Part shown: positions 1 to 64,000 of the stretch, one piece after another
Layout: each line of letters opens with the position of its first letter
Numbering within the stretch: position 1 is the first letter of the stretch
NCBI GenBank assembly: GCA_963933835.1
Contig: CAWVVV010000002.1
Coordinates: 320,001-384,000, forward strand
Origin: an uncultured Puniceicoccaceae bacterium
Lineage (GTDB): Bacteria; Verrucomicrobiota; Verrucomicrobiia; Opitutales; Oceanipulchritudinaceae
Direction of reading: 5' to 3'
Length of the DNA stretch: 64,000 nucleotides
Position numbers and translations under genes: made by a program
Notes under the pieces: generated by a model
What the model was told of the DNA's origin: nothing
Seen by the model: the letters and a program-made list of their open reading frames with translations, nothing else
The model's database searches: none

Positions 1-262
1 GGCGGCCTGCCCGAACGCATCAGCGATGCTCTTTACCTCCGCCAAGATGGGGCAGTTGAACTTGCTCCCACAGGGCAAGCCTGAGCGCCACCGCCGCGCA
101 GTGGCGATGGTTGAGCAGATGGACGCCGAAGGTTTCGGCTCCTGCACCAACCTTGGCGAATGTCAGTCTAGCTGCCCGAAAGGCATCAGCCTCGACTTTA
201 TTGCCGCCATGAATCGCGACTATGCCGTCGCGAGCGTGAAGAACTTCTTTGGCGCGCTTTAG
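1..262 (+). CDS. sdhB: Succinate dehydrogenase/fumarate reductase iron-sulfur subunit (3' part, truncated by window edge)
   Basis: AACPNASAMLF...EGFGSCTNLGECQSSCPKGIS Cys cluster typical of the SdhB/FrdB C-terminus. Confidence 0.93.
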   Translation, partial: AACPNASAMLFTSAKMGQLNLLPQGKPERHRRAVAMVEQMDAEGFGSCTNLGECQSSCPKGISLDFIAAMNRDYAVASVKNFFGAL

Positions 263-306
263 GGCTAGATTGACAGCATCAGGTAAGTAGCCAATTTTTC
301 GACGGA

Positions 307-726
307 GTGAAACTGCGGCGAAAGGAGCATCCTGAGGAGGATTTTCAAATGGCCCCCATGATCGACATGGTGTTCCTCCTTCTTGTCTTCTTCATGACCG
401 TCAGCACGCTGGCTCAGGATGAGCGACGCCCCCTCGACCTCGCAGAGAGTGAACGCTCGCAGGCACCCGAAGAGATTCAGAACCGCGGCACTGTTTCGCT
501 CGAATTCGACGCTTCGGAGCAGCTTCAACTTTACCTCGGAGCAACTGCGCTTTCAAAGGAAGAGCTTCGCGCGGCTTTATCTGCCGGCCTTGAAGCCGAC
601 CCAGAACTAGAGGTCAATGTCCGCTCTCCGCATGATATGCCTTTTCGCGAGATCAAGCAGGTGCTGAAACTGTGCGCTGAAGTTGGAGCCTACAAAGTCG
701 TCTACGCAACGTATCAAAAGAGCTGA
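307..726 (+). CDS. exbD: Biopolymer transport protein ExbD/TolR family
   Basis: MAPMIDMVFLLLVFFM signature TM followed by a periplasmic domain; GTG start. Confidence 0.92.
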   Translation: MKLRRKEHPEEDFQMAPMIDMVFLLLVFFMTVSTLAQDERRPLDLAESERSQAPEEIQNRGTVSLEFDASEQLQLYLGATALSKEELRAALSAGLEADPELEVNVRSPHDMPFREIKQVLKLCAEVGAYKVVYATYQKS

Positions 727-731
727 TACCG

Positions 732-1172
732 ATGCCTCTTCTCCGAAAACGAGCTCAAGACAAGCCGAGCATACCCATCGCTCCGATGATCGACTGTGTC
801 TTCCTCATGCTCATCTACTTCATGGTCACGAGCTCGCTTGAGAAACAGGAGGCGGACATCGCCTTCGAGCTCCCCGGAGTGGTGGAGCAATCCGAGCCAC
901 TCGAATTACCCGATGAGCAAATCATCGAAATCGATGCCGTCGGCCAGGTGCTCGTCAACGAATACGCCTACGACGACCCCGCCTCAGGCCGCTACCAAGA
1001 GCTCGCCGCCATGCTCACGCGCTTTCGAGAAGCCTGCGATGCCAACAAAGTCGAATGCATGGTCACGATCGCACCGGACGAAGAAACCACCCAGCAGATG
1101 ATCGTAAAGGTGATGGACGCGATCTCATTTGCCGGCATCGAAGGCGCTAACTTTGCTTTGCTCGAGGAATGA
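732..1172 (+). CDS. exbD: Biopolymer transport protein ExbD/TolR family (second copy)
   Basis: IAPMIDCVFLMLIYFMV signature. Confidence 0.92.
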   Translation: MPLLRKRAQDKPSIPIAPMIDCVFLMLIYFMVTSSLEKQEADIAFELPGVVEQSEPLELPDEQIIEIDAVGQVLVNEYAYDDPASGRYQELAAMLTRFREACDANKVECMVTIAPDEETTQQMIVKVMDAISFAGIEGANFALLEE

Positions 1173-1960
1173 GTGCGCTTCGCCAAAATTTCCCCATCAT
1201 TGTTCTCATCGTGATTGCACTCGGGGCCTTAAAGATTGGGCCCAAGGTTCGCACTGAGCCGATGCCGCCTGCATGGGTGCCGGTGATACGTGAAGAAGCC
1301 CCGCCGAAGGCACCCAAACCGCCAAAGGTTCCAGTCGATGGGGCCTCACTCACGGGTTCGATCGATATCGAGGATGCTTACGATCTCGGCGATCCGATTT
1401 ACATCACTTTGAGCGTCGAGAACACGGGCGTGGTATCGCTCACCGAAGTGATGATCTGGCTGCCTTTACCGGTCGGAACCAACACTGTTCAAGGAGCTCG
1501 CTTCCTTCGTTTTCCGATAAAGCGACTCAAGCCAGGCCAGTCGGTCACCAAGCAAGGGACCCTGGTTCAGCAAATTGCCGGTAAGGTGGCCCTGCAGGCT
1601 CGATTCATTTCAAATGAAAGTCCGGATGCTTCGATCAAGGAAATCGTCAGAATCTCGACCGCCGTCCTCACCATTCTGCCAAATTTTGAGGACGCTCTCA
1701 TCAACGAAGGCGCGTCTGAGCTCTGTTTTACGGTGACGAATCACGGTGGGGCTCCTGCCCGAGATCTTGTCGTTCGTCTTCACGATCTTACCGAAGAGTA
1801 TCTCATTTGGAAAGAGCTTGAGCCCGGCGCTTCGACCGAAGCCTGCTTCGATCTTTCGTCTCTAGTGGCGGGTAAATACGAGCTGACGGCTGAGGCTTCT
1901 GCCTTTGCCGCCGACATCGCTTATTACGAAAACGAGCTCGTCGTCGAAGTGCGGGAATGA
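1169..1960 (+). CDS. Membrane-anchored protein: N-terminal TM, Pro-rich linker, two Ig-like (DUF11/CARDB-like) domains
   Basis: ITLSVENTG...LKPGQS and FTVTNHGGAPA...LEPGAS motifs; ATGA overlap with exbD2. Confidence 0.65.
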   Translation: MSALRQNFPIIVLIVIALGALKIGPKVRTEPMPPAWVPVIREEAPPKAPKPPKVPVDGASLTGSIDIEDAYDLGDPIYITLSVENTGVVSLTEVMIWLPLPVGTNTVQGARFLRFPIKRLKPGQSVTKQGTLVQQIAGKVALQARFISNESPDASIKEIVRISTAVLTILPNFEDALINEGASELCFTVTNHGGAPARDLVVRLHDLTEEYLIWKELEPGASTEACFDLSSLVAGKYELTAEASAFAADIAYYENELVVEVRE

Positions 1961-2014
1961 GGGGGCGGTTCTTTTTGCTTTGCGCGCGGGCCATCGAAGA
2001 ACAGCCTCTGGCGC

Positions 2015-3412
2015 ATGGCTAGTAACTCCCAAGCGACTTGGGGCGGACGCTTCGAAAAAAGCCCCGCCGATCTAATGGTGCAGTTCAGCGAATCCGTCTC
2101 TTTCGATCAGGCGCTCGCTCTCTTTGACATCCAAGGATCACGCGCTCATGCCGCGATGCTTGCGCAGGTGGGCCTTATCTCGTCCGAAGAAGCGGATGCG
2201 ATCGATGCGGGGCTCGCTACCATTGCGACTGAAGTCGAGAACGGCGAAATGGAGTGGGAGGCGCGCTACGAAGACGTCCACATGAACATCGAGCAACGGC
2301 TGACGAGCCGAGTGCCAGCAGCAGCGAAACTGCACACTGCTCGGAGTCGAAACGACCAGGTGGCGACAGACATGCGGCTGTGGTTTCGGTGGGCAGGGGA
2401 AAGCATCGACGCCACCCTCAAGCACTGCATCGCAACACTCCTCAGCCAAGCTGAGAAAACCCAAACAGTTTACATCCCCGGCTACACTCACCTCCAGCGT
2501 GCGCAACCGGTCTCGATGGCCCATCACCTCCTCGCCTATGTTGAGATGCTCGGGCGTGACCGGAAACGGTTCAGTCGGCTCGTTGAAGATGCTCAGTGGT
2601 GTCCTCTCGGCTCGGGTGCGATCGCTGGAACGACATTGCCGATCGATCGCGAACTCACCGCCTCAACGCTCGGTTTTGTTTCCGCCGAAGGCGATTCTCA
2701 GCCCACCCGCAACAGTATGGATGCGATCGCGGACCGGGATCTATTTCACGATTTCGCTCATGCCTGCGCAGTCACTGGCATCCACCTCTCGCGGATGGCG
2801 GAGGATCTTATCCTTTGGACGTCATCAGAATTTGCATACGTAAAGTTCTCTGACGAATACACCACGGGCTCCAGCCTCATGCCTCAGAAGAAAAACCCCG
2901 ACGCGCTCGAATTGATTCGGGGAAAATCGGGACGACTCTGTGGGCATGTGACATCGCTGCTGACGATGGTGAAGGGCCTGCCGCTGACGTATAATCGCGA
3001 CCTACAGGAAGACAAACCACCGGTTTTCGACGCTTTCACCACGCTTTCAGCTTCGCTGGCTGTCATGGCGGGCACAGTTGATGGTATGGCAGTAAATACT
3101 GCGGGCTGTGAGCGGGCAGTGAGCGACCCTGCACTCCTTGCGACCGATGTGGTCGACTATCTCGTCCTGAAGAAGGTTCCTTTCCGCGAAGCGCATCACC
3201 TCATTGGTGCACTCGTGGCAGAGAGCGAAAAAACAGATACGCCCCTTCCTGAGCTTCCTTTTGCCACGGTTTCGGCACTGCATCCAGCCTTCGCAGAAGA
3301 TTGGGTCGAGTGCTTCTCGCTCAGTGCAGCGATGAAGGGCCGTGAGAACACCGGCATGCCGGGACCAGATCAAGTTGCCCAGCAGATCGCGTTCTGGAAG
3401 AAGCAGGGATAG
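2015..3412 (+). CDS. argH: Argininosuccinate lyase
   Basis: [41 protein letters not shown]. Confidence 0.98.
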
Positions 3413-3475
3413 TTGGCGGACGGCTGGGGGCAATCGACCCTGCCTTGCACGGTAAATGTTAAGGCTGCCTGTCTC

Positions 3476-3550
3476 AGCGGACCGGCAGGAGCCGATCCCT
3501 CCAAAAACTGATGTCATCCCTTTGGAGGGACCGCGTCCTCGCGGTCCGCT
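3476..3550. repeat. Inverted pair of REP-like palindromic units (3476-3505 reverse, 3521-3550 forward)
   Basis: TTTGGAG-GGAYCG(GC/CG)-TCCT-(GC/CG)CGGTCC-GCT; same unit recurs at 42466-42548. Confidence 0.8.
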
Positions 3551-3609
3551 TACGGTATTATCAGGGCTGCAATGCGCGCGATCAACAGCAGTCAGATCAG
3601 CAGGACACC

Positions 3610-4272
3610 CTAAAACTGCGAACGAAACTGATCAAATTCCTCACGCATCTTTTGCAGGCTGTTTTTCAGTTCAGCGACTTCGGCTTTGAGCTCTTCGATT
3701 TCGAGTTCGCGGGGCGATGGGGCTAGGGGACTTTCGACCTCGGTGACCGCTTCAGCTGCGCTTTTCTCGATGGGTGCTCCGAGCACGTGGGCGTAGCGGA
3801 TGTCCTTTGTTCCGGCTCGATGCGGTAATTCCCGGACAAGGGTTTGGGGCTCAAGCTCACGTTGTTCCATGCCTTCGAGGGTGTCGCGGACTTCATCGAG
3901 ATCACGAAAGGCATGGATGCGTTCGGTGCGCTGACGGAGTTGGCCGAGGCTCTGAGGGCCGCGCAAGAGAAGGACGGTGAGAAGAGCGTATTCTGCTCTA
4001 GTGAGTTCCCAGCTTTCATCTGCCTGGTGGCGATACTTCGGAACGCGGGAGCCAGCCATATCGACTCTGAAGGCTAGGCGTCGGTCGCGAAGTTCGTCGA
4101 GCGCGGCTTCGGCTTCATCATCGTCTAAAGTGGTGACGGGGTCGCGGCTTGTTTTCTGGTTACACCCGAGGGTAAGGCCATTGAGCGAGAGCGGATACTG
4201 GTCAGGCGTCGTTGCCGCCTTTCCCATCAAAACCCCGAGGACGCGCACTTCTGTATCAGATAAATGGGACAT
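3610..4272 (-). CDS. YceH/DUF480 family protein
   Basis: EVRVLGVL..K..TTPDQYPLSLN..CNQKTSRDPV, LLLRGPQ. Confidence 0.92.
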   Translation of the reverse strand: MSHLSDTEVRVLGVLMGKAATTPDQYPLSLNGLTLGCNQKTSRDPVTTLDDDEAEAALDELRDRRLAFRVDMAGSRVPKYRHQADESWELTRAEYALLTVLLLRGPQSLGQLRQRTERIHAFRDLDEVRDTLEGMEQRELEPQTLVRELPHRAGTKDIRYAHVLGAPIEKSAAEAVTEVESPLAPSPRELEIEELKAEVAELKNSLQKMREEFDQFRSQF

Positions 4273-6290
4273 TATAACTTATCCGCGAGACCGGTTAGGT
4301 CAGTTGTTGGTGCGAGGCACTGGGTTCCAATGCAGAGGATGTAGCCATCAGGCTGGTCTGGAGTATCCGAGGCTATGAAGAAACAGCGGCGGTAGGGTTT
4401 GCCCGCTACGGCTTGGCGTAGCTCCTCCAAGTCCGCCTTGGGAGAAGCCTTGATCGTGGCGACACCGGTGACGGCTCGGGTGATGCCGTCCATCGCATGG
4501 CCGATGGCATGAGGTGCGCGCTCGATGTAGCCGGGGTAGGCGGCACTCATTGCGCGCCAAGCGGTGTCCCAGTGAGATTCTCCAGTGAGCTGGGCAAGGT
4601 CGCGCGCGACGTGAACAAGGCAGCTGTGTCCGGCGGGGACTGCGTTGTCGAACCACTCCTTCTTGCGCTGGAGGACATCGCTTTGCTCAGCGTCAGTGAA
4701 GTAATAGCCGAGCGCGCTTTTGTCTTTGAAACGGGCTTCAACCGTTTCCCAGATCTTCTGTGCCCGCTTGATGTATTGATGCGCGGTTCCAGGCTGTGCC
4801 CAGTCGATGTAAGCAGCGACACTCAGGCAGGCTTCGGCGTAGGTCGCAAAGTCATCGATCACCGCAGTGCCAAAACCATCTTTTTCGTAGGCCCCGCGCT
4901 GCATGTGGAGCAGGCCGCTGTCTTCGACGATCAGATTGTTCCAGACCCAGTCGACGATCTCAACAGCACGAGCAAGCCAGTCTTTGCGGCCAAAGGTCCA
5001 AGCGGCTTCAGCGAGCCCGTTCGCGACGAGGGAATTCCAAGCAACAAGCCGCTTTTCATCTCGACCAGGGGCGGGGCGGCTTTCACGTGCTAAAAGTAGT
5101 TTCCCACGCTGTTCCGCGAGCGCTTCGCGCTCAGTGAATTCTGGTTCTAGGAGGATAGGCTGGCTCCAGCCTTTCTCGAAGTTGCCTTCTTCGGTGATGC
5201 CGTAGGCGTGGGCGACACGTTCAGCATCGTTTTTGCCGAGAGTGGCGTCGAGGGACTCTGGATTCCACACGTAGTAGCTGCCTTCGCCGCCTTCGCTGTC
5301 GGCGTCGAGCGCGCTGTAGTAGCCGCCTTCAGGTGCGGCCATTTCGCGTTCAAGCCACCCGATGGTTTCTTCGACGATCACTTTGTAGAGAGGTTTTGGA
5401 TACGATCGGTAGGCGCGACTGTAGGTCGTGAGGAGGAGCCCATTGTCATAGAGCATCTTCTCAAAGTGAGGGATGATCCAATGCTGATCGACGCAGTAGC
5501 GGGAGAAGCCGCCGCCGAACTGATCGTATAGCCCACCATGCGCCATTGCGGTCAGAGTCGTGTTGATCACTTCGTCAATACGCGTCGCAAGGGCTGGTTG
5601 ACGAACGTCGACCGTTTCCGTTTGTCGCAGCGCGAGGAGGAAATCGAGTGTCATCGACGGCGGAAACTTCGGTGCGCTGCCGAAGCCGCCGTAGGTGTCG
5701 TCGTGCGAATCGAGAATGGTTTTTGCGCCCGCGAGGAGCGCGCTGGGCTCGAGTGGATCGCCGGTGATGGCGACAGGCAGATCACCTGCGCCGATATTTT
5801 TCATCACGGAGTCAGCATTCTCTTCGAGGTCGGAACGGCTGCGTTTGAAAAAGTCACTGACGCGCACGATAAGCTGCGGCCATGGCACGCTACCACCGCC
5901 GCGTTTCTCATCCGGCGGGAAGTAGGTGCCGCCGGCAAAAGGCCGCCCGTCGGGGAGACAGAAGGCATTCAGTGGCCAGCCGCCATGCCCCCCGTTCATC
6001 ATCTGCACCGCCTCCATGTAGAGGTGATCGAGGTCGGGGCGTTCTTCTCGGTCGACCTTGATGCAGACAAAGTGCTCGTTCATGAGCCCTGCAATGAAAG
6101 GATCTTCAAAGCTTTCGTGCGCCATGACGTGGCACCAGTGGCAGGCACTGTAGCCGATCGAGACGATGATCGGCTTGGACTCCTTTTGGGCGCGATCAAG
6201 GGCTTCGGCCCCCCACGGATACCAATCGACGGGATTGTCGGCGTGTTGCCGGAGATAGAGTGAGGAGGCGTCTGCTAGGCGATTAGGCAT
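4272..6290 (-). CDS. YyaL/SSP411-like thioredoxin-domain plus alpha/alpha-barrel protein
   Basis: [46 protein letters not shown]. Confidence 0.95.
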
Positions 6291-6358
6291 TGGGTCGAAA
6301 TGTAAGGTGGCGATCTAGTTCTGTTTGGCAACCGTAGCCGAGACTTCCCTGAAAGCAC

Positions 6359-6394
6359 AAAAAAGCCCCCGGAAGAAAGACTTCCGGAGGCTTT
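6359..6394 (-). terminator. Rho-independent terminator of eno
   Basis: Minus strand AAAGCCTCCGGAAG-tcttt-CTTCCGGGGGCTTT followed by a T run, just after the eno stop. Confidence 0.85.
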
Positions 6395-6418
6395 GAAATA
6401 ATTGGATACGAATGAAGT

Positions 6419-7729
<1,311 letters not shown>

Positions 7730-7906
7730 TTATGTTTGGAGAAAAGTTAAAGTATGAGTGGGGCGGTTCTTGGCTTGTGGCTTTGCTCTGTCAATCCAGC
7801 AGGTAAGAGTTTCGCCCCTAAATGGAGTCTGGCTGGGAATTTGATCCCGTAGCGGTCCTATATCGAGATCGTCAAATGGATCAAGGTGCTCCCCGCTACG
7901 TTCGTG

Positions 7907-9759
7907 CTACTTAGCAACGGTGGATTCGATCCTCCCCTTGAGCTTCAGTTCTTTCGCTATGAGGTCGTGGAGATCGTGGCCGTGATAAGGTTTAGGTAGA
8001 AATTTAACCGAGTCGAAACACGGCCAGTTTCGACCGATCATATTCATGTTATAAGCACTGGTGAGGATAAATAGGGTGTCTGGCAGAAGGTCTCTCGCTT
8101 GTTCGATGAGCTGCTTCCCTGTAAGCCGAGGCATGGTATGATCCGTCACGACGGCATCAAAGGATTGATCGCTCAGCTCGATCGCATCGAGCGCGGCTTG
8201 GCCGTCGGCAACGGAGGTAATCTCGAAGCCCCGTGTATCCAGATAGCTAGACATCGCCATGCGGAGGAGCTCTTCATCTTCCACAAAAAGGATACGGAAG
8301 GGTTTCCCGTCGGCGCCGGTTGGGGCATTTTCACTGGAGGGTTTGGCACTTTGCCCACTCACGACACTCGGCATCCAGATGTCGAATTGCGTGCCGACAC
8401 CTTCTTCACTTTCGACGGTGATTTTACCGCCGTTCTCGTGCACGAGATTCTCGACCGCGTTTAGGCCGAGGCCGTTCCCTTCCGGACCTTTGGTCGTGTA
8501 GAAGGCGCGGAAGATCTTCTTTTTACTTCAGGGGCCATGCCGACGCCTGTATCAATAAAGCTGATACACACCCAGTTCGCTGAGGCTTTGTCGATTTCTT
8601 CTCCATGGAGCTCGGAGGGCAGGGCCTTTGTCTCGGCCTTGATCGTAAGATTTCCGCCCTTCGCGGCCATGGCGTCACGCGCGTTGACGGTGAGGTTAAT
8701 AAAAATCTGATTGAGCATGCCAGGCCCGATCGAGACAAAGCCCTCTTCTTTGGGGACCTGCAGATCGAGTTCGATATGTTCCCCAAGAAGGCGACTCAAG
8801 ACGTCGCGATTAGTTTTGAGGTAGTTTGTTAGCTCAGTCTCCCCGTCCAGCGGTGCCTGATGCGGATTAAAGGTCATGAGGTCCTGCACGAGGCTCTTTC
8901 CACGGCGGGTGGCTGTGAGGATATTGCGCGCGAGGTCATTCTCTGGGTCACGCAACATCATGAGCTCGATATTTGCCTGTACCGCGGCGAGCAGGTTATT
9001 GAACTCATGAGCGATGCCTGATGAAAGCTCGCCCACTGCGACCATTCTTTCGCGTTCATACGTCCCGCGCTGGAGGCTGCCTTCGCCGGTTATGTTACGC
9101 AGGGTACAAAGGTGAAGATAGCGTCCACGTTCTCGAGTGAAGGCGACACGTGTTTCCACGACGGTCGTCTCACCTTCAGGTTGCGAGACATTGATGCGTC
9201 CGACGTGATCGGTATCGAGCTCGTGGGGCCATTCTGATCCGGTGAGTTCTTCCAGCGGTGAATTGAGGATTTTGGTCGCGGCGCGATTGGCAAAAACGAC
9301 CTTCTTGTCTTCCCCGATCGCGACGATGCCCTCGGTCGTATTTTCGAGGATGTGGTTTAGGCGGGTGTGCTCCGAACGGAGGTCAGCGGCCAGTTTGTGC
9401 CGTTCAAGCGAGTTACGTATACTGCGCTGAAGGAGCGCGATGCTGTAGTCCTCCTTGGAGAGGCAGTCCTGTGCTCCTGCCTGCATCGCGCCGAGTCCAA
9501 GCTCTTCAGTCTCGATCTCGGTGAGGACAATAATGGGGGTCCTAGGAAAAATCTTTTGTGCCTGAGCCAGCGTCTCAAGCCCACGTGATCCGGGAAGGTT
9601 GAGATCGAGGAGGAGGAGGTCCCAACCGGCGCTTTTTTTCGATGCCGCCACTGACAGACTCTCAACAAAATCCGTGAAGATCGGATCCGTTATGCAGCTG
9701 AAGCGCTGTTTTAGAAGGATACGATCAGTAGAGTTATCCTCAACGACAAGGATACGCAT
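7907..9759 (-). pseudogene. Hybrid sensor histidine kinase/response regulator (REC-PAS-HisKA-HATPase-REC), split by a 1-nt frameshift near 8520-8524
   Basis: MRILVVEDN...DLNLP; IAHEFNNLL; N-box LTVNARDAM; DTGVGM, then KKIFRAFYTTKGPEGNGLGL in the other frame continuing into ORF 7907..8443; may be an intact gene with a sequencing error. Confidence 0.85.
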
Positions 9760-9934
9760 ACGTCTACTCAGTGTGTTTTTATCCGCCAAAGCTCTTATTA
9801 AAAGTGTGAGTGGTTTTTCCTTTAAATAGCCGCCGGTGCCGGTTTGAAAGACTAAAATCATGGATGTGAATTCCGTAAATGTGCTCTACGATCTCTGTCT
9901 TGTCTTCTTCGAGGGATGAATCAGATTTGTCGCG

Positions 9935-10687
9935 ATGACGGATCCCCGCATTCAGCCTCCCGATGACACCGTAGTGATGGTGCCTGCTCGCCTAGCTTCC
10001 CAACGTTTCCCGCGGAAGTTACTCTATGAAATCGAAGGTCGTCCGCTCATTCTCTGGACGGCTGATCGCCTAAAGTCAGAACTGCCGGGCTGGCGGGTTG
10101 TTTACGCGGTGGCCGATGAAGAGCTCCAGTCAGTTTTAGAGGCGGAGGGCTGCGAGACGGTGATGACGGATCCGGCACTGGCGAGTGGAACAGACCGCTT
10201 GGCCGCAGCAAACAAGGAGGTCGGTGCTCGGTATGTGATCAATGTGCAGGCAGACGAGCCCCTCGTTAAGGGCTCTGAGGTGCGGCTTCTCGCTGAGCTC
10301 GTACAAGGTGATTTCGATATCTCAACGCTAGCGACCCCTTTCCGCTCACACGAAGACTTCCTCAACCCAAACCGCGTCAAAGTTATCTGTGATGGCGACG
10401 GGCGTGCCTTCTATTTCTCACGGAGTCCGATCCCGCATAGTCGCGATGGTGACGAGCTCGGGGGGGGCGAAGGATTTTGGCACCTTGGGCTTTACGCCTA
10501 TCGGGCGGAGGCGCTGGAGCGATTTTCTAGCTTACCTCCATCGCGCCTCGAATCGATCGAGAAACTTGAGCAGCTCCGTGCTCTGGAAAATGGACTGCGG
10601 ATCGGCGTTGGTGTCGTCGAAGAGGGTGGAATCGGAATCGATACCCTCGAAGACGTGGAGCGATTTTTAGCGGCAATGAAATCCTGA
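9935..10687 (+). CDS. kdsB: 3-deoxy-manno-octulosonate cytidylyltransferase (CMP-KDO synthetase)
   Basis: PARLASQRFPRK, SGTDR, NVQADEP, YFSRSPIP, EKLEQLRALENG. Confidence 0.97.
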   Translation: MTDPRIQPPDDTVVMVPARLASQRFPRKLLYEIEGRPLILWTADRLKSELPGWRVVYAVADEELQSVLEAEGCETVMTDPALASGTDRLAAANKEVGARYVINVQADEPLVKGSEVRLLAELVQGDFDISTLATPFRSHEDFLNPNRVKVICDGDGRAFYFSRSPIPHSRDGDELGGGEGFWHLGLYAYRAEALERFSSLPPSRLESIEKLEQLRALENGLRIGVGVVEEGGIGIDTLEDVERFLAAMKS

Positions 10688-10823
10688 CGGGGGCTGTATC
10701 AATAAAAGGTAGCGCCACATCTTCTGTAGCGCTACCTCACTATTGTAGTCAGTGAATCTCTACACCCTACATGAAATCCACCGTCACTATAATACCTCTC
10801 TACTCTAAAAAGTTACGACGTCA

Positions 10824-11009
10824 CTAGTTGTAATTGGGAACACTTACGGCGTGCTTATTCAGTGTCAGGCCGAGCTGGTGTTCGTATTCGAGGACTGCCT
10901 GCGGTGATTGCACACCGATGACTTCAAAGTCTTCTGGTTCGAAAAGAAAGCGACCAGATGCGATGATGTCAGGGTTATCGTCGGCGATGAGAAGGCGTTG
11001 GGCTGACAT
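10824..11009 (-). pseudogene. Truncated response-regulator receiver-domain fragment
   Basis: MSAQRLLIADDNPDI...FLFEPEDFEV...SPQAVL matches the start of a REC domain, then the ORF ends at 61 aa before the phosphoacceptor Asp. Confidence 0.65.
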
Positions 11010-11092
11010 ATCAGAACAGGGGGCAATAACGGATGCCCAAAATGAAAGTACCTCTAGCTTGAGCTTTGGCCTAACGAAGCCAAGCCACAAGA

Positions 11093-12253
11093 TTAGGCCT
11101 CCGCAGCACCTGCGACCAAGTCGTAGAAATGGGCAAAGAGCGGGTCGCTGTCGTGTGGCCCTGGTGAGGCCTCTGGGTGGTACTGCACACTGAAGACCGG
11201 AAGGTCCTTGTGGCGAATACCGGCGACGGTTTGGTCGTTGAGATTGTATTCGGTTACGACCGCTCCACAGCCCTCAAGGGCTTCCTTCGTCGACGCGAAG
11301 CCATGGTTCTGGGCGGTGATCGAGACGACGCCCGTTTCGATATTCTTCACCGGCTGGTTGCCGCCACGGTGACCAAAGGGCAGCTTCATCGTCTCGGCTC
11401 CGAGAGCGTGTGTGATGACCTGATGACCCATGCAGATACCAAACATCGGGTAGTCGGGCATGAGTTCGGCGATGGTTTTGTGCGCGTAGGTGACCGCAGA
11501 TGGATCGCCTGGTCCGTTTGAAATAAAGACTCCCTTTGGGTTCAGCTCGCGCACTTTCGCTGCTGGCGTATCGGCGGGCACGACCGTCACATCAAAGCCG
11601 TGGCGGGCGAGCTTGCGCAGGATGTTCGTCTTCACGCCCATGTCGAAAGCGACGATGGGGAAGCGCTCGGTGCGCTCTGGAGAGCCTTCGAGTTGAGTGC
11701 CGGGAACGGTGAAGGGCTCGATCTCTTCGCCCGGGTCGTAGGTGTAAATTTCTTTCGTGGTGACTTCTTTGACATAATCGACGCCAACGAGTCCTTCCCA
11801 GTTTTTTGCCTTTTCAACCGCTTCTTCTGCACTGATGCCCTCAGTGCTGAGGCAAGCTTTGAGTGCTCCGTGGACGCGGATCAGCTTTGTGATCGCCCGT
11901 GTGTCGACGCCGCTGATGCCTGGGATGTCGTGCTCCGCGAGGTAGTCGCCGAGCGGCATGCTGCTGCGCCAATTGCTGACGATCGGGCTCAACTCGCGGC
12001 AGACAAAACCAGTGGCTTTCGGTCCGTTGCTCTCAACGTCTTCAAGGTTCACCCCGTAGTTACCAATCATCGGGGTCGTCATCGTGATGATCTGCCCTAA
12101 GTAGGAGGGATCAGTGAGGATTTCCTGATAACCGGTCATCGAAGTATTGAAGACCCCTTCACCTACGACCGTCCGCTTGGCACCAAAGGCAAAGCCCTCA
12201 AAAACACTCCCATCTTCGAAGGCGAGAACCGCGCGATCATTTAATGTAACCAT
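11093..12253 (-). CDS. carA: Carbamoyl-phosphate synthase small subunit
   Basis: [42 protein letters not shown]; real start taken as MVTLND (the ORF extension runs through the tRNA). Confidence 0.97.
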
Positions 12254-12370
12254 TAAAGCAAAACCGTGATACGGCTCCGCACTCCTCCGCAACCCGAAAA
12301 ACGAAGATCGGGAGAAATTACTTTCAAGTTGACGAAGCCCAGAACTCAGCCTTCTTTCCTCACCTTTTCT

Positions 12371-12446
12371 GGGGCCGTAGCTCAGTTGGAAGAGCGCTTG
12401 CATGGCATGCAAGAGGTCGACGGTTCGATCCCGTTCGGCTCCACCA
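12371..12446 (+). tRNA. tRNA-Ala (anticodon GGC)
   Basis: GGGGCCGTAGCTCAGTTGGAAGAGCG-CTTGC-ATGGCAT-GCAAG-AGGTC-GACGGTTCGATCCCGTT-CGGCTCCACCA; 76 nt, G3:U70 Ala identity pair, encoded CCA. Confidence 0.98.
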
Positions 12447-12575
12447 ATCTTCGTTTCGAGCGAAGCGGTGGAAACGAAGACTGCCTCGGCGTAGTGCGCG
12501 CAGCGCAGTAGCCGGGCCTCTGAAACAAAATTGAATTCGCTCTCCTCTACGCCCGGGCAAGCCATTGAGCTAGGT

Positions 12576-12617
12576 ATGAAAGACTTCCACTACGTTTATC
12601 TTTTGAGCAGTATTTGA
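12576..12617 (+). pseudogene. N-terminal remnant of a small GIY-YIG nuclease-like gene
   Basis: [13 protein letters not shown] resembles the first (YVY-x-L-x-S) motif of YhbQ-like GIY-YIG proteins; preceded by palindromic sequence right after the tRNA. Confidence 0.55.
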
Positions 12618-12666
12618 AGAGCCATTCGGGTCGCGAATATGCGAAGCGGCATTATTGATCTCAGAT

Positions 12667-13428
12667 ATGCTATATTTCCTCCCAGTCGTTTTTATCGCTG
12701 TAGCCTGTCTCTATGCGATGGCTGGGTTCGGCGGCGGGTCGACGTACATCGCGTTGCTTGCGGTGAGTGGTTTGCCGCTCGCGGTGGTGCCGGTGATCGC
12801 GCTGGTTTGTAATTTGATCGTCAGTTCGCAGGGCAGTTATCTGCTTATTAAGCGCGGGCATGCGCAGTGGTCTTTGCTCGTTCCGCTTTTGGCTGGTTCG
12901 ATCCCGTGTGCTTTTCTTGGCGGGGCTTGGCGCCTCCCCGAAAGCGCTTTCCTCGTTTTTCTCGCCGTCGCGTTGACGCTGGCAGCCCTCGCGATGCTTG
13001 TGCAAGATAGGCAGGCGCGGAGCGACGAGACAGCGTCTTCGAAGGTGCCGAACGTCGGCGCTCTTCTTGGAGTGGGCGTGGCCCTTGGCTTGGTGGCAGG
13101 AATTACCGGCATCGGCGGCGGCATCTATTTGGCTCCAGTGATGCACCTTTTGCGCTGGGCCAATGCTCGAGTTATCGCGACCTGCACCTCGCTCTTTATC
13201 GCCCTGAACAGTCTAGCTGGGCTGAGCGGTCAATTAACCAAAGGGGTCGATGTGTTCGGCTCGATTCCGCTGTGGATTTTGGTCGCTTGTCCCTGTGCGG
13301 TTCTCCTCGGCGGCCGCTTGGGTAGCTACCTCTTGGCCGAGAAAATGCCGTTGGGCAAAGTGCGTATGGTAACGGCATGGGTGATCCTCTTCGTCGCCGT
13401 CCGTCTCTGGTTCAAGGTATTACTCTAA
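12667..13428 (+). CDS. Sulfite exporter TauE/SafE (TSUP) family membrane protein
   Basis: Two repeats AMAGFGGGS and GITGIGGGIYLAP; about 8 TM segments. Confidence 0.92.
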   Translation: MLYFLPVVFIAVACLYAMAGFGGGSTYIALLAVSGLPLAVVPVIALVCNLIVSSQGSYLLIKRGHAQWSLLVPLLAGSIPCAFLGGAWRLPESAFLVFLAVALTLAALAMLVQDRQARSDETASSKVPNVGALLGVGVALGLVAGITGIGGGIYLAPVMHLLRWANARVIATCTSLFIALNSLAGLSGQLTKGVDVFGSIPLWILVACPCAVLLGGRLGSYLLAEKMPLGKVRMVTAWVILFVAVRLWFKVLL

Positions 13429-14097
13429 GCGGGAACGGCGGCGCCTTCTCAGCGCTGCGGCAGCGGCTACGAGTCCAATCAGTAAACTGCCTGCACTGGG
13501 CTCTGGAATCGCGACGAGCGTTAAGGTGCTGGCGTTGAAGCTGAGATCTAGGTCGTATTCTTCGCCGAAGGCCACGTTGAGGTCCTTATTAGCGGGCGGC
13601 ATGGTCGAAATGTTGTTTGAGTTGTGGAGCGTGCCGGTGCCCGCGCTGCTGAGAGTGAGGTAGGCAGGGTGAAAGCGGCCGGTGTTAACCTCGCGACCGT
13701 CGAAGGTAAAGCTGACGAGCTCGGAAGCTTGAAGCCCGTCAATCAGATTCGCGCTCCCGCTGATTTCAAAATTGAGAGAGCTGCCTTGAGTGTAAAACTC
13801 ACTGCCACCAATCGTGCGTATGAGGTCGAAGGCGGAGAAGTTCGAAGGAGTGGGGTCGTCCAAGATACCGTAGATATTATAGTTCACTCCATTGAGCGTC
13901 GGGTCGCTGTAAACGCCTCCGGCAGTGAGCGGAGCATTGATGTCGATCGTGAAGTCGAAATTGCGCAACGCGTTGTAGTTTTCTGATACAGCGATGTCGT
14001 TGCTCCCCTCGCGGCTGTCGTAGCTGAGAGTAAAAACGAAGGCGTTCGCAGCAGTGGCGAGGGCGAAGGAGACAGTGGTGACGACAGAGAACTTCAT
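13420..14097 (-). CDS. PEP-CTERM sorting-domain exported protein
   Basis: Signal peptide MKFSVVTTVSFALATAANA; C-terminal IPEPS-hydrophobic-RRRRR. Confidence 0.92.
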   Translation of the reverse strand: MKFSVVTTVSFALATAANAFVFTLSYDSREGSNDIAVSENYNALRNFDFTIDINAPLTAGGVYSDPTLNGVNYNIYGILDDPTPSNFSAFDLIRTIGGSEFYTQGSSLNFEISGSANLIDGLQASELVSFTFDGREVNTGRFHPAYLTLSSAGTGTLHNSNNISTMPPANKDLNVAFGEEYDLDLSFNASTLTLVAIPEPSAGSLLIGLVAAAAALRRRRRSRLE

Positions 14098-14235
14098 CAA
14101 ATGAAGAAAACACCTTAGGCCGAACTCGGCAATCTTTAAGGTTGAGGCCTGCGCGTCAGGCTTTCGGAGGGTTCTTATGGGAGGGTGGATAAATTGGCAA
14201 TCGACTCAGAGCCTACTTTGAGGAGTGCTTGAGGG

Positions 14236-14511
14236 ATGGGGATTACGCTTACTTTTTTGAAGTAATTAGGTGTCGGGTTTGCTTACATTAGCCCGGTGGT
14301 GTTTTTTCTCGGAGTAATCGTGGCATTGCTCGGGATTTGGATTGGGCGGATCGAAGGTTGGAAGCGGTGGGATGCTGTCTGCTTTGCTTTCATTACGGCG
14401 ACGACAGTTGGGTATGGTGATATGCGGCCGACGAAGCCGCTTGCCCGCTTGCTCGCGATCCTTGCGGCATTTGTCGGATTAATAATGACGGGCATCATTG
14501 TGGCGGCCTAA
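14236..14511 (+). pseudogene. Two-TM potassium channel (KcsA-like/Ion_trans_2) with an in-frame stop
   Basis: TATTVGYGDMRP selectivity filter; ATG 14236 is in frame but has TAA at 14263-14265; ends abruptly at GIIVAA*. Confidence 0.75.
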
Positions 14512-14830
14512 GGGGTGATCTCTTTTCCGCGAAGGAAGGCAGAGTCGTCGCTTACTTCACTCCAGAGGACTGGGATGGTGAGGCTTGCACCGGTGCCATT
14601 GATTTCGGTTTTGAAGTCGCCCCAATTCTCGAGGTCCCCTGAAGACTCGAGTTGGTAACTACTTCCAAGAACGGTATCGAAACTGATATCGAAGTCTGGG
14701 CGTAGGTGATCGGGATGTAAGTGACGCTCGGATCTGGAACAACAACGAGATCGAAGGGCGAGCTGAGTTCTGCACCGGGAAACATGCAGAGGTTGTCCCA
14801 AGGAAAGGGCCTCTGTCACTCGGTGGGACA
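14508..14830 (-). pseudogene. C-terminal remnant of a secreted protein (Verrucomicrobia-type Y-x-LE-x-S-x-DL-x-x-W...FLR terminal domain)
   Basis: ISFDTVLGSSYQLESSGDLENW...DSAFLR; frameshift near 14697-14700 joins ORFs 14552..14785 and 14508..14819; no credible start. Confidence 0.55.
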
Positions 14831-14973
14831 GGGTGTTGTCTCTAATAAAACACTTAGAATGGACCGTTATTAACTGAATGGAGGCGCTTTGGGATGGGCG
14901 CCCGGTTATTAAGAGTTTTCTGACGACTCTGAAACCTTGCGGTTGGAGCGAAGATCACCTCTTCTGTGGAGTC

Positions 14974-15654
14974 ATGCGAGCTGACGAGTTGTTTACTTAT
15001 CCCGAAGGAATGCCGTTCTCAGAGTTTTTTTTGCCGGATGCGGCACCATGGGATTGGGTTGGTTGTATTAAAAAGGCCTTGGCTGGTCTAAATGTGGAGG
15101 TTGGCTCCGGCCCCGAAATTCCGCCTGGGGTGCATATCGAGGGTGCAGTGCACCTCGATCCGACGGTGAAACTGCCAGCGTATGCGACCCTCATCGGTCC
15201 GGCATGGATAGGACCTGAGGTAGAGATCCGTCCTGGGGCTTTTGTGCGTGGACATGTCATCGTCGGGCGTGGCTCGGTCCTCGGAAACGCGTGCGAATAC
15301 AAGAACTGCCTCCTCCTCGAAGACGTCGAGACCCCTCACTACAATTACGTCGGCGACTCAGTGCTCGGCAACCGCGCCCACCTGGGTGCTGGGGCCATCT
15401 GCGCAAATCTGAAACTGGCTCGGGATGAAGTCAGCGTGGAGCTCCCAAGTGGAAAACGGCAGCAAACGGGGATGCGAAAGCTCGGCGGACTACTCGGCGA
15501 TGGTGCGGAGGCGAGTTGTAATTGCGTCTTACAACCGGGCACGGTTTTGGGCCGAGGGTCGGCTGTGCTCGCCCCCTCCTTCTCAGGCTATTTGGCCGAG
15601 CAGAAGATCATCCATGCCCGCTTCGAGACTCTTGTGACCTCTCGGCCTACTTGA
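14974..15654 (+). CDS. Left-handed beta-helix acyltransferase, stand-alone GlmU C-terminal-like protein
   Basis: Hexapeptide repeats; IRPGAFVRG, PHYNYVGDSVLGN.AHLGAG, RKLG.LLGD. Confidence 0.8.
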   Translation: MRADELFTYPEGMPFSEFFLPDAAPWDWVGCIKKALAGLNVEVGSGPEIPPGVHIEGAVHLDPTVKLPAYATLIGPAWIGPEVEIRPGAFVRGHVIVGRGSVLGNACEYKNCLLLEDVETPHYNYVGDSVLGNRAHLGAGAICANLKLARDEVSVELPSGKRQQTGMRKLGGLLGDGAEASCNCVLQPGTVLGRGSAVLAPSFSGYLAEQKIIHARFETLVTSRPT

Positions 15655-15716
15655 GTGGCGAGTGAAATGCGGACGATGCGGTTGCAAATACAGAGAATGG
15701 GAGGTTAAGTTGGATG

Positions 15717-16624
15717 ATGGTTTCTATCTCTCCTTTAGAGCTCAAAAAAAGGCTCGATTCGAATCACCCGCCCCACCTCCTGAATATTGAAGCTGAGCTT
15801 TCTTTCGAAGCAGGGCACATTGCGGGATCACTGCGCTCAGCGCTTTACGAAATGGGGTTTGCTGAACGGGTTGAAGCGTTGATCCCCGGCAAATCTACAG
15901 AGGTCGTAATTTATGGGACAGATGCGGATACCCATGGAAATACTTTCGCTGCTGAGAAGCTCAGCCGAGCAGGATTTACGTCGGTTTTGACCTTAGAGGG
16001 CGGTCTAGAAGCTTGGTCGAAGAGTGGCTATGCGATCGAAGGCGAACTTACGCCACTGCCAGTGGCTTTGGCCGAGAGTGGGGTATATGAAATCGATTTG
16101 GAACAGAGTCACCTGCGCTGGGTTGGACGGAATCTAGCAAATTTTCACGAGGGGAAACTCGGGATCAAGGCAGGGTCAGTCAGTCTGAAAGATGGAGGAC
16201 TAGAGAACGGGCAACTAGTCATTGATATGAAAGCGATTGAGTGTAGTGATATTGCGGATACGAAATTCAATCGCATTCTGATCACTCACCTAGAGGACCA
16301 CGACTTTTTCGATGCAGGCCGCTTTCCCGAGGCTGAAGTGCGTTTGGGACAAGTGAAGTCCCTGCAGGATGTGGCACCGGGGCAGCCCAACTACATTGGC
16401 GAGGCCATCCTTACGCTGCGCGGAGTTGAGCATGAAGTGGCCTTCGCGTTGGCGGGTGGTCAATCGGACGACCAATTTAGCCTGCAGGGTGCACTGAGAT
16501 TCGACCGCACAGACTGGGGGGGTGCTCTACGGATCGGCTCATTATTTTAGCCGCCTTGGGATGCAATTTGGTCAATGATTTGATCGATCTTGATCTGCGA
16601 TTGAACTTTAAGCGCCGAACATAG
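15717..16624 (+). CDS. Rhodanese-like plus YceI-like two-domain protein (C-terminus disrupted by two apparent +1 indels)
   Basis: FEAGHIAGS, LEGGLEAW (rhodanese); HLEDHDFFDA.RFPEA, LTLRGVEHEV, DRTDWG (YceI); WGVLYGS and LVNDLIDL appear in shifted frames. Confidence 0.8.
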
Positions 16625-16690
16625 CCTCATCGGGCCATTGGATGGCGTTCCAATCTTGCTTCAAGGCTGTTTTACGGTGATGACGGTCGG

Positions 16691-17845
16691 GTGACATTTC
16701 GAACTGGGAACATTCTATCCATCGCCACCGTTGCTTTGCTTGCGCTGTTGCCACTGCTCCTAGGAGCTCAACGAGCACGAGACTTGAGCATCCCATTTCG
16801 AGGTGAGCCGGGCCCGCTCAATGCCATAACCGATGTCGCAGGTGTTGCTGTCGGACATGCGACTTTGATTGAGGGCGAAGGGGGTTTGGTCGTTGGCGAA
16901 GGCCCCGTGCGCACGGGTGTCACCGCGATCCTGCCGCAAGGGCTGACCTATGGTCCCTTTTTCGCCGCTTGGGCATCGCTCAACGGCAATGGTGAGCTCA
17001 CCGGCACACACTGGATTGAGGAGTCGGGGTTTCTTGAAGAACCAATTTTGCTCACAAATACGCACAGCGTGGGGGCGGTGGCGGATGCCTCCATCGCATG
17101 GCGACGGGCGAACAATTACCATGGCGAAGCGCCCGGTACTCATGGCTGGGCATCATTGCCTGTGGTGGGAGAAACCTGGGATGGTCGCCTCAACGATATC
17201 CACGGGCGCCATGTGGGCGATAAGGCTGTTTTCTCTGCCCTCGATTCGGCGACAGGCGGACCTGTGCCAGAGGGCAATGTAGGCGGCGGCACCGGGATGG
17301 TTTGTCACCGATTCAAAGGCGGTATCGGCACTTCATCTCGAGTAGTGGAAGGTGGATACACGGTGGGTGTTCTTGTTCAGACCAATTATGGTCAACGTGA
17401 AGATCTTACCATAGCGGGCCAATCGGTAGGCCTGAAGATCACCGATCTCATGCCTGTGATGTCGGGATTGGAGCCAGCGCAAGAGGGAAATTCAATTATC
17501 GTAATCATCGCGACGGACGCACCGCTACTTTCTCGCCAGCTCAAGCGTTTGGCAAGTCGGGCAACAGTCGGGCTCGCCCATGTAGGCGGCTATGGAGCGA
17601 ATTCGTCCGGCGATCTCTATCTCGCTTTTTCAACAGAGCGCCCGCAGGAGCAGACGGATGGAACCTACACAACACAGTTTCTCCCTAATGATGCCCTTAC
17701 CGGGATTTTCAAAGCCGTTGCACACGCCACCGAAGAAGCGATCGTTAATGCATTGGTCGCGGCGGAGACGATGACCGGCATCAATGGAAATACGGTCTAT
17801 GCCCTGCCGCATGATCGTATCCGTGCTCTCTTTGAGACGGAATAG
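16691..17845 (+). CDS. P1/S58 family aminopeptidase (DmpA/BapA-like) with signal peptide
   Basis: NAITDVAGVAVGH, NGNGELTG, EGNVGGGTGM, GN/SIIVIIATDAPL, SSGD. Confidence 0.93.
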   Translation: MTFRTGNILSIATVALLALLPLLLGAQRARDLSIPFRGEPGPLNAITDVAGVAVGHATLIEGEGGLVVGEGPVRTGVTAILPQGLTYGPFFAAWASLNGNGELTGTHWIEESGFLEEPILLTNTHSVGAVADASIAWRRANNYHGEAPGTHGWASLPVVGETWDGRLNDIHGRHVGDKAVFSALDSATGGPVPEGNVGGGTGMVCHRFKGGIGTSSRVVEGGYTVGVLVQTNYGQREDLTIAGQSVGLKITDLMPVMSGLEPAQEGNSIIVIIATDAPLLSRQLKRLASRATVGLAHVGGYGANSSGDLYLAFSTERPQEQTDGTYTTQFLPNDALTGIFKAVAHATEEAIVNALVAAETMTGINGNTVYALPHDRIRALFETE

Positions 17846-17856
17846 AGAGCGCCGAT

Positions 17857-19251
17857 ATGACTGACAAAGCAAAGCCTTCCCTTTCCCTCTCCCTTGTCCC
17901 GTTGTTCTTTTTGCTCATTTCGATGAGCTGGTTCTTGCTCGTTGCTGAGCAGGAGGCACATATCGCGCTCATCCTGACAACGGTTGTGGCGGTCGTGGTT
18001 GGTTTGTCTGCCGGGAATAGCTGGGAGGAGCTAGAGTCCGGCTTGATCAAGGGGCTGCAGCTTGGACTGTCGGCGATCATTATCCTGATGGTGATCGGAC
18101 TGCTTATCGCGGTATGGATAGCGGCAGGAATCGTCCCACTTTTCATTACGCTGGGCCTCGATTTGCTTAGCGCGGCGATCTTTCTTCCAGCCGTTGCGTT
18201 GATATGTGGCTTGGTCTCGCTTGCAACGGGTAGTTCTTGGACGACCGCAGGGACAGTGGGTGTCGCATTTATCGGAGTTGGCGCAGGACTTGGTGTTCCG
18301 CTTCCCATGGTGGCCGGGGCGATCGTCTCAGGGGCTTATTTCGGAGATAAGATTTCTCCGCTTTCGGATTCGACGAATTTAGCGGCTGCTGTGACGGGGG
18401 TGGATCTGTTCACACATATTCGCCACATGACGTACACCACTTTTCCGGCCTTTGGCTTGGCCTTGGTCGGATTCTTTTTTCTAGGTCTCTCAGCGAGTGG
18501 CGGCGAGGCGGCACTGGTTTCAGTCGAACAGATTCAAACAGCCATCACTGGAGCCTACGACCTAAGCCTCATTCTCCTTTTGGCGCCAGCGTCGGTCATT
18601 GTTATGAGCCTCAAGAAAATTCCTGCGCTCCCGGCACTCGTCATCGCGACCCTCATTGGGGGTGTGCTTGCGATTTGGATACAAGGCGTCGACCCCGCTG
18701 CTTTGATCGGTATCGCTTATGGTGGCTACGAGGGATCGACGGGTGTGGCGGAGGTTGATCGCCTGCTGTCACGCGGTGGATTAGAGCCGATGATGTACAC
18801 GATCTCATTGATTCTCTGCGCTCTGATGTTTGGAGGCGTTATGGAAGCGACGGGCTTCATCAACCGCATCGCTGAAGCGATCCTGAGCAGAGTGCAGCGC
18901 CGTGGGGGCCTTGTTACTGCAACGATCGCTTCTTGTATTGGAATGAATCTGGCGGCCTCCGATCAATATCTCGCGATCATCGTTCCGGGACGGATGTTTG
19001 CGAAGGACTACCGCCGATTCAAACTAGCACCGAAGAATCTCTCTCGGACGATCGAAGATGGCGGGACGATGACCTCAGCACTGATCCCTTGGAATACCTG
19101 TGGCGCCACGATGATGGCTTCACTCGCCGTCCATCCCTTCGCGTTTTTGCCCTACGCTTTCTTCAATCTTCTGACGCCGCTCATCGCTATCCTCTGGGCC
19201 TACCTCGGAATTGGTCAGGCGGAGTTAGAGGAGGAGAAGAGTGAAGAATGA
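17857..19251 (+). CDS. nhaC: NhaC family antiporter/permease
   Basis: TGSSWTTAGTVG, SGAYFGDKISPLSD, LSRTIEDGGT..LIPWN. Confidence 0.93.
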   Translation: MTDKAKPSLSLSLVPLFFLLISMSWFLLVAEQEAHIALILTTVVAVVVGLSAGNSWEELESGLIKGLQLGLSAIIILMVIGLLIAVWIAAGIVPLFITLGLDLLSAAIFLPAVALICGLVSLATGSSWTTAGTVGVAFIGVGAGLGVPLPMVAGAIVSGAYFGDKISPLSDSTNLAAAVTGVDLFTHIRHMTYTTFPAFGLALVGFFFLGLSASGGEAALVSVEQIQTAITGAYDLSLILLLAPASVIVMSLKKIPALPALVIATLIGGVLAIWIQGVDPAALIGIAYGGYEGSTGVAEVDRLLSRGGLEPMMYTISLILCALMFGGVMEATGFINRIAEAILSRVQRRGGLVTATIASCIGMNLAASDQYLAIIVPGRMFAKDYRRFKLAPKNLSRTIEDGGTMTSALIPWNTCGATMMASLAVHPFAFLPYAFFNLLTPLIAILWAYLGIGQAELEEEKSEE

Positions 19252-19270
19252 TGAATTTTGAGTGATGAAT
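19247..19270 (+). repeat. AATGATG heptamer-based intergenic repeat, copy 1
   Basis: AATGATGAATTTTGAGTGATGAAT, near-identical to 24625-24646. Confidence 0.65.
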
Positions 19271-19310
19271 GCTGAGGCACTGCGTCTCCTCTTTTAAAAT
19301 GCTTTTCCGT

Positions 19311-20090
19311 TTACGCAGGATTTAGCAGCTCGACCACTTTTCCGTGGTGGCGAGGGTGAGCACAGACGAGGTTGAACTTACCTTCACCAGTGCCAACGGG
19401 ATCGTTGCCTTGCCAGTTTGTGATCGTGGCACCTGCTCCGCGCATGACGGGAACGAGGGCAGCCATATCCCAAAGGCTCATGATCGGGTCGCACATGATG
19501 TCTGCGCCGCCGGAAGCGAGGAGTGTGTAACCGAAGCAGTCACCCCAGCTGCGGTATTGATCCGTCGCAGCGAGGAGGGCATTCCAGCCATCGTGGCTGT
19601 GATGTAAGTATGGGCGTTTCGGATCGGTCGTGAGGAGGAAGCAGCTTTCGAGCTTCTCCGTTTCACGCATCTTCACTTCACGTCCGTTGCACCAAGCGGT
19701 TTCGTTGTTCCCGATGTAAAGCTGGTCGATGGCGCAGATATTGATCACGCCCCAGATCGGCTGCTTGTTTTTGCGCAGCGCAATAAGCGTTCCAAATTGC
19801 GGTGACCCAGCGGCATACGAGCGCGTGCCATCGATCGGGTCGAGTACCCAAGTGTATTCTGCGTCCGAGTTGAGGTCAGCAAACTCTTCGCCGACGATCC
19901 CGTGGTCAGGAAATTCTTTGCTGATGAGCTCGCGGAGAACTTCTTCAGCTTTCTTATCGGCGTATGTCACTGGGGTGGCGTCGCTCTTCCACTCAACTTC
20001 GAGAGCAGGGTTAGCGAAGAGAGGCTTGATCACCTTTTCGCTTTCGGCGGCGAGGTGTTCGAGGAAGGGCTTAATCAGGGATGCTTCCAT
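19311..20090 (-). CDS. Inositol monophosphatase family, histidinol-phosphatase HisN-like
   Basis: K.DATPVT.AD, GEE, WVLDPIDGTRS, FGTLIAL, WGDCFGY, WDMAA. Confidence 0.85.
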   Translation of the reverse strand: MEASLIKPFLEHLAAESEKVIKPLFANPALEVEWKSDATPVTYADKKAEEVLRELISKEFPDHGIVGEEFADLNSDAEYTWVLDPIDGTRSYAAGSPQFGTLIALRKNKQPIWGVINICAIDQLYIGNNETAWCNGREVKMRETEKLESCFLLTTDPKRPYLHHSHDGWNALLAATDQYRSWGDCFGYTLLASGGADIMCDPIMSLWDMAALVPVMRGAGATITNWQGNDPVGTGEGKFNLVCAHPRHHGKVVELLNPA

Positions 20091-20178
20091 ATAGGGGCGA
20101 AGAAGAGCGTAGTTGGCGGTAGGTGAAAAGGCATTTTTCGCTTTTCGTGAGGGGAGGGCACGGCAGTCTCGCTAGATA

Positions 20179-20805
20179 GTGATCCCTCAGCTCCACATTA
20201 TCGATTTCGAAGGCCACCCGCGTTACGGTGTCGTTGAGTATGGTGTGGTGACGGTGAATGAGCAGGGAATTGTCAGCTGCGCCACCGGTCTTTGTGCGCC
20301 GACCGGCGAGATTCCCCCCGCTGATACCCGTGTGCATGGGATCGATGCGGTGAGCTCGGCAGGGCGTGCCCCCTTTTCGGAGCTTTACGCAGAATTCGTC
20401 GAATGGAGACGGAGCGGACTCTTCGTCGCGCACAATGCGCATGTAGAGCACGGCTTACTCAAGTCAACCTGGTCCTTTCCGCCTTACGTGCCGGCATGGG
20501 GCGGAGCGGCTGGTGCTGAAACCGCTGACTGGGGGCCGTGGCTCGATACCCTAGTGCTTGCTCGCGAATTGAGGAACACTGCCGAGGATTCGTGCTCGCT
20601 GGAGGCACTGAGCTATGGCGGCGAACTGCGCGGGGCCGTCGAGGCGCTCGCTCAAGAGCACTGCCCACCGGATCGCCGCCGGCCGCATTGCGCCCTCTAT
20701 GATGCGCTCGCCACGTGCGTCTGGCTGCGCGAGCGAGTGGGCTATGCCGAGGCTTTGACCTGGTTTCAGCGCCAACAAGCCACGGCCCAAGGGGAGCTCT
20801 TCTAG
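20179..20805 (+). CDS. DEDDh 3'-5' exonuclease (DnaQ-like)
   Basis: IIDFEG, VHGI, VAHNA, WLDTL, HCALYDA; C-terminal QGELF. Confidence 0.85.
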   Translation: MIPQLHIIDFEGHPRYGVVEYGVVTVNEQGIVSCATGLCAPTGEIPPADTRVHGIDAVSSAGRAPFSELYAEFVEWRRSGLFVAHNAHVEHGLLKSTWSFPPYVPAWGGAAGAETADWGPWLDTLVLARELRNTAEDSCSLEALSYGGELRGAVEALAQEHCPPDRRRPHCALYDALATCVWLRERVGYAEALTWFQRQQATAQGELF

Positions 20806-20812
20806 AGCTCTT

Positions 20813-21106
20813 CTAAGCCTCAGGCGCTTCCGGAAGAAAGCGGTGGAGGAAGAACGTTGCCGCAGGGATGAGCGAGGCGATCGCTGCGATGACGATGGCT
20901 TTGAAGGGCCATTTAAGTGCTATCCAACAGCGTGCCAGCCAGATGAAATAGAGAATGAAAAGAACACCGTGTGCCCAGCCCACATAGGTAACGACTAAGT
21001 CTAGCCCGAGGCCATACTTGAGCGGCATCGCCACGAGGAGAAGGACGAGATAAGACACGCCCTCGATAACTGCGATTTGGAAGAACTGGCGATAGAGCTG
21101 GCTCAT
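20813..21106 (-). CDS. DUF3817 small membrane protein
   Basis: IEGVSYLVLLLVAMPLKY, G.AHGVLFILY, ASLIP. Confidence 0.88.
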   Translation of the reverse strand: MSQLYRQFFQIAVIEGVSYLVLLLVAMPLKYGLGLDLVVTYVGWAHGVLFILYFIWLARCWIALKWPFKAIVIAAIASLIPAATFFLHRFLPEAPEA

Positions 21107-21204
21107 AGGCGCCCATCAGCAGAGACACGGACACCTCGTCGCAATTCAATTTTTTGGCCGCTTGCGCTCAGCGCCGCCTCTACTCAATTTGGAGGGAAAT
21201 GGGA

Positions 21205-22515
21205 ATGACAGCGCGCGAGTTAATTGCCTTGAAACGAGAGGGCTTAGAGTTGACCACTGAGCAAATCGGAGAAGTCGTCCTCGGCGTGACGGATCAATCT
21301 TGGTCCGACGGTCAAATCGGCGCCTTCCTCATGGCGGCGTTTTGCCGTGGGCTTTCTCGAGCTGAGACAGTCGCGCTAACACTTGCGATGCGCGACTCGG
21401 GCGACCGGCTTCGCATTCGACCAACGAGTCGACCGGTCCTTGATAAGCACTCTACCGGAGGCGTCGGTGATAAGATTTCCCTGCCGCTCGCACCTCTCAT
21501 GGCATCATGTGGACTCTTCGTCCCGATGATTTCGGGGCGTGGCCTCGGTCACACCGGAGGTACGCTCGACAAGCTACAATCGATCCCTGACTTTCGGATG
21601 GATCCTGATCTTGAGGAGATGCGTCAACTCGTTGAAGAGGTTGGGACTGTCATCATTGGCCAAACTGGACGCCTCGCTCCGGCTGACCGCCGCCTCTATG
21701 CGATGCGCGACGCCACTTCGACGGTCGAGAGCCAGTCACTCATCGTCGCGAGTATTCTTTCCAAGAAACTGTGCGAAGATTTGGATGGCCTCGTTCTCGA
21801 TGTAAAGGTCGGCAACGGCGCTTTCTTCGATGATTTTGATAAGGCTCGGTCCCTTGCTGTTGCGCTCTGTGAAACAGCGCGTGAGGCGGGCGTGAAATGC
21901 ACTGCCGTCCTCACCGCGATGGATGAGCCCCTCGGCCACACCGTCGGGAATGCACTGGAAGTCATTGAGTCCAACGACGTCTTGCTGAACAAAGGCCCGA
22001 CGGATGTGAAGGAAGTCACGCTCGCTCTCGGTGCAGAGATGCTCCTCATGGGCGAGATTGTCGCAACGGAAGCTGAAGCGATGGCATTGATGGAGGAACA
22101 TCTCGCCTCGGGTAAAGCCTTTGAGGTGTGGAAGCGAATGATCACTACTCAGGGCGGTGACGTATCCAGAATTTTGGACGATGATTGGCTAGCGCATGCG
22201 CCAGCGAAGCTTGTCCTAGGGTTTGAAGGCAGCGCGCCTTCGTACGTCTCTTCAGTGAATGCCCGTGCCGTGGCAGAGGCAGCCTTGCTCCTCGGCGCCG
22301 GCCGTCTACGCGAGGATGCGGAGATCGATCCTTCTGCGGGGGTCAGTGATATTGTTAAGGTTGGCCAACGCATCGAGCTGGGTCAGGCTTTGTGCGTGTT
22401 GCACGGAGCAAGTGATGCCTTGCTTGATGAGCATGTTTCATCTTTTCGCTCGGCTTTTGAGTTTTCTGAAGAAGCGCCGAAGAAAGCACCTTTGATTCTC
22501 GAAGTGATACGTTAG
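21205..22515 (+). CDS. pdp: Pyrimidine-nucleoside/thymidine phosphorylase (canonical)
   Basis: DKHSTGGVGDK, MISGRGLGHTGGTLDKL, LYAMRD, SILSKK, DVKVGNGAF. Confidence 0.95.
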   Translation: MTARELIALKREGLELTTEQIGEVVLGVTDQSWSDGQIGAFLMAAFCRGLSRAETVALTLAMRDSGDRLRIRPTSRPVLDKHSTGGVGDKISLPLAPLMASCGLFVPMISGRGLGHTGGTLDKLQSIPDFRMDPDLEEMRQLVEEVGTVIIGQTGRLAPADRRLYAMRDATSTVESQSLIVASILSKKLCEDLDGLVLDVKVGNGAFFDDFDKARSLAVALCETAREAGVKCTAVLTAMDEPLGHTVGNALEVIESNDVLLNKGPTDVKEVTLALGAEMLLMGEIVATEAEAMALMEEHLASGKAFEVWKRMITTQGGDVSRILDDDWLAHAPAKLVLGFEGSAPSYVSSVNARAVAEAALLLGAGRLREDAEIDPSAGVSDIVKVGQRIELGQALCVLHGASDALLDEHVSSFRSAFEFSEEAPKKAPLILEVIR

Positions 22516-22517
22516 AT

Positions 22518-23333
22518 ATGGATAAATTGGATACGATTTTAGAAGTACTTAAGTCTCGCCTTGAAGGCCGCCAACCAAAGCTAGGGCTTGTTCTTGGCTC
22601 AGGGCTAAATTTCTTCGCGGAAGATGCGATCGATGACGCCGTCAGGATTCCATACGGTGAATTGCTGGGCTTCCCTGTCTCGACCGTCGAAGGTCACTCA
22701 GGTCAGTTCGTCGCGGGGAAGGTGGGTGATGTTGAGGTGCTGTGTATGCAAGGCCGCTTTCACTACTATGAGGGCTACGATATGGAGGAGGTTACGCTTC
22801 CAATTCGCGTCATGAAGCTGCTTGGAATCGATACACTGATCCTGACGAATGCTGCGGGCGGGGTGGACCCGAGCTTTAGTCCTGGTGACCTCATGCTTAT
22901 CACCGACCACATCAACTTTATCGGGGTCAACCCGCTCCGCGGTCCTAATGACAGTCGCTTTGGTCCTCGTTTCCACGACATGACAACCGCTTGGGATCCG
23001 CTCCTCCAAGAGCTGGCGCGTGCGACAGCCAAGAGCGAAGGCATTCCGATCAAGGAAGGCACCTATCTTGCGGTCAGTGGGCCGAGTTTTGAGACGCCCG
23101 CAGAAGTCAGCGCACTTCGTGTCTGGGGTGCGAATGCGGTTGGTATGTCGACGGTTCCAGAGTGTATCGTAGCACGTCATGCTGACATGCGCGTCTTAGG
23201 CTTCTCTTGTATCACCAATGCGGCGGCTGGGCTCAACGATGAGCCACTCTCTCATCAAGAAGTTTCCGAGACGGCGAATACCGTGAGGGAGCCTTTTGCT
23301 CGCTTAATCAAGCAAATCGTTCTTTCGATCTAG
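22518..23333 (+). CDS. punA: Purine-nucleoside phosphorylase (trimeric type)
   Basis: LGSGL, GRFHYYEGY, TNAAGG, GPSFETPAE, VGMSTVPE. Confidence 0.96.
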   Translation: MDKLDTILEVLKSRLEGRQPKLGLVLGSGLNFFAEDAIDDAVRIPYGELLGFPVSTVEGHSGQFVAGKVGDVEVLCMQGRFHYYEGYDMEEVTLPIRVMKLLGIDTLILTNAAGGVDPSFSPGDLMLITDHINFIGVNPLRGPNDSRFGPRFHDMTTAWDPLLQELARATAKSEGIPIKEGTYLAVSGPSFETPAEVSALRVWGANAVGMSTVPECIVARHADMRVLGFSCITNAAAGLNDEPLSHQEVSETANTVREPFARLIKQIVLSI

Positions 23334-23367
23334 TGCCCATTTTTGTTAATTTTTGAATTCATCTATA

Positions 23368-23994
23368 ATGTCTCTCAACGTCTTAAAGCATTCCCTCGCG
23401 CCGCAGTATCTCAATGTCATCCGCTCCAAAGCGACGGGGGCTAGAGCCTTTCGTGAAGCGGGCTTCAATATCGGCCTCTTGATTTGTTCAGAGGCCACAC
23501 GCGATCTGGCGACCGAACCCGTAAAGGTTGAAACGCCCTTGGAAACAGTTGGGAGTGAGCAACTTTCCGATCAACTGGCCGTCGTCAGCATCCTCCGCGC
23601 AGGCATGGCGATGGTCGATTCAGTCCTTCAGTTCTTTCCGGATGTTCGTGTCGGCGTCATTGGTATGGAGCGCAATGAAGAGACTGCAGTCGCGACTTCT
23701 TACTACGAAAAATTACCAGATCTTGAAGGCCGCGTCGTCCTTCTAGTTGATCCAATGCTAGCAACCGGTGGGTCCGCTGAAGACGTGCTCGACCGCATCT
23801 ACACGATGAAACCGAAAGAGGTGCGCTTCCTCTCCATCGTGGCCGCCCCAGAAGGCGTCGCTCGCCTCGAAAAGAAATTCCCTGATCTCAAAATTTACGC
23901 CGGTGCACTCGACCGCGAACTCAACGAAAAGAAATACATCCTCCCCGGTCTCGGCGATTACGGTGACCGGCACTTTGGGACGGACGAAGTGTAA
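23368..23994 (+). CDS. upp: Uracil phosphoribosyltransferase
   Basis: ILRAG, RNEETA, DPMLATGGS, YILPGLGDYGDR. Confidence 0.96.
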   Translation: MSLNVLKHSLAPQYLNVIRSKATGARAFREAGFNIGLLICSEATRDLATEPVKVETPLETVGSEQLSDQLAVVSILRAGMAMVDSVLQFFPDVRVGVIGMERNEETAVATSYYEKLPDLEGRVVLLVDPMLATGGSAEDVLDRIYTMKPKEVRFLSIVAAPEGVARLEKKFPDLKIYAGALDRELNEKKYILPGLGDYGDRHFGTDEV

Positions 23995-23996
23995 CG

Positions 23997-24629
23997 ATGA
24001 GTGAAGAACCTCTAGCTGCCTCTGGTGATTCCGCCACGATGATTATCTATGCCGCGTTTATTGTAACGGGGTTGGCAACCTGTTTTGTTGGGTCATTGAT
24101 CTTTCGCTATGTGCTGGCGTTGCTTTTGACCTTGGCGGGTGCGCTCGCAGGCTTGCAGGTGGTGCTGGAGCTTGAGATCGCAACAAACACGGGGATTTGG
24201 ATTGGCGCTGGCGCTGGTGCGATTCTGGGGCTTTTGATTTCGTTTTTCTTTATCAAGGCTGCAGCTGCAGTCGCGGGTGGAACACTGGCCTATGTCTTCG
24301 TTTCGCCGAATGTCGGTGACTTGATGGAGTGGAAAAACGCCCTCGTTTTAGGTGTTTCCTGCCTAGCAGGCGGCGTTGTTGGAGTCTTCCTCGCCAAGCC
24401 AACCATCCTTGTCGCGACGGCATTTGTTGGAGCATTTTTCGCCGTCTATGGCGGGCTCTACTTCATCGACGGCACGCAGTTACTCGAGGTGAGTGAGAAT
24501 GCGGTCGAGACGGGCCAGATCCTAGCGTCGCGCAAGTGGCCTTTTATCATCACCATCGTTCTCGGCGTGATCGGCGGGCTGGCACAAGTGACGCGGACTT
24601 GGAGAAATAAGCGGAGTAGTGATAAATGA
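23997..24629 (+). CDS. DUF4203/TM7S3-like multi-pass membrane protein
   Basis: GLATCFVGSLIFR; Gly-rich TM helices; TAFVGA. Confidence 0.7.
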   Translation: MSEEPLAASGDSATMIIYAAFIVTGLATCFVGSLIFRYVLALLLTLAGALAGLQVVLELEIATNTGIWIGAGAGAILGLLISFFFIKAAAAVAGGTLAYVFVSPNVGDLMEWKNALVLGVSCLAGGVVGVFLAKPTILVATAFVGAFFAVYGGLYFIDGTQLLEVSENAVETGQILASRKWPFIITIVLGVIGGLAQVTRTWRNKRSSDK

Positions 24630-24690
24630 TGAATTTTGAATGATGATTAGGAGCGGATAACTAGGTATTCATCATTCAAAACTCATCATT
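24625..24690. repeat. 22-bp inverted repeat of the AATGATG element between convergent genes
   Basis: AATGATGAATTTTGAATGATGA (24625-24646) vs TCATCATTCAAAACTCATCATT (24669-24690), 1 mismatch. Confidence 0.8.
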
Positions 24691-24692
24691 AA

Positions 24693-25226
24693 CTAAAGCC
24701 CGTAGTCACTCGGGTCGACGCCACGGGCGGCGATAGCGCGACGCAAGGAATCAAGTTCGAACTGCGCCCCGGGCAGGACGCCGTTGTTCGAGTACCATCC
24801 TTGATTCATTTCGAGAGCGAACTGGATTTGATCGCTTTGAGATCTTTTCGCCGAGAGGTCTTTTGGATACATTCGAACAACTTCGGTGAGCCGCCCAGCC
24901 GCGTCGATGTAGCCGATGTCGAGTGGAATGAGGGTGTTTTTCATCCAGAATGACATCTGCTGGGGCTTTCCGTAGACGAAGATCATCCCGTGATTTTCCG
25001 GCATCGATTCGCGATGCATGAGTCCGGTCGATTGCTCGGATATGTTCAGGGCGATTTCCACTTGAATCTCGAGTTCTCCGATACGGAGGGGCTGGGGGAC
25101 ATTGAGTGGGGCAGGGTCACTGCTGATCTGAATACCACTTTTGGCGGTTGAGCTTGTTTCTGCCTTTTCGCAGGCGGTCAGAAGAAGGATGCATAGGGCA
25201 AAGAGGGCGAACGGGCGCAATGTCAT
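24693..25226 (-). CDS. DUF192 family lipoprotein
   Basis: Lipobox LLTAC; GLMHRESMP..HGMIFVY, FWMKNTLIPLDI, ALEMNQG. Confidence 0.92.
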   Translation of the reverse strand: MTLRPFALFALCILLLTACEKAETSSTAKSGIQISSDPAPLNVPQPLRIGELEIQVEIALNISEQSTGLMHRESMPENHGMIFVYGKPQQMSFWMKNTLIPLDIGYIDAAGRLTEVVRMYPKDLSAKRSQSDQIQFALEMNQGWYSNNGVLPGAQFELDSLRRAIAARGVDPSDYGL

Positions 25227-25273
25227 GGGTCTTTGATGTGGACAGTGGGGTCGTGGCGACAAGGGTAAAGCGC

Positions 25274-26416
25274 ATGCCAAGCTCCGCACCGTCATCGTTT
25301 CCTGTCCTTTTATTCGCCTCCACAGAGCGCTCTGCTGATGCGCTCTATTTTGGTGGGGTCGAGGTGCCTGATGCCTTCATTGCCTTCGGCTATGGTTCAC
25401 AGCGGATTGCTGTCTTGAGTCGGCTTGAGATTGCTCGGGTGCGTAAGGAAGGCTGTTTTGACACCTGCCTGTCGTTGGAAGAATGCCAAGAGGCGGTAAA
25501 ACAGAACGGCGGGATGGGAACACCTGTAGAAGTCGTTGCTTTGATTGCGGAGGAGTGGGCGATCGAGGGTTTTGAAATCGGCTATGATTTTCCAGCGGGC
25601 CTCGCTAACCAACTCATAGGCGCAGGTGTCACCCTACGGGTTGTTGAAGGAGCGCTCTTCCCTGAACGTGAGATCAAGGCCGATATCGAGGCCGATGCAA
25701 TTCGCGAAGGTAATGCAGCTTCCGCTGCAGGCTTTAAAGTCGTGGAAAAAGCACTGCGTCGAGCCACCATTGGTCGCGGAAAGAAACTCTATCTGGATGA
25801 CAAGTTGCTCACGTCTGAGCGCCTTCGGCAAATGATCGATATTGCCTGCCTTGAGCGTAGCGCGGTAGCGAACGGAACGATCGTCGCAGGCGGAGACCAA
25901 GCTTGTGACCCCCATTGCCGAGGCACTGGGCCATTGCGTGCAGACGAGTTCATCATCGTCGATATCTTCCCGCGTGTCACAAGAACTGGATACCATGGCG
26001 ATATGACCCGTACGTATCTTAAGGGACAGGCGAGCAAGGAACAGAAGTCGCTTTACGCTGCGGTCTTTGACGCGCAGCAGGCGGCGATCAAAGAGGTGAA
26101 GGCCGGCAAGAGTGGTACGAAAATTTATAAAGGTGTGTGCGCTTCTTTTGAGGGCAAAGGCTACGCGACCGAGGTCGTTGATGGTACGCCAGTGGGCTTC
26201 TTTCATGGCCTCGGCCATGGTCTTGGGCTTGAAGTGCACGAAGCGCCCCGCGTCGGCGCAGTGAAGTCGCGCTTAAAAAAGGGGCAAGTCATCACGGTTG
26301 AGCCAGGGCTCTATTACCCCGGTCTTGGAGGTGTTCGCGTCGAGGATGTCGTGCGTGTGACGAGCGGCGAGCCGGAGATGCTTTCAAAGCATCCATATCG
26401 CTGGCACATCAAATGA
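25274..26416 (+). CDS. Xaa-Pro peptidase, M24B family
   Basis: DPH, IIVDIFP..TGYHGDMTRT, FFHGLGHGLGLEVHEAP, TVEPGLY, GVRVED. Confidence 0.93.
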   Translation: MPSSAPSSFPVLLFASTERSADALYFGGVEVPDAFIAFGYGSQRIAVLSRLEIARVRKEGCFDTCLSLEECQEAVKQNGGMGTPVEVVALIAEEWAIEGFEIGYDFPAGLANQLIGAGVTLRVVEGALFPEREIKADIEADAIREGNAASAAGFKVVEKALRRATIGRGKKLYLDDKLLTSERLRQMIDIACLERSAVANGTIVAGGDQACDPHCRGTGPLRADEFIIVDIFPRVTRTGYHGDMTRTYLKGQASKEQKSLYAAVFDAQQAAIKEVKAGKSGTKIYKGVCASFEGKGYATEVVDGTPVGFFHGLGHGLGLEVHEAPRVGAVKSRLKKGQVITVEPGLYYPGLGGVRVEDVVRVTSGEPEMLSKHPYRWHIK

Positions 26417-26470
26417 TGAATGATGAATGGTGAATGGTGTGATGTCTTAAATCTTTTCTATTCATCATTC
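26412..26470. repeat. AATGRTG heptamer tandem (x4) with short inverted partner
   Basis: AATGATG AATGATG AATGGTG AATGGTG ... ATTCATCATT. Confidence 0.65.
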
Positions 26471-26479
26471 AATATTTCC

Positions 26480-27577
26480 TTACCACGCCTTCTGCCAACC
26501 AAGCGTCAGGGCCCAATCGGTTTCGAGTTGGTAGCCATTGAGGTTTTGCCAGAGCGGAAGGCGAAGATCGATGGCGAATCGGTGCCCCTTGAGGATGCCG
26601 CCGTCGATGAGGCTGTTTACGCCGAAAATGGCTTCGATGGATTCGCCGCCGTAATTGTCGCTAAAGGCCGTCGTGACGGTTTCACGGCTCGGCGCGAAGG
26701 GTGGATTCAGTAAAAGGTCTTCCTGCTCCCCGCGCATTTTTCCCGACCATTGGTAGGCGAGGCCGGTGCTGATGCCGAATGAATTACCGAGGGGCAGGGA
26801 ACCCCATGCAGTCGCCTTGAACTGGTCGCCGAGGCGGCAGCCTTGATCGTTGTGCCCGGTACGAATTGTTCCAGCTAACTGACCCCCGAAGGAGACGCTT
26901 TCGCGCTGCTCCACCCAGGTGAAACTTGGCAGGAGGTCGTAGGTGCCGGATCCAAGTTGCATCGGTGCTGGAAGCTGGCGTTCAAAGAGTCCACCCATGC
27001 CCGGTTCGCTACCTATCGATGGAGCGGGTATTGCATCCGATTCAGTGATGGATCCGGTGGGGAGGCTGATCCCGAGGCCGACATGAGCACGGCTGTCCTC
27101 ATCACGGTAAACGGAATAGAGGGCGCTTAGCTTGATGTCGCTAACCCCTTCGGTCTCGGTCGTAAATACATCGCTGCCGCCGTTGAAGTTAAGCAGAGGT
27201 GTCGCCATGCCGAAGATGCGGTGATCCATCTCAGTGGACGTATAGTTGGCCATCGCCATGAGGGTGAGCTGATCGCTCGGGGCATGCATGAAACCCAACA
27301 TGTGCATATCCATCGTCATCTCCTCGGGCGTGATGGTGTAGTTCGCCGCGAAGACTGCATCGCTTGAGGCGCTGGTTGTTCCGTTTCGCATACCGTCCAT
27401 CTGCATTCGCATGAAGCGATAGGAGAGCATGCTTTCGCCCTTAGCGTGAATGTGTTCACCCATGATGGAGATGGGGGCATGGGCGTCGATACGGCCGGTA
27501 TCGAATGAATGAGCAAAGCTCGATGTGCTGAGTAATACGCCGGTTAAGAACGTAGAAGGGTAAGAAAATCTTTTCAT
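26480..27577 (-). CDS. His/Met-rich outer-membrane beta-barrel (transporter/phenol MetA-degradation-like family)
   Basis: Signal peptide; HAPISIMGEHIH, MTMDMHMLGFM, GISLPTG, MQLGSGTYD; terminal W. Confidence 0.75.
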   Translation of the reverse strand: MKRFSYPSTFLTGVLLSTSSFAHSFDTGRIDAHAPISIMGEHIHAKGESMLSYRFMRMQMDGMRNGTTSASSDAVFAANYTITPEEMTMDMHMLGFMHAPSDQLTLMAMANYTSTEMDHRIFGMATPLLNFNGGSDVFTTETEGVSDIKLSALYSVYRDEDSRAHVGLGISLPTGSITESDAIPAPSIGSEPGMGGLFERQLPAPMQLGSGTYDLLPSFTWVEQRESVSFGGQLAGTIRTGHNDQGCRLGDQFKATAWGSLPLGNSFGISTGLAYQWSGKMRGEQEDLLLNPPFAPSRETVTTAFSDNYGGESIEAIFGVNSLIDGGILKGHRFAIDLRLPLWQNLNGYQLETDWALTLGWQKAW

Positions 27578-27719
27578 CTGAAGTGTTTGCGTAAGGTGGG
27601 TGCCCGAGGTTCAGAATTTTACTCAGGCGGGTTGGATGTAGGCCAAAGGCGATTCAGCGCTACAGATCAATCACCTACATAGTAAAAAGTGTAGATGATT
27701 TTGGATACGGTTGGATGTC

Positions 27720-28109
27720 TTACGCTAACCGCGGAGGTGGCCCAAGTGGAGTGTCGATGTACTCGCAAGGGGGCGATGGATCGCTGAGCTGAAGCTCCTG
27801 CGTTCGAGGATGAAAAATGAGTGCAACTCCGAGGCTTCTGAGCGGGAGGAGACGGACTTCCTGCTGAAGCCGGAATTGATCAGCCTGCCAGGTATTGTCT
27901 TTCGTGTCTTCGACAAAGGCACAGTAGCCACAGCTTTCTTCTCCGTTGAAGGTGTAGGAAAGCGCGTCACCGATCGGCATTTGTTCCGAGTATTGGGAAA
28001 ACATCGTTGCCCAGCCGTAGGCTTGGACCAACGCCACATGCAGGCCGCTCAAGCACAGAAAGCAGAGAGCAGTTGCGAGAAGGAAGCAGCGTTGCAGTTT
28101 TGAAGGCAC
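27720..28109 (-). CDS. Exported leader protein with CxxC and C-terminal PPPR (candidate arrest peptide)
   Basis: Hydrophobic N-terminus, TFNGEESCGYC, ends DTPLGPPPRLA*; upstream of the OM barrel gene. Confidence 0.7.
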   Translation of the reverse strand: MPSKLQRCFLLATALCFLCLSGLHVALVQAYGWATMFSQYSEQMPIGDALSYTFNGEESCGYCAFVEDTKDNTWQADQFRLQQEVRLLPLRSLGVALIFHPRTQELQLSDPSPPCEYIDTPLGPPPRLA

Positions 28110-28215
28110 AGGACGAAAACGGGGTCATTTGTCGGTTTTTCGTCCCGCAAGTGTCAACCGATTTTGCGCAAGAAGCGGGTGGGCAAAGCGCAGGTTTCTA
28201 TGCTAATCTGTTTCC

Positions 28216-29058
28216 ATGGCATCGCATTATGACTGCATCGCAACCGCGATTGATCTCTTGGTGAAGCGACACGCGGAGGTACCGAGTCTGGAGGAACTCA
28301 GCGGTCAAGCTGGTTTGAGCTTATCCCACTTTCAGCGGCTCTTCACGGAGTTCGTCGGGATCAGTCCGAAGCGTTTCTCCCAGCACCTGTTTTTGCAGGA
28401 CGCGAGGGAGCGGCTTCAACGAGGAGAAGCGGTGCTGGATGCAGCCTTGGGTTCGGGACTTTCTGGACCAGGACGATTGCATCATCTGACCGTGCATTGC
28501 GAGGCGGTTACGCCAGGGGAACAGCGTTCAGGAGGCAAGGATCTGCGGATTGAATATGATTGGAGCTTAACCCCTTTCGGCTGGGGTCTCTTTGGGAAAA
28601 CGTCGCGCGGCTTGTGCTATTTTGCGCTCCATGAGACTGCCTCGGAGGAGGCCCTCGCGGCGCTCAAGAAACGGTTTCCTGCCGCGGATCTGGAGGAGAA
28701 GTTAGGACTAGCGGCTGAGCTTTGTGCTCGGATCTTTTCTTCGGAGCCAAGTGGGCCAATAGCGTTGCATCTTCGGGGAACAAATTTCCAGATCCAAGTC
28801 TGGCAGGCCTTGATGGCAATTCCCGATGGATTGGCCGCAAGCTACGGATCCGTCGCTCGCAAAATAGACCGCCCAAAAGCTTCGCGTGCGGTCGGCACTG
28901 CGGTGGGAAATAACCCCGTCGCGATCCTTATTCCGTGCCATCGTGTGCTGCGCGAGAGTGGGGCGATCGGTGGCTACCGCTGGGGCTTGGATAGGAAGCG
29001 TGCGCTCCTGGCCTGGGAGCGAGCCCGGCCTGCGAATAGCAGCTCAGTAGGTAGATAG
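28216..29058 (+). CDS. AraC-HTH / methylated-DNA-protein-cysteine methyltransferase fusion (Ada-like without N-terminal Zn domain)
   Basis: SLSHFQRLF..GISPK, GTNFQIQVW, RAVGTAVG.NP, IPCHRV. Confidence 0.93.
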   Translation: MASHYDCIATAIDLLVKRHAEVPSLEELSGQAGLSLSHFQRLFTEFVGISPKRFSQHLFLQDARERLQRGEAVLDAALGSGLSGPGRLHHLTVHCEAVTPGEQRSGGKDLRIEYDWSLTPFGWGLFGKTSRGLCYFALHETASEEALAALKKRFPAADLEEKLGLAAELCARIFSSEPSGPIALHLRGTNFQIQVWQALMAIPDGLAASYGSVARKIDRPKASRAVGTAVGNNPVAILIPCHRVLRESGAIGGYRWGLDRKRALLAWERARPANSSSVGR

Positions 29059-29083
29059 CCGAAATTGAGGGCGTGTGGGTGCC

Positions 29084-29115
29084 TTGACTTTCCAATGTAG
29101 CCTGTGCTACATTGG
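29084..29115 (+). promoter_or_regulatory. sigma70-type promoter (TTGACT-18-TACATT) overlapped by a perfect 10-4-10 palindromic operator
   Basis: CCAATGTAGC-CTGT-GCTACATTGG at 29092-29115, 4 nt before the ATG of the metal-binding protein. Confidence 0.75.
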
Positions 29116-29119
29116 TCAT

Positions 29120-30058
29120 ATGTTTAAACTTGGATGGTTATTGTTAGCGCTTTTCATTGGCTTGCCGCTGGCGGGACAAACGGAGCCGTATCGGATCGTT
29201 GCGACGGTTGCGATGGTGACGGATATTGTTCGCCAAGTGGCGGGTGATCGCGCCGAGGTCACGGGGCTACTGGGCGAGGGGATCGACCCTCACCTCTACA
29301 AGCCCACCCGAACCGACATCGGTCAACTGCTTCGCGCGGACGTAATTTTCTACAATGGCCTCCTTCTTGAAGGTAAAATGTCCGACGCGCTCATCCGCGC
29401 TGCGACCGCAGGCAAGAAGGTCCACGCGGTCACGGAACTGATCGACGAAGGCTATCTTCTCTCACCCGAAGAATTTGCAGGCCACTATGATCCGCATGTT
29501 TGGATGGACCCTAGCGCGTGGGCGAAGGCGGTTGATGTGGTTGAGGCGAAATTGACAGCGTTTGATCCCGCGAGTGAAACGACCTACGCGACAAATGCGG
29601 CGGCATTGAGGGAACGGATCCAAAAACTGGATGCGTATGCTGAGCAGGCTCTAAGCAGTGTGCCTGAAAAACAACGTGTGCTCGTAACCGCGCACGACGC
29701 CTTTAACTATTTCGGCCGTCGCTTCGGCTACGAAGTTGTTGGCATCCAAGGTATCTCAACGGAGTCAGAGGCAGGTGTGCTTGATTTGGAGAACCTCGTG
29801 AATCTCCTCGTCGAACGAAAAGTTCGCGCCGTATTTGTCGAATCAACCGTTTCTGAGCGCAATATTAAGGCACTTATTGCGGGTGCAGCAGCTCGAGGAC
29901 ACACCGTTGTCATCGGAGGTGAACTCTTTAGTGATGCGATGGGGCAGCCTGGTACCTATGAGGGAACCTATATCGGGATGATCGATCACAACGCATCGAC
30001 GGTGGCGCGAGCGCTCGGGGGCACTCTGCCTGAAGGTGGATTTTCAACTGCGGACTGA
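29120..30058 (+). CDS. Mn/Zn/Fe ABC transporter substrate-binding protein (TroA-like)
   Basis: [34 protein letters not shown]. Confidence 0.95.
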
Positions 30059-30062
30059 ATCA

Positions 30063-30914
30063 ATGGGAACTGACCGCACACTGCTTCACCGTACCGGTAT
30101 TTCGGATACACGAGAACCGCTTTCGACGCGCCCCGAACACTCGGCGGAAAGTCCGCTCTCAATTCACGCGATGACGGTGGCCTACCACCGGCGCCCAGTG
30201 CTGTGGGATGTCGATTACGACGCCCCATCAAATAAGCTGATCGCGATCGTTGGTCCAAATGGGGCGGGCAAGAGCACCATGATAAAGGCCTGCTTGGGTC
30301 TCACTCAACGCGCCTCTGGCCAAGTCGAATACTGGGGGCGATCTTATCGCAGTCAGCGCAGTCGGGTGGGGTATGTGCCGCAACGCGAAACCGTCGACTG
30401 GGACTTCCCGGTTTCCGCCCTCGATGTCGTTTGTATGGGGCTTTACCGCGAGATCGGCTGGCTGCGCCCTGTAGGTAAAAAACATAAAGCCCTCGCTTTG
30501 GAATGCCTCGATAAGGTGGGCATGGCTGACTACGCTCAGCGCCAGATCAGTCAGCTCTCGGGTGGCCAGCAGCAACGGGTTTTCCTTGCACGGGCGCTCG
30601 CACAGCAGGCGGATCTCTATTTCATGGACGAGCCCTTTGTCGGGGTCGATACAGCCACCGAGCGTTCGATTATAGCGGTTTTGAGGGATCTGCGTGATTC
30701 AGGAAAAACAGTCATTGCGGTCCATCATGACTTGCCGACCGTTCCTGAGTATTTTGATGAAGTCGTCTTGCTGAATATGCGGGTCGTTGCCTCTGGGCCT
30801 GTCCCGGAAGTGTTCACGCAGGACAATTTGCAGAAGACTTATGGTGGCCGGCTTACGCTTCTTTCCGAGGCGGCAGAAGCGATGGCTCGGGCGGCGTCTG
30901 GATTGGACTCTTGA
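30063..30914 (+). CDS. Mn/Zn ABC transporter ATP-binding protein (TroB-like)
   Basis: [32 protein letters not shown]. Confidence 0.95.
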
Positions 30915-32281
30915 TCGATATTTTGATGTCTCCGATCGTATTAGAAAATCTGCTACTGCAGCTCGATCCACAAGTCGTGTGGGAGACGCTGACGCTGCGC
31001 AGTGGATACAACTCCACGGTTGTTATCGTGGGGACGACACTCCTTGGAATCAGCGCCGGCGTCGTGGGTGTCTTTGCGCTTTTACGCAAACGCTCCTTGA
31101 TGGCTGATGCACTGAGTCACGCCACTCTTCCGGGAATTGGATTGGCCTTTATCATCGCGACTTGGCTGGGATATGAAGGCCGCAGCTTGCCAATACTCCT
31201 GACGGGGGCCGCCATTACGGGTGTGCTCGGGGTCGTGACAATCCAATGGCTTGTGCGCTCTACGCGTCTTCGCGAGGACGCAGCGATTGGCATCGTGCTC
31301 AGTGTTTTCTTTGGCATTGGAGTCGTGATCCTCAGTATCGTTCAGTCGATGAAGGCGGGGACAGCCGGTGGCATAAATCATTTTATCTATGGCCAAACGG
31401 CTGCAATGAGTGCGGCGGATGCTAAGCTCATGGGGCTCATCGCACTGGCCACGGTCTTCTTCGCCTTCTTCTTGCTTAAGGAATTTGCTGTTGTGTGTTT
31501 CAATGACGCCTTTGCTCAAGTGACAGGTTGGCCAGTTTCGAAAATCGATCTCCTGATGATGGCTTTGGTCGCGCTGGTTACGGTGGCTGGTTTGCAGGCG
31601 GTAGGCCTTATCCTGGTCGTTGCAATGTTGATCATTCCTGCGGTTGCGGCGCGTTTTTGGACCGAGCGATTATGGAAACTCATTTTGCTCGCGGGTCTGA
31701 TCGGGGGCGTCTCGGGCTATCTCGGATCGGTCGCTTCAGCGCTGTTGCCGCGGAAGCCAGCGGGGGCGGTCATCGTATTGACGGCGGGGATGATTTTCAC
31801 CCTGAGTATGTTTATCGCTCCGTCGCGTGGTGTCTTAGCATCGGTCTTACGCCGTATGAGGTTGAAACTCCGAATCGCGACGGATCACCTCCTGGAGGCG
31901 ACGGTCGATGAGGACGAGAGCACGAGAGGTTCTCTATCCGTCGCAAACACTAAGGTTCTTCAGAAGAAGCGAAATTGGGGGGCATGGCTTCACTTCGCAG
32001 TGCCGCTTTTTGTTCGTGTGAAAGGATTCGGACGCTTTGAGAAGGGGGCTTTTCTAGCCTCTGAAGTGGGACTTCAACGAGGACTCCGCGTGGAACGAAA
32101 TCATCAGCTCTGGGAACAATATCTTCTCTCATATGCGGATATCGCGCCGGGGCACATTGACTGGACGGTCGATCAAGTGGAGCACGTCTTGAGTCCCGAA
32201 CTGATCAATGAATTAGAAATCCTCATACAAGAGCGGACGGGTGAATCCTTTGAAATCGCATCGCGGGGAGGTATAGCGTGA
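30911..32281 (+). CDS. Mn/Zn ABC transporter permease with C-terminal DtxR-like domain (TroC-like)
   Basis: [17 protein letters not shown]; tail [15 protein letters not shown]...[11 protein letters not shown]. Confidence 0.92.
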
Positions 32282-33600
32282 TCGATTTTATTCCTGCACT
32301 TGATCTGTTCCCCCTTATGGCTGCGCTGCTTGCAGCCCTTACCTGTGGACTGCTGGGGAACTTCCTCGTTCTCAGAAAGATCAGTTTGATGGGCGACGCG
32401 ATCAGTCATTCGGTGCTGCCGGGGCTTGTTATTGCATTTTTGATTACATCAACGCGGAGTCCGATGATTATGTTTATTGGAGCGGCGGCGGCGGGACTCG
32501 CGACGGTTGCTCTCGTCGAAGTAGTGAAAAAGCTAGGACGCGTCGAATCTGGTGCCGCGATGGGGGTGGTGTTTAGCATCCTCTTCGCTTTTGGCGTATT
32601 GCTCATCGAGCAGGCGGCGGCGCGACATGTGGACCTCGATGCGGACTGTGTCTTGTATGGACAACTGGAAACGCTGGTGTGGTTTGAGGCTCCGCTGGAA
32701 TTAGGGGCCTTGCTTTCGTTCGCGACGATCGAGGCGCTGCCTCGGCAAGTGATTGTGTTGTTTTCGATACTTACACTTTCGTTGGCATTCGTCGTGGTTT
32801 TCTTCAAGGAACTCCGGGTGACGGCCTTCGACCCCGCGTTAGCGACGAGCCTAGGGATCAACGCGAATATGATGCACTACGGCTTGATGCTCTTCGTCGC
32901 AGCGGCCACCGTCGCAGCTTTTGAAGCAGTGGGATCGATCCTTGTTATTGCGATGTTGGTTTGCCCCGGCGCGACGGCTCGGCTTTGGACCGATCGGCTT
33001 TCGCATCAGATTTTTGTAAGCTTGGCCTTTGCCACTGGAAGTGCGGTGACGGGTTATTTCGGAGCGACGACGATACCGTCTTGGTTCGATGCCGGGAGCG
33101 TGAATGCGGCGGGGAGCATGACGGTGGCAGCGGGAGGCTTTTTGGCCCTGTCAGTTTTCTTTGCTCCGCAGTATGGGCTAGTAGCGAAGCGTCTACGGGC
33201 GAAGCGGCTTCAACGTGATTCCGCGATGGATCAGCTCTTGGCTGGACTACTGCGTGCTCGAGAAAAAGGGGCGCACTGGATTGATCTGTGTGTCCTCACT
33301 CGGGCTTCGATGGGGTTTGATTTGGGGAGGGCAGCAATACGGGCAAAGCGGCTCGGCTATGTCGAGCGGCAAGCATTGGAGTTAAATCTGACAGCGCGCG
33401 GCCTCGAGGAAGCAAAAGCGATCCTGAGACGCCACCGCGGCTGGGAGAGCTATCTGGTTGATGATGCGGGCATCCGTCCAGACAATGTTCATGCGCTCGC
33501 CGAGCAGCTTGAACATATCTCAGTTGAGCCAACCGTTGCGAAGGAGTTGGACCCTCATGGGCAGCCTATTTACCCCCGTAAATCAGAGGATGATACATAG
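32278..33600 (+). CDS. Mn/Zn ABC transporter permease with C-terminal DtxR-like domain (TroD-like)
   Basis: GDAISHSVLPG, HVDLDADCVLYG, FDPALA; tail LTARG..AKAILRRHRGWESYL...AEQLEH...DPHGQPI. Confidence 0.92.
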   Translation: MIDFIPALDLFPLMAALLAALTCGLLGNFLVLRKISLMGDAISHSVLPGLVIAFLITSTRSPMIMFIGAAAAGLATVALVEVVKKLGRVESGAAMGVVFSILFAFGVLLIEQAAARHVDLDADCVLYGQLETLVWFEAPLELGALLSFATIEALPRQVIVLFSILTLSLAFVVVFFKELRVTAFDPALATSLGINANMMHYGLMLFVAAATVAAFEAVGSILVIAMLVCPGATARLWTDRLSHQIFVSLAFATGSAVTGYFGATTIPSWFDAGSVNAAGSMTVAAGGFLALSVFFAPQYGLVAKRLRAKRLQRDSAMDQLLAGLLRAREKGAHWIDLCVLTRASMGFDLGRAAIRAKRLGYVERQALELNLTARGLEEAKAILRRHRGWESYLVDDAGIRPDNVHALAEQLEHISVEPTVAKELDPHGQPIYPRKSEDDT

Positions 33601-33615
33601 TTTGTAGGCGATTTC

Positions 33616-34461
33616 CTAATACGCCATGCCGATGCCGATGCGAAATTCATCGCCCCCGCCAAGACTAGAGTTCTGACGTTTCTCGTAGAGGTTGAAGTTG
33701 TATCCGACTTTGAAGAGAATGGTCTTATCGATCCACCAAAATAAGGCGGGCCCACCGCGTAGTCGGGTATAGCCAGATCCACCGTCATCGTAGTGGTGGT
33801 CGAAGTCGAATTCGAGGGTGACTTGGGTTGAGGTCGTCGGAATGAAGCCGATTTTGGCATCGGCATCAATCCGGTTGCCGCGATTGTCTGCGCCTTCCAG
33901 CCAGTAAGTGATCCCGCCTCCGATGATATAGTTGGGGGTTTCTCGTTTTGCGCTGATACCGATGCCCCAATCGGTCGAGCCATCGCTGAAGCCAATGGGG
34001 CTATCTTCGTCGCCGGTTGGCAGCTCGATGCGAGGATTTAGGGAGATGTTCCCCGAAAAACCTTTGCCGTTGTAGTATTTCCGGATCGGGAAGGCCAGTT
34101 TGAGGTTTCCAAAACCTTCGTCTGTCTGGGTGACGGCGGTGCCGTTCTCGATCGTGGTTTTCTCAGCTCGATGGTAAGGCAACGTTCCGACGATGCGGAG
34201 TGAGCGATCCCAGGTGTAGACACCTCCAAATTCAGCGGTGTGCAGGCTCGATGAGAGGCCCAGTGGATTGGCAATTGAATCGGTTCCATTCAGAATTTCA
34301 TCCGCGTCCTGCCATTTATAGAAGACCTGCCAGCCGTAGCCATAATCCCAGCGCGGGACCATGCTCATGACGGGGGTCTCGGCAAAGGTGGCGGGTGCGA
34401 CCAAGAGAGTGCCAAGGACAGCGACGAGCCATCCTCGAATACCGGAGCGCTTTCTCTTCAT
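33616..34461 (-). CDS. Putative outer-membrane beta-barrel (transporter-like)
   Basis: Signal peptide; EGFGNL, IELPTG, SDGSTD; alternating aromatic strands; terminal Y. Confidence 0.65.
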   Translation of the reverse strand: MKRKRSGIRGWLVAVLGTLLVAPATFAETPVMSMVPRWDYGYGWQVFYKWQDADEILNGTDSIANPLGLSSSLHTAEFGGVYTWDRSLRIVGTLPYHRAEKTTIENGTAVTQTDEGFGNLKLAFPIRKYYNGKGFSGNISLNPRIELPTGDEDSPIGFSDGSTDWGIGISAKRETPNYIIGGGITYWLEGADNRGNRIDADAKIGFIPTTSTQVTLEFDFDHHYDDGGSGYTRLRGGPALFWWIDKTILFKVGYNFNLYEKRQNSSLGGGDEFRIGIGMAY

Positions 34462-34464
34462 GCT

Positions 34465-35004
34465 CTAGAGGGTGGATGTGAGCTCAGCGATATAGCTCTG
34501 CGCCTTGAGGTCGCTCTGGCGAATTGAAATCAGCTGCTCGCTGGCGAGGTCGGTCGATTCGACGGTCAAGTTCAGCGGCGTATCGATGCCGGGCACAGTG
34601 TATTGCTCCCCTAGGAGTTCCCCGTCTTCGAGGAGGTAAATCGAGATGGGGTCGTAGCCGGCATCGCTGACTGCTTTGACAATCGCGCGCAGATCAATCG
34701 CTTCACCGGGTTCGCGGGCAAGAGTTAGGAACTGGGTATAGATGTCCATCTGCAGCCCTTTGTCGAAACGGCTGCGGTCGATGCCGTCGACTTTGCGCAG
34801 CTTGCGATTGATCCCGAATGCGCAGGTTTCGCAGATGAGACCTTTGACGCGCAATGCGACGGTGTTGTCTTCCGCTTGTAAGATCTCGGTGGCTTTGGCG
34901 GCCTCGATTTCAGGGGTGTAGGATTGTTCGACGGCGTCCGTCGGAGAGGCACTGAGCGCGCTCGCACAGAGGAGCGCGGTAAAAAGAAGGGTCTTAAAGT
35001 TCAT
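34465..35004 (-). CDS. Exported heavy-metal-associated (HMA)-domain protein
   Basis: Signal peptide MNFKTLLFTALLCASALSA; LRVKGLICETCA...AVSDAGY. Confidence 0.8.
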   Translation of the reverse strand: MNFKTLLFTALLCASALSASPTDAVEQSYTPEIEAAKATEILQAEDNTVALRVKGLICETCAFGINRKLRKVDGIDRSRFDKGLQMDIYTQFLTLAREPGEAIDLRAIVKAVSDAGYDPISIYLLEDGELLGEQYTVPGIDTPLNLTVESTDLASEQLISIRQSDLKAQSYIAELTSTL

Positions 35005-35113
35005 GATTTTGAGTATTTCGAAGTTAGAAAGTGTGTTGAAGAATTTGCATACAGCATTGGCGCTGTGCGATTTGCCGCGTGAAAGGTACACGGCTGAGTC
35101 GTCTTCTAGGTTT

Positions 35114-35581
35114 CTAGCTTCGAGGTGGAGGTGAATCCACTCCCTCAAATTGCTGCGGCGAGAGCACAGCTGAACTGTCGATAAGGGCGGCATCGCTTCC
35201 TTGAGCGAAGCTATGGCCTAAATCGTCGTTTAATTTGATGTGCGCGTGTGAGCTGGGCGCAGTCTCTGAAGGACCGCAACCGTGGCTGCATGCCCCCGTG
35301 TCGTGGCATGATTTGCCGGGGCAGTCGTTCGAACCATGGTCCTGATGAGCGTCTTCGCTCGGCTCTGGTTCTGAGTCGCTGCAGCAAGGATCTGCTTCGC
35401 AGCTATCTTGCACTATCACCGCTGTTCCCTGCTCATGGTCGCTTACAGGCAAGGTGTTCACGCTCCACGCGGGGAGGAAAACAAGGCTACTGCAAAGGAG
35501 GAAAACAAGGCTACTGCAAAGGAGGAAAACAAGGCTACTGCAAAGGAGGAAAACAAGGCTACTGCAAAGGAGGCGCATCAT
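35114..35581 (-). CDS. Exported Cys/His-rich leader protein ending in PPPR (candidate arrest peptide)
   Basis: Hydrophobic N-terminus with 4x LLCSSLVF; SCEADPCC, CPGKSCHDTGACSHGC; ends GVDSPPPRS*. Confidence 0.7.
   Translation of the reverse strand: MMRLLCSSLVFLLCSSLVFLLCSSLVFLLCSSLVFLPAWSVNTLPVSDHEQGTAVIVQDSCEADPCCSDSEPEPSEDAHQDHGSNDCPGKSCHDTGACSHGCGPSETAPSSHAHIKLNDDLGHSFAQGSDAALIDSSAVLSPQQFEGVDSPPPRS
35473..35573. repeat. Perfect 24-bp tandem repeat x4 (plus 5 nt)
   Basis: GGAGGAAAACAAGGCTACTGCAAA at 35473, 35497, 35521, 35545. Confidence 0.97.
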
Positions 35582-35698
35582 AGTGCTATAATGAAGAAGC
35601 ATAGGTTGCAGAGATTATTCCGCAAGCAAATCTTTTCACTGTATTAACTCGGGTGGTCGGCGCTTTGCTGAAGGCGCGTAGTTGTCGCACGGCGGCGC

Positions 35699-37465
35699 TT
35701 ACATTCTTTCGAGCGTTTCTAGGCCGAGAAGATGCAGTCCAGTTTCCAAAGTGAGGAGCGTTTGCGCGCATAGACTCAAGCGGCGGGCGCGAATCGCGGG
35801 GTCTTCAATCGAGACCCGATCTGCGGCGTAAAAGGTGCTGAAAAGCCCGGCCAACTCGAAGAGGTAAGTGCAGAGGTTGTGTGGACGGTAGTCGCCAAGT
35901 GCTTGTTCGAACGCAGATGGAAAGGCGACCAGTTTGCGTGCGAGTGCGATCTCGGTTTCGGTTTCAGGAGCGGAGGCCGCGCTGACAAAGTCGTCCGTCG
36001 GGCGCACCTCGAGCTTGCGGAAGATACTGTGGATCCGCGCGCCTGCGTAGAGCAGGTAAGGGGCGGTGTTGCCCTCAAGAGCGAGCATCTTGTCCCATGA
36101 GAATTGGTAATCGCTTGAGCGGTTTTGCGAGAGGTCGGCATAGCGCACGGCACCTATCCCAATGGCCTCGGCGACGCGGGATTGCTCTTCTTCGGCGAGT
36201 TCAGGATTTTTCTCCGAGACGATCGCGAGGGCTCGATTGTGAGCTTCTTCAAGGAGGGCTTTGAGCTTAACGTTATCGCCTTCCTTTGTTTTGAGGGGCT
36301 TTCCGTTGGGTCCGAGGATAGTGCCGTTGCTCACGTGCTTCAGCTTTGGAAGGGTCCATCCGCGCGCTTCAAACCACTTCTTCGTCGTGAGAAAAAGCTG
36401 TTCGAAGTGATCGCTTTGTCGCGAATCGACGCAGTAGAGGATATCGTCGGAGGCGAGTTCTTTGGCTCGGTAATAAATCGTTGCGAGGTCAGTCGTGGCG
36501 TAGTTCGACGCACCATCAGTCTTGCGGACAATGAAGGGCTGCTTCGCGAAACGCGGGTGCTCGGGGTGGAAGACGACAAGCGCGCCTTCACTTTTCTCTG
36601 AGAGTCCAGTTTCAGCCAACTCTTCGTAGATGTTGTCGACGCGGTCGCGGTAGAAGCTTTCACCCAGGGCGGTGTCGAATTTCACGCCAAGGCGATCGTA
36701 GTTGCTCTCGAAGGCATGCCAGCTGACTTCGGTGATCTTCTTCCAGATCGTAAGGTTCTCTTCGTCACCTTGCTGGAGTTTGACGAGTTCGTCGCGGACT
36801 TCCTGTGCGATTTCTGGGGAGCTTTTGTAGGCGGCATTGCCCTCTTTATAAAGTGCTTCGAGATCGGCGACGGGGTTTTCGTGTTCAGCATCGAGGTCGT
36901 GGCCACTTTTCTTCAGGGAGTAGATGATCATCCCGAACTGGGTGCCCCAGTCGCCGAGGTGATTATCGCGGGTCACTTCAGCGCCCGCATAGGTAAGCAT
37001 GCGTGCAAGGGCCTCGCCGATGACGGTCGAGCGGATGTGCCCAACGTGCATTTCCTTCGCCGTGTTGGGCGAGCTGTAGTCGACGACCGCTTTTAAGCCC
37101 TTTCGTAGCTGCGAAGAGTTTTGGGCGAAGGCATCAGCGGCGCCGAAGGCTTCGATCCACTTGAGCAGAAAGGTGGGTTGCAGACTGAAATTGAGAAAGC
37201 CCGGTCCAGCGATCGATACCGTAACGTAGTTTGGGTCGAGAGCGCCCGAGGCGACGACGGCGTCGAGGAGTTTTTGCCCGAGAGGTCGCGGTGGAACGCC
37301 GACCTTTTTTGCGACGCCGAGGATGCCATTGGCCTGAAAATCTCCGTGCCGCGGATCGGCGGCGCGGAGGATCGGGTCGAAGTCAGCGCCGAGCTCAGGT
37401 ATCGCTGCCGCCGCATCGACGATGACTCGTTGGAGAAAAACGGAGGGTTGATAGTCCACCTGCAT
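35699..37465 (-). CDS. argS: Arginine--tRNA ligase
   Basis: DYSSPNTAKEMHVGHIRST, NHLGDWGTQFG, GNTAPYLLY. Confidence 0.98.
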   Translation of the reverse strand: MQVDYQPSVFLQRVIVDAAAAIPELGADFDPILRAADPRHGDFQANGILGVAKKVGVPPRPLGQKLLDAVVASGALDPNYVTVSIAGPGFLNFSLQPTFLLKWIEAFGAADAFAQNSSQLRKGLKAVVDYSSPNTAKEMHVGHIRSTVIGEALARMLTYAGAEVTRDNHLGDWGTQFGMIIYSLKKSGHDLDAEHENPVADLEALYKEGNAAYKSSPEIAQEVRDELVKLQQGDEENLTIWKKITEVSWHAFESNYDRLGVKFDTALGESFYRDRVDNIYEELAETGLSEKSEGALVVFHPEHPRFAKQPFIVRKTDGASNYATTDLATIYYRAKELASDDILYCVDSRQSDHFEQLFLTTKKWFEARGWTLPKLKHVSNGTILGPNGKPLKTKEGDNVKLKALLEEAHNRALAIVSEKNPELAEEEQSRVAEAIGIGAVRYADLSQNRSSDYQFSWDKMLALEGNTAPYLLYAGARIHSIFRKLEVRPTDDFVSAASAPETETEIALARKLVAFPSAFEQALGDYRPHNLCTYLFELAGLFSTFYAADRVSIEDPAIRARRLSLCAQTLLTLETGLHLLGLETLERM

Positions 37466-37683
37466 GGTCGAAGGACGCTGCGAAGGGGCGGGGGGCGAAT
37501 CAAGCTATTCGCGTGTTTCTGAGCAAAAATGACCGTTTTTGAGATTCGTTGCATCCGGCGAGGACGCGCCTAATCGGCTGCTCGAGCAATTTTTACTCGA
37601 CGGAGGCAACCTTAATCCGCTTATAGTTAAAAGTTTACGGATTCACCAACCCTCATCGGGTCTCACTCCGGATTATCTGCTCA

Positions 37684-39018
37684 ATGAGAAAAACAATAGT
37701 TTCTGTGCGTAAGTTCGTCAAGCCGTCCTACGCCTACTTAATAGAGAAAAAACGAGATGGAGGCGAGTTCTCGCATGACGAGATTCGCTACATCGTAGAC
37801 TCTATTTACGAAAAAGAACTGCCAAAACACCAATTGGCGGCACTCGTTATGGCGATCTATTTCCAGGGCATGAGTGCTCAGGAAACAGCCATCCTCGCTG
37901 AGGAAATGATGCTCTCCGGTGAAGTGGTTGATCTTTCGAAAATCACTAAGCCGAAGATCGACAAGTATTCGACCGGTGGCGTGGGTGACAAGACTTCGCT
38001 CGTGCTCATCCCACTCGCAGCAGCCTGTGGCGTCGTGATGCCAAACATGAATGGTGTCGACGAAGAGTTTGTTATTTCGAGCCTCGATAAGCTGAGCTCA
38101 ATCCCTGGATTCAGTCCGACGATGGACCTTGCGGGGTTTGTCAGTCAGCTCAGTACGGTTGGGGCAACGATCGCAGGTCAGTCGAGGGAAATTGCGCCCG
38201 TTGATACGGTGCTTTATGAGATGCGTCAGCTTACCGCGACGGTCCCAAGTTTACCACTCATCACCGGTTCGGTCCTCTCTCGTAAGCTCGCGCAAGGTGC
38301 TGAAGGCCTGGTCGTCGATGTGAAGTGGGGCAACGGGTCGTTCATCAAGGATGTTGAGCAAGCGAAGCAACTTGCCCGTTCCCTAACGCGAGTCGGTCGC
38401 TCGATGGACCGCCGCTGTGTGGCACTTGTTACCGATATGAACCAGCCGCTCGGCGACACCGTCGGCACAGGGTTGGAAATCATTGAAGCGATCAAATTAC
38501 TCAAGGGTGAAGGTCCTGAGGATCTTCAGGAGCTAGTGCTGAAGCTAGGTATGGAAATCGTTCGTCTGGCCGGTGTGGCTGGTTCAACGCTCTCTGCAAA
38601 GCAGACAGTCCAGCGCGCCCTCAAGGATGGAGCTGCATTTGAGAAATTTAAGGAAATGGTCGCTGCCCAAGGCGGAAAGACCGCTTGTCTCGATGATACG
38701 AGCAAGTTCCCAGAAGCGAAATACGTTCGTAAGCTTCCTGCACCGAAGCGTGGCTACGTCCACACGATCAATGCGGGTATGATTGCTCGCGGCGTTCAGA
38801 TGCTCGCCCAGAAGGGCGGTAAGAAGCTCGACCCAGCCGTCGGCGTATCCGAAATCAAGAAAGTCGGGACTCAAGTGAAACAAGGTGAGCCGCTCATGAT
38901 GATTCACTACAACGACGAATCGAAGCTTGAGACTGCGCTCGACTACTTGCGTCAGGCCTACCGCCTCGCACCGAAGCGCCCAACACCGCCAGATCTCCTC
39001 GTTGAGCGTGTGGCCTAA
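37684..39018 (+). CDS. Thymidine phosphorylase-like paralog with altered active-site motifs
   Basis: Full-length TP fold (KKRDG, STGGVGDK, DVKWGNGSF, TDMNQPLG) but DKY for DKH and NMNGVDEEFVISS for MISGRGLGHTGGT. Confidence 0.88.
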   Translation: MRKTIVSVRKFVKPSYAYLIEKKRDGGEFSHDEIRYIVDSIYEKELPKHQLAALVMAIYFQGMSAQETAILAEEMMLSGEVVDLSKITKPKIDKYSTGGVGDKTSLVLIPLAAACGVVMPNMNGVDEEFVISSLDKLSSIPGFSPTMDLAGFVSQLSTVGATIAGQSREIAPVDTVLYEMRQLTATVPSLPLITGSVLSRKLAQGAEGLVVDVKWGNGSFIKDVEQAKQLARSLTRVGRSMDRRCVALVTDMNQPLGDTVGTGLEIIEAIKLLKGEGPEDLQELVLKLGMEIVRLAGVAGSTLSAKQTVQRALKDGAAFEKFKEMVAAQGGKTACLDDTSKFPEAKYVRKLPAPKRGYVHTINAGMIARGVQMLAQKGGKKLDPAVGVSEIKKVGTQVKQGEPLMMIHYNDESKLETALDYLRQAYRLAPKRPTPPDLLVERVA

Positions 39019-39045
39019 GGGGTTCTAACGAACCATCAGTTTTAT

Positions 39046-39091
39046 AAACAAAGACGCCCCGGACTTGAAGGTCCGGGGCGTCTTTTGTTTT
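39046..39091. terminator. Bidirectional rho-independent terminator
   Basis: AAAGACGCCCCGGAC-ttgaag-GTCCGGGGCGTCTTT flanked by A and T tracts, between convergent genes. Confidence 0.9.
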
Positions 39092-39111
39092 AAAGGATTG
39101 AAGGGGTGTCT

Positions 39112-39669
39112 TTAGACGCGGCCGAGGTAGCTTTTGTCTTCGGTCGATACCTTGATTTTGTCGCCCGTCTTGATAAAGAGCGGGGTCTGAACGACGAGGC
39201 CCGTCGCGGTGGTTACAGGCTTGAGGGCAGCGCCGGAGGTATCACCCCGGAGAGCAGCAGGCGCTTCGGTCACTTCCATTTCAACGGAGACTGGTAGTTG
39301 AATCTGGACAGGATTATCATCGACGAAGAGGACGTCGACGGGGTTGCCCTCATCGAGAAAGTCTTTCGCCTCTTCGACGAGATTTTCGGCAAGGATGACA
39401 TCTTCGAACGTCTCAGGGTCCATGAAGTGGTAGCCCATGTCGTCGATGTAACTGAACTCGAGACGCTTTGTGTCTGTCGTAAGAATATCGACCGTTTCGG
39501 TGGAGCGAATCTTCTGCGTCGTGCTCGAACCGGAATTGAGGTTGCGCATATTGACCTGAACAAAACCAGCTTGGCGGCCTTGCGACCGTTGTTGGGCATC
39601 GAGAACGAGATGCGGCTGTTTGTTGTAGAGGATTACATTCCCTTTTCGGATTTCAGTCGGAGTAGCCAT
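39112..39669 (-). CDS. efp: Elongation factor P
   Basis: IRKG, FMDPETFE, RGDTS..KP.T..TG..VQTPLFI..GD.IKV.T. Confidence 0.95.
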   Translation of the reverse strand: MATPTEIRKGNVILYNKQPHLVLDAQQRSQGRQAGFVQVNMRNLNSGSSTTQKIRSTETVDILTTDTKRLEFSYIDDMGYHFMDPETFEDVILAENLVEEAKDFLDEGNPVDVLFVDDNPVQIQLPVSVEMEVTEAPAALRGDTSGAALKPVTTATGLVVQTPLFIKTGDKIKVSTEDKSYLGRV

Positions 39670-39837
39670 GCTGGGTGTTAGTTAACGCGATCTTTGGATG
39701 ATGGGCGGAAACGGGTCAATCGGTTTGTTACAAGGCTGTTCAACTAGAGCGTGGGCAATGGGGAATGCCCTTTACAGGGGAAACGTGCCCGATCTATATC
39801 GTAATGCTTGATCGGCGTCCCAGTCGGCCCCCTTGGT

Positions 39838-41205
39838 ATGAAACAAAGAACAATCTTAAGCGAGGTATCTACCCATGGTAAATCGCTCCATACCGGCAAA
39901 GAAGTCCACCTCACTCTAAAGCCCGCTGAAATAGGCGCTGGCATCGTTTTTCGCCGTGTTGATCTCTTTGGAAAACCCGAGGTAAAGCCTGCCATCGAAC
40001 TCGTTAATAATGAGCTCGTTCGCAGCACTGACATCACTTCTGGCCACACGCAGCTGAAGACGATCGAGCACGTTCTCAGCGCTCTCTCCGGCTGTGGGGT
40101 CGACAACTGTATCGTCGAAATGGATTCGGCGGAGCCACCCATTGTGGACGGTTCTTCTCGCCAGTTTGTCGAGATGATCGAAAAGGCCGAGCCCGTCGAA
40201 CAGGATGCCGACCGCGAATACTTCGAATTGAAGGAGCCGATCTCGATCATGGACGGCAACCGCTCGATCATCGCGCTGCCCTACGATGGTCTGAGGATTA
40301 CTTGCACGAGTGCGGATGATCGCGGCACACATACGCAGCACCTTTCGCTCGATGTGGATCCAGTTGTCTACAAGTCAGACATCGCCCACGCTCGTACCTT
40401 TACTGTCTACGAGGACATCGAACCTCTGCTCAAGATGGGTAAGATTCAGGGCGGTAGCCTAGATTCTGCGATCGTGATCAAAGGCGATCAGATCCTCTCG
40501 AAAGAGCCGCTGCGCTATAAGGACGAATTTGTCCGCCACAAGATTCTCGATGTCATTGGCGACATTACACTACTCGGCAAACCGCTGAAGGCCCACATTG
40601 TAGCGGTTCGCACGGGCCACAAGCTCAACGCCGAACTGACCAAGGCAATGTATCAGCAGATGCTCGCTGCCGAGGGCAGTAAAAAAGCTAAGAAGGCAAA
40701 AGCGACGACCAAGGCGTCGACCGCAAAGGAGCGCAAAACACTGCGACCCGACGAGACGACGATCGATATTCGCCGGATCCTCGACATCCTGCCGCACGCT
40801 TATCCCTTTGTTCTGATCGATCGAATCACAGAGTTTGTTAAAGACGACGAGCTCACCGCGATTAAGAATGTAACGATCAATGAACCGTTTTTCCAAGGGC
40901 ACTTCCCCGGGAACCCAGTGATGCCGGGCGTGCTTCAGCTCGAGTCGATGGCTCAGGCGTCGGGCTTTCTTATGCTTCGCCGTATATCAAGTGAGGGCAA
41001 AGTCGCCTTTTTTATGAGTGCGGACAACGTGAAATTCCGCCGTGCGGTTGTGCCTGGTGATCAATTGGAGATTCACGCGAAGATCACAAAGAACCGCGCA
41101 AATAAATTCATCGGCGCGAGCGTTAAATGCACCGTTGATGGTAAAATTGTTTCCTCTGGCGAACTCAGCTTCGTCATCCTCGACGTGCCGGAAGAAGGGA
41201 TGTAG
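39838..41205 (+). CDS. lpxC-fabZ: Bifunctional LpxC / FabZ
   Basis: [24 protein letters not shown] (LpxC); [24 protein letters not shown] (FabZ). Confidence 0.96.
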
Positions 41206-41211
41206 TTAAAA

Positions 41212-41991
41212 ATGGCTACACCTAACATACACCCCACCGCGATTGTCGAAGAAGGTGCCCAGTTGGGCGCCGACGTCGTCATCGGCCCACTTTCCTACGT
41301 CGGCCCGCTCGTTCGTCTCGGCAATGGTACGCGCCTCCATCACCATGCGACCGTCGAGGGCAATACCACGCTGGGTTCCGGCAATGAAATCTTTCCCTAC
41401 GCACTCGTTGGTGGACGAACGCAGGATAAGAAATGGGCAGGCGATGAAGCTCCGGTTAATATCGGCGACAACAACATCTTTCGCGAACACGCAACCGTTC
41501 ACACCGCTACTTTTGATGGCGGGGAAACGCGAGTGGGTTCAGGGAACCTCTTCTGCGCCTACAGCCACATCGGGCATGAAAGCAGTGTCGGCGACGACTG
41601 CGTCTTCAGTAACAACGCTACCCTTGGTGGCCACTGTGTGATCGGCGATCGCGTCGTTATCGGCGGGCTCTCCGCCGTGCACCAATTTGTCAACGTAGGT
41701 TCGATGGCGATGATCGCCGGTATGGCCCGCGTTGTTCAGGATGTCATGCCTGGCATGATCGTTGAAGGAACGCCAGCGACCCACCGCGCTTACAATAAGG
41801 TAGGACTGCAAAGGGCAGGATACGATGAGGCTGATCTCATCGCGGTGAAGCGCCTCTACAAGCATTTCTTCCGCTCGAAGCTCAATCGAGGCCAAGCTGC
41901 TGAAGCCCTCAATGCAGGCGACTTAGGCGACCACCGCTTCCACGAGCTGATCAAAGCCTTTCTCGAAAAGAGCACCCGCGGGCTCGCCTGA
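41212..41991 (+). CDS. lpxA: Acyl-ACP--UDP-N-acetylglucosamine O-acyltransferase
   Basis: IHPTAIV, QDKK, FREHATVH, HIGH, AVHQF. Confidence 0.95.
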   Translation: MATPNIHPTAIVEEGAQLGADVVIGPLSYVGPLVRLGNGTRLHHHATVEGNTTLGSGNEIFPYALVGGRTQDKKWAGDEAPVNIGDNNIFREHATVHTATFDGGETRVGSGNLFCAYSHIGHESSVGDDCVFSNNATLGGHCVIGDRVVIGGLSAVHQFVNVGSMAMIAGMARVVQDVMPGMIVEGTPATHRAYNKVGLQRAGYDEADLIAVKRLYKHFFRSKLNRGQAAEALNAGDLGDHRFHELIKAFLEKSTRGLA

Positions 41992-42060
41992 TTTTAGGGC
42001 GAGGAGGTAGGCTTTAGTTTTTCAGTATAAGAATTTGGATACATATCGATAATTCAAATT

Positions 42061-42378
42061 ATGGAAACCGATCACATTGTCATCTTAACCACCTGTCCAA
42101 CAATGGAGGAGGCGGTTAAGATCGAAACAGATTTACTTCAGCGGCGCCTCGCGGCCTGTGTTCAAAAGGACAAAATAGAAAGTTCCTATCTTTGGAAAGG
42201 AAACCTCCAGACTGCGACCGAAGTGCGTTTGATGATAAAAACCAAACAGGCACTTTTCGCCGCGGTAGAAGGAGCGATTCGGAGCGGATCTAGCTACGAC
42301 ACTCCGGAAGTGATCGCCCTGCCGATGGTGGCTGGGAGCAGCGACTATCTTTCATGGATCGATCAGGTGACTGCCTGA
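42061..42378 (+). CDS. cutA: Divalent-cation tolerance protein CutA
   Basis: LAACV, S.YLWKG, IKT, SYDTPEVIALP, YLSWI. Confidence 0.93.
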   Translation: METDHIVILTTCPTMEEAVKIETDLLQRRLAACVQKDKIESSYLWKGNLQTATEVRLMIKTKQALFAAVEGAIRSGSSYDTPEVIALPMVAGSSDYLSWIDQVTA

Positions 42379-42465
42379 GCGTCGGCCTAGGGGACTGCAT
42401 CCTTATCCGAAATATCCTTCTGAAGACTGAGGTATCGAAATTTCGAACAGCCTAGGGTTTGAGAA

Positions 42466-42548
42466 TGGAGGGATCGGCTCCCGCCGGTCCGCTGCGCTCT
42501 AAAATCACATCATCCACGTCGTGGACAGGCAGGAACCTGTCCCTTAAA
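42466..42548. repeat. REPIN-like inverted doublet of the REP unit
   Basis: TGGAGGGATCGGCTCCCGCCGGTCCGCT (42466-42493) and reverse degenerate copy 42521-42548. Confidence 0.8.
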
Positions 42549-42580
42549 TGCGGTTCTTCCGCGTTTTAAAAGACACTTGG

Positions 42581-43525
42581 TTACCCGAGCTTGTCTTTGG
42601 CCTGATCGAGGGTCCGCTTTTCCTCTTTGGTTAAGGAGCCGAAGCCGTAGGTGTTGATTTTGTCGAGGATGCGATCGACTTCGTTGCGCAGCGCCTTGCC
42701 TGCGCTCGATGGTTCATCTTGAGCGCGCGCTCTCTTCTGCTTCAGGTTTAGAGTGACGCGCCCTGTAGTTACTTTCGGTTCATTTGAGCTCGATGAGGGG
42801 GTATTTCCTGAGTCCGCAAGCCCTTGCAAGAAACTTAAAAGAGTGGGCCGTGAGAGGAGAAAGCGGAAGTATAGGTAGGCCGCGCCAATCCCTCCAAGGT
42901 GTGCTGAATAGGCAACGCCGCTCTGTCCATTCAGCTCGGTGAAGCGAAACATGAAAACTTGGATGCCGGTGATGACCAAGAAGCCGGTCTTCCCCGTGAA
43001 AGAAACCGGGATCACGAAATAGAGCAGGATCGTGGTGCGCTCCGACCAGCGTTCGAGGAAGAAGAGGACGAGAAGCCCGTAGCCCGCAGACGATGCGCCG
43101 ACAAGGGCACCAGAACTACCTCCGAGCTGGTTTATCTGAAAGATTTGGACCGGCAGCCAGACCAAGCCGCCCGCTAGGACACAAAAATGAAAGATTTCTA
43201 GGAGACGCTGGGAGCCGAATCGCTGTTGAATGTGCCTCCCTACAAAATAGATGATGAGGGTGTTGACGAGGAGATGCCATGGAATGACCCCATCAGTGCT
43301 ATGAAGATAGCCGTAGCTCAGAAAGGAATAGAAGAGCCCCGTCTTGAGGCCACCCACGGAGAGCCCAAACCAGTTCGAGAGCACCTCTGGGCCGATCCAG
43401 TTTTGAAAGATCTTCTGGATAACAAAGACGACAACCAGCGTAATGAGGATGGTTTTGAGCGCGTCGAAGCGCTTCTCTGGACGAGAGAAATCTTCCCGCA
43501 TGTAGGAACGACTGTAGATACTCAT
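42581..43525 (-). CDS. Rhomboid intramembrane serine protease with C-terminal soluble domain
   Basis: YLH..WHLLVN, VGASS, AHLGG; C-terminal EVDRILDKI...LT.EE. Confidence 0.92.
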   Translation of the reverse strand: MSIYSRSYMREDFSRPEKRFDALKTILITLVVVFVIQKIFQNWIGPEVLSNWFGLSVGGLKTGLFYSFLSYGYLHSTDGVIPWHLLVNTLIIYFVGRHIQQRFGSQRLLEIFHFCVLAGGLVWLPVQIFQINQLGGSSGALVGASSAGYGLLVLFFLERWSERTTILLYFVIPVSFTGKTGFLVITGIQVFMFRFTELNGQSGVAYSAHLGGIGAAYLYFRFLLSRPTLLSFLQGLADSGNTPSSSSNEPKVTTGRVTLNLKQKRARAQDEPSSAGKALRNEVDRILDKINTYGFGSLTKEEKRTLDQAKDKLG

Positions 43526-43654
43526 AAAGCCTTAAGATCGTGCCCAAGGGCGTTCGCTTGGCAAGTGTCTGTCCATCTTCATATGACTAAGATGGAATGT
43601 AAAAGACCCGATCGTCCTTGACTCATTCAGCCGAATGCGGAGCTTTTCCGCTCT

Positions 43655-43891
43655 ATGGCAGACAAAGAAGACAAGTGGGAAGACAACATCATAGGTAAGT
43701 TTTACGTCGACGAGCAGTGCATCGACTGTGACCTGTGCCGCGAAACCGCCCCTGACTTTTTCACCCGGAGTGATGATGGCGGGTTTTCATTTGTCCATAA
43801 GCAGCCAACCTCGGACGAAGAAATCGGCCAATGCATGGAGGCCCTCGAAGGCTGCCCAGTCGAGGCGATCGGGGACGACGGCGACAGCTAA
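43655..43891 (+). CDS. Ferredoxin (single cluster)
   Basis: CIDCDLCRETAP...CPVEAIG. Confidence 0.93.
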   Translation: MADKEDKWEDNIIGKFYVDEQCIDCDLCRETAPDFFTRSDDGGFSFVHKQPTSDEEIGQCMEALEGCPVEAIGDDGDS

Positions 43892-43925
43892 GAGCGCCAC
43901 GAATTACGAAGGACTCGGCGCAGGC

Positions 43926-44246
43926 TCAAGTAAACGCGCCCTTGAACCAGCTTCCGAGCAGTGGCACAGGCTCTTGCTTTTTGTTCACTGCGTTCATCAA
44001 GCCAAAGACCCAGAGAACGAGGGAAAAGACCCACGCGAATAGGTTCACGATGGGTATAAAGGTAAAGCCGATGCTGAGAAGAAGCAGGCCCATCATCTGG
44101 CGCAGGTGATAGGCGCCGAGTAGCGTCTTCTTTTGAGTGTGAAGCACGATCGCCACGATGAATCCAATGATCGTGATATAAGCGACAATCGCGGTGGTGT
44201 TATCGTCCCCAGAGGTGGACGTCGTTGGGTTTTCGGTTTCTTCCAT
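43926..44246 (-). CDS. DUF4870-like small membrane protein
   Basis: AIVAYITIIG, YHLRQ, GLMNA....PVPLLG. Confidence 0.8.
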   Translation of the reverse strand: MEETENPTTSTSGDDNTTAIVAYITIIGFIVAIVLHTQKKTLLGAYHLRQMMGLLLLSIGFTFIPIVNLFAWVFSLVLWVFGLMNAVNKKQEPVPLLGSWFKGAFT

Positions 44247-44310
44247 AGCTTGTGTAGTTAGCGGTGAAAAGAGATGAGGCCGCCTTGGCTAGTGTTTGAT
44301 TTCAAGGAAA

Positions 44311-45783
44311 TTAGTAGCGTTTCCATAAAGCGGGTACAAAGAGGACTAAAATAGCGTAGAGTTCAACCCTTCCTAGCACCATCAAGAGCGAAAGGAATCC
44401 CTTCGTGATGCTTTTGAAGCTAGCATAGGTTTCTGTGGGGCCGATCTCGGCGAACCCCGTCCCGATATTAAAGAGACAGGAGATCGTGGTAGACACGGTC
44501 CCAACGAGACTGAGGTTCGGCTCGAGCAGAGCGACGACAAGGACGCCGCCCACCGTAGTGAATCCCAGGGTGAGGAAGTAGACCATGACGGCTTCCTGCG
44601 AACTTCGGCCGATCGTCTGCCCATTGGCGAGGAGCGGCCGGACGACGTGGGCACGATAAGCCTTTTCGATGTGGAGGCGGGCGATTTTGCCCGCAACGAT
44701 GAGGCGAATCACTTTCGCCCCTCCAGCGGTCGACCCAGAACAGCCTCCGCAAATCATGAGGAGGACGAGGATGATCTGAATCAGAGGGCTCCAAAGATCG
44801 TAATTCTCGGTCGAAAAGCCACTGGTCGTGATCAAACTTACGACCTGAAAGAGCGAGGCGCGAAGACTGCCCTCGATCGTTCCGTAATTATCACCAAGGA
44901 ACAGGACAATAGCGGTGAAAGTACCCGTCACCAAGATGATCGCGTAGAAGAGCTTGATCTCGGTCGATTTGCTGAACGCTGCCCAATCGCCACGAAGCAA
45001 ACGGAGCATGGGGATAAAACTCGTCCCGCCGATCACCATGAAGACAATCATGACCCATTCGATCGCTGGGCTGTTGAAGGCAGCGATACTTCCAGAGCGC
45101 GTACTGAACCCAGCGGTGCTCAAGGTTGTGAAGCCATGATTGATCGCATCGAACAGGCTCATCCCTGCCAAATAGAGCGCTCCGATACAGGCAGCCGTGA
45201 GCCCGAAGTAGAGATACATGAGGCGAAAAATGCCTTTTTGAATCCGCGCTGAGTCGAGCTCAGTGGAGTCGGCACTCGATTCACGCGAGAAAAGAACCTT
45301 CGAGCCGGCACCGAGAAAAGAGAGCACCGCGACGAAGAAGACGACGATCCCGAGGCCGCCTATCCACTGGGAAATCGAACGCCAGAAGAGGAGGCTGGGT
45401 GGCAACCTCTCAAGATCACTCAGGACGGATGCGCCCGTTGTGGTAATACCTGAGGTGGATTCAAAGAGTGCTGAGAAGAAATCAAGTTCCGGAATGATCA
45501 GGTAGTAGGGAAGTGCCCCAATGAGACTTGCGCTCAGCCAGGCAGTCCCGATGACGGCAAGCGCCTCGCGCCGAAAGATGACGTTCTTACTATTGCGACC
45601 CAGGAGGTAGAATCCGATCGCGAACGCTGCGGTGAGGAGCGCACTGAGGAGGAAGCCATTCAGTGTCGGATATTTCCCGTAGGGATCGTCGATCGTTGCG
45701 GCCAGTAGCGCGCTGCCGCCGAAAGCTACCGTCAGCGCCGCAAGGATCACGGCTTGGAGTTTGAAAACGAGGAGATAATTCAT
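44311..45783 (-). CDS. trkH: Trk potassium uptake membrane subunit
   Basis: FESTSGITTTGAS, QWIGGLG, STAGFS, GGCSGSTAGG.K, GRVE. Confidence 0.96.
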   Translation of the reverse strand: MNYLLVFKLQAVILAALTVAFGGSALLAATIDDPYGKYPTLNGFLLSALLTAAFAIGFYLLGRNSKNVIFRREALAVIGTAWLSASLIGALPYYLIIPELDFFSALFESTSGITTTGASVLSDLERLPPSLLFWRSISQWIGGLGIVVFFVAVLSFLGAGSKVLFSRESSADSTELDSARIQKGIFRLMYLYFGLTAACIGALYLAGMSLFDAINHGFTTLSTAGFSTRSGSIAAFNSPAIEWVMIVFMVIGGTSFIPMLRLLRGDWAAFSKSTEIKLFYAIILVTGTFTAIVLFLGDNYGTIEGSLRASLFQVVSLITTSGFSTENYDLWSPLIQIILVLLMICGGCSGSTAGGAKVIRLIVAGKIARLHIEKAYRAHVVRPLLANGQTIGRSSQEAVMVYFLTLGFTTVGGVLVVALLEPNLSLVGTVSTTISCLFNIGTGFAEIGPTETYASFKSITKGFLSLLMVLGRVELYAILVLFVPALWKRY

Positions 45784-45803
45784 CTCGGAAGGCGGTGCCG
45801 AAC

Positions 45804-47156
45804 TCAGTCGCGAAGGAGGCGAAGAAGGTCCTTAATGTTTTCGTCGCGTGTGATCACAACGACACGATCGCCCGCGAGAATCTGATCCTCAGCGCCAGGG
45901 ACCCTCGCCTGATGCTCGTGCAGAAGTGCAACGACGACCGCGTGCTCCGGCCATTCGATTTCACGCAGGCGTTTGTTTGCGGCAGGGCTCTTAGCCTCGA
46001 CCGGAATTTCGAGGACGCGCCCGCTGTGGTGTGGAAATTGGAACAGTTCGATGTAAGGATCCTTCGATACGTAACGCATGACCTCCTTTGCCGTCACGAC
46101 GCGGGGAGAGACGATGGTCTCGATCCCGAGCCCCTGCTTCATGTTGAGCAAGATATCTTCGTAGTCACTCTTCGTGATGATGGCCTGCACGTGTTTCGCG
46201 CCGAGCTTGTTCGCTTGGGCCGAAGTGAGGACATTGCGTTCATCATCGGCGGTCGCGGCGACAAAGTAGTCCGCTTCGCCGATTTGTTCCTCTTCCATGA
46301 GGCGCAGGGAGGTGCCGTCACCATTGATAAAGGTGACGTGAGGAAATTGATTTCCGAGCAACTCGCAGCGCTCCTCGACTTTTTCGATCACCCGGATCTT
46401 GAAGCGGGTGTGGTTGAGCAGCCGAAGGAGGGCGAGCGCGACTTCACCTCCGCCAAGGATGGCGATGTTGCGCATGTGGCCGGTCGAAGCTGGATCGATC
46501 TTCGAGCGCAGATCGTAGAGATCGTTCGAGCGACCAAAGACAGTGAGCGTGTCTCCGGCTACTAGGATCGTGTTGCCCGTCGGCACGTCTTGATCCTCCC
46601 CCCGGGCGATATAACCGATTTTAACCTGCGGCGGGAGCTTGATGTCACGCAGTGCCAAGCCGACATACTTTGATTTGGAGTTCACTTCAAAGCGCTGGGC
46701 TTCGATCTGACCCCGAGCAAAATTCTCGACCGCGACCCGAGCTGGATTACGGATCGATTTCGCCAACTCGACCGCAGAGAGCATCTCTGGGTTGATCAGG
46801 ATATCGATGCCGAAGTGTTCGCGGTAGTTAAAGTGTGAGGTGTCCGCAAAAGTGGAGTCGTGGATGCGTGTGATGACGGTTCCCGCACCCAGCTTCTTTG
46901 CTAGGGAGGAGGCGATGAGGTTCGTCTGGTCATCACGTGTCATTGCCATGAAGAAGTCTGCCTTCTCTACATGGGCTTTGTTCAGAACTGAGACGCTGCT
47001 GCCATTACCGTTCACGACACGGACGTTATAGTGCTCGTCGAGGAGACGGCAGATCTCGGGATTCGTCTCGATGACCGTTACCTCATGCCCGCGCTCACTC
47101 AGTTGCGCGCTCAGATAGCTGCCGACTTCCCCGGCGCCAACTACAACAAGTTTCAT
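45804..47156 (-). CDS. trkA: Trk potassium uptake regulatory subunit
   Basis: Two RCK units: VVGAGEVG and ILGGGEVA. Confidence 0.96.
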   Translation of the reverse strand: MKLVVVGAGEVGSYLSAQLSERGHEVTVIETNPEICRLLDEHYNVRVVNGNGSSVSVLNKAHVEKADFFMAMTRDDQTNLIASSLAKKLGAGTVITRIHDSTFADTSHFNYREHFGIDILINPEMLSAVELAKSIRNPARVAVENFARGQIEAQRFEVNSKSKYVGLALRDIKLPPQVKIGYIARGEDQDVPTGNTILVAGDTLTVFGRSNDLYDLRSKIDPASTGHMRNIAILGGGEVALALLRLLNHTRFKIRVIEKVEERCELLGNQFPHVTFINGDGTSLRLMEEEQIGEADYFVAATADDERNVLTSAQANKLGAKHVQAIITKSDYEDILLNMKQGLGIETIVSPRVVTAKEVMRYVSKDPYIELFQFPHHSGRVLEIPVEAKSPAANKRLREIEWPEHAVVVALLHEHQARVPGAEDQILAGDRVVVITRDENIKDLLRLLRD

Positions 47157-47773
47157 AAGCGATGGCAGGCTAGGGCACTTGGCGCGAAAGGAAAGGGTAA
47201 TAAAAGGGGGCTGTGCGGCGGTTTTCTAGCGGGGAGCCATCTTAGATTCCTAGCGTGGTCCGATTCGCAATGGGGCAATTTCTGAAGGATACATTCCTGC
47301 TGAACTTCGGTTTTTCTCCGGTATTCCAGCTTTAAGAAATAGATATAGATGTCTTGGGTAGACTGAACTTTTAGGCCAAGTTTAATAGAGTGGCTTTCTT
47401 TGAGCGCCGGCTGGGTTTATTTCCTCGATGATGCGGAGGGCCGTTGGTTCCACTCAAGCGCGACGAATGATTGGCGTTTTGTCGCTGATTGAGCGGTTTT
47501 CCGGCGGATCAGGAATTTTCTGCTAAATATATCGTTCCCTCCTTGACAGGTGTGATGCCACCGTCCTTTTTCGAGGGCTTTCTCAATTGAAAATGAGGTG
47601 TGAAGGAAAGCCGCCGGACCTCTCCGCGGAACTCCACTAGTAACACTTCGAGCCATCACTTTAGTTTTACTGACTCCCGCAGCGCGGGCTGTCCCCTTAC
47701 TTTCTTAATTTTAAACCCTCTAATGCAGGTCTCAAAGACGGCGCACCGCGCTTTCCCCTGCCGCTTAGACACT

Positions 47774-48415
47774 ATGAAAACAACCCTCCTAGGCACCAAA
47801 ATTGGGATGACCCAAGTTTACAGCGACGAGAATGAACTCGTTCCTGTGACTGTCATTGAAGCAGGCCCTTGTCCTGTTATCCAAGTCAAGACGACCGAAA
47901 CGGATGGCTACAATGCTATCCAGATTGGCTTCGGCTCAAGTAAAGTGAAGAACACGCCAAAGGCGCTTCTCGGACACTTGAAGAAGGCCGGCCAAACACC
48001 TTTTGCGGAAATCCGCGAAGTTCGCACCGAGGGTGCGCCTGAGCAAGCTGTTGGCGACTCGATCGACATCACTGCTTTTGAAGGTGATGCGAAGGTCGAT
48101 ATCATCGGTGTTTCTAAGGGTCGTGGTTTCCAAGGCGTTATGCGTCGCTGGAATATGCATGGTCAGCCTGCCTCGCACGGTCACATGATGCACCGTCGCC
48201 CTGGTTCGATCGGTATGTGTCAGACACCGGGCCACGTTCAAAAAGGAAAGCACATGCCTGGCCACATGGGTCAGACACGTATCACCGCCCAAAACCTCAA
48301 GGTGGTGAAAATCATTCCTGAGAAGAACATCATCATGGTTAAGGGAAGTATTCCTGGCGCCAATGGCACTGCCGTTATGGTTCGCACCGCGGTTAAACAA
48401 AAGAAGTCGGCTTAA
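47774..48415 (+). CDS. rplC: 50S ribosomal protein L3
   Basis: GTKIGMTQ, DGYNAIQ, SKGRGFQG, HRRPGSIG. Confidence 0.98.
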   Translation: MKTTLLGTKIGMTQVYSDENELVPVTVIEAGPCPVIQVKTTETDGYNAIQIGFGSSKVKNTPKALLGHLKKAGQTPFAEIREVRTEGAPEQAVGDSIDITAFEGDAKVDIIGVSKGRGFQGVMRRWNMHGQPASHGHMMHRRPGSIGMCQTPGHVQKGKHMPGHMGQTRITAQNLKVVKIIPEKNIIMVKGSIPGANGTAVMVRTAVKQKKSA

Positions 48416-48434
48416 CTGCACACGCCCTAAGACG

Positions 48435-49064
48435 ATGAAACTCAAACTTTATACTACCGACGGAGCGTCCTCCACTGAGAAGGATTGCTCGATTCCGGAA
48501 TTTGAAGGCGACAAGGGCATTCAAGCCCTCAAGCAAACAGTCCTTGCTCACCTCGCCAACCGCCGCCAAGGCACTGTCTCGACCAAGACCCGCTCGACGG
48601 TTCATGGAACAGGCAAGAAGCCGTTCAAGCAAAAAGGCACTGGTATGGCGCGTCAGGGCTCGAAGGTCGGCCCTCACCAATACCACGGTGCGGTGGCCCA
48701 CGGGCCTCAGCCCCACGACTGGTCGCAGAAGATCAACAAGAAGATGAAGAAGCTGGCTCTCAGCCGCGCTCTCTTTGACCGCGCTTTAGACGGCGAAATC
48801 GTTCTGATCGCGAACTGGGAAGTCTCTGCATCGAAAGCGAAGATCTTTAACCAACTCCTCGGCTCCGTTGCTCCTGAGGGTAGGGTGCTCATCGTCGATG
48901 ATGCCTGGAATGATCAAAACATTCTTGCAGCTCGTAACATCGCTCGCGTCGACATTTCGGAAGCGAAGGACGTCAACTCCGTCGATCTCTGTGATCACGC
49001 GACTATCATCTTAAGCGAAAAGGGCTTGGATACGCTCCTCAGCCGCACCAACGGAGGTAAATAA
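48435..49064 (+). CDS. rplD: 50S ribosomal protein L4
   Basis: RQGT.STKTR, KPFKQKGTG.AR.G. Confidence 0.98.
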   Translation: MKLKLYTTDGASSTEKDCSIPEFEGDKGIQALKQTVLAHLANRRQGTVSTKTRSTVHGTGKKPFKQKGTGMARQGSKVGPHQYHGAVAHGPQPHDWSQKINKKMKKLALSRALFDRALDGEIVLIANWEVSASKAKIFNQLLGSVAPEGRVLIVDDAWNDQNILAARNIARVDISEAKDVNSVDLCDHATIILSEKGLDTLLSRTNGGK

Positions 49065-49066
49065 TC

Positions 49067-49357
49067 ATGGCTGATCCTGCAAAAATTATCGTTCAACCCC
49101 TCGTGACTGAAAAAGCCACCGAGGCGACTTCGAACCTTAACCAATATTTCTTTAAGGTAGCTAAGAACGCTAACCGCGTCGCGGTGAAGTCTGCTATCGA
49201 GAAGCAATTTGGAGTTTCGGTTATAAGTGTTAACATCCTCAACGTTAAGCCTAAGGCCAAACGCAGCCGTCAACGCCGTGGTGTTGTTGGCTTCAAGTCT
49301 GGTTACAAAAAGGCGATCATCCGCGTAAAAGCCGGTGAAACGATCGACCTCGTCTAA
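49067..49357 (+). CDS. rplW: 50S ribosomal protein L23
   Basis: PLVTEKA, KKAII. Confidence 0.97.
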   Translation: MADPAKIIVQPLVTEKATEATSNLNQYFFKVAKNANRVAVKSAIEKQFGVSVISVNILNVKPKAKRSRQRRGVVGFKSGYKKAIIRVKAGETIDLV

Positions 49358-49370
49358 GGAGAACTGAACC

Positions 49371-50216
<846 letters not shown>

Positions 50217-50237
50217 CCCTTCTAAGAATTTAAAGAT

Positions 50238-50504
50238 ATGGCACGCTCGCAAAAAAAAGGCTTTTTCGTTGATCTCAGCCTTTGGAAAAAGATCAAAGAG
50301 GCACAAGCGACAGACAATCGTCGCCCGCTCAAAACGTGGTCCCGACGCTCGGTCATCACACCTGAGTTTGTTGGCCTCAACCTCGAAATTCACAACGGTA
50401 AGATCTTCATTCCGCTCCACGTTACGGAAAACATGGTTGGACACCGTCTCGGTGAATTCTCGCCGACTCGCACCTTCCGTGGCCACGTTGCCGGGAAGAA
50501 ATAG
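50238..50504 (+). CDS. rpsS: 30S ribosomal protein S19
   Basis: [24 protein letters not shown]. Confidence 0.99.
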
Positions 50505-50532
50505 CCATCATTCTTTACTGAACTTTTTTCCT

Positions 50533-50877
50533 ATGAAAGCACTCATCTCTCTTCTCTCTCTGGCTTGCGCCGTCGCCTCTTATGGCGCCGTCGAGCTGCC
50601 AGCATGGGCGAAGGCTGCGAGCGCTTCTCAGACACCTGCGATTGTCTCCGAAATCGTCGCCGGCGAGCACACCGACTTGGTAGTGCTCAATGGTGGATAC
50701 GACATCGGCCTTCGTAACGGAATGGTTCTTCAAGTCGCGCTCAGCTCTGAAGCCTCCGCGCGACTCCTCGTCGCCGAAGCCTCTGCCGAAAGCGCCGTCG
50801 CTCTCATCCTTGAATTGCCCGAAGGGCATTCCCTCAGCTCCGGCGGTAAAGCATACCCGTCCGTCATCCGCCTTTAA
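50533..50877 (+). CDS. Hypothetical exported protein (114 aa) inside the S10 operon
   Basis: Signal peptide MKALISLLSLACAVASYG; VVLNGGYDIGLRNGMVLQV; fills the rpsS-rplV gap with operon-like spacing. Confidence 0.8.
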   Translation: MKALISLLSLACAVASYGAVELPAWAKAASASQTPAIVSEIVAGEHTDLVVLNGGYDIGLRNGMVLQVALSSEASARLLVAEASAESAVALILELPEGHSLSSGGKAYPSVIRL

Positions 50878-50896
50878 TTTTTCGCTCCACTCAATC

Positions 50897-51250
50897 ATGG
50901 AAGTCACTGCCTTAACCAAGCACACGCGCATTTCGCCTAAGAAAGCCCGCGATGTATCCAGCGTCATTGTCGGCCTCGCCGCCAACGACGCCCTTGAGCA
51001 GCTCAAGTTCATCCCGCGTAAAGCCGCCCGCCTTTTGCACAAGACACTCCAGAGTGCGATTGCGAATGCGGAAAATAACCACGACCTCTCTTCTGACGAC
51101 CTCGTCATCAAGTCAGCTATCGTGAACGAAGGCCCGGCCATGAAACGCTTCAAGCCTGTTGCCCGTGGATCTGCTCACCCGATCCGTAAGCGCACGAGCC
51201 ACCTCACTATCGTTCTCACTGAGAAGGCATCCGCTACTTCCAAAGCTTAA
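50897..51250 (+). CDS. rplV: 50S ribosomal protein L22
   Basis: RISPKKAR, SAIANAENN, ARG.A.PIRKRTSH. Confidence 0.98.
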   Translation: MEVTALTKHTRISPKKARDVSSVIVGLAANDALEQLKFIPRKAARLLHKTLQSAIANAENNHDLSSDDLVIKSAIVNEGPAMKRFKPVARGSAHPIRKRTSHLTIVLTEKASATSKA

Positions 51251-51260
51251 TTTCCACACT

Positions 51261-51899
51261 ATGGGACAAAAAGTAAATCCGATCAGTTTCCGCCTCGCCG
51301 TCCGTCGTGACTGGCAGAGCCGTTGGTTCGCAGGTAAAGACACCTACGCCGCCAACGTTGAGGAAGACTACCGCATCCGCGAATTTCTCGAGAGTAAGTT
51401 CCGCTTTGCTGCGGTGCCTAACATCTACATCGAACGTGCTGGACAGCGTGTTCGGATCAAGGTCCCAACCGCGCGCCCTGGTGTTGTCATCGGTCGTAAA
51501 GGTCAAGAGCTCGAAAAGATCAAGGAAGAGCTCAACAAGATGCTTAAGCGCGATGTCCTCCTCGATATTCAGGAAGTGAAGCGTCCGGACACCAACGCCC
51601 AGCTCGTTGCTGAGAGCGTGGCTCTCCAACTCGAGCGTCGTATTGCCTTCCGCCGTGCGATGAAAAAGACCATCCAGCAGACCATGAGTGTCGGCGTGGA
51701 CGGTATTCGTCTCCAAGTTTCAGGTCGCCTCGGTGGTTCTGACATTGCCCGCACAGAAAACTCCCGCGCTGGTCGCGTGCCTCTTCACACCCTGCGTGCC
51801 AACATCGACTACGGTTTCTGCGAAGCCCGCACTGTTTACGGTATTATCGGCATTAAGTGCTGGATCTGCCTTCCTTCTGACGAGCTTGGCCTCAGCTAA
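51261..51899 (+). CDS. rpsC: 30S ribosomal protein S3
   Basis: MGQKVNP, RPGVVIGRKG, GRVPLHTLRA.IDYG. Confidence 0.99.
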   Translation: MGQKVNPISFRLAVRRDWQSRWFAGKDTYAANVEEDYRIREFLESKFRFAAVPNIYIERAGQRVRIKVPTARPGVVIGRKGQELEKIKEELNKMLKRDVLLDIQEVKRPDTNAQLVAESVALQLERRIAFRRAMKKTIQQTMSVGVDGIRLQVSGRLGGSDIARTENSRAGRVPLHTLRANIDYGFCEARTVYGIIGIKCWICLPSDELGLS

Positions 51900-51947
51900 G
51901 CGCGCCCTTTCACCCTTTTTCTTTTAATCCTCAATATTTGACGACTT

Positions 51948-52367
51948 ATGCCTTTGATGCCCAAACGCACCAAGTATCGGAAGCGCCAGCAAGGCCGTCT
52001 TCGCGGAATCGCGAAGAGTGGCGACACGCTCGCTTTCGGTGACTTCGGCATTCAAGCCCTCGGCCGTGGTGAATTCACTGCCCGCCAGATTGAAGCCGCT
52101 CGTGTCGCGATCAATCGTTACCTTAGCCGTCGTGGTAAGGTCTGGATCCGTGTCTTCCCTCACATGCCGATCACGAAGAAACCGGCAGAAACTCGCCAAG
52201 GTAAAGGTAAGGGCCCAGTTGAATACTGGTGTGCTCAGATCAAGCCAGGTGTGGTTCTTTTTGAACTCACTGGTGTGACTCAAACCCAAGCCCGCGAAGC
52301 AATGCGCCTCGCCGATCGTAAAATCCCTTTCCGTTGCCGCTTCATCTCTAAAGAAGTCTTCGAGTAA
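51948..52367 (+). CDS. rplP: 50S ribosomal protein L16
   Basis: [23 protein letters not shown]. Confidence 0.99.
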
Positions 52368-52388
52368 ACCTCTAGCGCTTAAAATCAA

Positions 52389-52598
52389 ATGGCCAGCAAC
52401 ACCAAAGACCTTCGTGAAAACTCAGTCGCCGAGCTTGAAAAACAGCTCCGCGATCACCGCCAGGAACTCCTCGACAGCCGTCTGAAGAAGCAAACTGGTC
52501 AGTTGGAACGCCCACACCTTCTAAGAGAGCTGCGCCGCAGTATCGCCCGAATCGAAACGCTCGTCTGCGAGAAGAAGCGCTCAGCAGCTGCAGCATAA
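52389..52598 (+). CDS. rpmC: 50S ribosomal protein L29
   Basis: GQLERPH.LR..RR.IAR..T; position. Confidence 0.96.
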   Translation: MASNTKDLRENSVAELEKQLRDHRQELLDSRLKKQTGQLERPHLLRELRRSIARIETLVCEKKRSAAAA

Positions 52599-52630
52599 GT
52601 CACCTAATTAATTTCTAAGGAACCCGCACC

Positions 52631-52897
52631 ATGTCAGAACGCAATCGACGCAAGACCTTCACCGGCACTGTTACCAGCTGCTCCGGCGACAAATCGGTCA
52701 AAGTCACCTACGACTATAAAATCCGTCACCCCCTCTACATTAAGGAAGTGAAGCGGAAGACAGTTGTCCACGTCCACGACGAAGAGAACGAAGCCAAGAT
52801 CGGTGACCGCGTAGAAATCATGGAAACTCGCCCAATCAGTAAGCTGAAGCGCTTCCGGGTTGTGCAAGTCATCGAGCGTGCTCCGATTCTCGGATAG
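52631..52897 (+). CDS. rpsQ: 30S ribosomal protein S17
   Basis: HPLY.K, HDE.N, ETRPISK.K. Confidence 0.98.
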   Translation: MSERNRRKTFTGTVTSCSGDKSVKVTYDYKIRHPLYIKEVKRKTVVHVHDEENEAKIGDRVEIMETRPISKLKRFRVVQVIERAPILG

Positions 52898-52933
52898 AGC
52901 CTTTAACTGGAACGAAAAACAAAAGATTAAGCC

Positions 52934-53299
52934 ATGATTCAAATGCTTTCCAGTGTCGATATTGCCGACAACACAGGTGCCAAATCGGGGAAAATGATCC
53001 GCCGTTTGGGCCAACTGAAGAAAACCGCTTCGATCGGTGATGAGATCGTTATTCACATCCGTGATGCGAGCCCTGACGCCCAGATCAAGAAGGGTAGTGT
53101 TGTTCGCGCCGTTGTCGTGCGCACTCGCGCTCCTGTTCGTCGTGCAGACGGCAGTTACCTGCGTTTTGATAGCAACGCAGTCGTCATCATCAACCCCGAC
53201 GGCCAACCGCGCGGAACTCGTATCTACGGACCGATCGCTCGCGAAGTTCGTCAAAAGAAATTCATGAAGATTGTGAGCTTGGCTCCGGAGGTGTTGTAA
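52934..53299 (+). CDS. rplN: 50S ribosomal protein L14
   Basis: ADNTGAK, RFDSNA, GTRIYGP, SLAPEVL. Confidence 0.99.
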
Positions 53300-53301
53300 A
53301 G

Positions 53302-53565
53302 ATGAAGAATAGGATCAAAGCAGGCGACGAAGTCGTCGTTATCGCAGGAAATGACAAAGGCTCACGAGGCAGTGTTCTCAGCGTCATTCCTTCCAAGAAC
53401 CGTGTCCTCGTAGAAAACGTGAACAAGCGCAAGCATCACGAAAAAGCGAAGAGCGAAAACGAGCCGGGTGGCATCACTGAACGTGAGAACCCGATTCATA
53501 TTTCCAATGTCATGCTCGCGAGCCGCTACGACGAAAAAGTCGGCTCGAAGCAAAAGACTTCCTAA
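53302..53565 (+). CDS. rplX: 50S ribosomal protein L24
   Basis: GDEVVVIAG.DKG, E.PIHISNV. Confidence 0.98.
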   Translation: MKNRIKAGDEVVVIAGNDKGSRGSVLSVIPSKNRVLVENVNKRKHHEKAKSENEPGGITERENPIHISNVMLASRYDEKVGSKQKTS

Positions 53566-53585
53566 TTTTCAAGGAGACTGAGATC

Positions 53586-54152
53586 ATGCCCGTCCCTGTA
53601 TTAAAAAAACATTACCAAGACGCCATCGTTGCCGAGATGAAGAAACTTCACGGCTACGAAAACATCCACGTCGTTCCACAGCTCGAGAAAATCGTGGTGA
53701 ACAGCGGTTTCGATGCTGACATCGATAAGAAGGAGATCATCACGACTCAAAAAGAGATCAGTGCGATCACCGGACAGAACACTGTTATCACTAAAGCGCG
53801 TAAGAGTGTATCGAACTTTAAGCTACGTGAAGGCATGCCAGTCGGCACGATGGTCACGCTCCGTGGTGCTGCGATGTATGAATTTCTCTACCGCCTCATT
53901 GCGGTTGCACTTCCAGGCATCCGTGACTTCCGCGGTGTGCAGGAAAAATTAGATGGCAGTGGTAACTACAACCTCGGTATCGCCGATCACACTATTTTCG
54001 CTGAGATAAACTCAGATGGCAGCAAACGCACCATCGGAATGGATATCAGCTTCGTAACGTCTGCCAAGACAGATGCTGAGGGTCGTGACCTTCTTCGTCT
54101 TTTTGGTATGCCTTTCCGCAAGAAACAAACCAGCACGGCAACCGCCGCCTGA
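53586..54152 (+). CDS. rplE: 50S ribosomal protein L5
   Basis: KIVVN, ITGQ, FKLREG, IRDFRG. Confidence 0.99.
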   Translation: MPVPVLKKHYQDAIVAEMKKLHGYENIHVVPQLEKIVVNSGFDADIDKKEIITTQKEISAITGQNTVITKARKSVSNFKLREGMPVGTMVTLRGAAMYEFLYRLIAVALPGIRDFRGVQEKLDGSGNYNLGIADHTIFAEINSDGSKRTIGMDISFVTSAKTDAEGRDLLRLFGMPFRKKQTSTATAA

Positions 54153-54179
54153 GGAATCACCTCTTAACACACTTTTGCT

Positions 54180-54485
54180 ATGGCCAAAAAGGCAATGATC
54201 GAACGGGACAAGAAGCGCGCACGGACTATTGAAAAGTTCGCTGCAAAACGCGCTGAACTGAAGCGCATAATGGCGGATCCTAAAACGACCGACGACGAGT
54301 TCTATGCAGCGATGCACAAACTCGCTAAACTCCCTCGTGACTCCAGCCCTGTGCGTTTGCGTAACCGCTGTAGCATCACTGGCCGCCCTCGTGCCTTCAT
54401 CCGCAAATACGGCGTTAGCCGGATTACCTTCCGCGAACTTGCCTCCCAAGGTAAGCTTCCTGGTGTAACCAAGTCTTCCTGGTAA
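54180..54485 (+). CDS. rpsN: 30S ribosomal protein S14 (101-aa form lacking the 4-Cys Zn motif)
   Basis: MAKK, RNRC.ITGRPR, G.LPGV.KSSW. Confidence 0.98.
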
Positions 54486-54522
54486 TCCACCGCGACGAAA
54501 CTTCTGCAAAGGAACATATTAT

Positions 54523-54915
54523 ATGTCTGACAGCATCAGCGACTTCCTGACCATCATCCGAAATGCCTACGGGGCAAACAAGGACACGTGCTCAGCGAAA
54601 TACTCAAAGATCCACCGCGCGATCGCCCAAATCCTGAAGGATGAGGGTTACCTCAAATCCGTCGACGATGGCGAGGACAGCAACGGGCACAAGTGCCTCG
54701 TCCTCAGCCTGAAGTATGTCGACGACACCCCGGCACTCTTGGGCATCAAGCGAGTTAGCCGTCCAGGTCGCCGTCTCTATTTTCAGTCCACCGAAATCCC
54801 CCGAACATTGGGTGGATTGGGTGTGGGCATTCTTACCACCTCCCGTGGTGTCTTGGGTGATCGCGATGCCCGTCAACAAAACGTCGGCGGCGAGCTCATC
54901 TGCTCTGTCTGGTAA
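54523..54915 (+). CDS. rpsH: 30S ribosomal protein S8
   Basis: D.ISDFLT.IRNA, SRPG.R.Y, GGELIC.VW. Confidence 0.98.
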   Translation: MSDSISDFLTIIRNAYGANKDTCSAKYSKIHRAIAQILKDEGYLKSVDDGEDSNGHKCLVLSLKYVDDTPALLGIKRVSRPGRRLYFQSTEIPRTLGGLGVGILTTSRGVLGDRDARQQNVGGELICSVW

Positions 54916-54944
54916 TCGACCTATAAGTTCTGGAGATCCCCCCC

Positions 54945-55484
54945 ATGAGTCGTATTGGAAAACTTCCTGTATCCATCCCTGACAAAGTTAAAGTCGCGGT
55001 CGATGGATCATCCATCAAAGTCGAGGGCCCGAAGGGCAAACTCGAGCAATCCTTCAACCCAACCGTCATCACGCTGAAGCAAGAAAACGGCGCTGTTGTC
55101 GTTGAGCCTGTCGGTAACAGCCGTCATGCGAAAGCGATGTATGGCACTGCGCGTTCACTTATCAACGGAATGGTTGTGGGTGTAACGACGGGCTTCATGA
55201 AGCAGCTTGAAATCAACGGTGTTGGTTTTCGTGCCACCATTCAGGGCAAGAACGTTAAGCTCGAGCTCGGCTATTCGCACGATATCATCCACCCGATTCC
55301 TGCAGGCGTTACCGTCACGATGGATGGCCAGACAAAGATGAAAGTCGAAGGTGCCGACAAGCAGAAGGTCGGACAGTTTGCAGCTCACGTTAAGAGCTTC
55401 TACCCAGTTGAGCCTTACAAGGGCAAGGGTGTCACGATTGTTGGTGATTACGTTCGCCGCAAGGAAGGTAAGAAGAGCGGATAA
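54945..55484 (+). CDS. rplF: 50S ribosomal protein L6
   Basis: MSRIGK, GPKG.L, EPYKGKG. Confidence 0.99.
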   Translation: MSRIGKLPVSIPDKVKVAVDGSSIKVEGPKGKLEQSFNPTVITLKQENGAVVVEPVGNSRHAKAMYGTARSLINGMVVGVTTGFMKQLEINGVGFRATIQGKNVKLELGYSHDIIHPIPAGVTVTMDGQTKMKVEGADKQKVGQFAAHVKSFYPVEPYKGKGVTIVGDYVRRKEGKKSG

Positions 55485-55521
55485 TCGCCTCGCGGCCTGA
55501 CTCACTCCAAGGAGACATACG

Positions 55522-55884
55522 ATGAATTTACAACATAAGAAAATGCTCCGCCAGAAGCGTATCTGGCGCATCCGCAAAAAGGTTTCCGGCACCGCTGAGT
55601 GCCCGCGTCTTTGCGTGACTTTCTCAAACAAGCACATCTACGCTCAAGCTATCGATGACGAAGCGGGTCGCACTCTTGTGTCGATTGCTTCGACTGAGAA
55701 GGCTGTTCGTGAGCAGTCCTTGCGTGCGAATGTTGGCGGTGCTACTGAACTCGGTAAGCAACTCGGCGAAAAAGCTAAGACTGCTGGTATCGAATCAGTC
55801 GTTTTCGACCGTCACGGTCGGCGCTATCATGGCCGCGTCCGTGAGTTCGCCAACGCCGTTCGCGCTGCAGGAATCAAATTCTAA
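55522..55884 (+). CDS. rplR: 50S ribosomal protein L18
   Basis: PRL.V..SNKHIYAQ, VFDR...YHGRV. Confidence 0.98.
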   Translation: MNLQHKKMLRQKRIWRIRKKVSGTAECPRLCVTFSNKHIYAQAIDDEAGRTLVSIASTEKAVREQSLRANVGGATELGKQLGEKAKTAGIESVVFDRHGRRYHGRVREFANAVRAAGIKF

Positions 55885-55896
55885 TACACCCGTCGT

Positions 55897-56703
55897 ATGA
55901 CTGAAGAAAACAAAGACTCTCCGGAAGAAATTTCAGCTCCATCTACTCCACCTGTAGCCCCTAGCCTGAACCCTGAACAGGGTTCCGACATCATCGGTGC
56001 TGCAGCAGAGAAAGAAAAGCGCGGTAGCGCTGTTCTTGGAATGGTCGAGCCATCGGCTGCATCGAGAGAGCAAGACTCACGTCGTGGCGGTGGCGGTCGC
56101 GGTCGCGGCGGTCGTGGTGGCCCAGGTCGCGGTGGCCCAGGTCGCGGTGGCCCAGGTCGTGGTGGCCCAGGCGGCGGTCGTGGTCGCGGTGGCCCAGGTG
56201 GTCGTGGTCGTGGACGTCGTGGTCAGCAACGCCCTCAAGAAGAGGATAGCGGACTGATCGAGAAGGTCGTCAACATCAACCGTTGCGCTAAGGTTGTCGC
56301 TGGTGGACGTCGTTTCAGCTTTTCTGCACTCGTCGTCGTAGGCGATGGCGAAGGTAATGTCGGTGTTGGCTACGGTAAAGCAAAGGAAGTACCTGAATGC
56401 ATTCGCAAGGGAACTGAAAAGGCCAAGGCAAACATGAAGCCGATCAATCGCCGCAACAATACCATCCCACACCCCGTTATCGGTGAACATGATGGTGGGC
56501 GCGTGATGCTCCGCCCTGCAACTCCCGGAACCGGTGTCATTGCTGGTGGTGGTGTGCGTGCGGTGCTCGAAGCAGCTGGGATTAAGGACGTGCTGACGAA
56601 GAGTCTCCGTTCAAACAACCCCCTTGCGACCGTTAATGCTACGCTCGATGCTCTCAAACAGCTCCGTTCTAAAGAACAAATCTACGCGCTTCGTCGCGGC
56701 TAA
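55897..56703 (+). CDS. rpsE: 30S ribosomal protein S5 with long N-terminal acidic plus RGG extension
   Basis: [23 protein letters not shown]; about 115-aa extension. Confidence 0.97.
56116..56199 (+). repeat. 15-bp GGTGGCCCAGGTCGY repeats encoding GGPGR
   Basis: Three full tandem copies 56116-56160 plus partial copies at 56161 and 56188. Confidence 0.9.
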
Positions 56704-56756
56704 TATTTCCTCGGGAGTCATTCCCGTCTCACTAAAACTTCAATACTTTTTCAGTC

Positions 56757-57239
56757 ATGCGACTCCACAATTTACCTAAGAGCGGCGGTTTTAAAAAGCG
56801 CAAGCGTATCGGCCGCGGTGAAGGCGGCGGCCGTGGTAAGACCTCTGGCCGTGGACACAAAGGTCAGCGTTCACGTTCCGGCTTCAGTCAACGTCCAGGT
56901 TTCGAGTCTGGTCACATCCCACTTTACCGTAAGCTGCCAAAGCGCGGTTTCAGCAACTTCCAGTTCCGCGTTGATTTTGACGTTGTGAACTTGGGTGACC
57001 TCGATCGCCTCGAAGTTGATATAGTGGATCGCGCTACGCTCATTGAGGCCGGACTTCTTCGCTCCAGCTCTAAGCTGTTCAAGATTCTCGGTACCGGTGA
57101 AATTAGCCGGAAGGTAACCATTTCCGCCCACAAGTTTTCTGCTTCTGCCAAAACTAAGATTGAAGCTGCTGGTGGAGAAGTTCTTCTCCTCAGCGCCCCA
57201 GTCGAAGAAAAAGAGGAAGAGGCCGAAGGCGAAGCTTAA
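56757..57239 (+). CDS. rplO: 50S ribosomal protein L15
   Basis: R.GRG.G.G.GKTSGRG.KGQ.SR, LPKRGF. Confidence 0.98.
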
Positions 57240-57324
57240 TCGAGAACGTCTTTCGTGACGTTTTTTTTCGATCCCGCACTAGCAGACGCTAGCCCATTGA
57301 ACTGTTGTCCGACCCGCTCGCCCG

Positions 57325-58851
57325 ATGATCTCAGCTTTCTTCAATAGTTTTAAAATCCCTGAATTGCGGGACAAAATTTTTATCACCCTCTTTCTCCTCT
57401 TTATTGCGAGAATGGGTGCTAACATCCCGCTCCCAGGCCTAGATCCGTCGCCGCTTCAGGATTACTTTAAGGCTCAGAGTGAATCCGGGCAGGGAGGAAT
57501 GCTTTCTCTCTATAACATGTTTACTGGGGGAGCGCTTGCTCAAGGAGCTTTGTTCACCCTCGGCATCATGCCGTACATCAGTGCGTCGATTATTTTTCAG
57601 CTCCTCGGTGCCGCTGTTCCGAGCCTCGCTCGTCTACAGCAAGAGGGCGAAACCGGCCGCCAAAAGATTGCTCAGTACACCCGCTATGCAACCGTCGTCA
57701 TTTGCTTGATCCAAGCGAGCTTGATGGTCGGATCTATGCTCAACCCGGGTAAGGTTTTCCAAGGTTACTCAGTTGAGAACTACGGAGCGATCGTGATCAC
57801 CGATCCGATGTGGTTTAGCATTACAGCGGTCATTTTCCTTACGGGTGGAACGGTCCTGCTCATGTGGATCGGCGAGCAAATCACCAGTCGCGGAATTGGT
57901 AATGGTATTTCGCTTCTCATTACGATCGGTATTTTGTCCGATCTACCGGGAGCACTCAGTCTAACTTACGGACTCTTCCAACGTCCGGATGCAGCGACGG
58001 ACCCGATCCTTCGATGGGAGATGGGAATCGTCATGCTCGCCTTCCTTGTCCTTGTCGTGGCAGGGGTCGTCATGATCGTGCAAGCGGTTCGACGCATCCC
58101 GGTACAGCACGCAAAGCGTGTCGTCGGGCGCAAAGTCTTTGGCGGTCAGAGCAGTTTCCTGCCTCTCAAGGTCAACTACTCCGGGGTTATGCCGATCATC
58201 TTTGGTTCGGCGATTCTGATGTTTTTCGTCACGATCTTCCCCCCCCTCGGTAACCTCCTTGGTAACGAAAACTGGTTTGGTCGCGCCGTGATCGCATTTG
58301 GTAACTTGTTTAACCCAGGTGCGTGGACCTACTACCTCTTCTTTGGAACACTCATTTTCGGATTCAGCTACGTCTGGGTATCGATGATGTTCAAGCCGAC
58401 GCAGATTGCTGACGACTTGAAGAAAAACGGCGGCTATGTCCCCGGTGTTCGCCCAGGGGAACCGACCGCGAAGTATCTCGATTTTATTATGACCCGGCTG
58501 ACTTTTGCCGGTGCCATCTTCCTCGTCTTTATCGCTATCTTGCCGAACATGGTGAGCGGTGCCCTTGGCATCCCTTACAAGGCAGCACAGTTTTTCGGCG
58601 GCACCGGTTTGTTGATTATCGTCGGTGTGTTGCTCGATCTCCTTCGCCAGATTGAGACGTATCTCCTGCAGCGGCACTACGATGGTTTCCTCAAGAAGGG
58701 GCGCATCCGTGGTAAGAGTGTTGGTCGCACGCGTAATTTGGTTGATACAACGGGTATTTCCGAAACGAAGCCTGCTTGGCGCTGGCTCGCCCTCATGTTT
58801 GTCTCCGGACTCGTGGCATGGGTGATTACCACGTTCGATCTCGTCGGTTAG
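57325..58851 (+). CDS. secY: Preprotein translocase subunit SecY
   Basis: LGIMPYISASII, GIGNGISL, GVMPIIF, PGVRPG, GGT.LLI.VGV. Confidence 0.98.
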   Translation: MISAFFNSFKIPELRDKIFITLFLLFIARMGANIPLPGLDPSPLQDYFKAQSESGQGGMLSLYNMFTGGALAQGALFTLGIMPYISASIIFQLLGAAVPSLARLQQEGETGRQKIAQYTRYATVVICLIQASLMVGSMLNPGKVFQGYSVENYGAIVITDPMWFSITAVIFLTGGTVLLMWIGEQITSRGIGNGISLLITIGILSDLPGALSLTYGLFQRPDAATDPILRWEMGIVMLAFLVLVVAGVVMIVQAVRRIPVQHAKRVVGRKVFGGQSSFLPLKVNYSGVMPIIFGSAILMFFVTIFPPLGNLLGNENWFGRAVIAFGNLFNPGAWTYYLFFGTLIFGFSYVWVSMMFKPTQIADDLKKNGGYVPGVRPGEPTAKYLDFIMTRLTFAGAIFLVFIAILPNMVSGALGIPYKAAQFFGGTGLLIIVGVLLDLLRQIETYLLQRHYDGFLKKGRIRGKSVGRTRNLVDTTGISETKPAWRWLALMFVSGLVAWVITTFDLVG

Positions 58852-58899
58852 GAGTGTCCTGCCTGGACGCTTCTATTCTGCAAAGAGCAAGGAGTTCGA

Positions 58900-59673
58900 A
58901 TGATCCCGATAAAAACGGAGAGCGAGCTCACTCAAATGCGGGCCGCCGGTAAAATTGCCGCCAACGTTCTCGCCAAACTCAAGAAGCTCGTTGAGCCGGG
59001 GGTGAATACCTACGATCTCGACCAAGAGGGGAAGCGATTGATCGAAGCGTATGGCGCGACGAGTGCGTGCTATAATTATCCCAATGGGGCTCTTCGCTTT
59101 CCTGCCTACACCTGCCTTTCCGTAAACGACGAAATCGTCCATGGTATCGGCGATATCAAACGAGTTTTGCAAGAAGGCGATATCATCGCGCTCGACGTAA
59201 GCATTGTTTACGATGGGTGGATTGGTGATAACGCCTTTACTGTCCCAGTGGGCGAAGTCTCTTCTGCCGTTCAAAAACTGCTGGATGAATCCAAGCGCGC
59301 TCTGGATCTTGCGATCGATGAGGCGCGTCCGGGTAATCGCGTCGGATTCATCTCGAATCGCGTGCAGTCACACATTCTTCCGCTGGGCTTGGGAATCGTT
59401 CGCGATTTTGTTGGCCATGGGGTGGGGCGGACGATGCACGAGGCTCCGCAGATCCCTAATTTCGGACCCCGCAAGCGCGGAGAAACGCTGCGCCCTGGAA
59501 TGACCCTCGCGATTGAGCCTATGATCACGATGGGCAACGGTAAGATCCGCATGGGCACTGATGGATGGACCGCTTTGAGCGCAGATGCATCGCCTGCTGC
59601 TCACTTCGAACACACCGTCCTAGTGACAAAAAATGATCCTGAAATTCTCACCACCCCGGACCCCGAGATTTAA
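58900..59673 (+). CDS. map: Methionine aminopeptidase type I
   Basis: SVNDEIVHG, GHGVG..MHE.P, AIEPM, AHFEHT. Confidence 0.97.
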   Translation: MIPIKTESELTQMRAAGKIAANVLAKLKKLVEPGVNTYDLDQEGKRLIEAYGATSACYNYPNGALRFPAYTCLSVNDEIVHGIGDIKRVLQEGDIIALDVSIVYDGWIGDNAFTVPVGEVSSAVQKLLDESKRALDLAIDEARPGNRVGFISNRVQSHILPLGLGIVRDFVGHGVGRTMHEAPQIPNFGPRKRGETLRPGMTLAIEPMITMGNGKIRMGTDGWTALSADASPAAHFEHTVLVTKNDPEILTTPDPEI

Positions 59674-59708
59674 ACTTGAATTTATCTCAGAAAATATCGG
59701 TGAAAGCC

Positions 59709-59826
59709 TTGACAGCATTTTCTTTGACGCGTTGTCTGTCCGCTTTTCGCGATAAAACAACGCCTGTTCGTTGTTCTATGCGCATCCCCTTTTTACTTAT
59801 ACTAACTTAAGCTTCATTCTGATCTC
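59709..59826 (+). promoter_or_regulatory. Putative alpha-operon promoter (-35 TTGACA) and structured leader
   Basis: TTGACA at 59709; hairpin core AACAACG-cctgtt-CGTTGTT at about 59756-59775. Confidence 0.5.
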
Positions 59827-60198
59827 ATGCCACGGATTCTAGGAGTCGAAATTCCAGCCAATAAGAAAATTCCTTATTCGCTAACCTATATATACGGAAT
59901 CGGTTTAACCACTGCTCAAAAGCTGTGTGTTCAATCTGATCTGGATCAAGATCGACGCGCTCATACATTGAGTGAAGAAGAGCTCAATAAGATCGCTGAA
60001 AGCGCGGTCAAAGAAGGCATCCGTGTTGAGGGTGATCTTCGCCGTGAGATCTCTTCTAACTTGAAGCGTCTCCAAGCGATCCAAAGCTACCGCGGTATCC
60101 GTCACCGTAAAGGACTTCCTGTTCGTGGCCAACGCACTAAGTGCAACGCACGCACTCGTAAGGGTAAGCGCGTCGCAATCGCCGGCAAAAAAGGGTAA
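59827..60198 (+). CDS. rpsM: 30S ribosomal protein S13
   Basis: [22 protein letters not shown]. Confidence 0.99.
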
Positions 60199-60236
60199 CT
60201 AACTCCCATCCAATACTTTATTTATAACTCATCAAT

Positions 60237-60782
60237 ATGAGCGAAGAAAACACTAAAGAGCAGCAGCCCGAGACTGCCGCCGCGGAAAAGATCGAAGCCA
60301 CCGCGGCCGCCCCTGTGCAAACAGAAGGTGCTGACAAGGCCGAAACCGAGGAAGTAAAGGCAGCGCAACCTTCAGCAGCAGATCTGTTGAAGAGCGAAGT
60401 CGACCTCAATGTCAGAAAAGCTAAGGGCTCAAAGAATATTCATTCTGGGATCGTCAATGTATTGGCGACCTTTAACAATACGAAGGTCTCTTTCTGCGAC
60501 ACCGCGGGAAACGTAGTCTCCTGGTCAAGTGCCGGTAAGATGAGTTTCCGTGGTTCCCGCAAAAGCACTGCCTACGCTGCTCAAGTCGTTACTCAAGACG
60601 CGGGCAAGGTTGCGCTTTCGCACGGAATGAAGGAAGTAGAAATTCGTGTGAAGGGCCCTGGAATGGGTCGTGATAGTGCGATCCGCGCTATTCAATCGCT
60701 CGGCATGACTGTCAGCGCGATCACGGACAACACTCCGATCCCGCACAACGGTTGCCGTCCTAAGAAGCGTCGTCGCGTCTAG
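60237..60782 (+). CDS. rpsK: 30S ribosomal protein S11 with Ala/Glu-rich N-terminal extension
   Basis: [29 protein letters not shown]. Confidence 0.98.
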
Positions 60783-60832
60783 GCCCTCCGTCCCTCCTTT
60801 ACTTTCATTTTCGGTTTCTAAATTTTCGACTC

Positions 60833-61441
60833 ATGTCACGTTATACAGGCCCAGCTACACGGATTAATCGCCGTTTCAACATGTCGATCTTCCCGCCTAA
60901 TAAGGCGCAAGAACGCAAGCCTCACCCTCCTGGCCAGCACGGTCCCCGTCTTCGCCGCAAAGTTTCTGAATACGGCCTCGGCCTCAACGAGAAACAAAAG
61001 CTCCGCTACCTTTATGGTCTGACGGAGAAGCAGTTCCGCCGCACTTTTGAAAAAGCAAAGTCGCAACGGGGTGTTACCGGTCAAATCTTTCTCCAGCTTC
61101 TGGACACACGTCTCGATTCGGTCATCTACCATCTCGGTTTCGCTCGCACTCGTCGCGCTGCGCGTCAATTTGTTGCCCACGGTCATGTTAAGATCAATGG
61201 TCACAAGGTAGATATTCCGAGCTACCAAATCATTGGTGGAGAGACGATCGAAGTTCGTGAATCGACCTCATCCCGCCAGTTGGCTACCCGTTCGATCGAA
61301 GACACACGTGTTCGCCCGGTACCAAATTGGATCACTCGCAACGACGACGCGCTCACCGCGACGATCAACCGTTTGCCAACCGCTGAAGAAATTGAAACCG
61401 GGATCAACGTCCAGTTGATCGTGGAATTCTACAGCCGCTAG
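60833..61441 (+). CDS. rpsD: 30S ribosomal protein S4
   Basis: RYTGP, PGQHG, EKQK, RLD, ARQ.V.HGH, IVEFYSR. Confidence 0.99.
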   Translation: MSRYTGPATRINRRFNMSIFPPNKAQERKPHPPGQHGPRLRRKVSEYGLGLNEKQKLRYLYGLTEKQFRRTFEKAKSQRGVTGQIFLQLLDTRLDSVIYHLGFARTRRAARQFVAHGHVKINGHKVDIPSYQIIGGETIEVRESTSSRQLATRSIEDTRVRPVPNWITRNDDALTATINRLPTAEEIETGINVQLIVEFYSR

Positions 61442-61532
61442 TTTCTCTCACGGGACCGGTTGCGCAACTCGATTTGCGCTATTTTGCGGCCCCACCTCAC
61501 CTCGCTGAACACAACCATTTAATAGATCACAC

Positions 61533-62531
61533 ATGGCCATTCGTTTGGGAAAATTTCAGTTGCCGAATCGTCTGATCAAAGACGAGTCGAGTAACGACAT
61601 CTACGGTAAATTTACAGCAGAACCGTTTGAAACCGGTTATGGGCACACGATTGGCAACAGCCTTCGCCGTATCCTTCTTAGTTCGATTGAAGGTGCTGCA
61701 ATTGCATCGATTAAGATCGAAGGCGTTCAGCATGAGTTCCAGAGCATCGAAGGCGTCCTCGAAGACGTGACCGATATCGTCTTGAATCTGAAGAAGGTTC
61801 TCGTCGTGTCGCACAAGCGAGAGTCGACGCGCCTTCTCATTGATGTAACCCGTGAAGGAGCAATCACGGCGGGCGACATTCAGCCTGATGCTGGCATCGA
61901 GATCCTCAACCCTGAGCAAGTCATTTGCACACTAGGTAGTGAGCAGCGCTTCCAAGCAGAAGTAGAAATCCGCGTTGGTCGCGGATATGTTTCTGGCGAA
62001 GACAATAAGATTGAAGAGCAGTCAATTGGCGAAATTTCAGTCGATACACTCTACAGTCCCGTTCGTCTCGTAACATACGACGTTGAGAACTCTCGTGTCG
62101 GTCAAATGACTGACTTCGACCGTCTTATCCTTGAGATCAAAACCGATGGCCGGGTAACGCCTGACGAATGCATCAAGCAAGCGGCTGCGATCATGAAGCA
62201 TCACCTCGATATCTTCGACGAAGTCAGCGACGACGAAGTTCAGTTCGAAAACGCTGGCGCTCAAGTCACCGAAGAGCAGAACAAACTCCGCAAGTTGCTC
62301 AACATGTCTGTTAACGAGATCGAGCTTTCGGTTCGTGCGGCAAACTGCTTGAACAACGCTAACATCACAACGGTTGGTGAGCTTGCGATGAAGTCTGAGC
62401 AGGAAATGCTCAAATACCGTAACTTCGGTAAGAAATCTCTTAACGAGATCAAAGCGAAGCTCGAACAACTCGGCCTTAGCCTCGGTATGAAGCTCGATGA
62501 GCGTCTCCTCGAGAGCCGTGCTGAATTCTAG
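61533..62531 (+). CDS. rpoA: RNA polymerase alpha subunit
   Basis: EPFE.GYG.T.GNSLRR.LLSS, ELSVRAANCL, NFGKKSL.EI. Confidence 0.99.
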   Translation: MAIRLGKFQLPNRLIKDESSNDIYGKFTAEPFETGYGHTIGNSLRRILLSSIEGAAIASIKIEGVQHEFQSIEGVLEDVTDIVLNLKKVLVVSHKRESTRLLIDVTREGAITAGDIQPDAGIEILNPEQVICTLGSEQRFQAEVEIRVGRGYVSGEDNKIEEQSIGEISVDTLYSPVRLVTYDVENSRVGQMTDFDRLILEIKTDGRVTPDECIKQAAAIMKHHLDIFDEVSDDEVQFENAGAQVTEEQNKLRKLLNMSVNEIELSVRAANCLNNANITTVGELAMKSEQEMLKYRNFGKKSLNEIKAKLEQLGLSLGMKLDERLLESRAEF

Positions 62532-62589
62532 ATCACCCATCACCCTTTCTTTTTAACCCAACCATTTTTGGTCAACTCCCCGCAACGCC

Positions 62590-63120
62590 ATGCGTCACCG
62601 TAAACACCGTCACCAACTAGGTCGTAAAAAAGAGCACCGCGCAGCCCTCATGGCTAATCTCGCCGCTGCTCTCCTTAAGCACGACCAGATCAAGACCACG
62701 ATTTCAAAGGCGAAAGCCCTCCGTCCATTCGTTGAGAAAATCATCACGATGGCGAAGAAAGCACATGGCGCCTCTCCGGAGCGCGCACTTGCTTACCGTC
62801 GCTTGGCGATGGCGCGTGTTCGTGATCAAGAAGCCATCGCTCTTCTCTTCCGCGAGAAAGTGACAGAGTTTGTTGATCGTCCAGGTGGTTATACACGCAT
62901 CTACAAGCTCGGGCAACGTGTTGGTGATGCTGCTGAAATTGCCTTGATTCAACTCATTCCTGGATCCGACGAAGGCTACGAGAAGAAGAAAGCTCGTCCG
63001 GCTAAGAAGAAGGAAGCAACACCCGCTCCTGCTGCCGCAGAAGAAGTTGAAGTTGCTGAGCCAGTGGTTGAGGCTGAAGTTGTTGAAGCAGCTCCAGAAG
63101 AAGCCAAAGACAAAGAGTAG
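62590..63120 (+). CDS. rplQ: 50S ribosomal protein L17 with Glu/Ala-rich C-terminal tail
   Basis: MRHRK, HR.AL, RPGGYTRI.K...R.GD.A. Confidence 0.98.
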   Translation: MRHRKHRHQLGRKKEHRAALMANLAAALLKHDQIKTTISKAKALRPFVEKIITMAKKAHGASPERALAYRRLAMARVRDQEAIALLFREKVTEFVDRPGGYTRIYKLGQRVGDAAEIALIQLIPGSDEGYEKKKARPAKKKEATPAPAAAEEVEVAEPVVEAEVVEAAPEEAKDKE

Positions 63121-63145
63121 CCCTCTAGTCTTAGTTCAATTTATC

Positions 63146-63175
63146 AAAAAGCACCTGCCTCGCGGGTGCTTTTTT
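63146..63175 (+). terminator. Rho-independent terminator of the alpha operon
   Basis: AAAAAGCACCTGC-ctc-GCGGGTGCTTTTTT. Confidence 0.9.
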
Positions 63176-63244
63176 GTTGTTTAAATTCTTTCTGCAAAGC
63201 CCCATCTTCTTTCGCGGTCGACTGCCCACGCAGATCCCAATCTG

Positions 63245-63478
63245 ATGACAGAGTTTTCCCTCGAATTTGTAATTACCGGCTTCCTCGTTATGGGACTGGG
63301 GCTCTTTTTCGTCATCTGGATCTACTACGATCGGCGAAATCGCCTGTATGGCATCGCACGGAAGCGTTCCCGCGCATTCCACTGTTCTCGCTGCGGGGAG
63401 CTCTACGAAAGTCGCGAGGCAGATGATCCAGTCTCTTGTCCGAGCTGTGATGCTAAGAATCCTTCGCTCAGGTTTTGA
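63245..63478 (+). CDS. Small single-TM protein with zinc-ribbon (CxxC...CxxC)
   Basis: TM segment then FHCSRCGELY...VSCPSCDAKN. Confidence 0.75.
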   Translation: MTEFSLEFVITGFLVMGLGLFFVIWIYYDRRNRLYGIARKRSRAFHCSRCGELYESREADDPVSCPSCDAKNPSLRF

Positions 63479-63549
63479 AAAAAGTGAGGCCTCTTCAGTT
63501 CCTTCCCGCTTGCGCCTGAGACGCATCATGCCTTCTCTTGGCGTCTTTC

Positions 63550-64000
63550 ATGTCTCAGATAATAGCAGTTCTCGACTTTGGATCTCAGTATACACAGGTC
63601 ATCGCGCGGCGTTTGCGTGAATGCCAGATCAATTCCCGTGTCTATCCCTATCATACCTCCGCCGAAGACTTGAAAAAGATCGGTGTGCAGGGGGTAATTC
63701 TCTCGGGAGGTCCTTCCAGTGTTCTCGCGCCAAAAGCGCCCATGCCTGACCTCAAGATTTTTGATCTTGGGGTTCCTGTATTAGGAATTTGTTACGGCAT
63801 ACAGCTCCTCGCTCACCACCTAGGAGGCAAGGTCCTGCCGAGTCTTGAACGGGAGTATGGTCGCGGTAAGCTAGTCGTCGAGACGGACAGTCTGCTCTTT
63901 GCAGGCATCCGCCCTGAGATTCAGGTTTGGAATTCTCATGGCGATCGCCTTGAGGCAGTACCCGAAGGTTTTCAATCGATTGGCCGAACCGAGAACAGCG
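63550..64000 (+). CDS. guaA: GMP synthase (glutamine-hydrolysing), 5' part
   Basis: MSQIIAVLDFGSQYTQVIARR, ILSGGPSS, LGICYG.Q, WNSHGD; runs off the window. Confidence 0.96.
   Translation, partial: MSQIIAVLDFGSQYTQVIARRLRECQINSRVYPYHTSAEDLKKIGVQGVILSGGPSSVLAPKAPMPDLKIFDLGVPVLGICYGIQLLAHHLGGKVLPSLEREYGRGKLVVETDSLLFAGIRPEIQVWNSHGDRLEAVPEGFQSIGRTENS

Follow-up and report, generated by a model that had tools for sequence, protein, structure and literature searches.

The window, by which we mean the whole 64,000-nt stretch of DNA that was analysed, carries on its reverse strand a short open reading frame (ORF), hereafter the leader, with the gene for an outer-membrane barrel behind it. The earlier note had described a 129-aa ORF with a hydrophobic N-terminus, a CGYC motif and a GPPPRLA end, a hairpin 19 nt past its stop codon, and a Met/His-rich barrel gene next in line. 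All of these features hold in the sequence. The coding features, with residue numbers counted along the leader, are as follows.

27720-28109, reverse strand: leader ORF of 129 aa, with a GTG start and a TAA stop (27720-27722), belonging to the 'LQxxAWxxM-CxxC-PPPR' family.
28041..28088, reverse strand: putative hydrophobic export segment, residues 8-23, read from the sequence, conserved in homologs and preceded by a K/R-containing N-terminus.
27912..28040, reverse strand: putative sensor region, residues 24-66, conserved, with Q29, W33, M36, A49, T53, G56 and CGYC.
27921-27932, reverse strand: CGYC motif, residues 60-63, within the sensor region.
27750..27911, reverse strand: spacer, residues 67-120, conserved in length and poorly so in sequence.
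27729-27740, reverse strand: PPPR codons, residues 124-127, a putative arrest motif followed only by L-A-stop.
26480..27577, reverse strand: MetA-like, 'transporter'-type outer-membrane barrel gene, 365 aa with a signal peptide, starting 142 nt past the leader stop.

Residues 23-130 of the barrel include 15 Met and 7 His among 108 positions, and an alignment of the barrel with its relatives (A3) contains the conserved motifs HAPISIMG(D/E)H.H, M.M.MDGM and MTMDMHM. PF13557 (Phenol_MetA_deg) scored 20.3 bits (E 6e-4) on the barrel, below its cutoff of 22 bits, and the profile match to PDB 4rl8 was weak (E 0.67). We found 3639 barrel homologs. Among the matches listed (50-68% identity) most carry PF13557, and the few that are named other than 'hypothetical protein' are called 'transporter'. 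A leader lies directly upstream of barrel homologs in 10 of 16 loci and, in another set, in 22 of 65, that is, about one-third to two-thirds of barrel homologs have one. Six barrel loci that have no leader also have no alternative PPP-ended small ORF upstream. A scan of metagenomes returned barrels at 36-54% identity, plus one identical fragment without a leader.

The N-terminus of the leader combines K/R residues with a hydrophobic core of 16 residues, and residues 8-23 form a putative signal peptide or membrane anchor, export being judged here by eye. Small residues occupy alignment columns 30 (S/T/G) and 32 (A/G) in 81 of 81 family members, which would fit a signal-peptidase site before W33. 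The Atlas record of the leader protein uses an alternative start at the internal Val25, with loss of the hydrophobic N-terminus, and the first residue of its closest relative, P0001, aligns with leader residue 25, apparently also a Val25-type start. Leader residues 1-24 align to homologs, which supports the long form. The closest relatives of the leader (P0001, 73%) and of the barrel (P0152, 78%) lie together on one 8270-nt contig.

The leader family comprises 473 clusters at 50% identity (E<=1e-3). It was found in 70 of 301 sampled genomes of the leader's phylum, usually as one copy each, and most of the contigs that best match the leader bear the label Verrucomicrobiota. The leader matches no model in Pfam or NCBIfam, and the family members listed carry the name 'hypothetical'. 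We chose 80 loci by N-terminal motifs only (tighter sub-alignment A4), ignoring the C-terminus; the members found in this way include some labelled Pedosphaera, Prosthecobacter, Chthoniobacter and Limisphaera. Within the last 25 aa, PPP was present in 69 of the 80, PPPR in 63 and PPP[RK] in 66. The 69 PPP-bearing loci all place PPP 3-7 residues from the stop, and 63 of them have a CxxC-to-PPP distance of 61-63. Among the 150 cluster representatives listed (of 473), CxxC occurs in 147, PPP in 130 and PPPR in 103, and the CxxC-to-PPP distance of listed representatives with both motifs runs from 62 to 67 between the 10th and 90th percentiles. The family mode is 62, counted from first Cys to first Pro; the ORF in the window has 60 intervening residues. 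Conservation of CxxC, of the terminal PPP(R) and of its distance to the stop, all put forward in the earlier note, is thus borne out.

Conservation along the leader falls into two blocks, residues 22-66 and 121-127. The spacer between them keeps its length but not its sequence, with about 0.4-1.4 bits of information per alignment column. Information content peaks in the sensor region; M36, C60 and C63 do not vary in alignment A1, and H24 is frequent in the family, with 'HPC' in 42 of 81 members. Because these motifs are conserved across hundreds of homologs, they lie far beyond chance. The family is large and under selection.

Among the closest known systems is CutF (Rhodobacter capsulatus, cutFOG operon). 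The leader resembles this short ORF in its Cys motif, its proline motif at the very C-terminus and, putatively, its export signal. Each is the first gene of its operon, with RNA structure before the next gene. A preprint on CutF gives its arrest motif as P109EPEGPPPRL118, reports that a PPP-to-PAP change abolishes Cu control, and demonstrates stalling in the tunnel (bioRxiv 10.1101/2025.02.05.636593). CutF ends in ...GPPPRL and the leader in the window ends in ...DTPLGPPPRLA*. In a 2023 CutF study the proline motif alone failed to stall a reporter, so PPP by itself appears to be a weak staller with EF-P present (PMC9973294). Set against the 'CutF-like' filters of that study, the leader is shorter than 150 aa, has PP in its last 15 residues and a signal-like N-terminus (by eye), and is followed by a same-strand gene within 1000 nt (142 nt here). 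The two differ in that the leader has CxxC and CutF has CxxxC, the Cys motif lies 60 residues from PPP in the leader and about 45 in CutF, and the leader carries an additional conserved LQxxAWxxM helix. Sequence homology between them was not detectable. The regulated gene would be an outer-membrane barrel here and is a multicopper oxidase for CutF, and the candidate helix described below pairs the leader stop with the start of the next gene, whereas CutF has a local stem-loop over the Shine-Dalgarno sequence.

CruR (Bp2923, DUF2946/PF11162) of Bordetella pertussis (PMC9426467) likewise begins with a signal-like N-terminus and has CxxC at a conserved ruler distance from its arrest motif. It too is an upstream ORF (uORF) before an outer-membrane transporter, across a C-rich intergenic region of 162 nt (142 nt here). 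The same paper describes the CruR spacing from CxxC to the arrest motif (~45 residues) as conserved and functionally important. TonB receptor and PepSY-type partners occur behind some members of the leader family too, as with CruR. CruR differs from the leader in its arrest motif, which is RAPP (EF-P-independent, with arrest shown in PMC12992588) rather than PPPR, and in its ruler of 45 rather than 60 residues; its route is Rho-dependent termination and is signal-peptide-independent. The wider set of RAPP/RGPP uORFs in PMC12992588 resembles the leader family: these uORFs encode short peptides, secretory or membrane-bound, that carry an arrest motif close to their C-terminal end, and they lie, across phyla, upstream of TonB-dependent receptors and Cu-related genes. 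That survey searched RAPP-like motifs, whereas the leader motif is PPPR, and neither 'PPP' nor 'DUF1559' appears in its main text. The small supplementary files of the CutF paper mention neither Verrucomicrobia nor Planctomycetes; its 'list D' may include family members.

SecM, VemP and MifM offer a broader comparison. As proposed for the leader, they are exported or inserted nascent chains. What happens beyond the ribosome modulates their C-terminal arrest, and the pause rearranges mRNA structure ahead of the following gene. They monitor the Sec/YidC machinery and regulate its components, whereas the genes downstream of leaders encode cargo-type envelope proteins, and the leader sensor, unlike theirs, carries a Cys motif. 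For both CutF and CruR, the mature protein is reportedly undetected although it is translated.

Given the shared architecture and the CutF tail, the leader could be a divergent member of DUF2946, the CruR/CutF family, with nothing distinct about it. In an Atlas cluster of Verrucomicrobiota at a feature score of 0.91, 23% of the members carry PF11162, one structural neighbour in the Atlas is auto-named 'putative DUF2946 domain-containing protein', and the one weak DUF2946 match in the phylum, L052 (E 0.003), ends in PPVPPPRA. However, PF11162 (gathering threshold 23.7 bits) matched neither the ORF in the window (E<=1) nor any of 81 family members, and a comparison of both lists of places showed no PF11162 match at any site that the family occupies in the 301 genomes sampled. 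Over the whole genome to which the window belongs, it gave two weak matches, both away from the leader. True DUF2946 genes occur elsewhere in 5 of the 301 genomes and end in RAPP or RGPP. An hhalign comparison of A1 with 8 DUF2946 sequences, a shallow alignment, returned a probability of 2.7% and aligned only around CxxC. The 60 intervening residues, as opposed to 45, and the extra LQxxAWxxM motif also argue against membership, and we regard this reading as possible if somewhat unlikely. The earlier note had likened the leader to CutF and CruR, and its tail is indeed the same as the tested CutF arrest motif; membership in DUF2946 was undetectable with PF11162 and with the shallow hhalign comparison.

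A same-strand gene follows the leader in nearly every locus, and these genes belong to many unrelated envelope families. Downstream of the 80 leaders we counted 27 MetA-like barrels, 25 DUF1559 pilin-like proteins and 9 TonB receptors, together with a histidine kinase and a response regulator. TonB receptors were downstream in 17 of 34 loci of a separate set, and TonB_C, an ECF sigma factor and a PEP-CTERM cluster were also found behind family members. DUF1559 pilin-like proteins have no known metal role. The earlier note had asked whether the next gene is always a metal or outer-membrane gene. Outer-membrane or envelope genes follow in most loci, and metal-related neighbours are few. Copper-related genes appear in only a few operons: CusF domains in those of L074 and L075, PepSY_TM in that of L075, a cupredoxin beside L077, and SCO1/SenC in that of L139. 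The metal link is thin, and copper as the cue is a guess.

These neighbourhoods bear on what the leader might sense. The same arrest peptide could respond to a non-metal cue, such as periplasmic thiol-disulfide or oxidative-folding status, or Sec and envelope export load, and tune envelope proteins generally. The downstream genes share envelope location and not metal chemistry, disulfide formation is the default state in the CutF model of the preprint (bioRxiv 10.1101/2025.02.05.636593), and PMC12992588 places RAPP/RGPP uORFs upstream of DsbA and thioredoxin genes. Against a non-metal cue stand the copper-linked genes in some operons, the invariant Met and frequent His (H24) that, besides CxxC, resemble a soft-metal site, and the conserved Met/His or Cys-Cys N-termini of the barrels. 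On balance we consider a non-metal cue unlikely.

The AlphaFold2 (AF2) model of the leader, built with the alignment, has a pLDDT of 88.5 and a pTM of 0.56. It contains helices at residues 4-20, 23-43, 46-54 and 61-86, the last three with pLDDT above 90, arranged as a helical bundle over residues 4-86, and a tail with pLDDT 69-84. A model of this confidence means that the product could be a stable folded protein, for example an anchored or periplasmic metallochaperone or thiol oxidoreductase that partners the outer-membrane protein, with PPxPPPR as a polyproline docking motif and not a stalling signal. The strong conservation of the first ~70 residues agrees with this. So does CxxC, which opens a helix here, a placement known from thiol-disulfide proteins and metallochaperones. 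However, the downstream genes fall into classes too diverse to share one binding partner, the spacer is conserved in length only, and PPP is pinned near the stop in every PPP-bearing locus and matches the tested CutF arrest motif. Intergenic gaps between leader and barrel are long (60-345 nt across loci), Foldseek found nothing in the PDB that matched the leader model at E<=0.001, and a sequence search of solved structures returned nothing useful for the leader. Since the downstream genes vary and the leader stays constant, a regulatory cassette fits better than a dedicated protein partner, and we judge a stable partner protein to be quite improbable.

We then considered the RNA between the two genes, which contains the following elements.

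27578..27719, reverse strand: intergenic region of 142 nt, C-rich and G-poor (C 0.30, G 0.16).
27669..27700, reverse strand: 11-bp hairpin, AAUCAUCUACA / UGUAGGUGAUU, with one G-U pair and a 10-nt loop, 19 nt past the leader stop.
27719..27729, reverse strand: 5' arm of the predicted closing helix, GUUAGCGUAAG, covering the third base of the Arg codon, Leu, Ala, the stop and 1 further nt.
27585..27595, reverse strand: 3' arm of the predicted closing helix, CUUACGCAAAC, at -18..-8 of the barrel AUG, where the ribosome would bind.

The intergenic fold was more stable than dinucleotide shuffles (z -3.1, with 2 of 200 as good; z -2.2 in a slightly different frame). The 11-bp hairpin to which the earlier note had pointed is real and present in the minimum-energy fold. 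It lies away from the barrel start region, which it does not touch, and is not terminator-like. A role as an intrinsic terminator was rejected on the absence of a U-tract after it and on a terminator scan that found no terminator-like site; the sole promoter-like (sigma-70) site lay at the 3' end of the barrel gene. A riboswitch or other known RNA was likewise rejected, with an Rfam search (E<=1, 26300-28400) giving only a spurious snoRNA match.

The closing helix appears in both the minimum-energy and the centroid folds of the intergenic region, and in the window its duplex has an energy of -13.7 kcal/mol compared to -7.6 +/- 2.2 for shuffles (p=0.004). The minimum-energy fold predicted for a somewhat longer window fragment lacks it. 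Pairing of the stop with the start region was significant in 3 of 11 loci and in 8 of 22 metagenome loci, the latter 8 representing about three lineages on our reading of near-identical rows. We consider the closing helix a better switch candidate than the 11-bp hairpin, with predicted pairing that recurs in only about one in three related loci. We rejected masking of the start region as a family-wide rule because the -20..+3 region of barrels is mostly predicted to be unpaired.

The C-G skew of the intergenic region ranks in the top 3.2% of 142-nt windows across the 64 kb, and C exceeds G in the spacers of 9 of 11 loci and 22 of 22 metagenome loci. We treat this 'rut-like' skew as undecisive because, in the window, it is not limited to the spacer and runs on into the similarly C>G-skewed 5' coding region of the barrel. 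EF-P and Rho-type genes are present in the same genome. In the contigs of one metatranscriptome run, a single 215-nt contig (27176-27390) mapped inside the barrel gene, and none reached the leader or the spacer.

Collectively, the sequence evidence and the analogy with known systems suggest that the leader is a cis-acting, exported arrest-peptide sensor, a uORF of the CutF/CruR type, to which we assign a probability of roughly 60%. We infer the following course of events, from export and pausing through the ligand to the direction and route of regulation. The hydrophobic N-terminal segment would bring the nascent chain into the Sec translocon during translation. Peptide bonds would form more slowly once the ribosome arrives at the PPP codons, three codons short of the stop. 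By then the fixed 60-residue spacer would just have brought the sensor (Q29, W33, M36 and CxxC) clear of both tunnel and translocon, so that it emerges on the outer side of the inner membrane. The fate of CxxC, either binding of a soft metal, with copper the most plausible, or disulfide formation and folding, would then set how long the ribosome dwells, and the length of the pause would set expression of the barrel gene. The likeliest route in the window would be structural, through the closing helix. A ribosome paused on PPP would cover the Arg-Leu-Ala-stop codons, which otherwise may pair with -18..-8, so the ribosome-binding region of the barrel would be freed. Alternatively, the pause could act as it does in CruR, by controlling Rho-dependent termination, here within the C-rich spacer of 142 nt.

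A wider reading, which we put forward tentatively and consider rather unlikely, is that PPPR leaders form a sensor family of separate origin from DUF2946, largely within Verrucomicrobiota. Their helical domain would fold or bind copper outside as the ribosome reaches PPP, with the 62-residue ruler spanning tunnel and translocon, and the pull or hold on the nascent chain would gate many envelope genes. The genes gated would comprise MetA-like barrels, TonB receptors, TonB, DUF1559 pilin-like proteins, PEP-CTERM proteins, sigma factors and two-component genes. Such leaders would be a general, modular switch for sensing the outside and not a copper-only device.

To our knowledge, CutF and CruR, both proteobacterial, are the two exported arrest-peptide sensors of extracytoplasmic conditions studied to date. 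If the leader works as proposed, the principle would extend to a phylum without a characterised example, to an EF-P-sensitive PPP motif and to new target genes, and its longer ruler would yield a testable prediction of where the sensor sits at arrest. Hundreds of 'hypothetical proteins' gain a name and a hypothesis, and the abundant marine MetA-like barrels with Met/His motifs are flagged as probably metal-regulated. The compact combination of sensor, ruler and PPP could also be tried as a portable switch. Were the leaders to act as a general switch, they would offer a first way into the function of DUF1559, a very large family.

Re-reading of the sequence confirmed as accurate the earlier note's description of a putative exported leader ORF, a hairpin and a Met/His-rich outer-membrane barrel gene, all read from the sequence as follows:

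27720-28109 (-), leader ORF, 129 aa, GTG start, TAA stop
27669-27700 (-), hairpin of 11 bp (one of them G-U) and a loop of 10 nt, 19 nt past the leader stop
26480-27577 (-), barrel gene, 365 aa with a signal peptide, start 142 nt past the leader stop

At the leader N-terminus, K/R residues precede a hydrophobic stretch of 16 residues; CGYC occupies residues 60-63, and the ORF ends in DTPLGPPPRLA directly before TAA. In its Atlas record the leader starts at internal Val25, apparently as in its closest relative, P0001, and this start would delete the export segment. Homologs align across residues 1-24, which supports the long form. Residues 23-130 of the barrel include 15 Met and 7 His among 108.

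The window ORF had no match in Pfam or NCBIfam. An exhaustive HMMER search at E<=1e-3 yielded 473 clusters (50% identity), the majority of 120-140 aa and aligned end to end, and a profile of 81 sequences detected the family, mostly in single copy, in 70 genomes of a phylum-wide sample of 301. At least 578 family loci came from a scan of species-representative genomes. Among the best 80 of these, 70 carry verrucomicrobial labels, and the labels of the other 10, including Acidobacteria, Proteobacteria and Bifidobacterium or Klebsiella MAGs, are probably binning or labelling noise. None of the 81 profile members had a meaningful Pfam match and none of 13 had an NCBIfam match, while the 65 matches in a word-indexed protein search carried no Pfam domains and, where a source name was given, were all called 'hypothetical protein'. 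The leader family is real, widespread and unannotated. Locus L085 (G161:C6) has a tandem pair of members separated by about 0.5 kb (9948-10430 and 8957-9475), and its contig carries a third member at a distance of about 28 kb.

The CxxC motif, the terminal PPPR and its distance to the stop codon, which the earlier note named as features to compare among homologs, proved to be largely conserved. CxxC was present in 147 of the 150 representatives listed; the last 25 residues contained PPP in 130, PPP[RK] in 118 and PPPR in 103, and the 20 representatives without PPP mostly had xPPR variants at the end or were seemingly truncated. The 81-sequence alignment comprises the window ORF and 80 sequences chosen from the 150 listed with end-to-end matches favoured, so its PPP invariance is partly due to selection. 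A set of 80 genome loci was found solely via the N-terminal motifs FDGxHPCxxC and LQSxAWxxM, and their C-termini are therefore an independent sample. The ORF was complete in all 80, with PPP in the last 25 residues in 69, PPP[RK] in 66 and PPPR in 63. PPP was followed by 3-7 residues in all 69 PPP loci, and in 63 of them it lies 61-63 residues after the first Cys. Per-column information was high across residues 22-66 (G22, H24, Q29, A/G32, W33, M36, A49, T53, F54, G56, C60, C63) and again at residues 121-127 (P-P-x-P-P-P-R), and low in the 50-residue stretch between these blocks, the length of which is kept. In the CruR family, CXXC-RAPP spacing is kept to within 1-2 residues across >2000 proteins, and altering it impairs regulation (PMC9426467). 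Like CruR, the PPPR family combines a conserved head, a ruler conserved in length only, and a proline motif pinned beside the stop codon, an anatomy that fits a putative arrest-peptide sensor.

The C-terminal motif of Rhodobacter capsulatus CutF is P109EPEGPPPRL118, and its change from PPP to PAP left CutO without copper control; EF-P plays a part, and a stalled chain was detected in the tunnel by cross-linking (bioRxiv 10.1101/2025.02.05.636593). The window ORF tail, GPPPRLA, is the CutF motif plus one residue. Filters for 'CutF-like' proteins (length <150 aa, PP among the 15 C-terminal residues, a signal peptide and, on the same strand, a neighbour at most 1000 nt away) have recovered 5,334 proteins, chiefly of Pseudomonadota and Bacteroidota and in small part of other phyla (PMC9973294); the window ORF falls within them for length, PP position and neighbour, its signal peptide being judged by sequence. 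PF11162 (DUF2946), the domain of CruR, matched neither the window ORF nor any of the 81 family members. Among the 301 sampled genomes, PF11162 matched in 27 at E<=0.01 and above cut-off in 5, and comparison of the place lists revealed no PF11162 place coinciding with a family member. Genuine DUF2946 genes of the phylum have RAPP or RGPP ends. Profile-profile comparison of the family with DUF2946, the latter an alignment of just 8 sequences, gave a probability of 2.7% and aligned the two only around CxxC; with so shallow an alignment this counts as a weak negative. Atlas neighbours of the ORF were Verrucomicrobiota 'hypothetical' clusters, with leads limited to weak ones in DUF6660, DUF2946 and DUF6769 clusters (feature score 0.91). 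One 118-aa ORF (L052:1501-1854(-)) with a weak DUF2946 match (E 0.003), a His/Cys-rich centre and the tail PPVPPPRA may, judging from these features, be an intermediate bridging RAPP-type and PPPR-type leaders. We therefore class the PPPR family as putatively working in the manner of CutF and CruR, rather than as a demonstrated member of DUF2946.

With PPP at the peptidyl-transferase centre, approximately 30-40 residues occupy the exit tunnel and 20-25 more span the docked translocon. A 60-residue spacer, as in the PPPR leader, would thus put CxxC just beyond the translocon channel; with 45 residues, as in CutF and CruR, it would remain in the vestibule. The CutF authors count about 30 residues for the tunnel (PMC9973294). 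AF2 with the family alignment predicted helices at 4-20, 23-43, 46-54 and 61-86 and a coil tail (pLDDT 88.5, pTM 0.56), the last of these helices opening with CxxC. Based on this model, it is plausible that the last helix folds against the bundle, whether or not metal or a disulfide takes part, and that this would provide the force setting pause length. The confident AF2 model is also the best argument for a rival view, that the leader product is a stable protein.

A same-strand gene came next after the leader in nearly every locus examined. Among 34 downstream ORFs from loci returned by two genome searches, 17 encoded TonB-dependent receptors (Plug domain), 3 MetA-like barrels (one below cut-off) and 3 PEP-CTERM proteins (two below cut-off), and 11 had no Pfam match. 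In the 80 loci, the downstream proteins comprised one MetA-like barrel cluster of 27 (26 fit the barrel profile including the window protein), 25 prepilin-type N_methyl/DUF1559 proteins (within L093-L159), 9 TonB receptors, a cluster of 9 unknown proteins with a response regulator among them, a PEP-CTERM cluster of 3, and a remainder of a pair and singletons, including a histidine kinase. The DUF1559 gene is often followed by a protein of ~260-300 aa, with a PEP-CTERM motif in some loci. The leader lay directly upstream in 10 of 16 barrel-homolog loci (same order, enough upstream sequence) and in 22 of 65 metagenome loci, where barrels are 36-54% identical and many are near-duplicates; all 22 metagenome leaders had PPP at the end, and six leaderless barrel loci had no substitute upstream ORF. 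The leader is a facultative cassette ahead of many unrelated envelope genes, which argues for a cis-regulatory leader rather than a fixed partner of one protein.

Wider flanks of 20 loci included a TonB receptor followed by PepSY_TM and a CusF-domain protein (L075), a CusF-domain protein (L074), and a divergent cupredoxin with an AhpC/TSA-type protein (L077); one DUF1559 operon (L139) includes SCO1/SenC. Since a handful of neighbours and motif chemistry carry the link to copper, we place it at roughly even odds. In the same flanks, the two leader copies of genome G313 stand right before a TonB C-terminal-domain gene (L081:3536-4225) and an ECF sigma factor gene (L082:3532-4092).

Barrel homologs numbered 3639 at E<=1e-5, with PF13557 on most of those listed; apart from 'hypothetical protein', the one name given, in a few cases (Lentimonas, Coraliomargarita, Haloferula, Opitutaceae), is 'transporter'. 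In the homolog alignment, the orthologous group keeps HAPISIMGDHxH, MxMxMDGM, MTMDMHM and EMDH, and many mature N-termini open with Cys-Cys (e.g. ...SCCP...) or, as in the window barrel, a His cluster. More distant barrels behind leaders have the mature N-terminus CDxCGC. Among solved structures, no barrel relative was found beyond a marginal match to 4rl8. A 215-nt contig from a marine metatranscriptome run is identical to barrel part 27176-27390, a weak hint, with DNA carry-over possible, that the barrel is expressed in the sea. Divergent from the leader is an Ada-like gene, 28216-29058(+), whose product combines an AraC-type HTH with an O6-methylguanine methyltransferase domain, and a simple scan found no sigma-70-like promoter in the 106-nt region common to both. 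Beyond it, a Mn/Zn-type importer cluster, 29075-32281(+), lies ~1 kb upstream of the leader and barrel; it comprises a gene for a ZnuA-type binding protein (PF01297, E 2.5e-76) and then ORFs that, judging by sequence, resemble an ABC ATPase and a permease of 456 aa whose C-terminus is much extended. This adjacent ZnuA/ZnuC/ZnuB-type importer is a weak metal hint for the barrel.

The 142-nt spacer folded better than its shuffles (z -3.1; z -2.2 in a second fold test). The hairpin singled out in the earlier note is part of this fold but does not contact the barrel start region and has no U-tract. More suggestive as a switch in this window is a closing helix of 10 bp, with 7 and 3 bp on either side of a 1x1 internal loop, that pairs GUUAGCGUAAG (27719-27729) with CUUACGCAAAC (27585-27595). 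Its 5' arm starts with the final base of the Arg codon, takes in the Leu, Ala and stop codons and reaches 1 nt past them, while its 3' arm lies at -18 to -8 of the barrel AUG. The duplex reaches -13.7 kcal/mol, compared to -7.6 +/- 2.2 when the partners are shuffled (p=0.004). With Pro125/126 in its P/A sites, a paused ribosome covers roughly 12-15 nt ahead. Such a pause would mask exactly the 5' arm, opening the barrel initiation region, while a terminating, departing ribosome would let the helix re-form, which is CutF/SecM logic in another geometry. Because equivalent stop-start pairing was significant in 3 of 11 leader-barrel loci and 8 of 22 metagenome loci (about three lineages, by reading of near-identical rows), and the helix is absent from the minimum-energy fold of a 14-nt longer window fragment, it is not a family-wide rule. 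Another route, known from CruR, would be Rho-dependent termination in the spacer, which a paused ribosome could either lift or permit. The spacer contains much C and little G (0.30 vs 0.16, a skew in the top 3.2% of windows), 9 of 11 spacers and all 22 metagenome spacers have more C than G, and the genome carries Rho-type and EF-P genes; however, the skew runs on into the barrel coding region and is therefore weak evidence for the Rho route. The genome's single EF-P match (PF08207 N-terminal domain, E 4.7e-16) lies in the window, at about 39490-39657(-). In the PPPR leader the signal may either prolong the pause, as in CutF, or relieve it, as in CruR, and the barrel may serve uptake or efflux.

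CutF and CruR are established cases of exported arrest-peptide uORFs that sense metal, and a 2025 survey describes RAPP/RGPP uORFs before TonB receptors and copper genes across phyla, with 'PPP' and 'DUF1559' absent from its main text (PMC12992588). Literature on DUF2946 and copper, on CutF, CruR and arrest peptides, and on verrucomicrobial TonB or copper uORFs yielded no verrucomicrobial PPPR family. While the arrest-sensor principle itself was already known and was foreseen in the earlier note, the real feature that is new here is an unannotated PPPR-type family, mostly of Verrucomicrobiota, set apart by a sensor head of its own and by the greater length of its ruler.

Follow-up and report, generated by a model that had tools for sequence, protein, structure and literature searches.

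A gene on the minus strand of the window (the whole 64,000-nucleotide stretch of DNA analysed here, from an uncultured Puniceicoccaceae bacterium) encodes an exported peptide of 155 residues that is rich in Cys and His, ends in PPPRS and stands ahead of genes for an HMA-fold protein and an outer-membrane barrel. By analogy with CutF, we consider it rather probable that this peptide is a cis-acting, CutF-type regulatory leader, in which a ribosomal pause at the PPP codons would switch on the HMA and barrel genes. This reading is partly supported, by the analogy itself and by comparative data, and the leader most likely resembles the known CutF sensor in kind while being unrelated to it in sequence. 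We observed the anatomy of the leader, the conservation of its tail and spacing, an RNA pairing and the conservation of the operon. The first-pass annotation had proposed a nascent-peptide metal sensor, which agrees with the CutF-type tail, the fixed 48-residue spacing, the pairing of the stop-codon region and the low predicted order of the protein, whereas the metal tuning that it had added found no support.

The leader gene (35114..35581, minus strand) has 155 codons and a stop. An alternative in-frame ATG at 35602, 7 codons upstream, would give a leader of 162 residues; we place the start at 35581 because the homologue P0002 begins at the equivalent position. A reading frame with a hydrophobic N-terminus, a Cys/His region and the ending GVDSPPPRS had been described here, followed by a 109-nt spacer with two small GC hairpins, an exported HMA (CETC) gene and a beta-barrel. 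All of these are present in the sequence, the spacer having exactly that length and the hairpins appearing in the MFE fold. Read by eye, the signal peptide consists of MMR, a hydrophobic core and PAWS/VNT, and aligns with MNRLL...PSWS/IGQ of P0002. The mature part of 115 residues is acidic (20 Asp+Glu, 3 Lys+Arg) and contains 7 Cys and 8 His. Its candidate metal-ligand region (35276..35404, minus strand) extends from SCEADPCC, with CEADPCC at 35381-35404, through HQDH at 35336-35347 to CPGKSCHDTGACSHGC at 35276-35323, and CSHGC, CPGKSC and SCEADPCC are its putative metal-binding motifs. In the tail, FEGVDSPPPRS-stop (35117..35149, minus strand), PPP lies two residues before the stop codon, and the ribosome is proposed to stall at its codons (35123-35131). 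The predicted order of the protein is low (Atlas pLDDT 0.47), and there is no composition anomaly of the kind expected from recent transfer.

An exhaustive profile search of 1.84 billion representative proteins gave 4 matches to the leader at E<=0.001, and P0002 alone covered the protein; P0004 is a long repeat protein, and P0005 and P0006 are partial matches. A word-indexed search returned a form of the leader with two signal-peptide repeat units and P0002, and nothing else. P0002 is 46% identical to the leader, has the same tail (8/8 residues) and keeps the second Cys cluster, CPGKSCHDxGACSHGCGPS, nearly unchanged. The distance from CSHGC to PPP is exactly 48 residues in both of these family members. 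The corresponding Cys-to-PPP spacing is 43-45 in all seven of the DUF2946 leaders from the same phylum, and in CruR the spacing between the Cys motif and the proline motif is reported to matter for function (PMC9426467). In 36 further genomes from this family there was no match to either the leader or the HMA protein, and four scans of genome and metagenome contigs with the leader and HMA profiles yielded no confirmed locus.

CutF, from the cutFOG operon of Rhodobacter capsulatus, belongs to Pfam DUF2946 according to two reports (PMC9973294, PMC8456105), and a preprint gives its tail as P109EPEGPPPRL118 (10.1101/2025.02.05.636593). In CutF, stalling at PPP senses periplasmic copper, replacement of PPP by PAP abolishes copper control, and EF-P is involved (10.1101/2025.02.05.636593; PMC9973294). 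Ozturk et al. 2023 provide an operational definition of a CutF-like protein (PMC9973294) that comprises a signal peptide, a Cys/His motif, a proline tail and a downstream gene; the leader has all four, the HMA gene following it after 109 nt. Like CutF (118 residues, a similar size), the leader combines a Sec signal peptide, a ligand site containing CxxxC, and PPP-Arg followed by one residue and the stop codon, and it has a structured spacer in which the initiation region of the next gene, again of copper type, takes part in the pairing. It differs in having no detectable sequence relationship to CutF, a far richer set of ligands and a signal peptide of variable length. Its downstream genes encode an HMA protein and a barrel of COG4313 type, where the CutF operon has a multicopper oxidase; the helix masks an initiation region that lacks a Shine-Dalgarno motif, with the stop-codon region as one of its arms, and the host belongs to the phylum Verrucomicrobiota. 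In DUF2946 leaders of the CruR type, CxxC and RAPP lie about 45 residues apart (PMC9426467), a spacing similar to the 48 residues seen here, but the motifs differ, being CxxxC and PPPR in the leader. Membership of DUF2946 was rejected. The family HMM (PF11162, cut-off 23.7 bits) did not match the leader at E<=0.1 or P0002 at E<=10, the genome translated in six frames held just two chance matches, both below threshold and elsewhere, and hhalign against 7 same-phylum DUF2946 reading frames gave a probability of 20% and aligned the signal peptide alone.

The first gene behind the leader (34465..35004, minus strand) encodes an exported, probable HMA-fold protein of 179 residues that is MerP/CopZ-like. 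As in MerP, a signal peptide is joined to a CxxC HMA domain (GLICETC), which is here extended at the C-terminal side by about 60 residues. It matches NCBIfam MerP at E 1.1e-7 and, by phmmer, the metal-binding domains of Cu-ATPases in the PDB at E 2.3e-12. The start codon of the barrel gene (33616..34461, minus strand; 281 residues) lies 3 nt after the HMA stop codon. Its product is probably a 12-stranded outer-membrane barrel of the COG4313/FapF type: the AF2 model (pLDDT 75) resembles FapF 5o65 and COG4313 4rl8 in Foldseek at TM 0.63-0.66, and PF13557 clusters in the Atlas at TM 0.85. Compared with MerP/CopZ and COG4313/FapF, both proteins score under the curated family cut-offs (HMA, PF00403, 17.8 against 24.8 bits; Phenol_MetA_deg, PF13557, 19.6 against 22 bits). 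The N-terminal motif of the barrel, P-[IV]-M-x-M-[MV]-P-R-W, is conserved (alignment A7). An earlier report connects COG4313 channels with hydrophobic substrates, and not with metals (PMC4493636).

Orthologous operons in relatives keep the HMA and barrel genes at 27-40% identity. A leader is absent from 4 of the 12 operons and ends in C[IV]WRL in 6 of them, 5/6 having the prolines placed 11-14 residues before the end; a terminal PPP stall is therefore no general requirement of the operon. In genome G436 the operon is headed by an unrelated leader that ends in TVPPPRDLV. The leader evolves fast, in that the types found at the same operon position cannot be aligned while the HMA protein and barrel are conserved. 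Homology of the leader to one such group of upstream proteins (f3) was rejected, with hhalign giving 2%.

These relatives also bear on a second explanation, that the 155-residue product persists as a metal-binding protein, either free in the periplasm or anchored in the membrane, where it would be a metallothionein-like buffer or a chaperone and would partner the HMA protein and the barrel in trans. On this view the terminal PPPR and the helix in the RNA would be incidental, or would reflect ordinary translational coupling only. A Cys-rich exported protein with varied endings stands at the leader position in 8 of the 12 operons, 7 Cys and 8 His among 115 mature residues would suit a buffer, and of the language-model clusters that have a name CzcI is the closest (score 0.93), which is a lead only. 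However, conservation is centred on the tail, the distance from Cys to PPP is fixed, the protein is predicted to be disordered, and every member of the unrelated family to which the second leader in the window belongs has the terminal PPP. CutF, a protein of comparable length, is broken down on export and works in cis (PMC9973294). We consider a trans-acting protein unlikely.

The 109-nt spacer (35005..35113, minus strand) is C-rich and G-poor (32 C, 16 G). A 12-bp helix has as its 5' arm (35111..35123, minus strand) the final nucleotide of the third Pro codon, the codons for Arg and Ser, the stop codon and 3 further nucleotides; its 3' arm (35018..35030, minus strand) lies 14-26 nt ahead of the start codon of the HMA gene. 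The same pairs form in three fragment contexts, the folded fragment has a z of -3.78, and the duplex of tail and initiation region reaches -16.7 kcal/mol against -10.8 +/- 2.2 for shuffled sequences, 6/500 of which were as good. The helix is a candidate pairing seen at a single locus, there being only two family members, of which P0002 is known as a protein alone. When a ribosome paused on PPP was modelled, the unpaired probability rose for positions -30..-14 only (0.32 to 0.68) and was not raised for -13..+12. In orthologous operons the cognate duplex of tail and initiation region was the best of 9 at 4/9 loci, and the pairing was not significant at 5/9. A Shine-Dalgarno motif precedes 98 of 677 starts in this genome (14%), equal to the shuffled frequency, so that RNA structure is a plausible gate of initiation. 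The two spacer hairpins have no U-tract, no intrinsic terminator or sigma-70 promoter was found on the operon strand, and an Rfam search of 26000-36500 at E<=1 gave no credible match to a riboswitch or other known RNA. No spacer variants were seen among the sequencing runs compared. A contig from an RNA library (run X8) spans leader, spacer and HMA gene unbroken (34470-35502), which is a weak hint only. Past about 35587 that run has no contig and the DNA runs extend further, which says little about the transcript start because contigs of the DNA runs break at the signal-peptide repeat too; contig depths of the runs are unfit for ranking genes.

We infer that the leader stalls, that it does so in response to a metal, that this metal is probably copper and that the pause turns the genes on. 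A possible sequence of events could be as follows. The leader would carry a Sec signal peptide that takes it into the periplasm during translation, so that with the ribosome at the PPP codons the Cys/His cluster, 48-65 residues behind, would sit just past the tunnel and translocon. With a thiophilic metal, most likely Cu(I), on these ligands, the chain would fail to fold or oxidise and to pull out, and the EF-P-dependent pause at PPP is proposed to be prolonged because the metal-bound nascent chain cannot pull itself free. The paused ribosome may then cover the stop-codon region, which otherwise pairs with positions -14 to -26 of the HMA gene; a ribosome on PPP would occupy most of the 5' arm, and the initiation region would be freed. 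Synthesis of the HMA protein would follow, along with that of the outer-membrane channel whose translation is coupled to it, and the two would probably export copper from the periplasm. In the search for EarP, the control itself matched nowhere.

The opposite direction of switching is known from CruR (Bp2923 of Bordetella pertussis, a DUF2946 protein; PMC9426467). Like the leader, CruR is an exported upstream reading frame in which a Cys motif and a C-terminal proline motif for arrest are a set number of residues apart, 45 in CruR and 48 here. Both are followed by a long intergenic region and, downstream, by a gene for an outer-membrane transporter, which for CruR is a TonB-dependent receptor rather than a barrel of the present type. 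Its RAPP motif causes an arrest that is independent of EF-P and was seen by toeprint (PMC12992588); copper relieves the arrest and leads to Rho termination, and the signal peptide is dispensable (PMC9426467). Applied to the present locus, an intrinsic pause at PPP would block Rho loading on the C-rich spacer, metal would relieve the pause, Rho would terminate before the HMA gene, and the operon would be a copper uptake system that is shut by metal. The long, C-rich spacer recalls the 162 nt of CruR (PMC9426467), all 9 leader-bearing orthologous loci have spacers of 97-155 nt, Rho is encoded in the genome, and this small-genome marine bacterium carries the module next to a metal importer. Set against this, the tail is of the CutF type (PPPR) and not RAPP/RGPP, the C/G ratio is just 1.03-1.68 in the other 8 spacers, and the spacer is partly folded, with a helix between stop region and initiation region that would have no role. 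We regard CruR-like logic as unlikely at this locus.

Leader 1 (27720..28109, minus strand), the other leader in the window, encodes 129 residues with CGYC, ends in GPPPRLA-stop and precedes by 142 nt a gene for a 365-residue barrel (26480-27577, minus strand). Its family, which has no name, comprises 17 sequences; CxxC is invariant among them, the terminal PPP is present in 17/17 and Arg follows in 15/17. Tests for homology rejected leader 1 as a DUF2946 homologue. It had been claimed that the two leaders share only their general build, and their likeness is indeed limited to the tail: BLASTP found nothing, hhalign aligned 11 tail columns, and homology was rejected. A six-frame scan of the whole genome found PPPR within the last 7 residues of 3 among 2,766 reading frames of 100-300 residues, namely the two leaders and an Arg-rich frame that resembles an out-of-frame artefact, so the tail shared by both leaders exceeds chance. 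The barrels of the two modules gave a weak BLASTP match (E 0.17). The suggestion that the modules are tuned to different metals is unsupported, because both look copper-type, with CxxC/CxxxC motifs, HMA and Met/His-rich barrel N-termini. Nor did the idea of one metal cluster of about 9 kb find backing in relatives, where neither module lay beside a ZnuA/ABC-3 gene among the flanking reading frames scanned (0 of 36 within 1.5 kb, out of 101 frames of >=170 aa at 33 loci).

If the leader stalls, nascent-chain metal sensing would not be confined to DUF2946 or to Proteobacteria and Bacteroidota, and unrelated peptides would have adopted the PPPR ending on several occasions. A widespread, uncharacterised branch of COG4313-type barrels would also gain its first function, in copper traffic across the outer membrane, which would extend to their MerP-like partners in marine Verrucomicrobiota. 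The genome, which shows no Shine-Dalgarno signal, would be a test case for a paused ribosome that gates initiation through RNA structure alone, and the constant 48-residue ruler between ligand site and stall site lends itself to a direct test.

The h-region of the signal peptide is encoded by a perfect in-frame tandem repeat of 24 nt x 4.2 (35473..35573, minus strand; 100% matches, score 202), which specifies (LCSSLVFL)n. The signal peptide is 2 or 4 repeat units long and differs between samples, a finding that is new here: protein P0001 carries 2 units, and a contig of run X10 omits 48 nt (35472 to 35521). That a perfect repeat occupies the N-terminus and that short-read assemblies break there in runs X4 and X11 could point to a chance reading frame or an assembly artefact, with neither repeat nor frame biological, but this is scarcely credible given a homologous protein in which the Cys positions and the tail are conserved, an identical sequence in several independent runs, an assembled 2-unit allele and an RNA-library contig over the frame. 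A more speculative and very doubtful reading is that PPP-Arg, 1-3 residues and a stop form a portable, EF-P-gated arrest cassette, acquired independently by unrelated exported Cys/His peptides (CutF in Alphaproteobacteria; in Verrucomicrobiota, a minimum of three leader families that cannot be aligned), and that the 24-nt repeat serves as a heritable, reversible dial of the sensor, with 2 or 4 units altering the targeting and pulling of the chain and so shifting the point at which a transmembrane stalling sensor is set. The alleles of 2 and 4 units that occur naturally are variants that may reveal how targeting and pulling force set such a sensor. The repeat is the top-scoring perfect array of the 1.94-Mb genome.

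Leader 2 is the first gene of a three-gene unit on the minus strand, with argS (35699-37465) directly upstream. Its ORF (35581-35114, minus strand) has 155 codons; an alternative upstream ATG in the same frame (35602) would lengthen the protein by 7 residues, but the aligned start of the homologue P0002 corresponds to 35581. In the mature protein, 115 aa following PAWS/VNT, there are 7 Cys and 8 His, and acidic residues outnumber basic ones by 20 to 3. A check of the sequence located every motif that the first-pass annotation had quoted, at the positions given. A search of 5.8 billion clustered proteins, together with an exhaustive profile search of 1.84 billion representatives, yielded one true homologue, the 131-aa P0002 (46% identity). 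Conservation between the two is uneven: they are identical over the CPGKSCHDxGACSHGCGPS block and over the C-terminal octapeptide VDSPPPRS, and the distance from CSHGC to PPP is exactly 48 residues in both, without an indel. Neither Pfam nor NCBIfam searches matched leader 2 to a family, and the Atlas model has a pLDDT of 0.47. Such a PPPR ending is rare in the source genome: among the 2,766 ORFs of 100-300 aa in a six-frame translation, 3 have it within the last 7 residues, namely leader 2, leader 1 (27720-28109, minus strand) and a 114-aa Arg-rich ORF ending SLPPPRWGS (C2:319715-320059, plus strand, ending at window position 59), which looks like an out-of-frame artefact. Leader 2 is a genuine and conserved leader gene with a very narrow distribution.

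The second gene, separated from leader 2 by a 109-nt spacer on the same strand, encodes an exported HMA-fold protein of 179 aa (35004-34465, minus strand) that carries a signal peptide and the site GLICETC. It scores 17.8 bits against Pfam HMA, which is below the cut-off, E 1.1e-7 against the NCBIfam MerP model, and E 2.3e-12 against copper-ATPase metal-binding domains in the PDB. Three nucleotides past this gene lies that for a 281-aa outer-membrane barrel (34461-33616, minus strand). Structure prediction makes the barrel 12-stranded and of the COG4313/FapF type: the AF2 model (pLDDT 75) gives Foldseek TM scores of 0.63-0.66 to 5o65 and 4rl8, the Atlas gives a TM of 0.85 to PF13557 clusters, which are most frequent in Verrucomicrobiota, and the score against PF13557 itself, 19.6 bits, falls short of the cut-off. 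Near the N-terminus, P-[IV]-M-x-M-[MV]-P-R-W is invariant or nearly so across 12 aligned barrels. This methionine motif hints at Cu(I), and may be a Cu(I) methionine site or plug. As Q-P-[IV]-M-x-M-[MV]-P-R-W it occupies residues 29-38 of the barrel in the window, at the start of the mature protein.

The anatomy of leader 2 agrees point by point with the mechanism of Rhodobacter capsulatus CutF, although the sequences are unrelated. According to the available text of the CutF reports (10.1101/2025.02.05.636593, PMC9973294), CutF ends P109-EPEGPPPRL-118, copper control of the next gene is lost in the PPP->PAP mutant, stalling is linked to EF-P and co-translational export, and the paused ribosome opens a stem-loop masking the next gene's ribosome-binding site. 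On each of its four points, as worded there, the operational 'CutF-like' definition from the literature applies to leader 2 (PMC9973294). Bordetella CruR is described as ending in RAPP, with a CxxC-RAPP spacing of 45 residues that matters, and as working by Rho termination with inverse logic (PMC9426467, available text); its arrest is reported to have been demonstrated in vitro (PMC12992588, available text). CutF and CruR are both DUF2946 proteins, whereas leader 2 is not: it has no match to the DUF2946 HMM, and hhalign against seven DUF2946 ORFs of the same phylum gave 20%, with the signal peptide alone aligned. Those seven end in R[AG]PP or CGPP at a spacing of 43-45 residues, and DUF2946 is sparse in the phylum, with 5 of 301 genomes above the cut-off. 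The published CutF-like lists, in the available text, comprise mostly Pseudomonadota and Bacteroidota, and 'Verrucomicrobia' does not appear in the main text of that study (PMC9973294). A full-text search for work on arrest peptides and copper in Verrucomicrobia turned up RAPP/RGPP endings only. By analogy with CutF, we infer that leader 2 would act as a CutF-like nascent-peptide metal sensor; new with respect to CutF are the cargo, a MerP-like protein and a COG4313-type channel, and a signal peptide of variable length.

The hydrophobic N-terminus is encoded by a tandem repeat without mismatches (35473-35573), 4.2 copies of a 24-nt unit, in which LCSSLVFL is encoded four times, and which ranks first by score among the perfect arrays in the 94 TRF rows of the 1.94-Mb genome. 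A two-unit form exists as the 146-aa database protein P0001, and in a contig from the independent sequencing run X10 exactly 48 nt are missing, 35472 being joined to 35521. In two other DNA runs the repeat is the point at which short-read contigs break.

An Rfam search of 26000-36500 returned no family. For a 166-nt fragment spanning the spacer, the folding z-score is -3.78, and 0 of 200 shuffles were as good. One helix, the same in three fragment contexts, pairs 35111-35123 with 35018-35030 (minus strand; 12 bp, one bulge per side). The 5' arm runs from the end of the third Pro codon through the codons for Arg and Ser and the stop to 3 nt beyond; the 3' arm lies 14-26 nt before the HMA AUG. 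The duplex between the leader tail and the initiation region reaches -16.7 kcal/mol; dinucleotide shuffles average -10.8 +/- 2.2, and 6 of 500 do as well. Among nine orthologous loci with a leader, the cognate pair was the best of nine in four, and beat 95% of shuffles in four (that of the window, L017, L021 and L024, of which L017 and L021 are close kin) but was unremarkable in five. No Shine-Dalgarno signal emerges from the source genome (14% of long ORFs, 98 of 677, a share equal to that of shuffled sequence), and therefore accessibility is the plausible determinant of initiation. When a ribosome paused at PPP was modelled, the unpaired probability of positions -30 to -14 rose from 0.32 to 0.68 while that of -13 to +12 was unchanged, so that computational support for unmasking is partial. 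Since the genome encodes Rho and the spacer is rich in C (32, against 16 G), CruR-like Rho termination within it is also possible. An unbroken RNA-library contig (34470-35502) spans leader 2, the spacer and the HMA gene, with DNA carry-over possible. The interval 35588-35720, upstream of the leader start, has no contig in the RNA run X8, while three DNA runs extend through it into argS; a transcript starting near the leader ATG would fit this, though contigs also break at the repeat.

A sample of 250 other genomes of the class yielded homologues of the module 2 barrel (27-35% identity) in 12. Each of these barrels is immediately preceded by a CxxC protein of 137-181 aa, two of them confirmed as homologous to the HMA protein of the window (34% and 40% identity, E 2e-26 and 5e-27). 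Eight loci also have, 97-155 nt upstream of the HMA gene, an exported ORF of 110-148 aa that is rich in Cys; in the other four, a sigma-factor gene is the neighbour. These eight proteins are of several non-alignable types, and hhalign showed no relation of leader 2 to them (2%); position, export signal, Cys-richness and the long spacer are therefore conserved without sequence. Selection of a peptide for a few local features would explain this pattern better than a folded protein would. One, in the genome G436, ends TVPPPRDLV-stop, another ends FCRLLL, and six have C[IV]WRL-like endings; five of these six carry a proline motif, located 49-51 residues past the last Cys motif and 11-14 short of the end (alignment A4). 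The C[IV]WRL-stop proteins heading orthologous HMA-barrel operons (L017:494-901, L021:2872-3276, L020:2855-3250, L023:534-914, L025:2833-3198 and L024:487-903) form an unnamed exported family with 9-12 Cys and proline motifs such as PPGPK and GPPPIP; judged by sequence, their ending may be a different arrest tail. Strong pairing between the final codons and the initiation region of the HMA gene occurs in three of them, L017, L021 and L024.

Leader 1 contains CGYC, ends GPPPRLA-stop and precedes a 365-aa barrel with homologues in 36 of 250 other genomes of the class. A CxxC and proline-tail ORF of 126-161 aa lies upstream of this barrel in 15 of 25 examined loci, some of the ten not flagged lying at contig ends or being distant homologues. 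In an alignment of 17 family members, Q, W, M, A, T, C-x-x-C and PPP are invariant, and PPP is followed by Arg in 15, then by 1-3 residues and the stop. In the family (27720-28109 of the window and loci L029-L049) the N-terminal membrane helix bears a Q-x-G/A-A-W motif and about 60 residues separate CxxC from PPP, and His/Met-rich barrels lie downstream in many genomes of the class. The family has no Pfam model and no profile similarity to DUF2946 (0.5%). As had been proposed, leaders 1 and 2 look unrelated, with only 11 tail columns aligning. Three or more unrelated leader types in the class thus share 'PPP-Arg-x(1-3)-stop'.

In the source genome the two modules do flank a ZnuA/ABC-3 operon (29075-33600), but the suggestion that the three form a multi-metal cluster did not hold up as a conserved arrangement: ZnuA/ABC-3 genes were absent from all 36 flanking ORFs scanned, chosen from 101 ORFs of at least 170 aa in the 1.5-kb flanks of 33 loci in relatives. 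There, module 2 neighbours a sigma factor and Lnt, and module 1 neighbours AIR-synthase-like, sugar-binding, MFS and M24 peptidase genes. Since, in addition, both modules have copper-type features, they are better read as two independent copper-type switches that are neighbours here by chance. The sole EF-P gene of the genome (39112-39669, minus strand) lies 3.5 kb from leader 2, and its loop, SQGRQAG, presumably resembles that of Arg-type EF-P. Between leader 1 and the ABC operon is an Ada-like fusion of an AraC-type HTH to a 6-O-methylguanine-DNA methyltransferase DNA-binding domain (28216-29058, plus strand), probably unrelated to metals. Both ABC-3 permeases (30911-32281 and 32278-33600, plus strand) carry a C-terminal Fe_dep_repr_C domain, of the DtxR-type metal-binding/dimerisation kind (E 2.6e-8 and 9.6e-13), and these Mn/Zn-type importer permeases may constitute a transporter with built-in repressor-type metal sensors.
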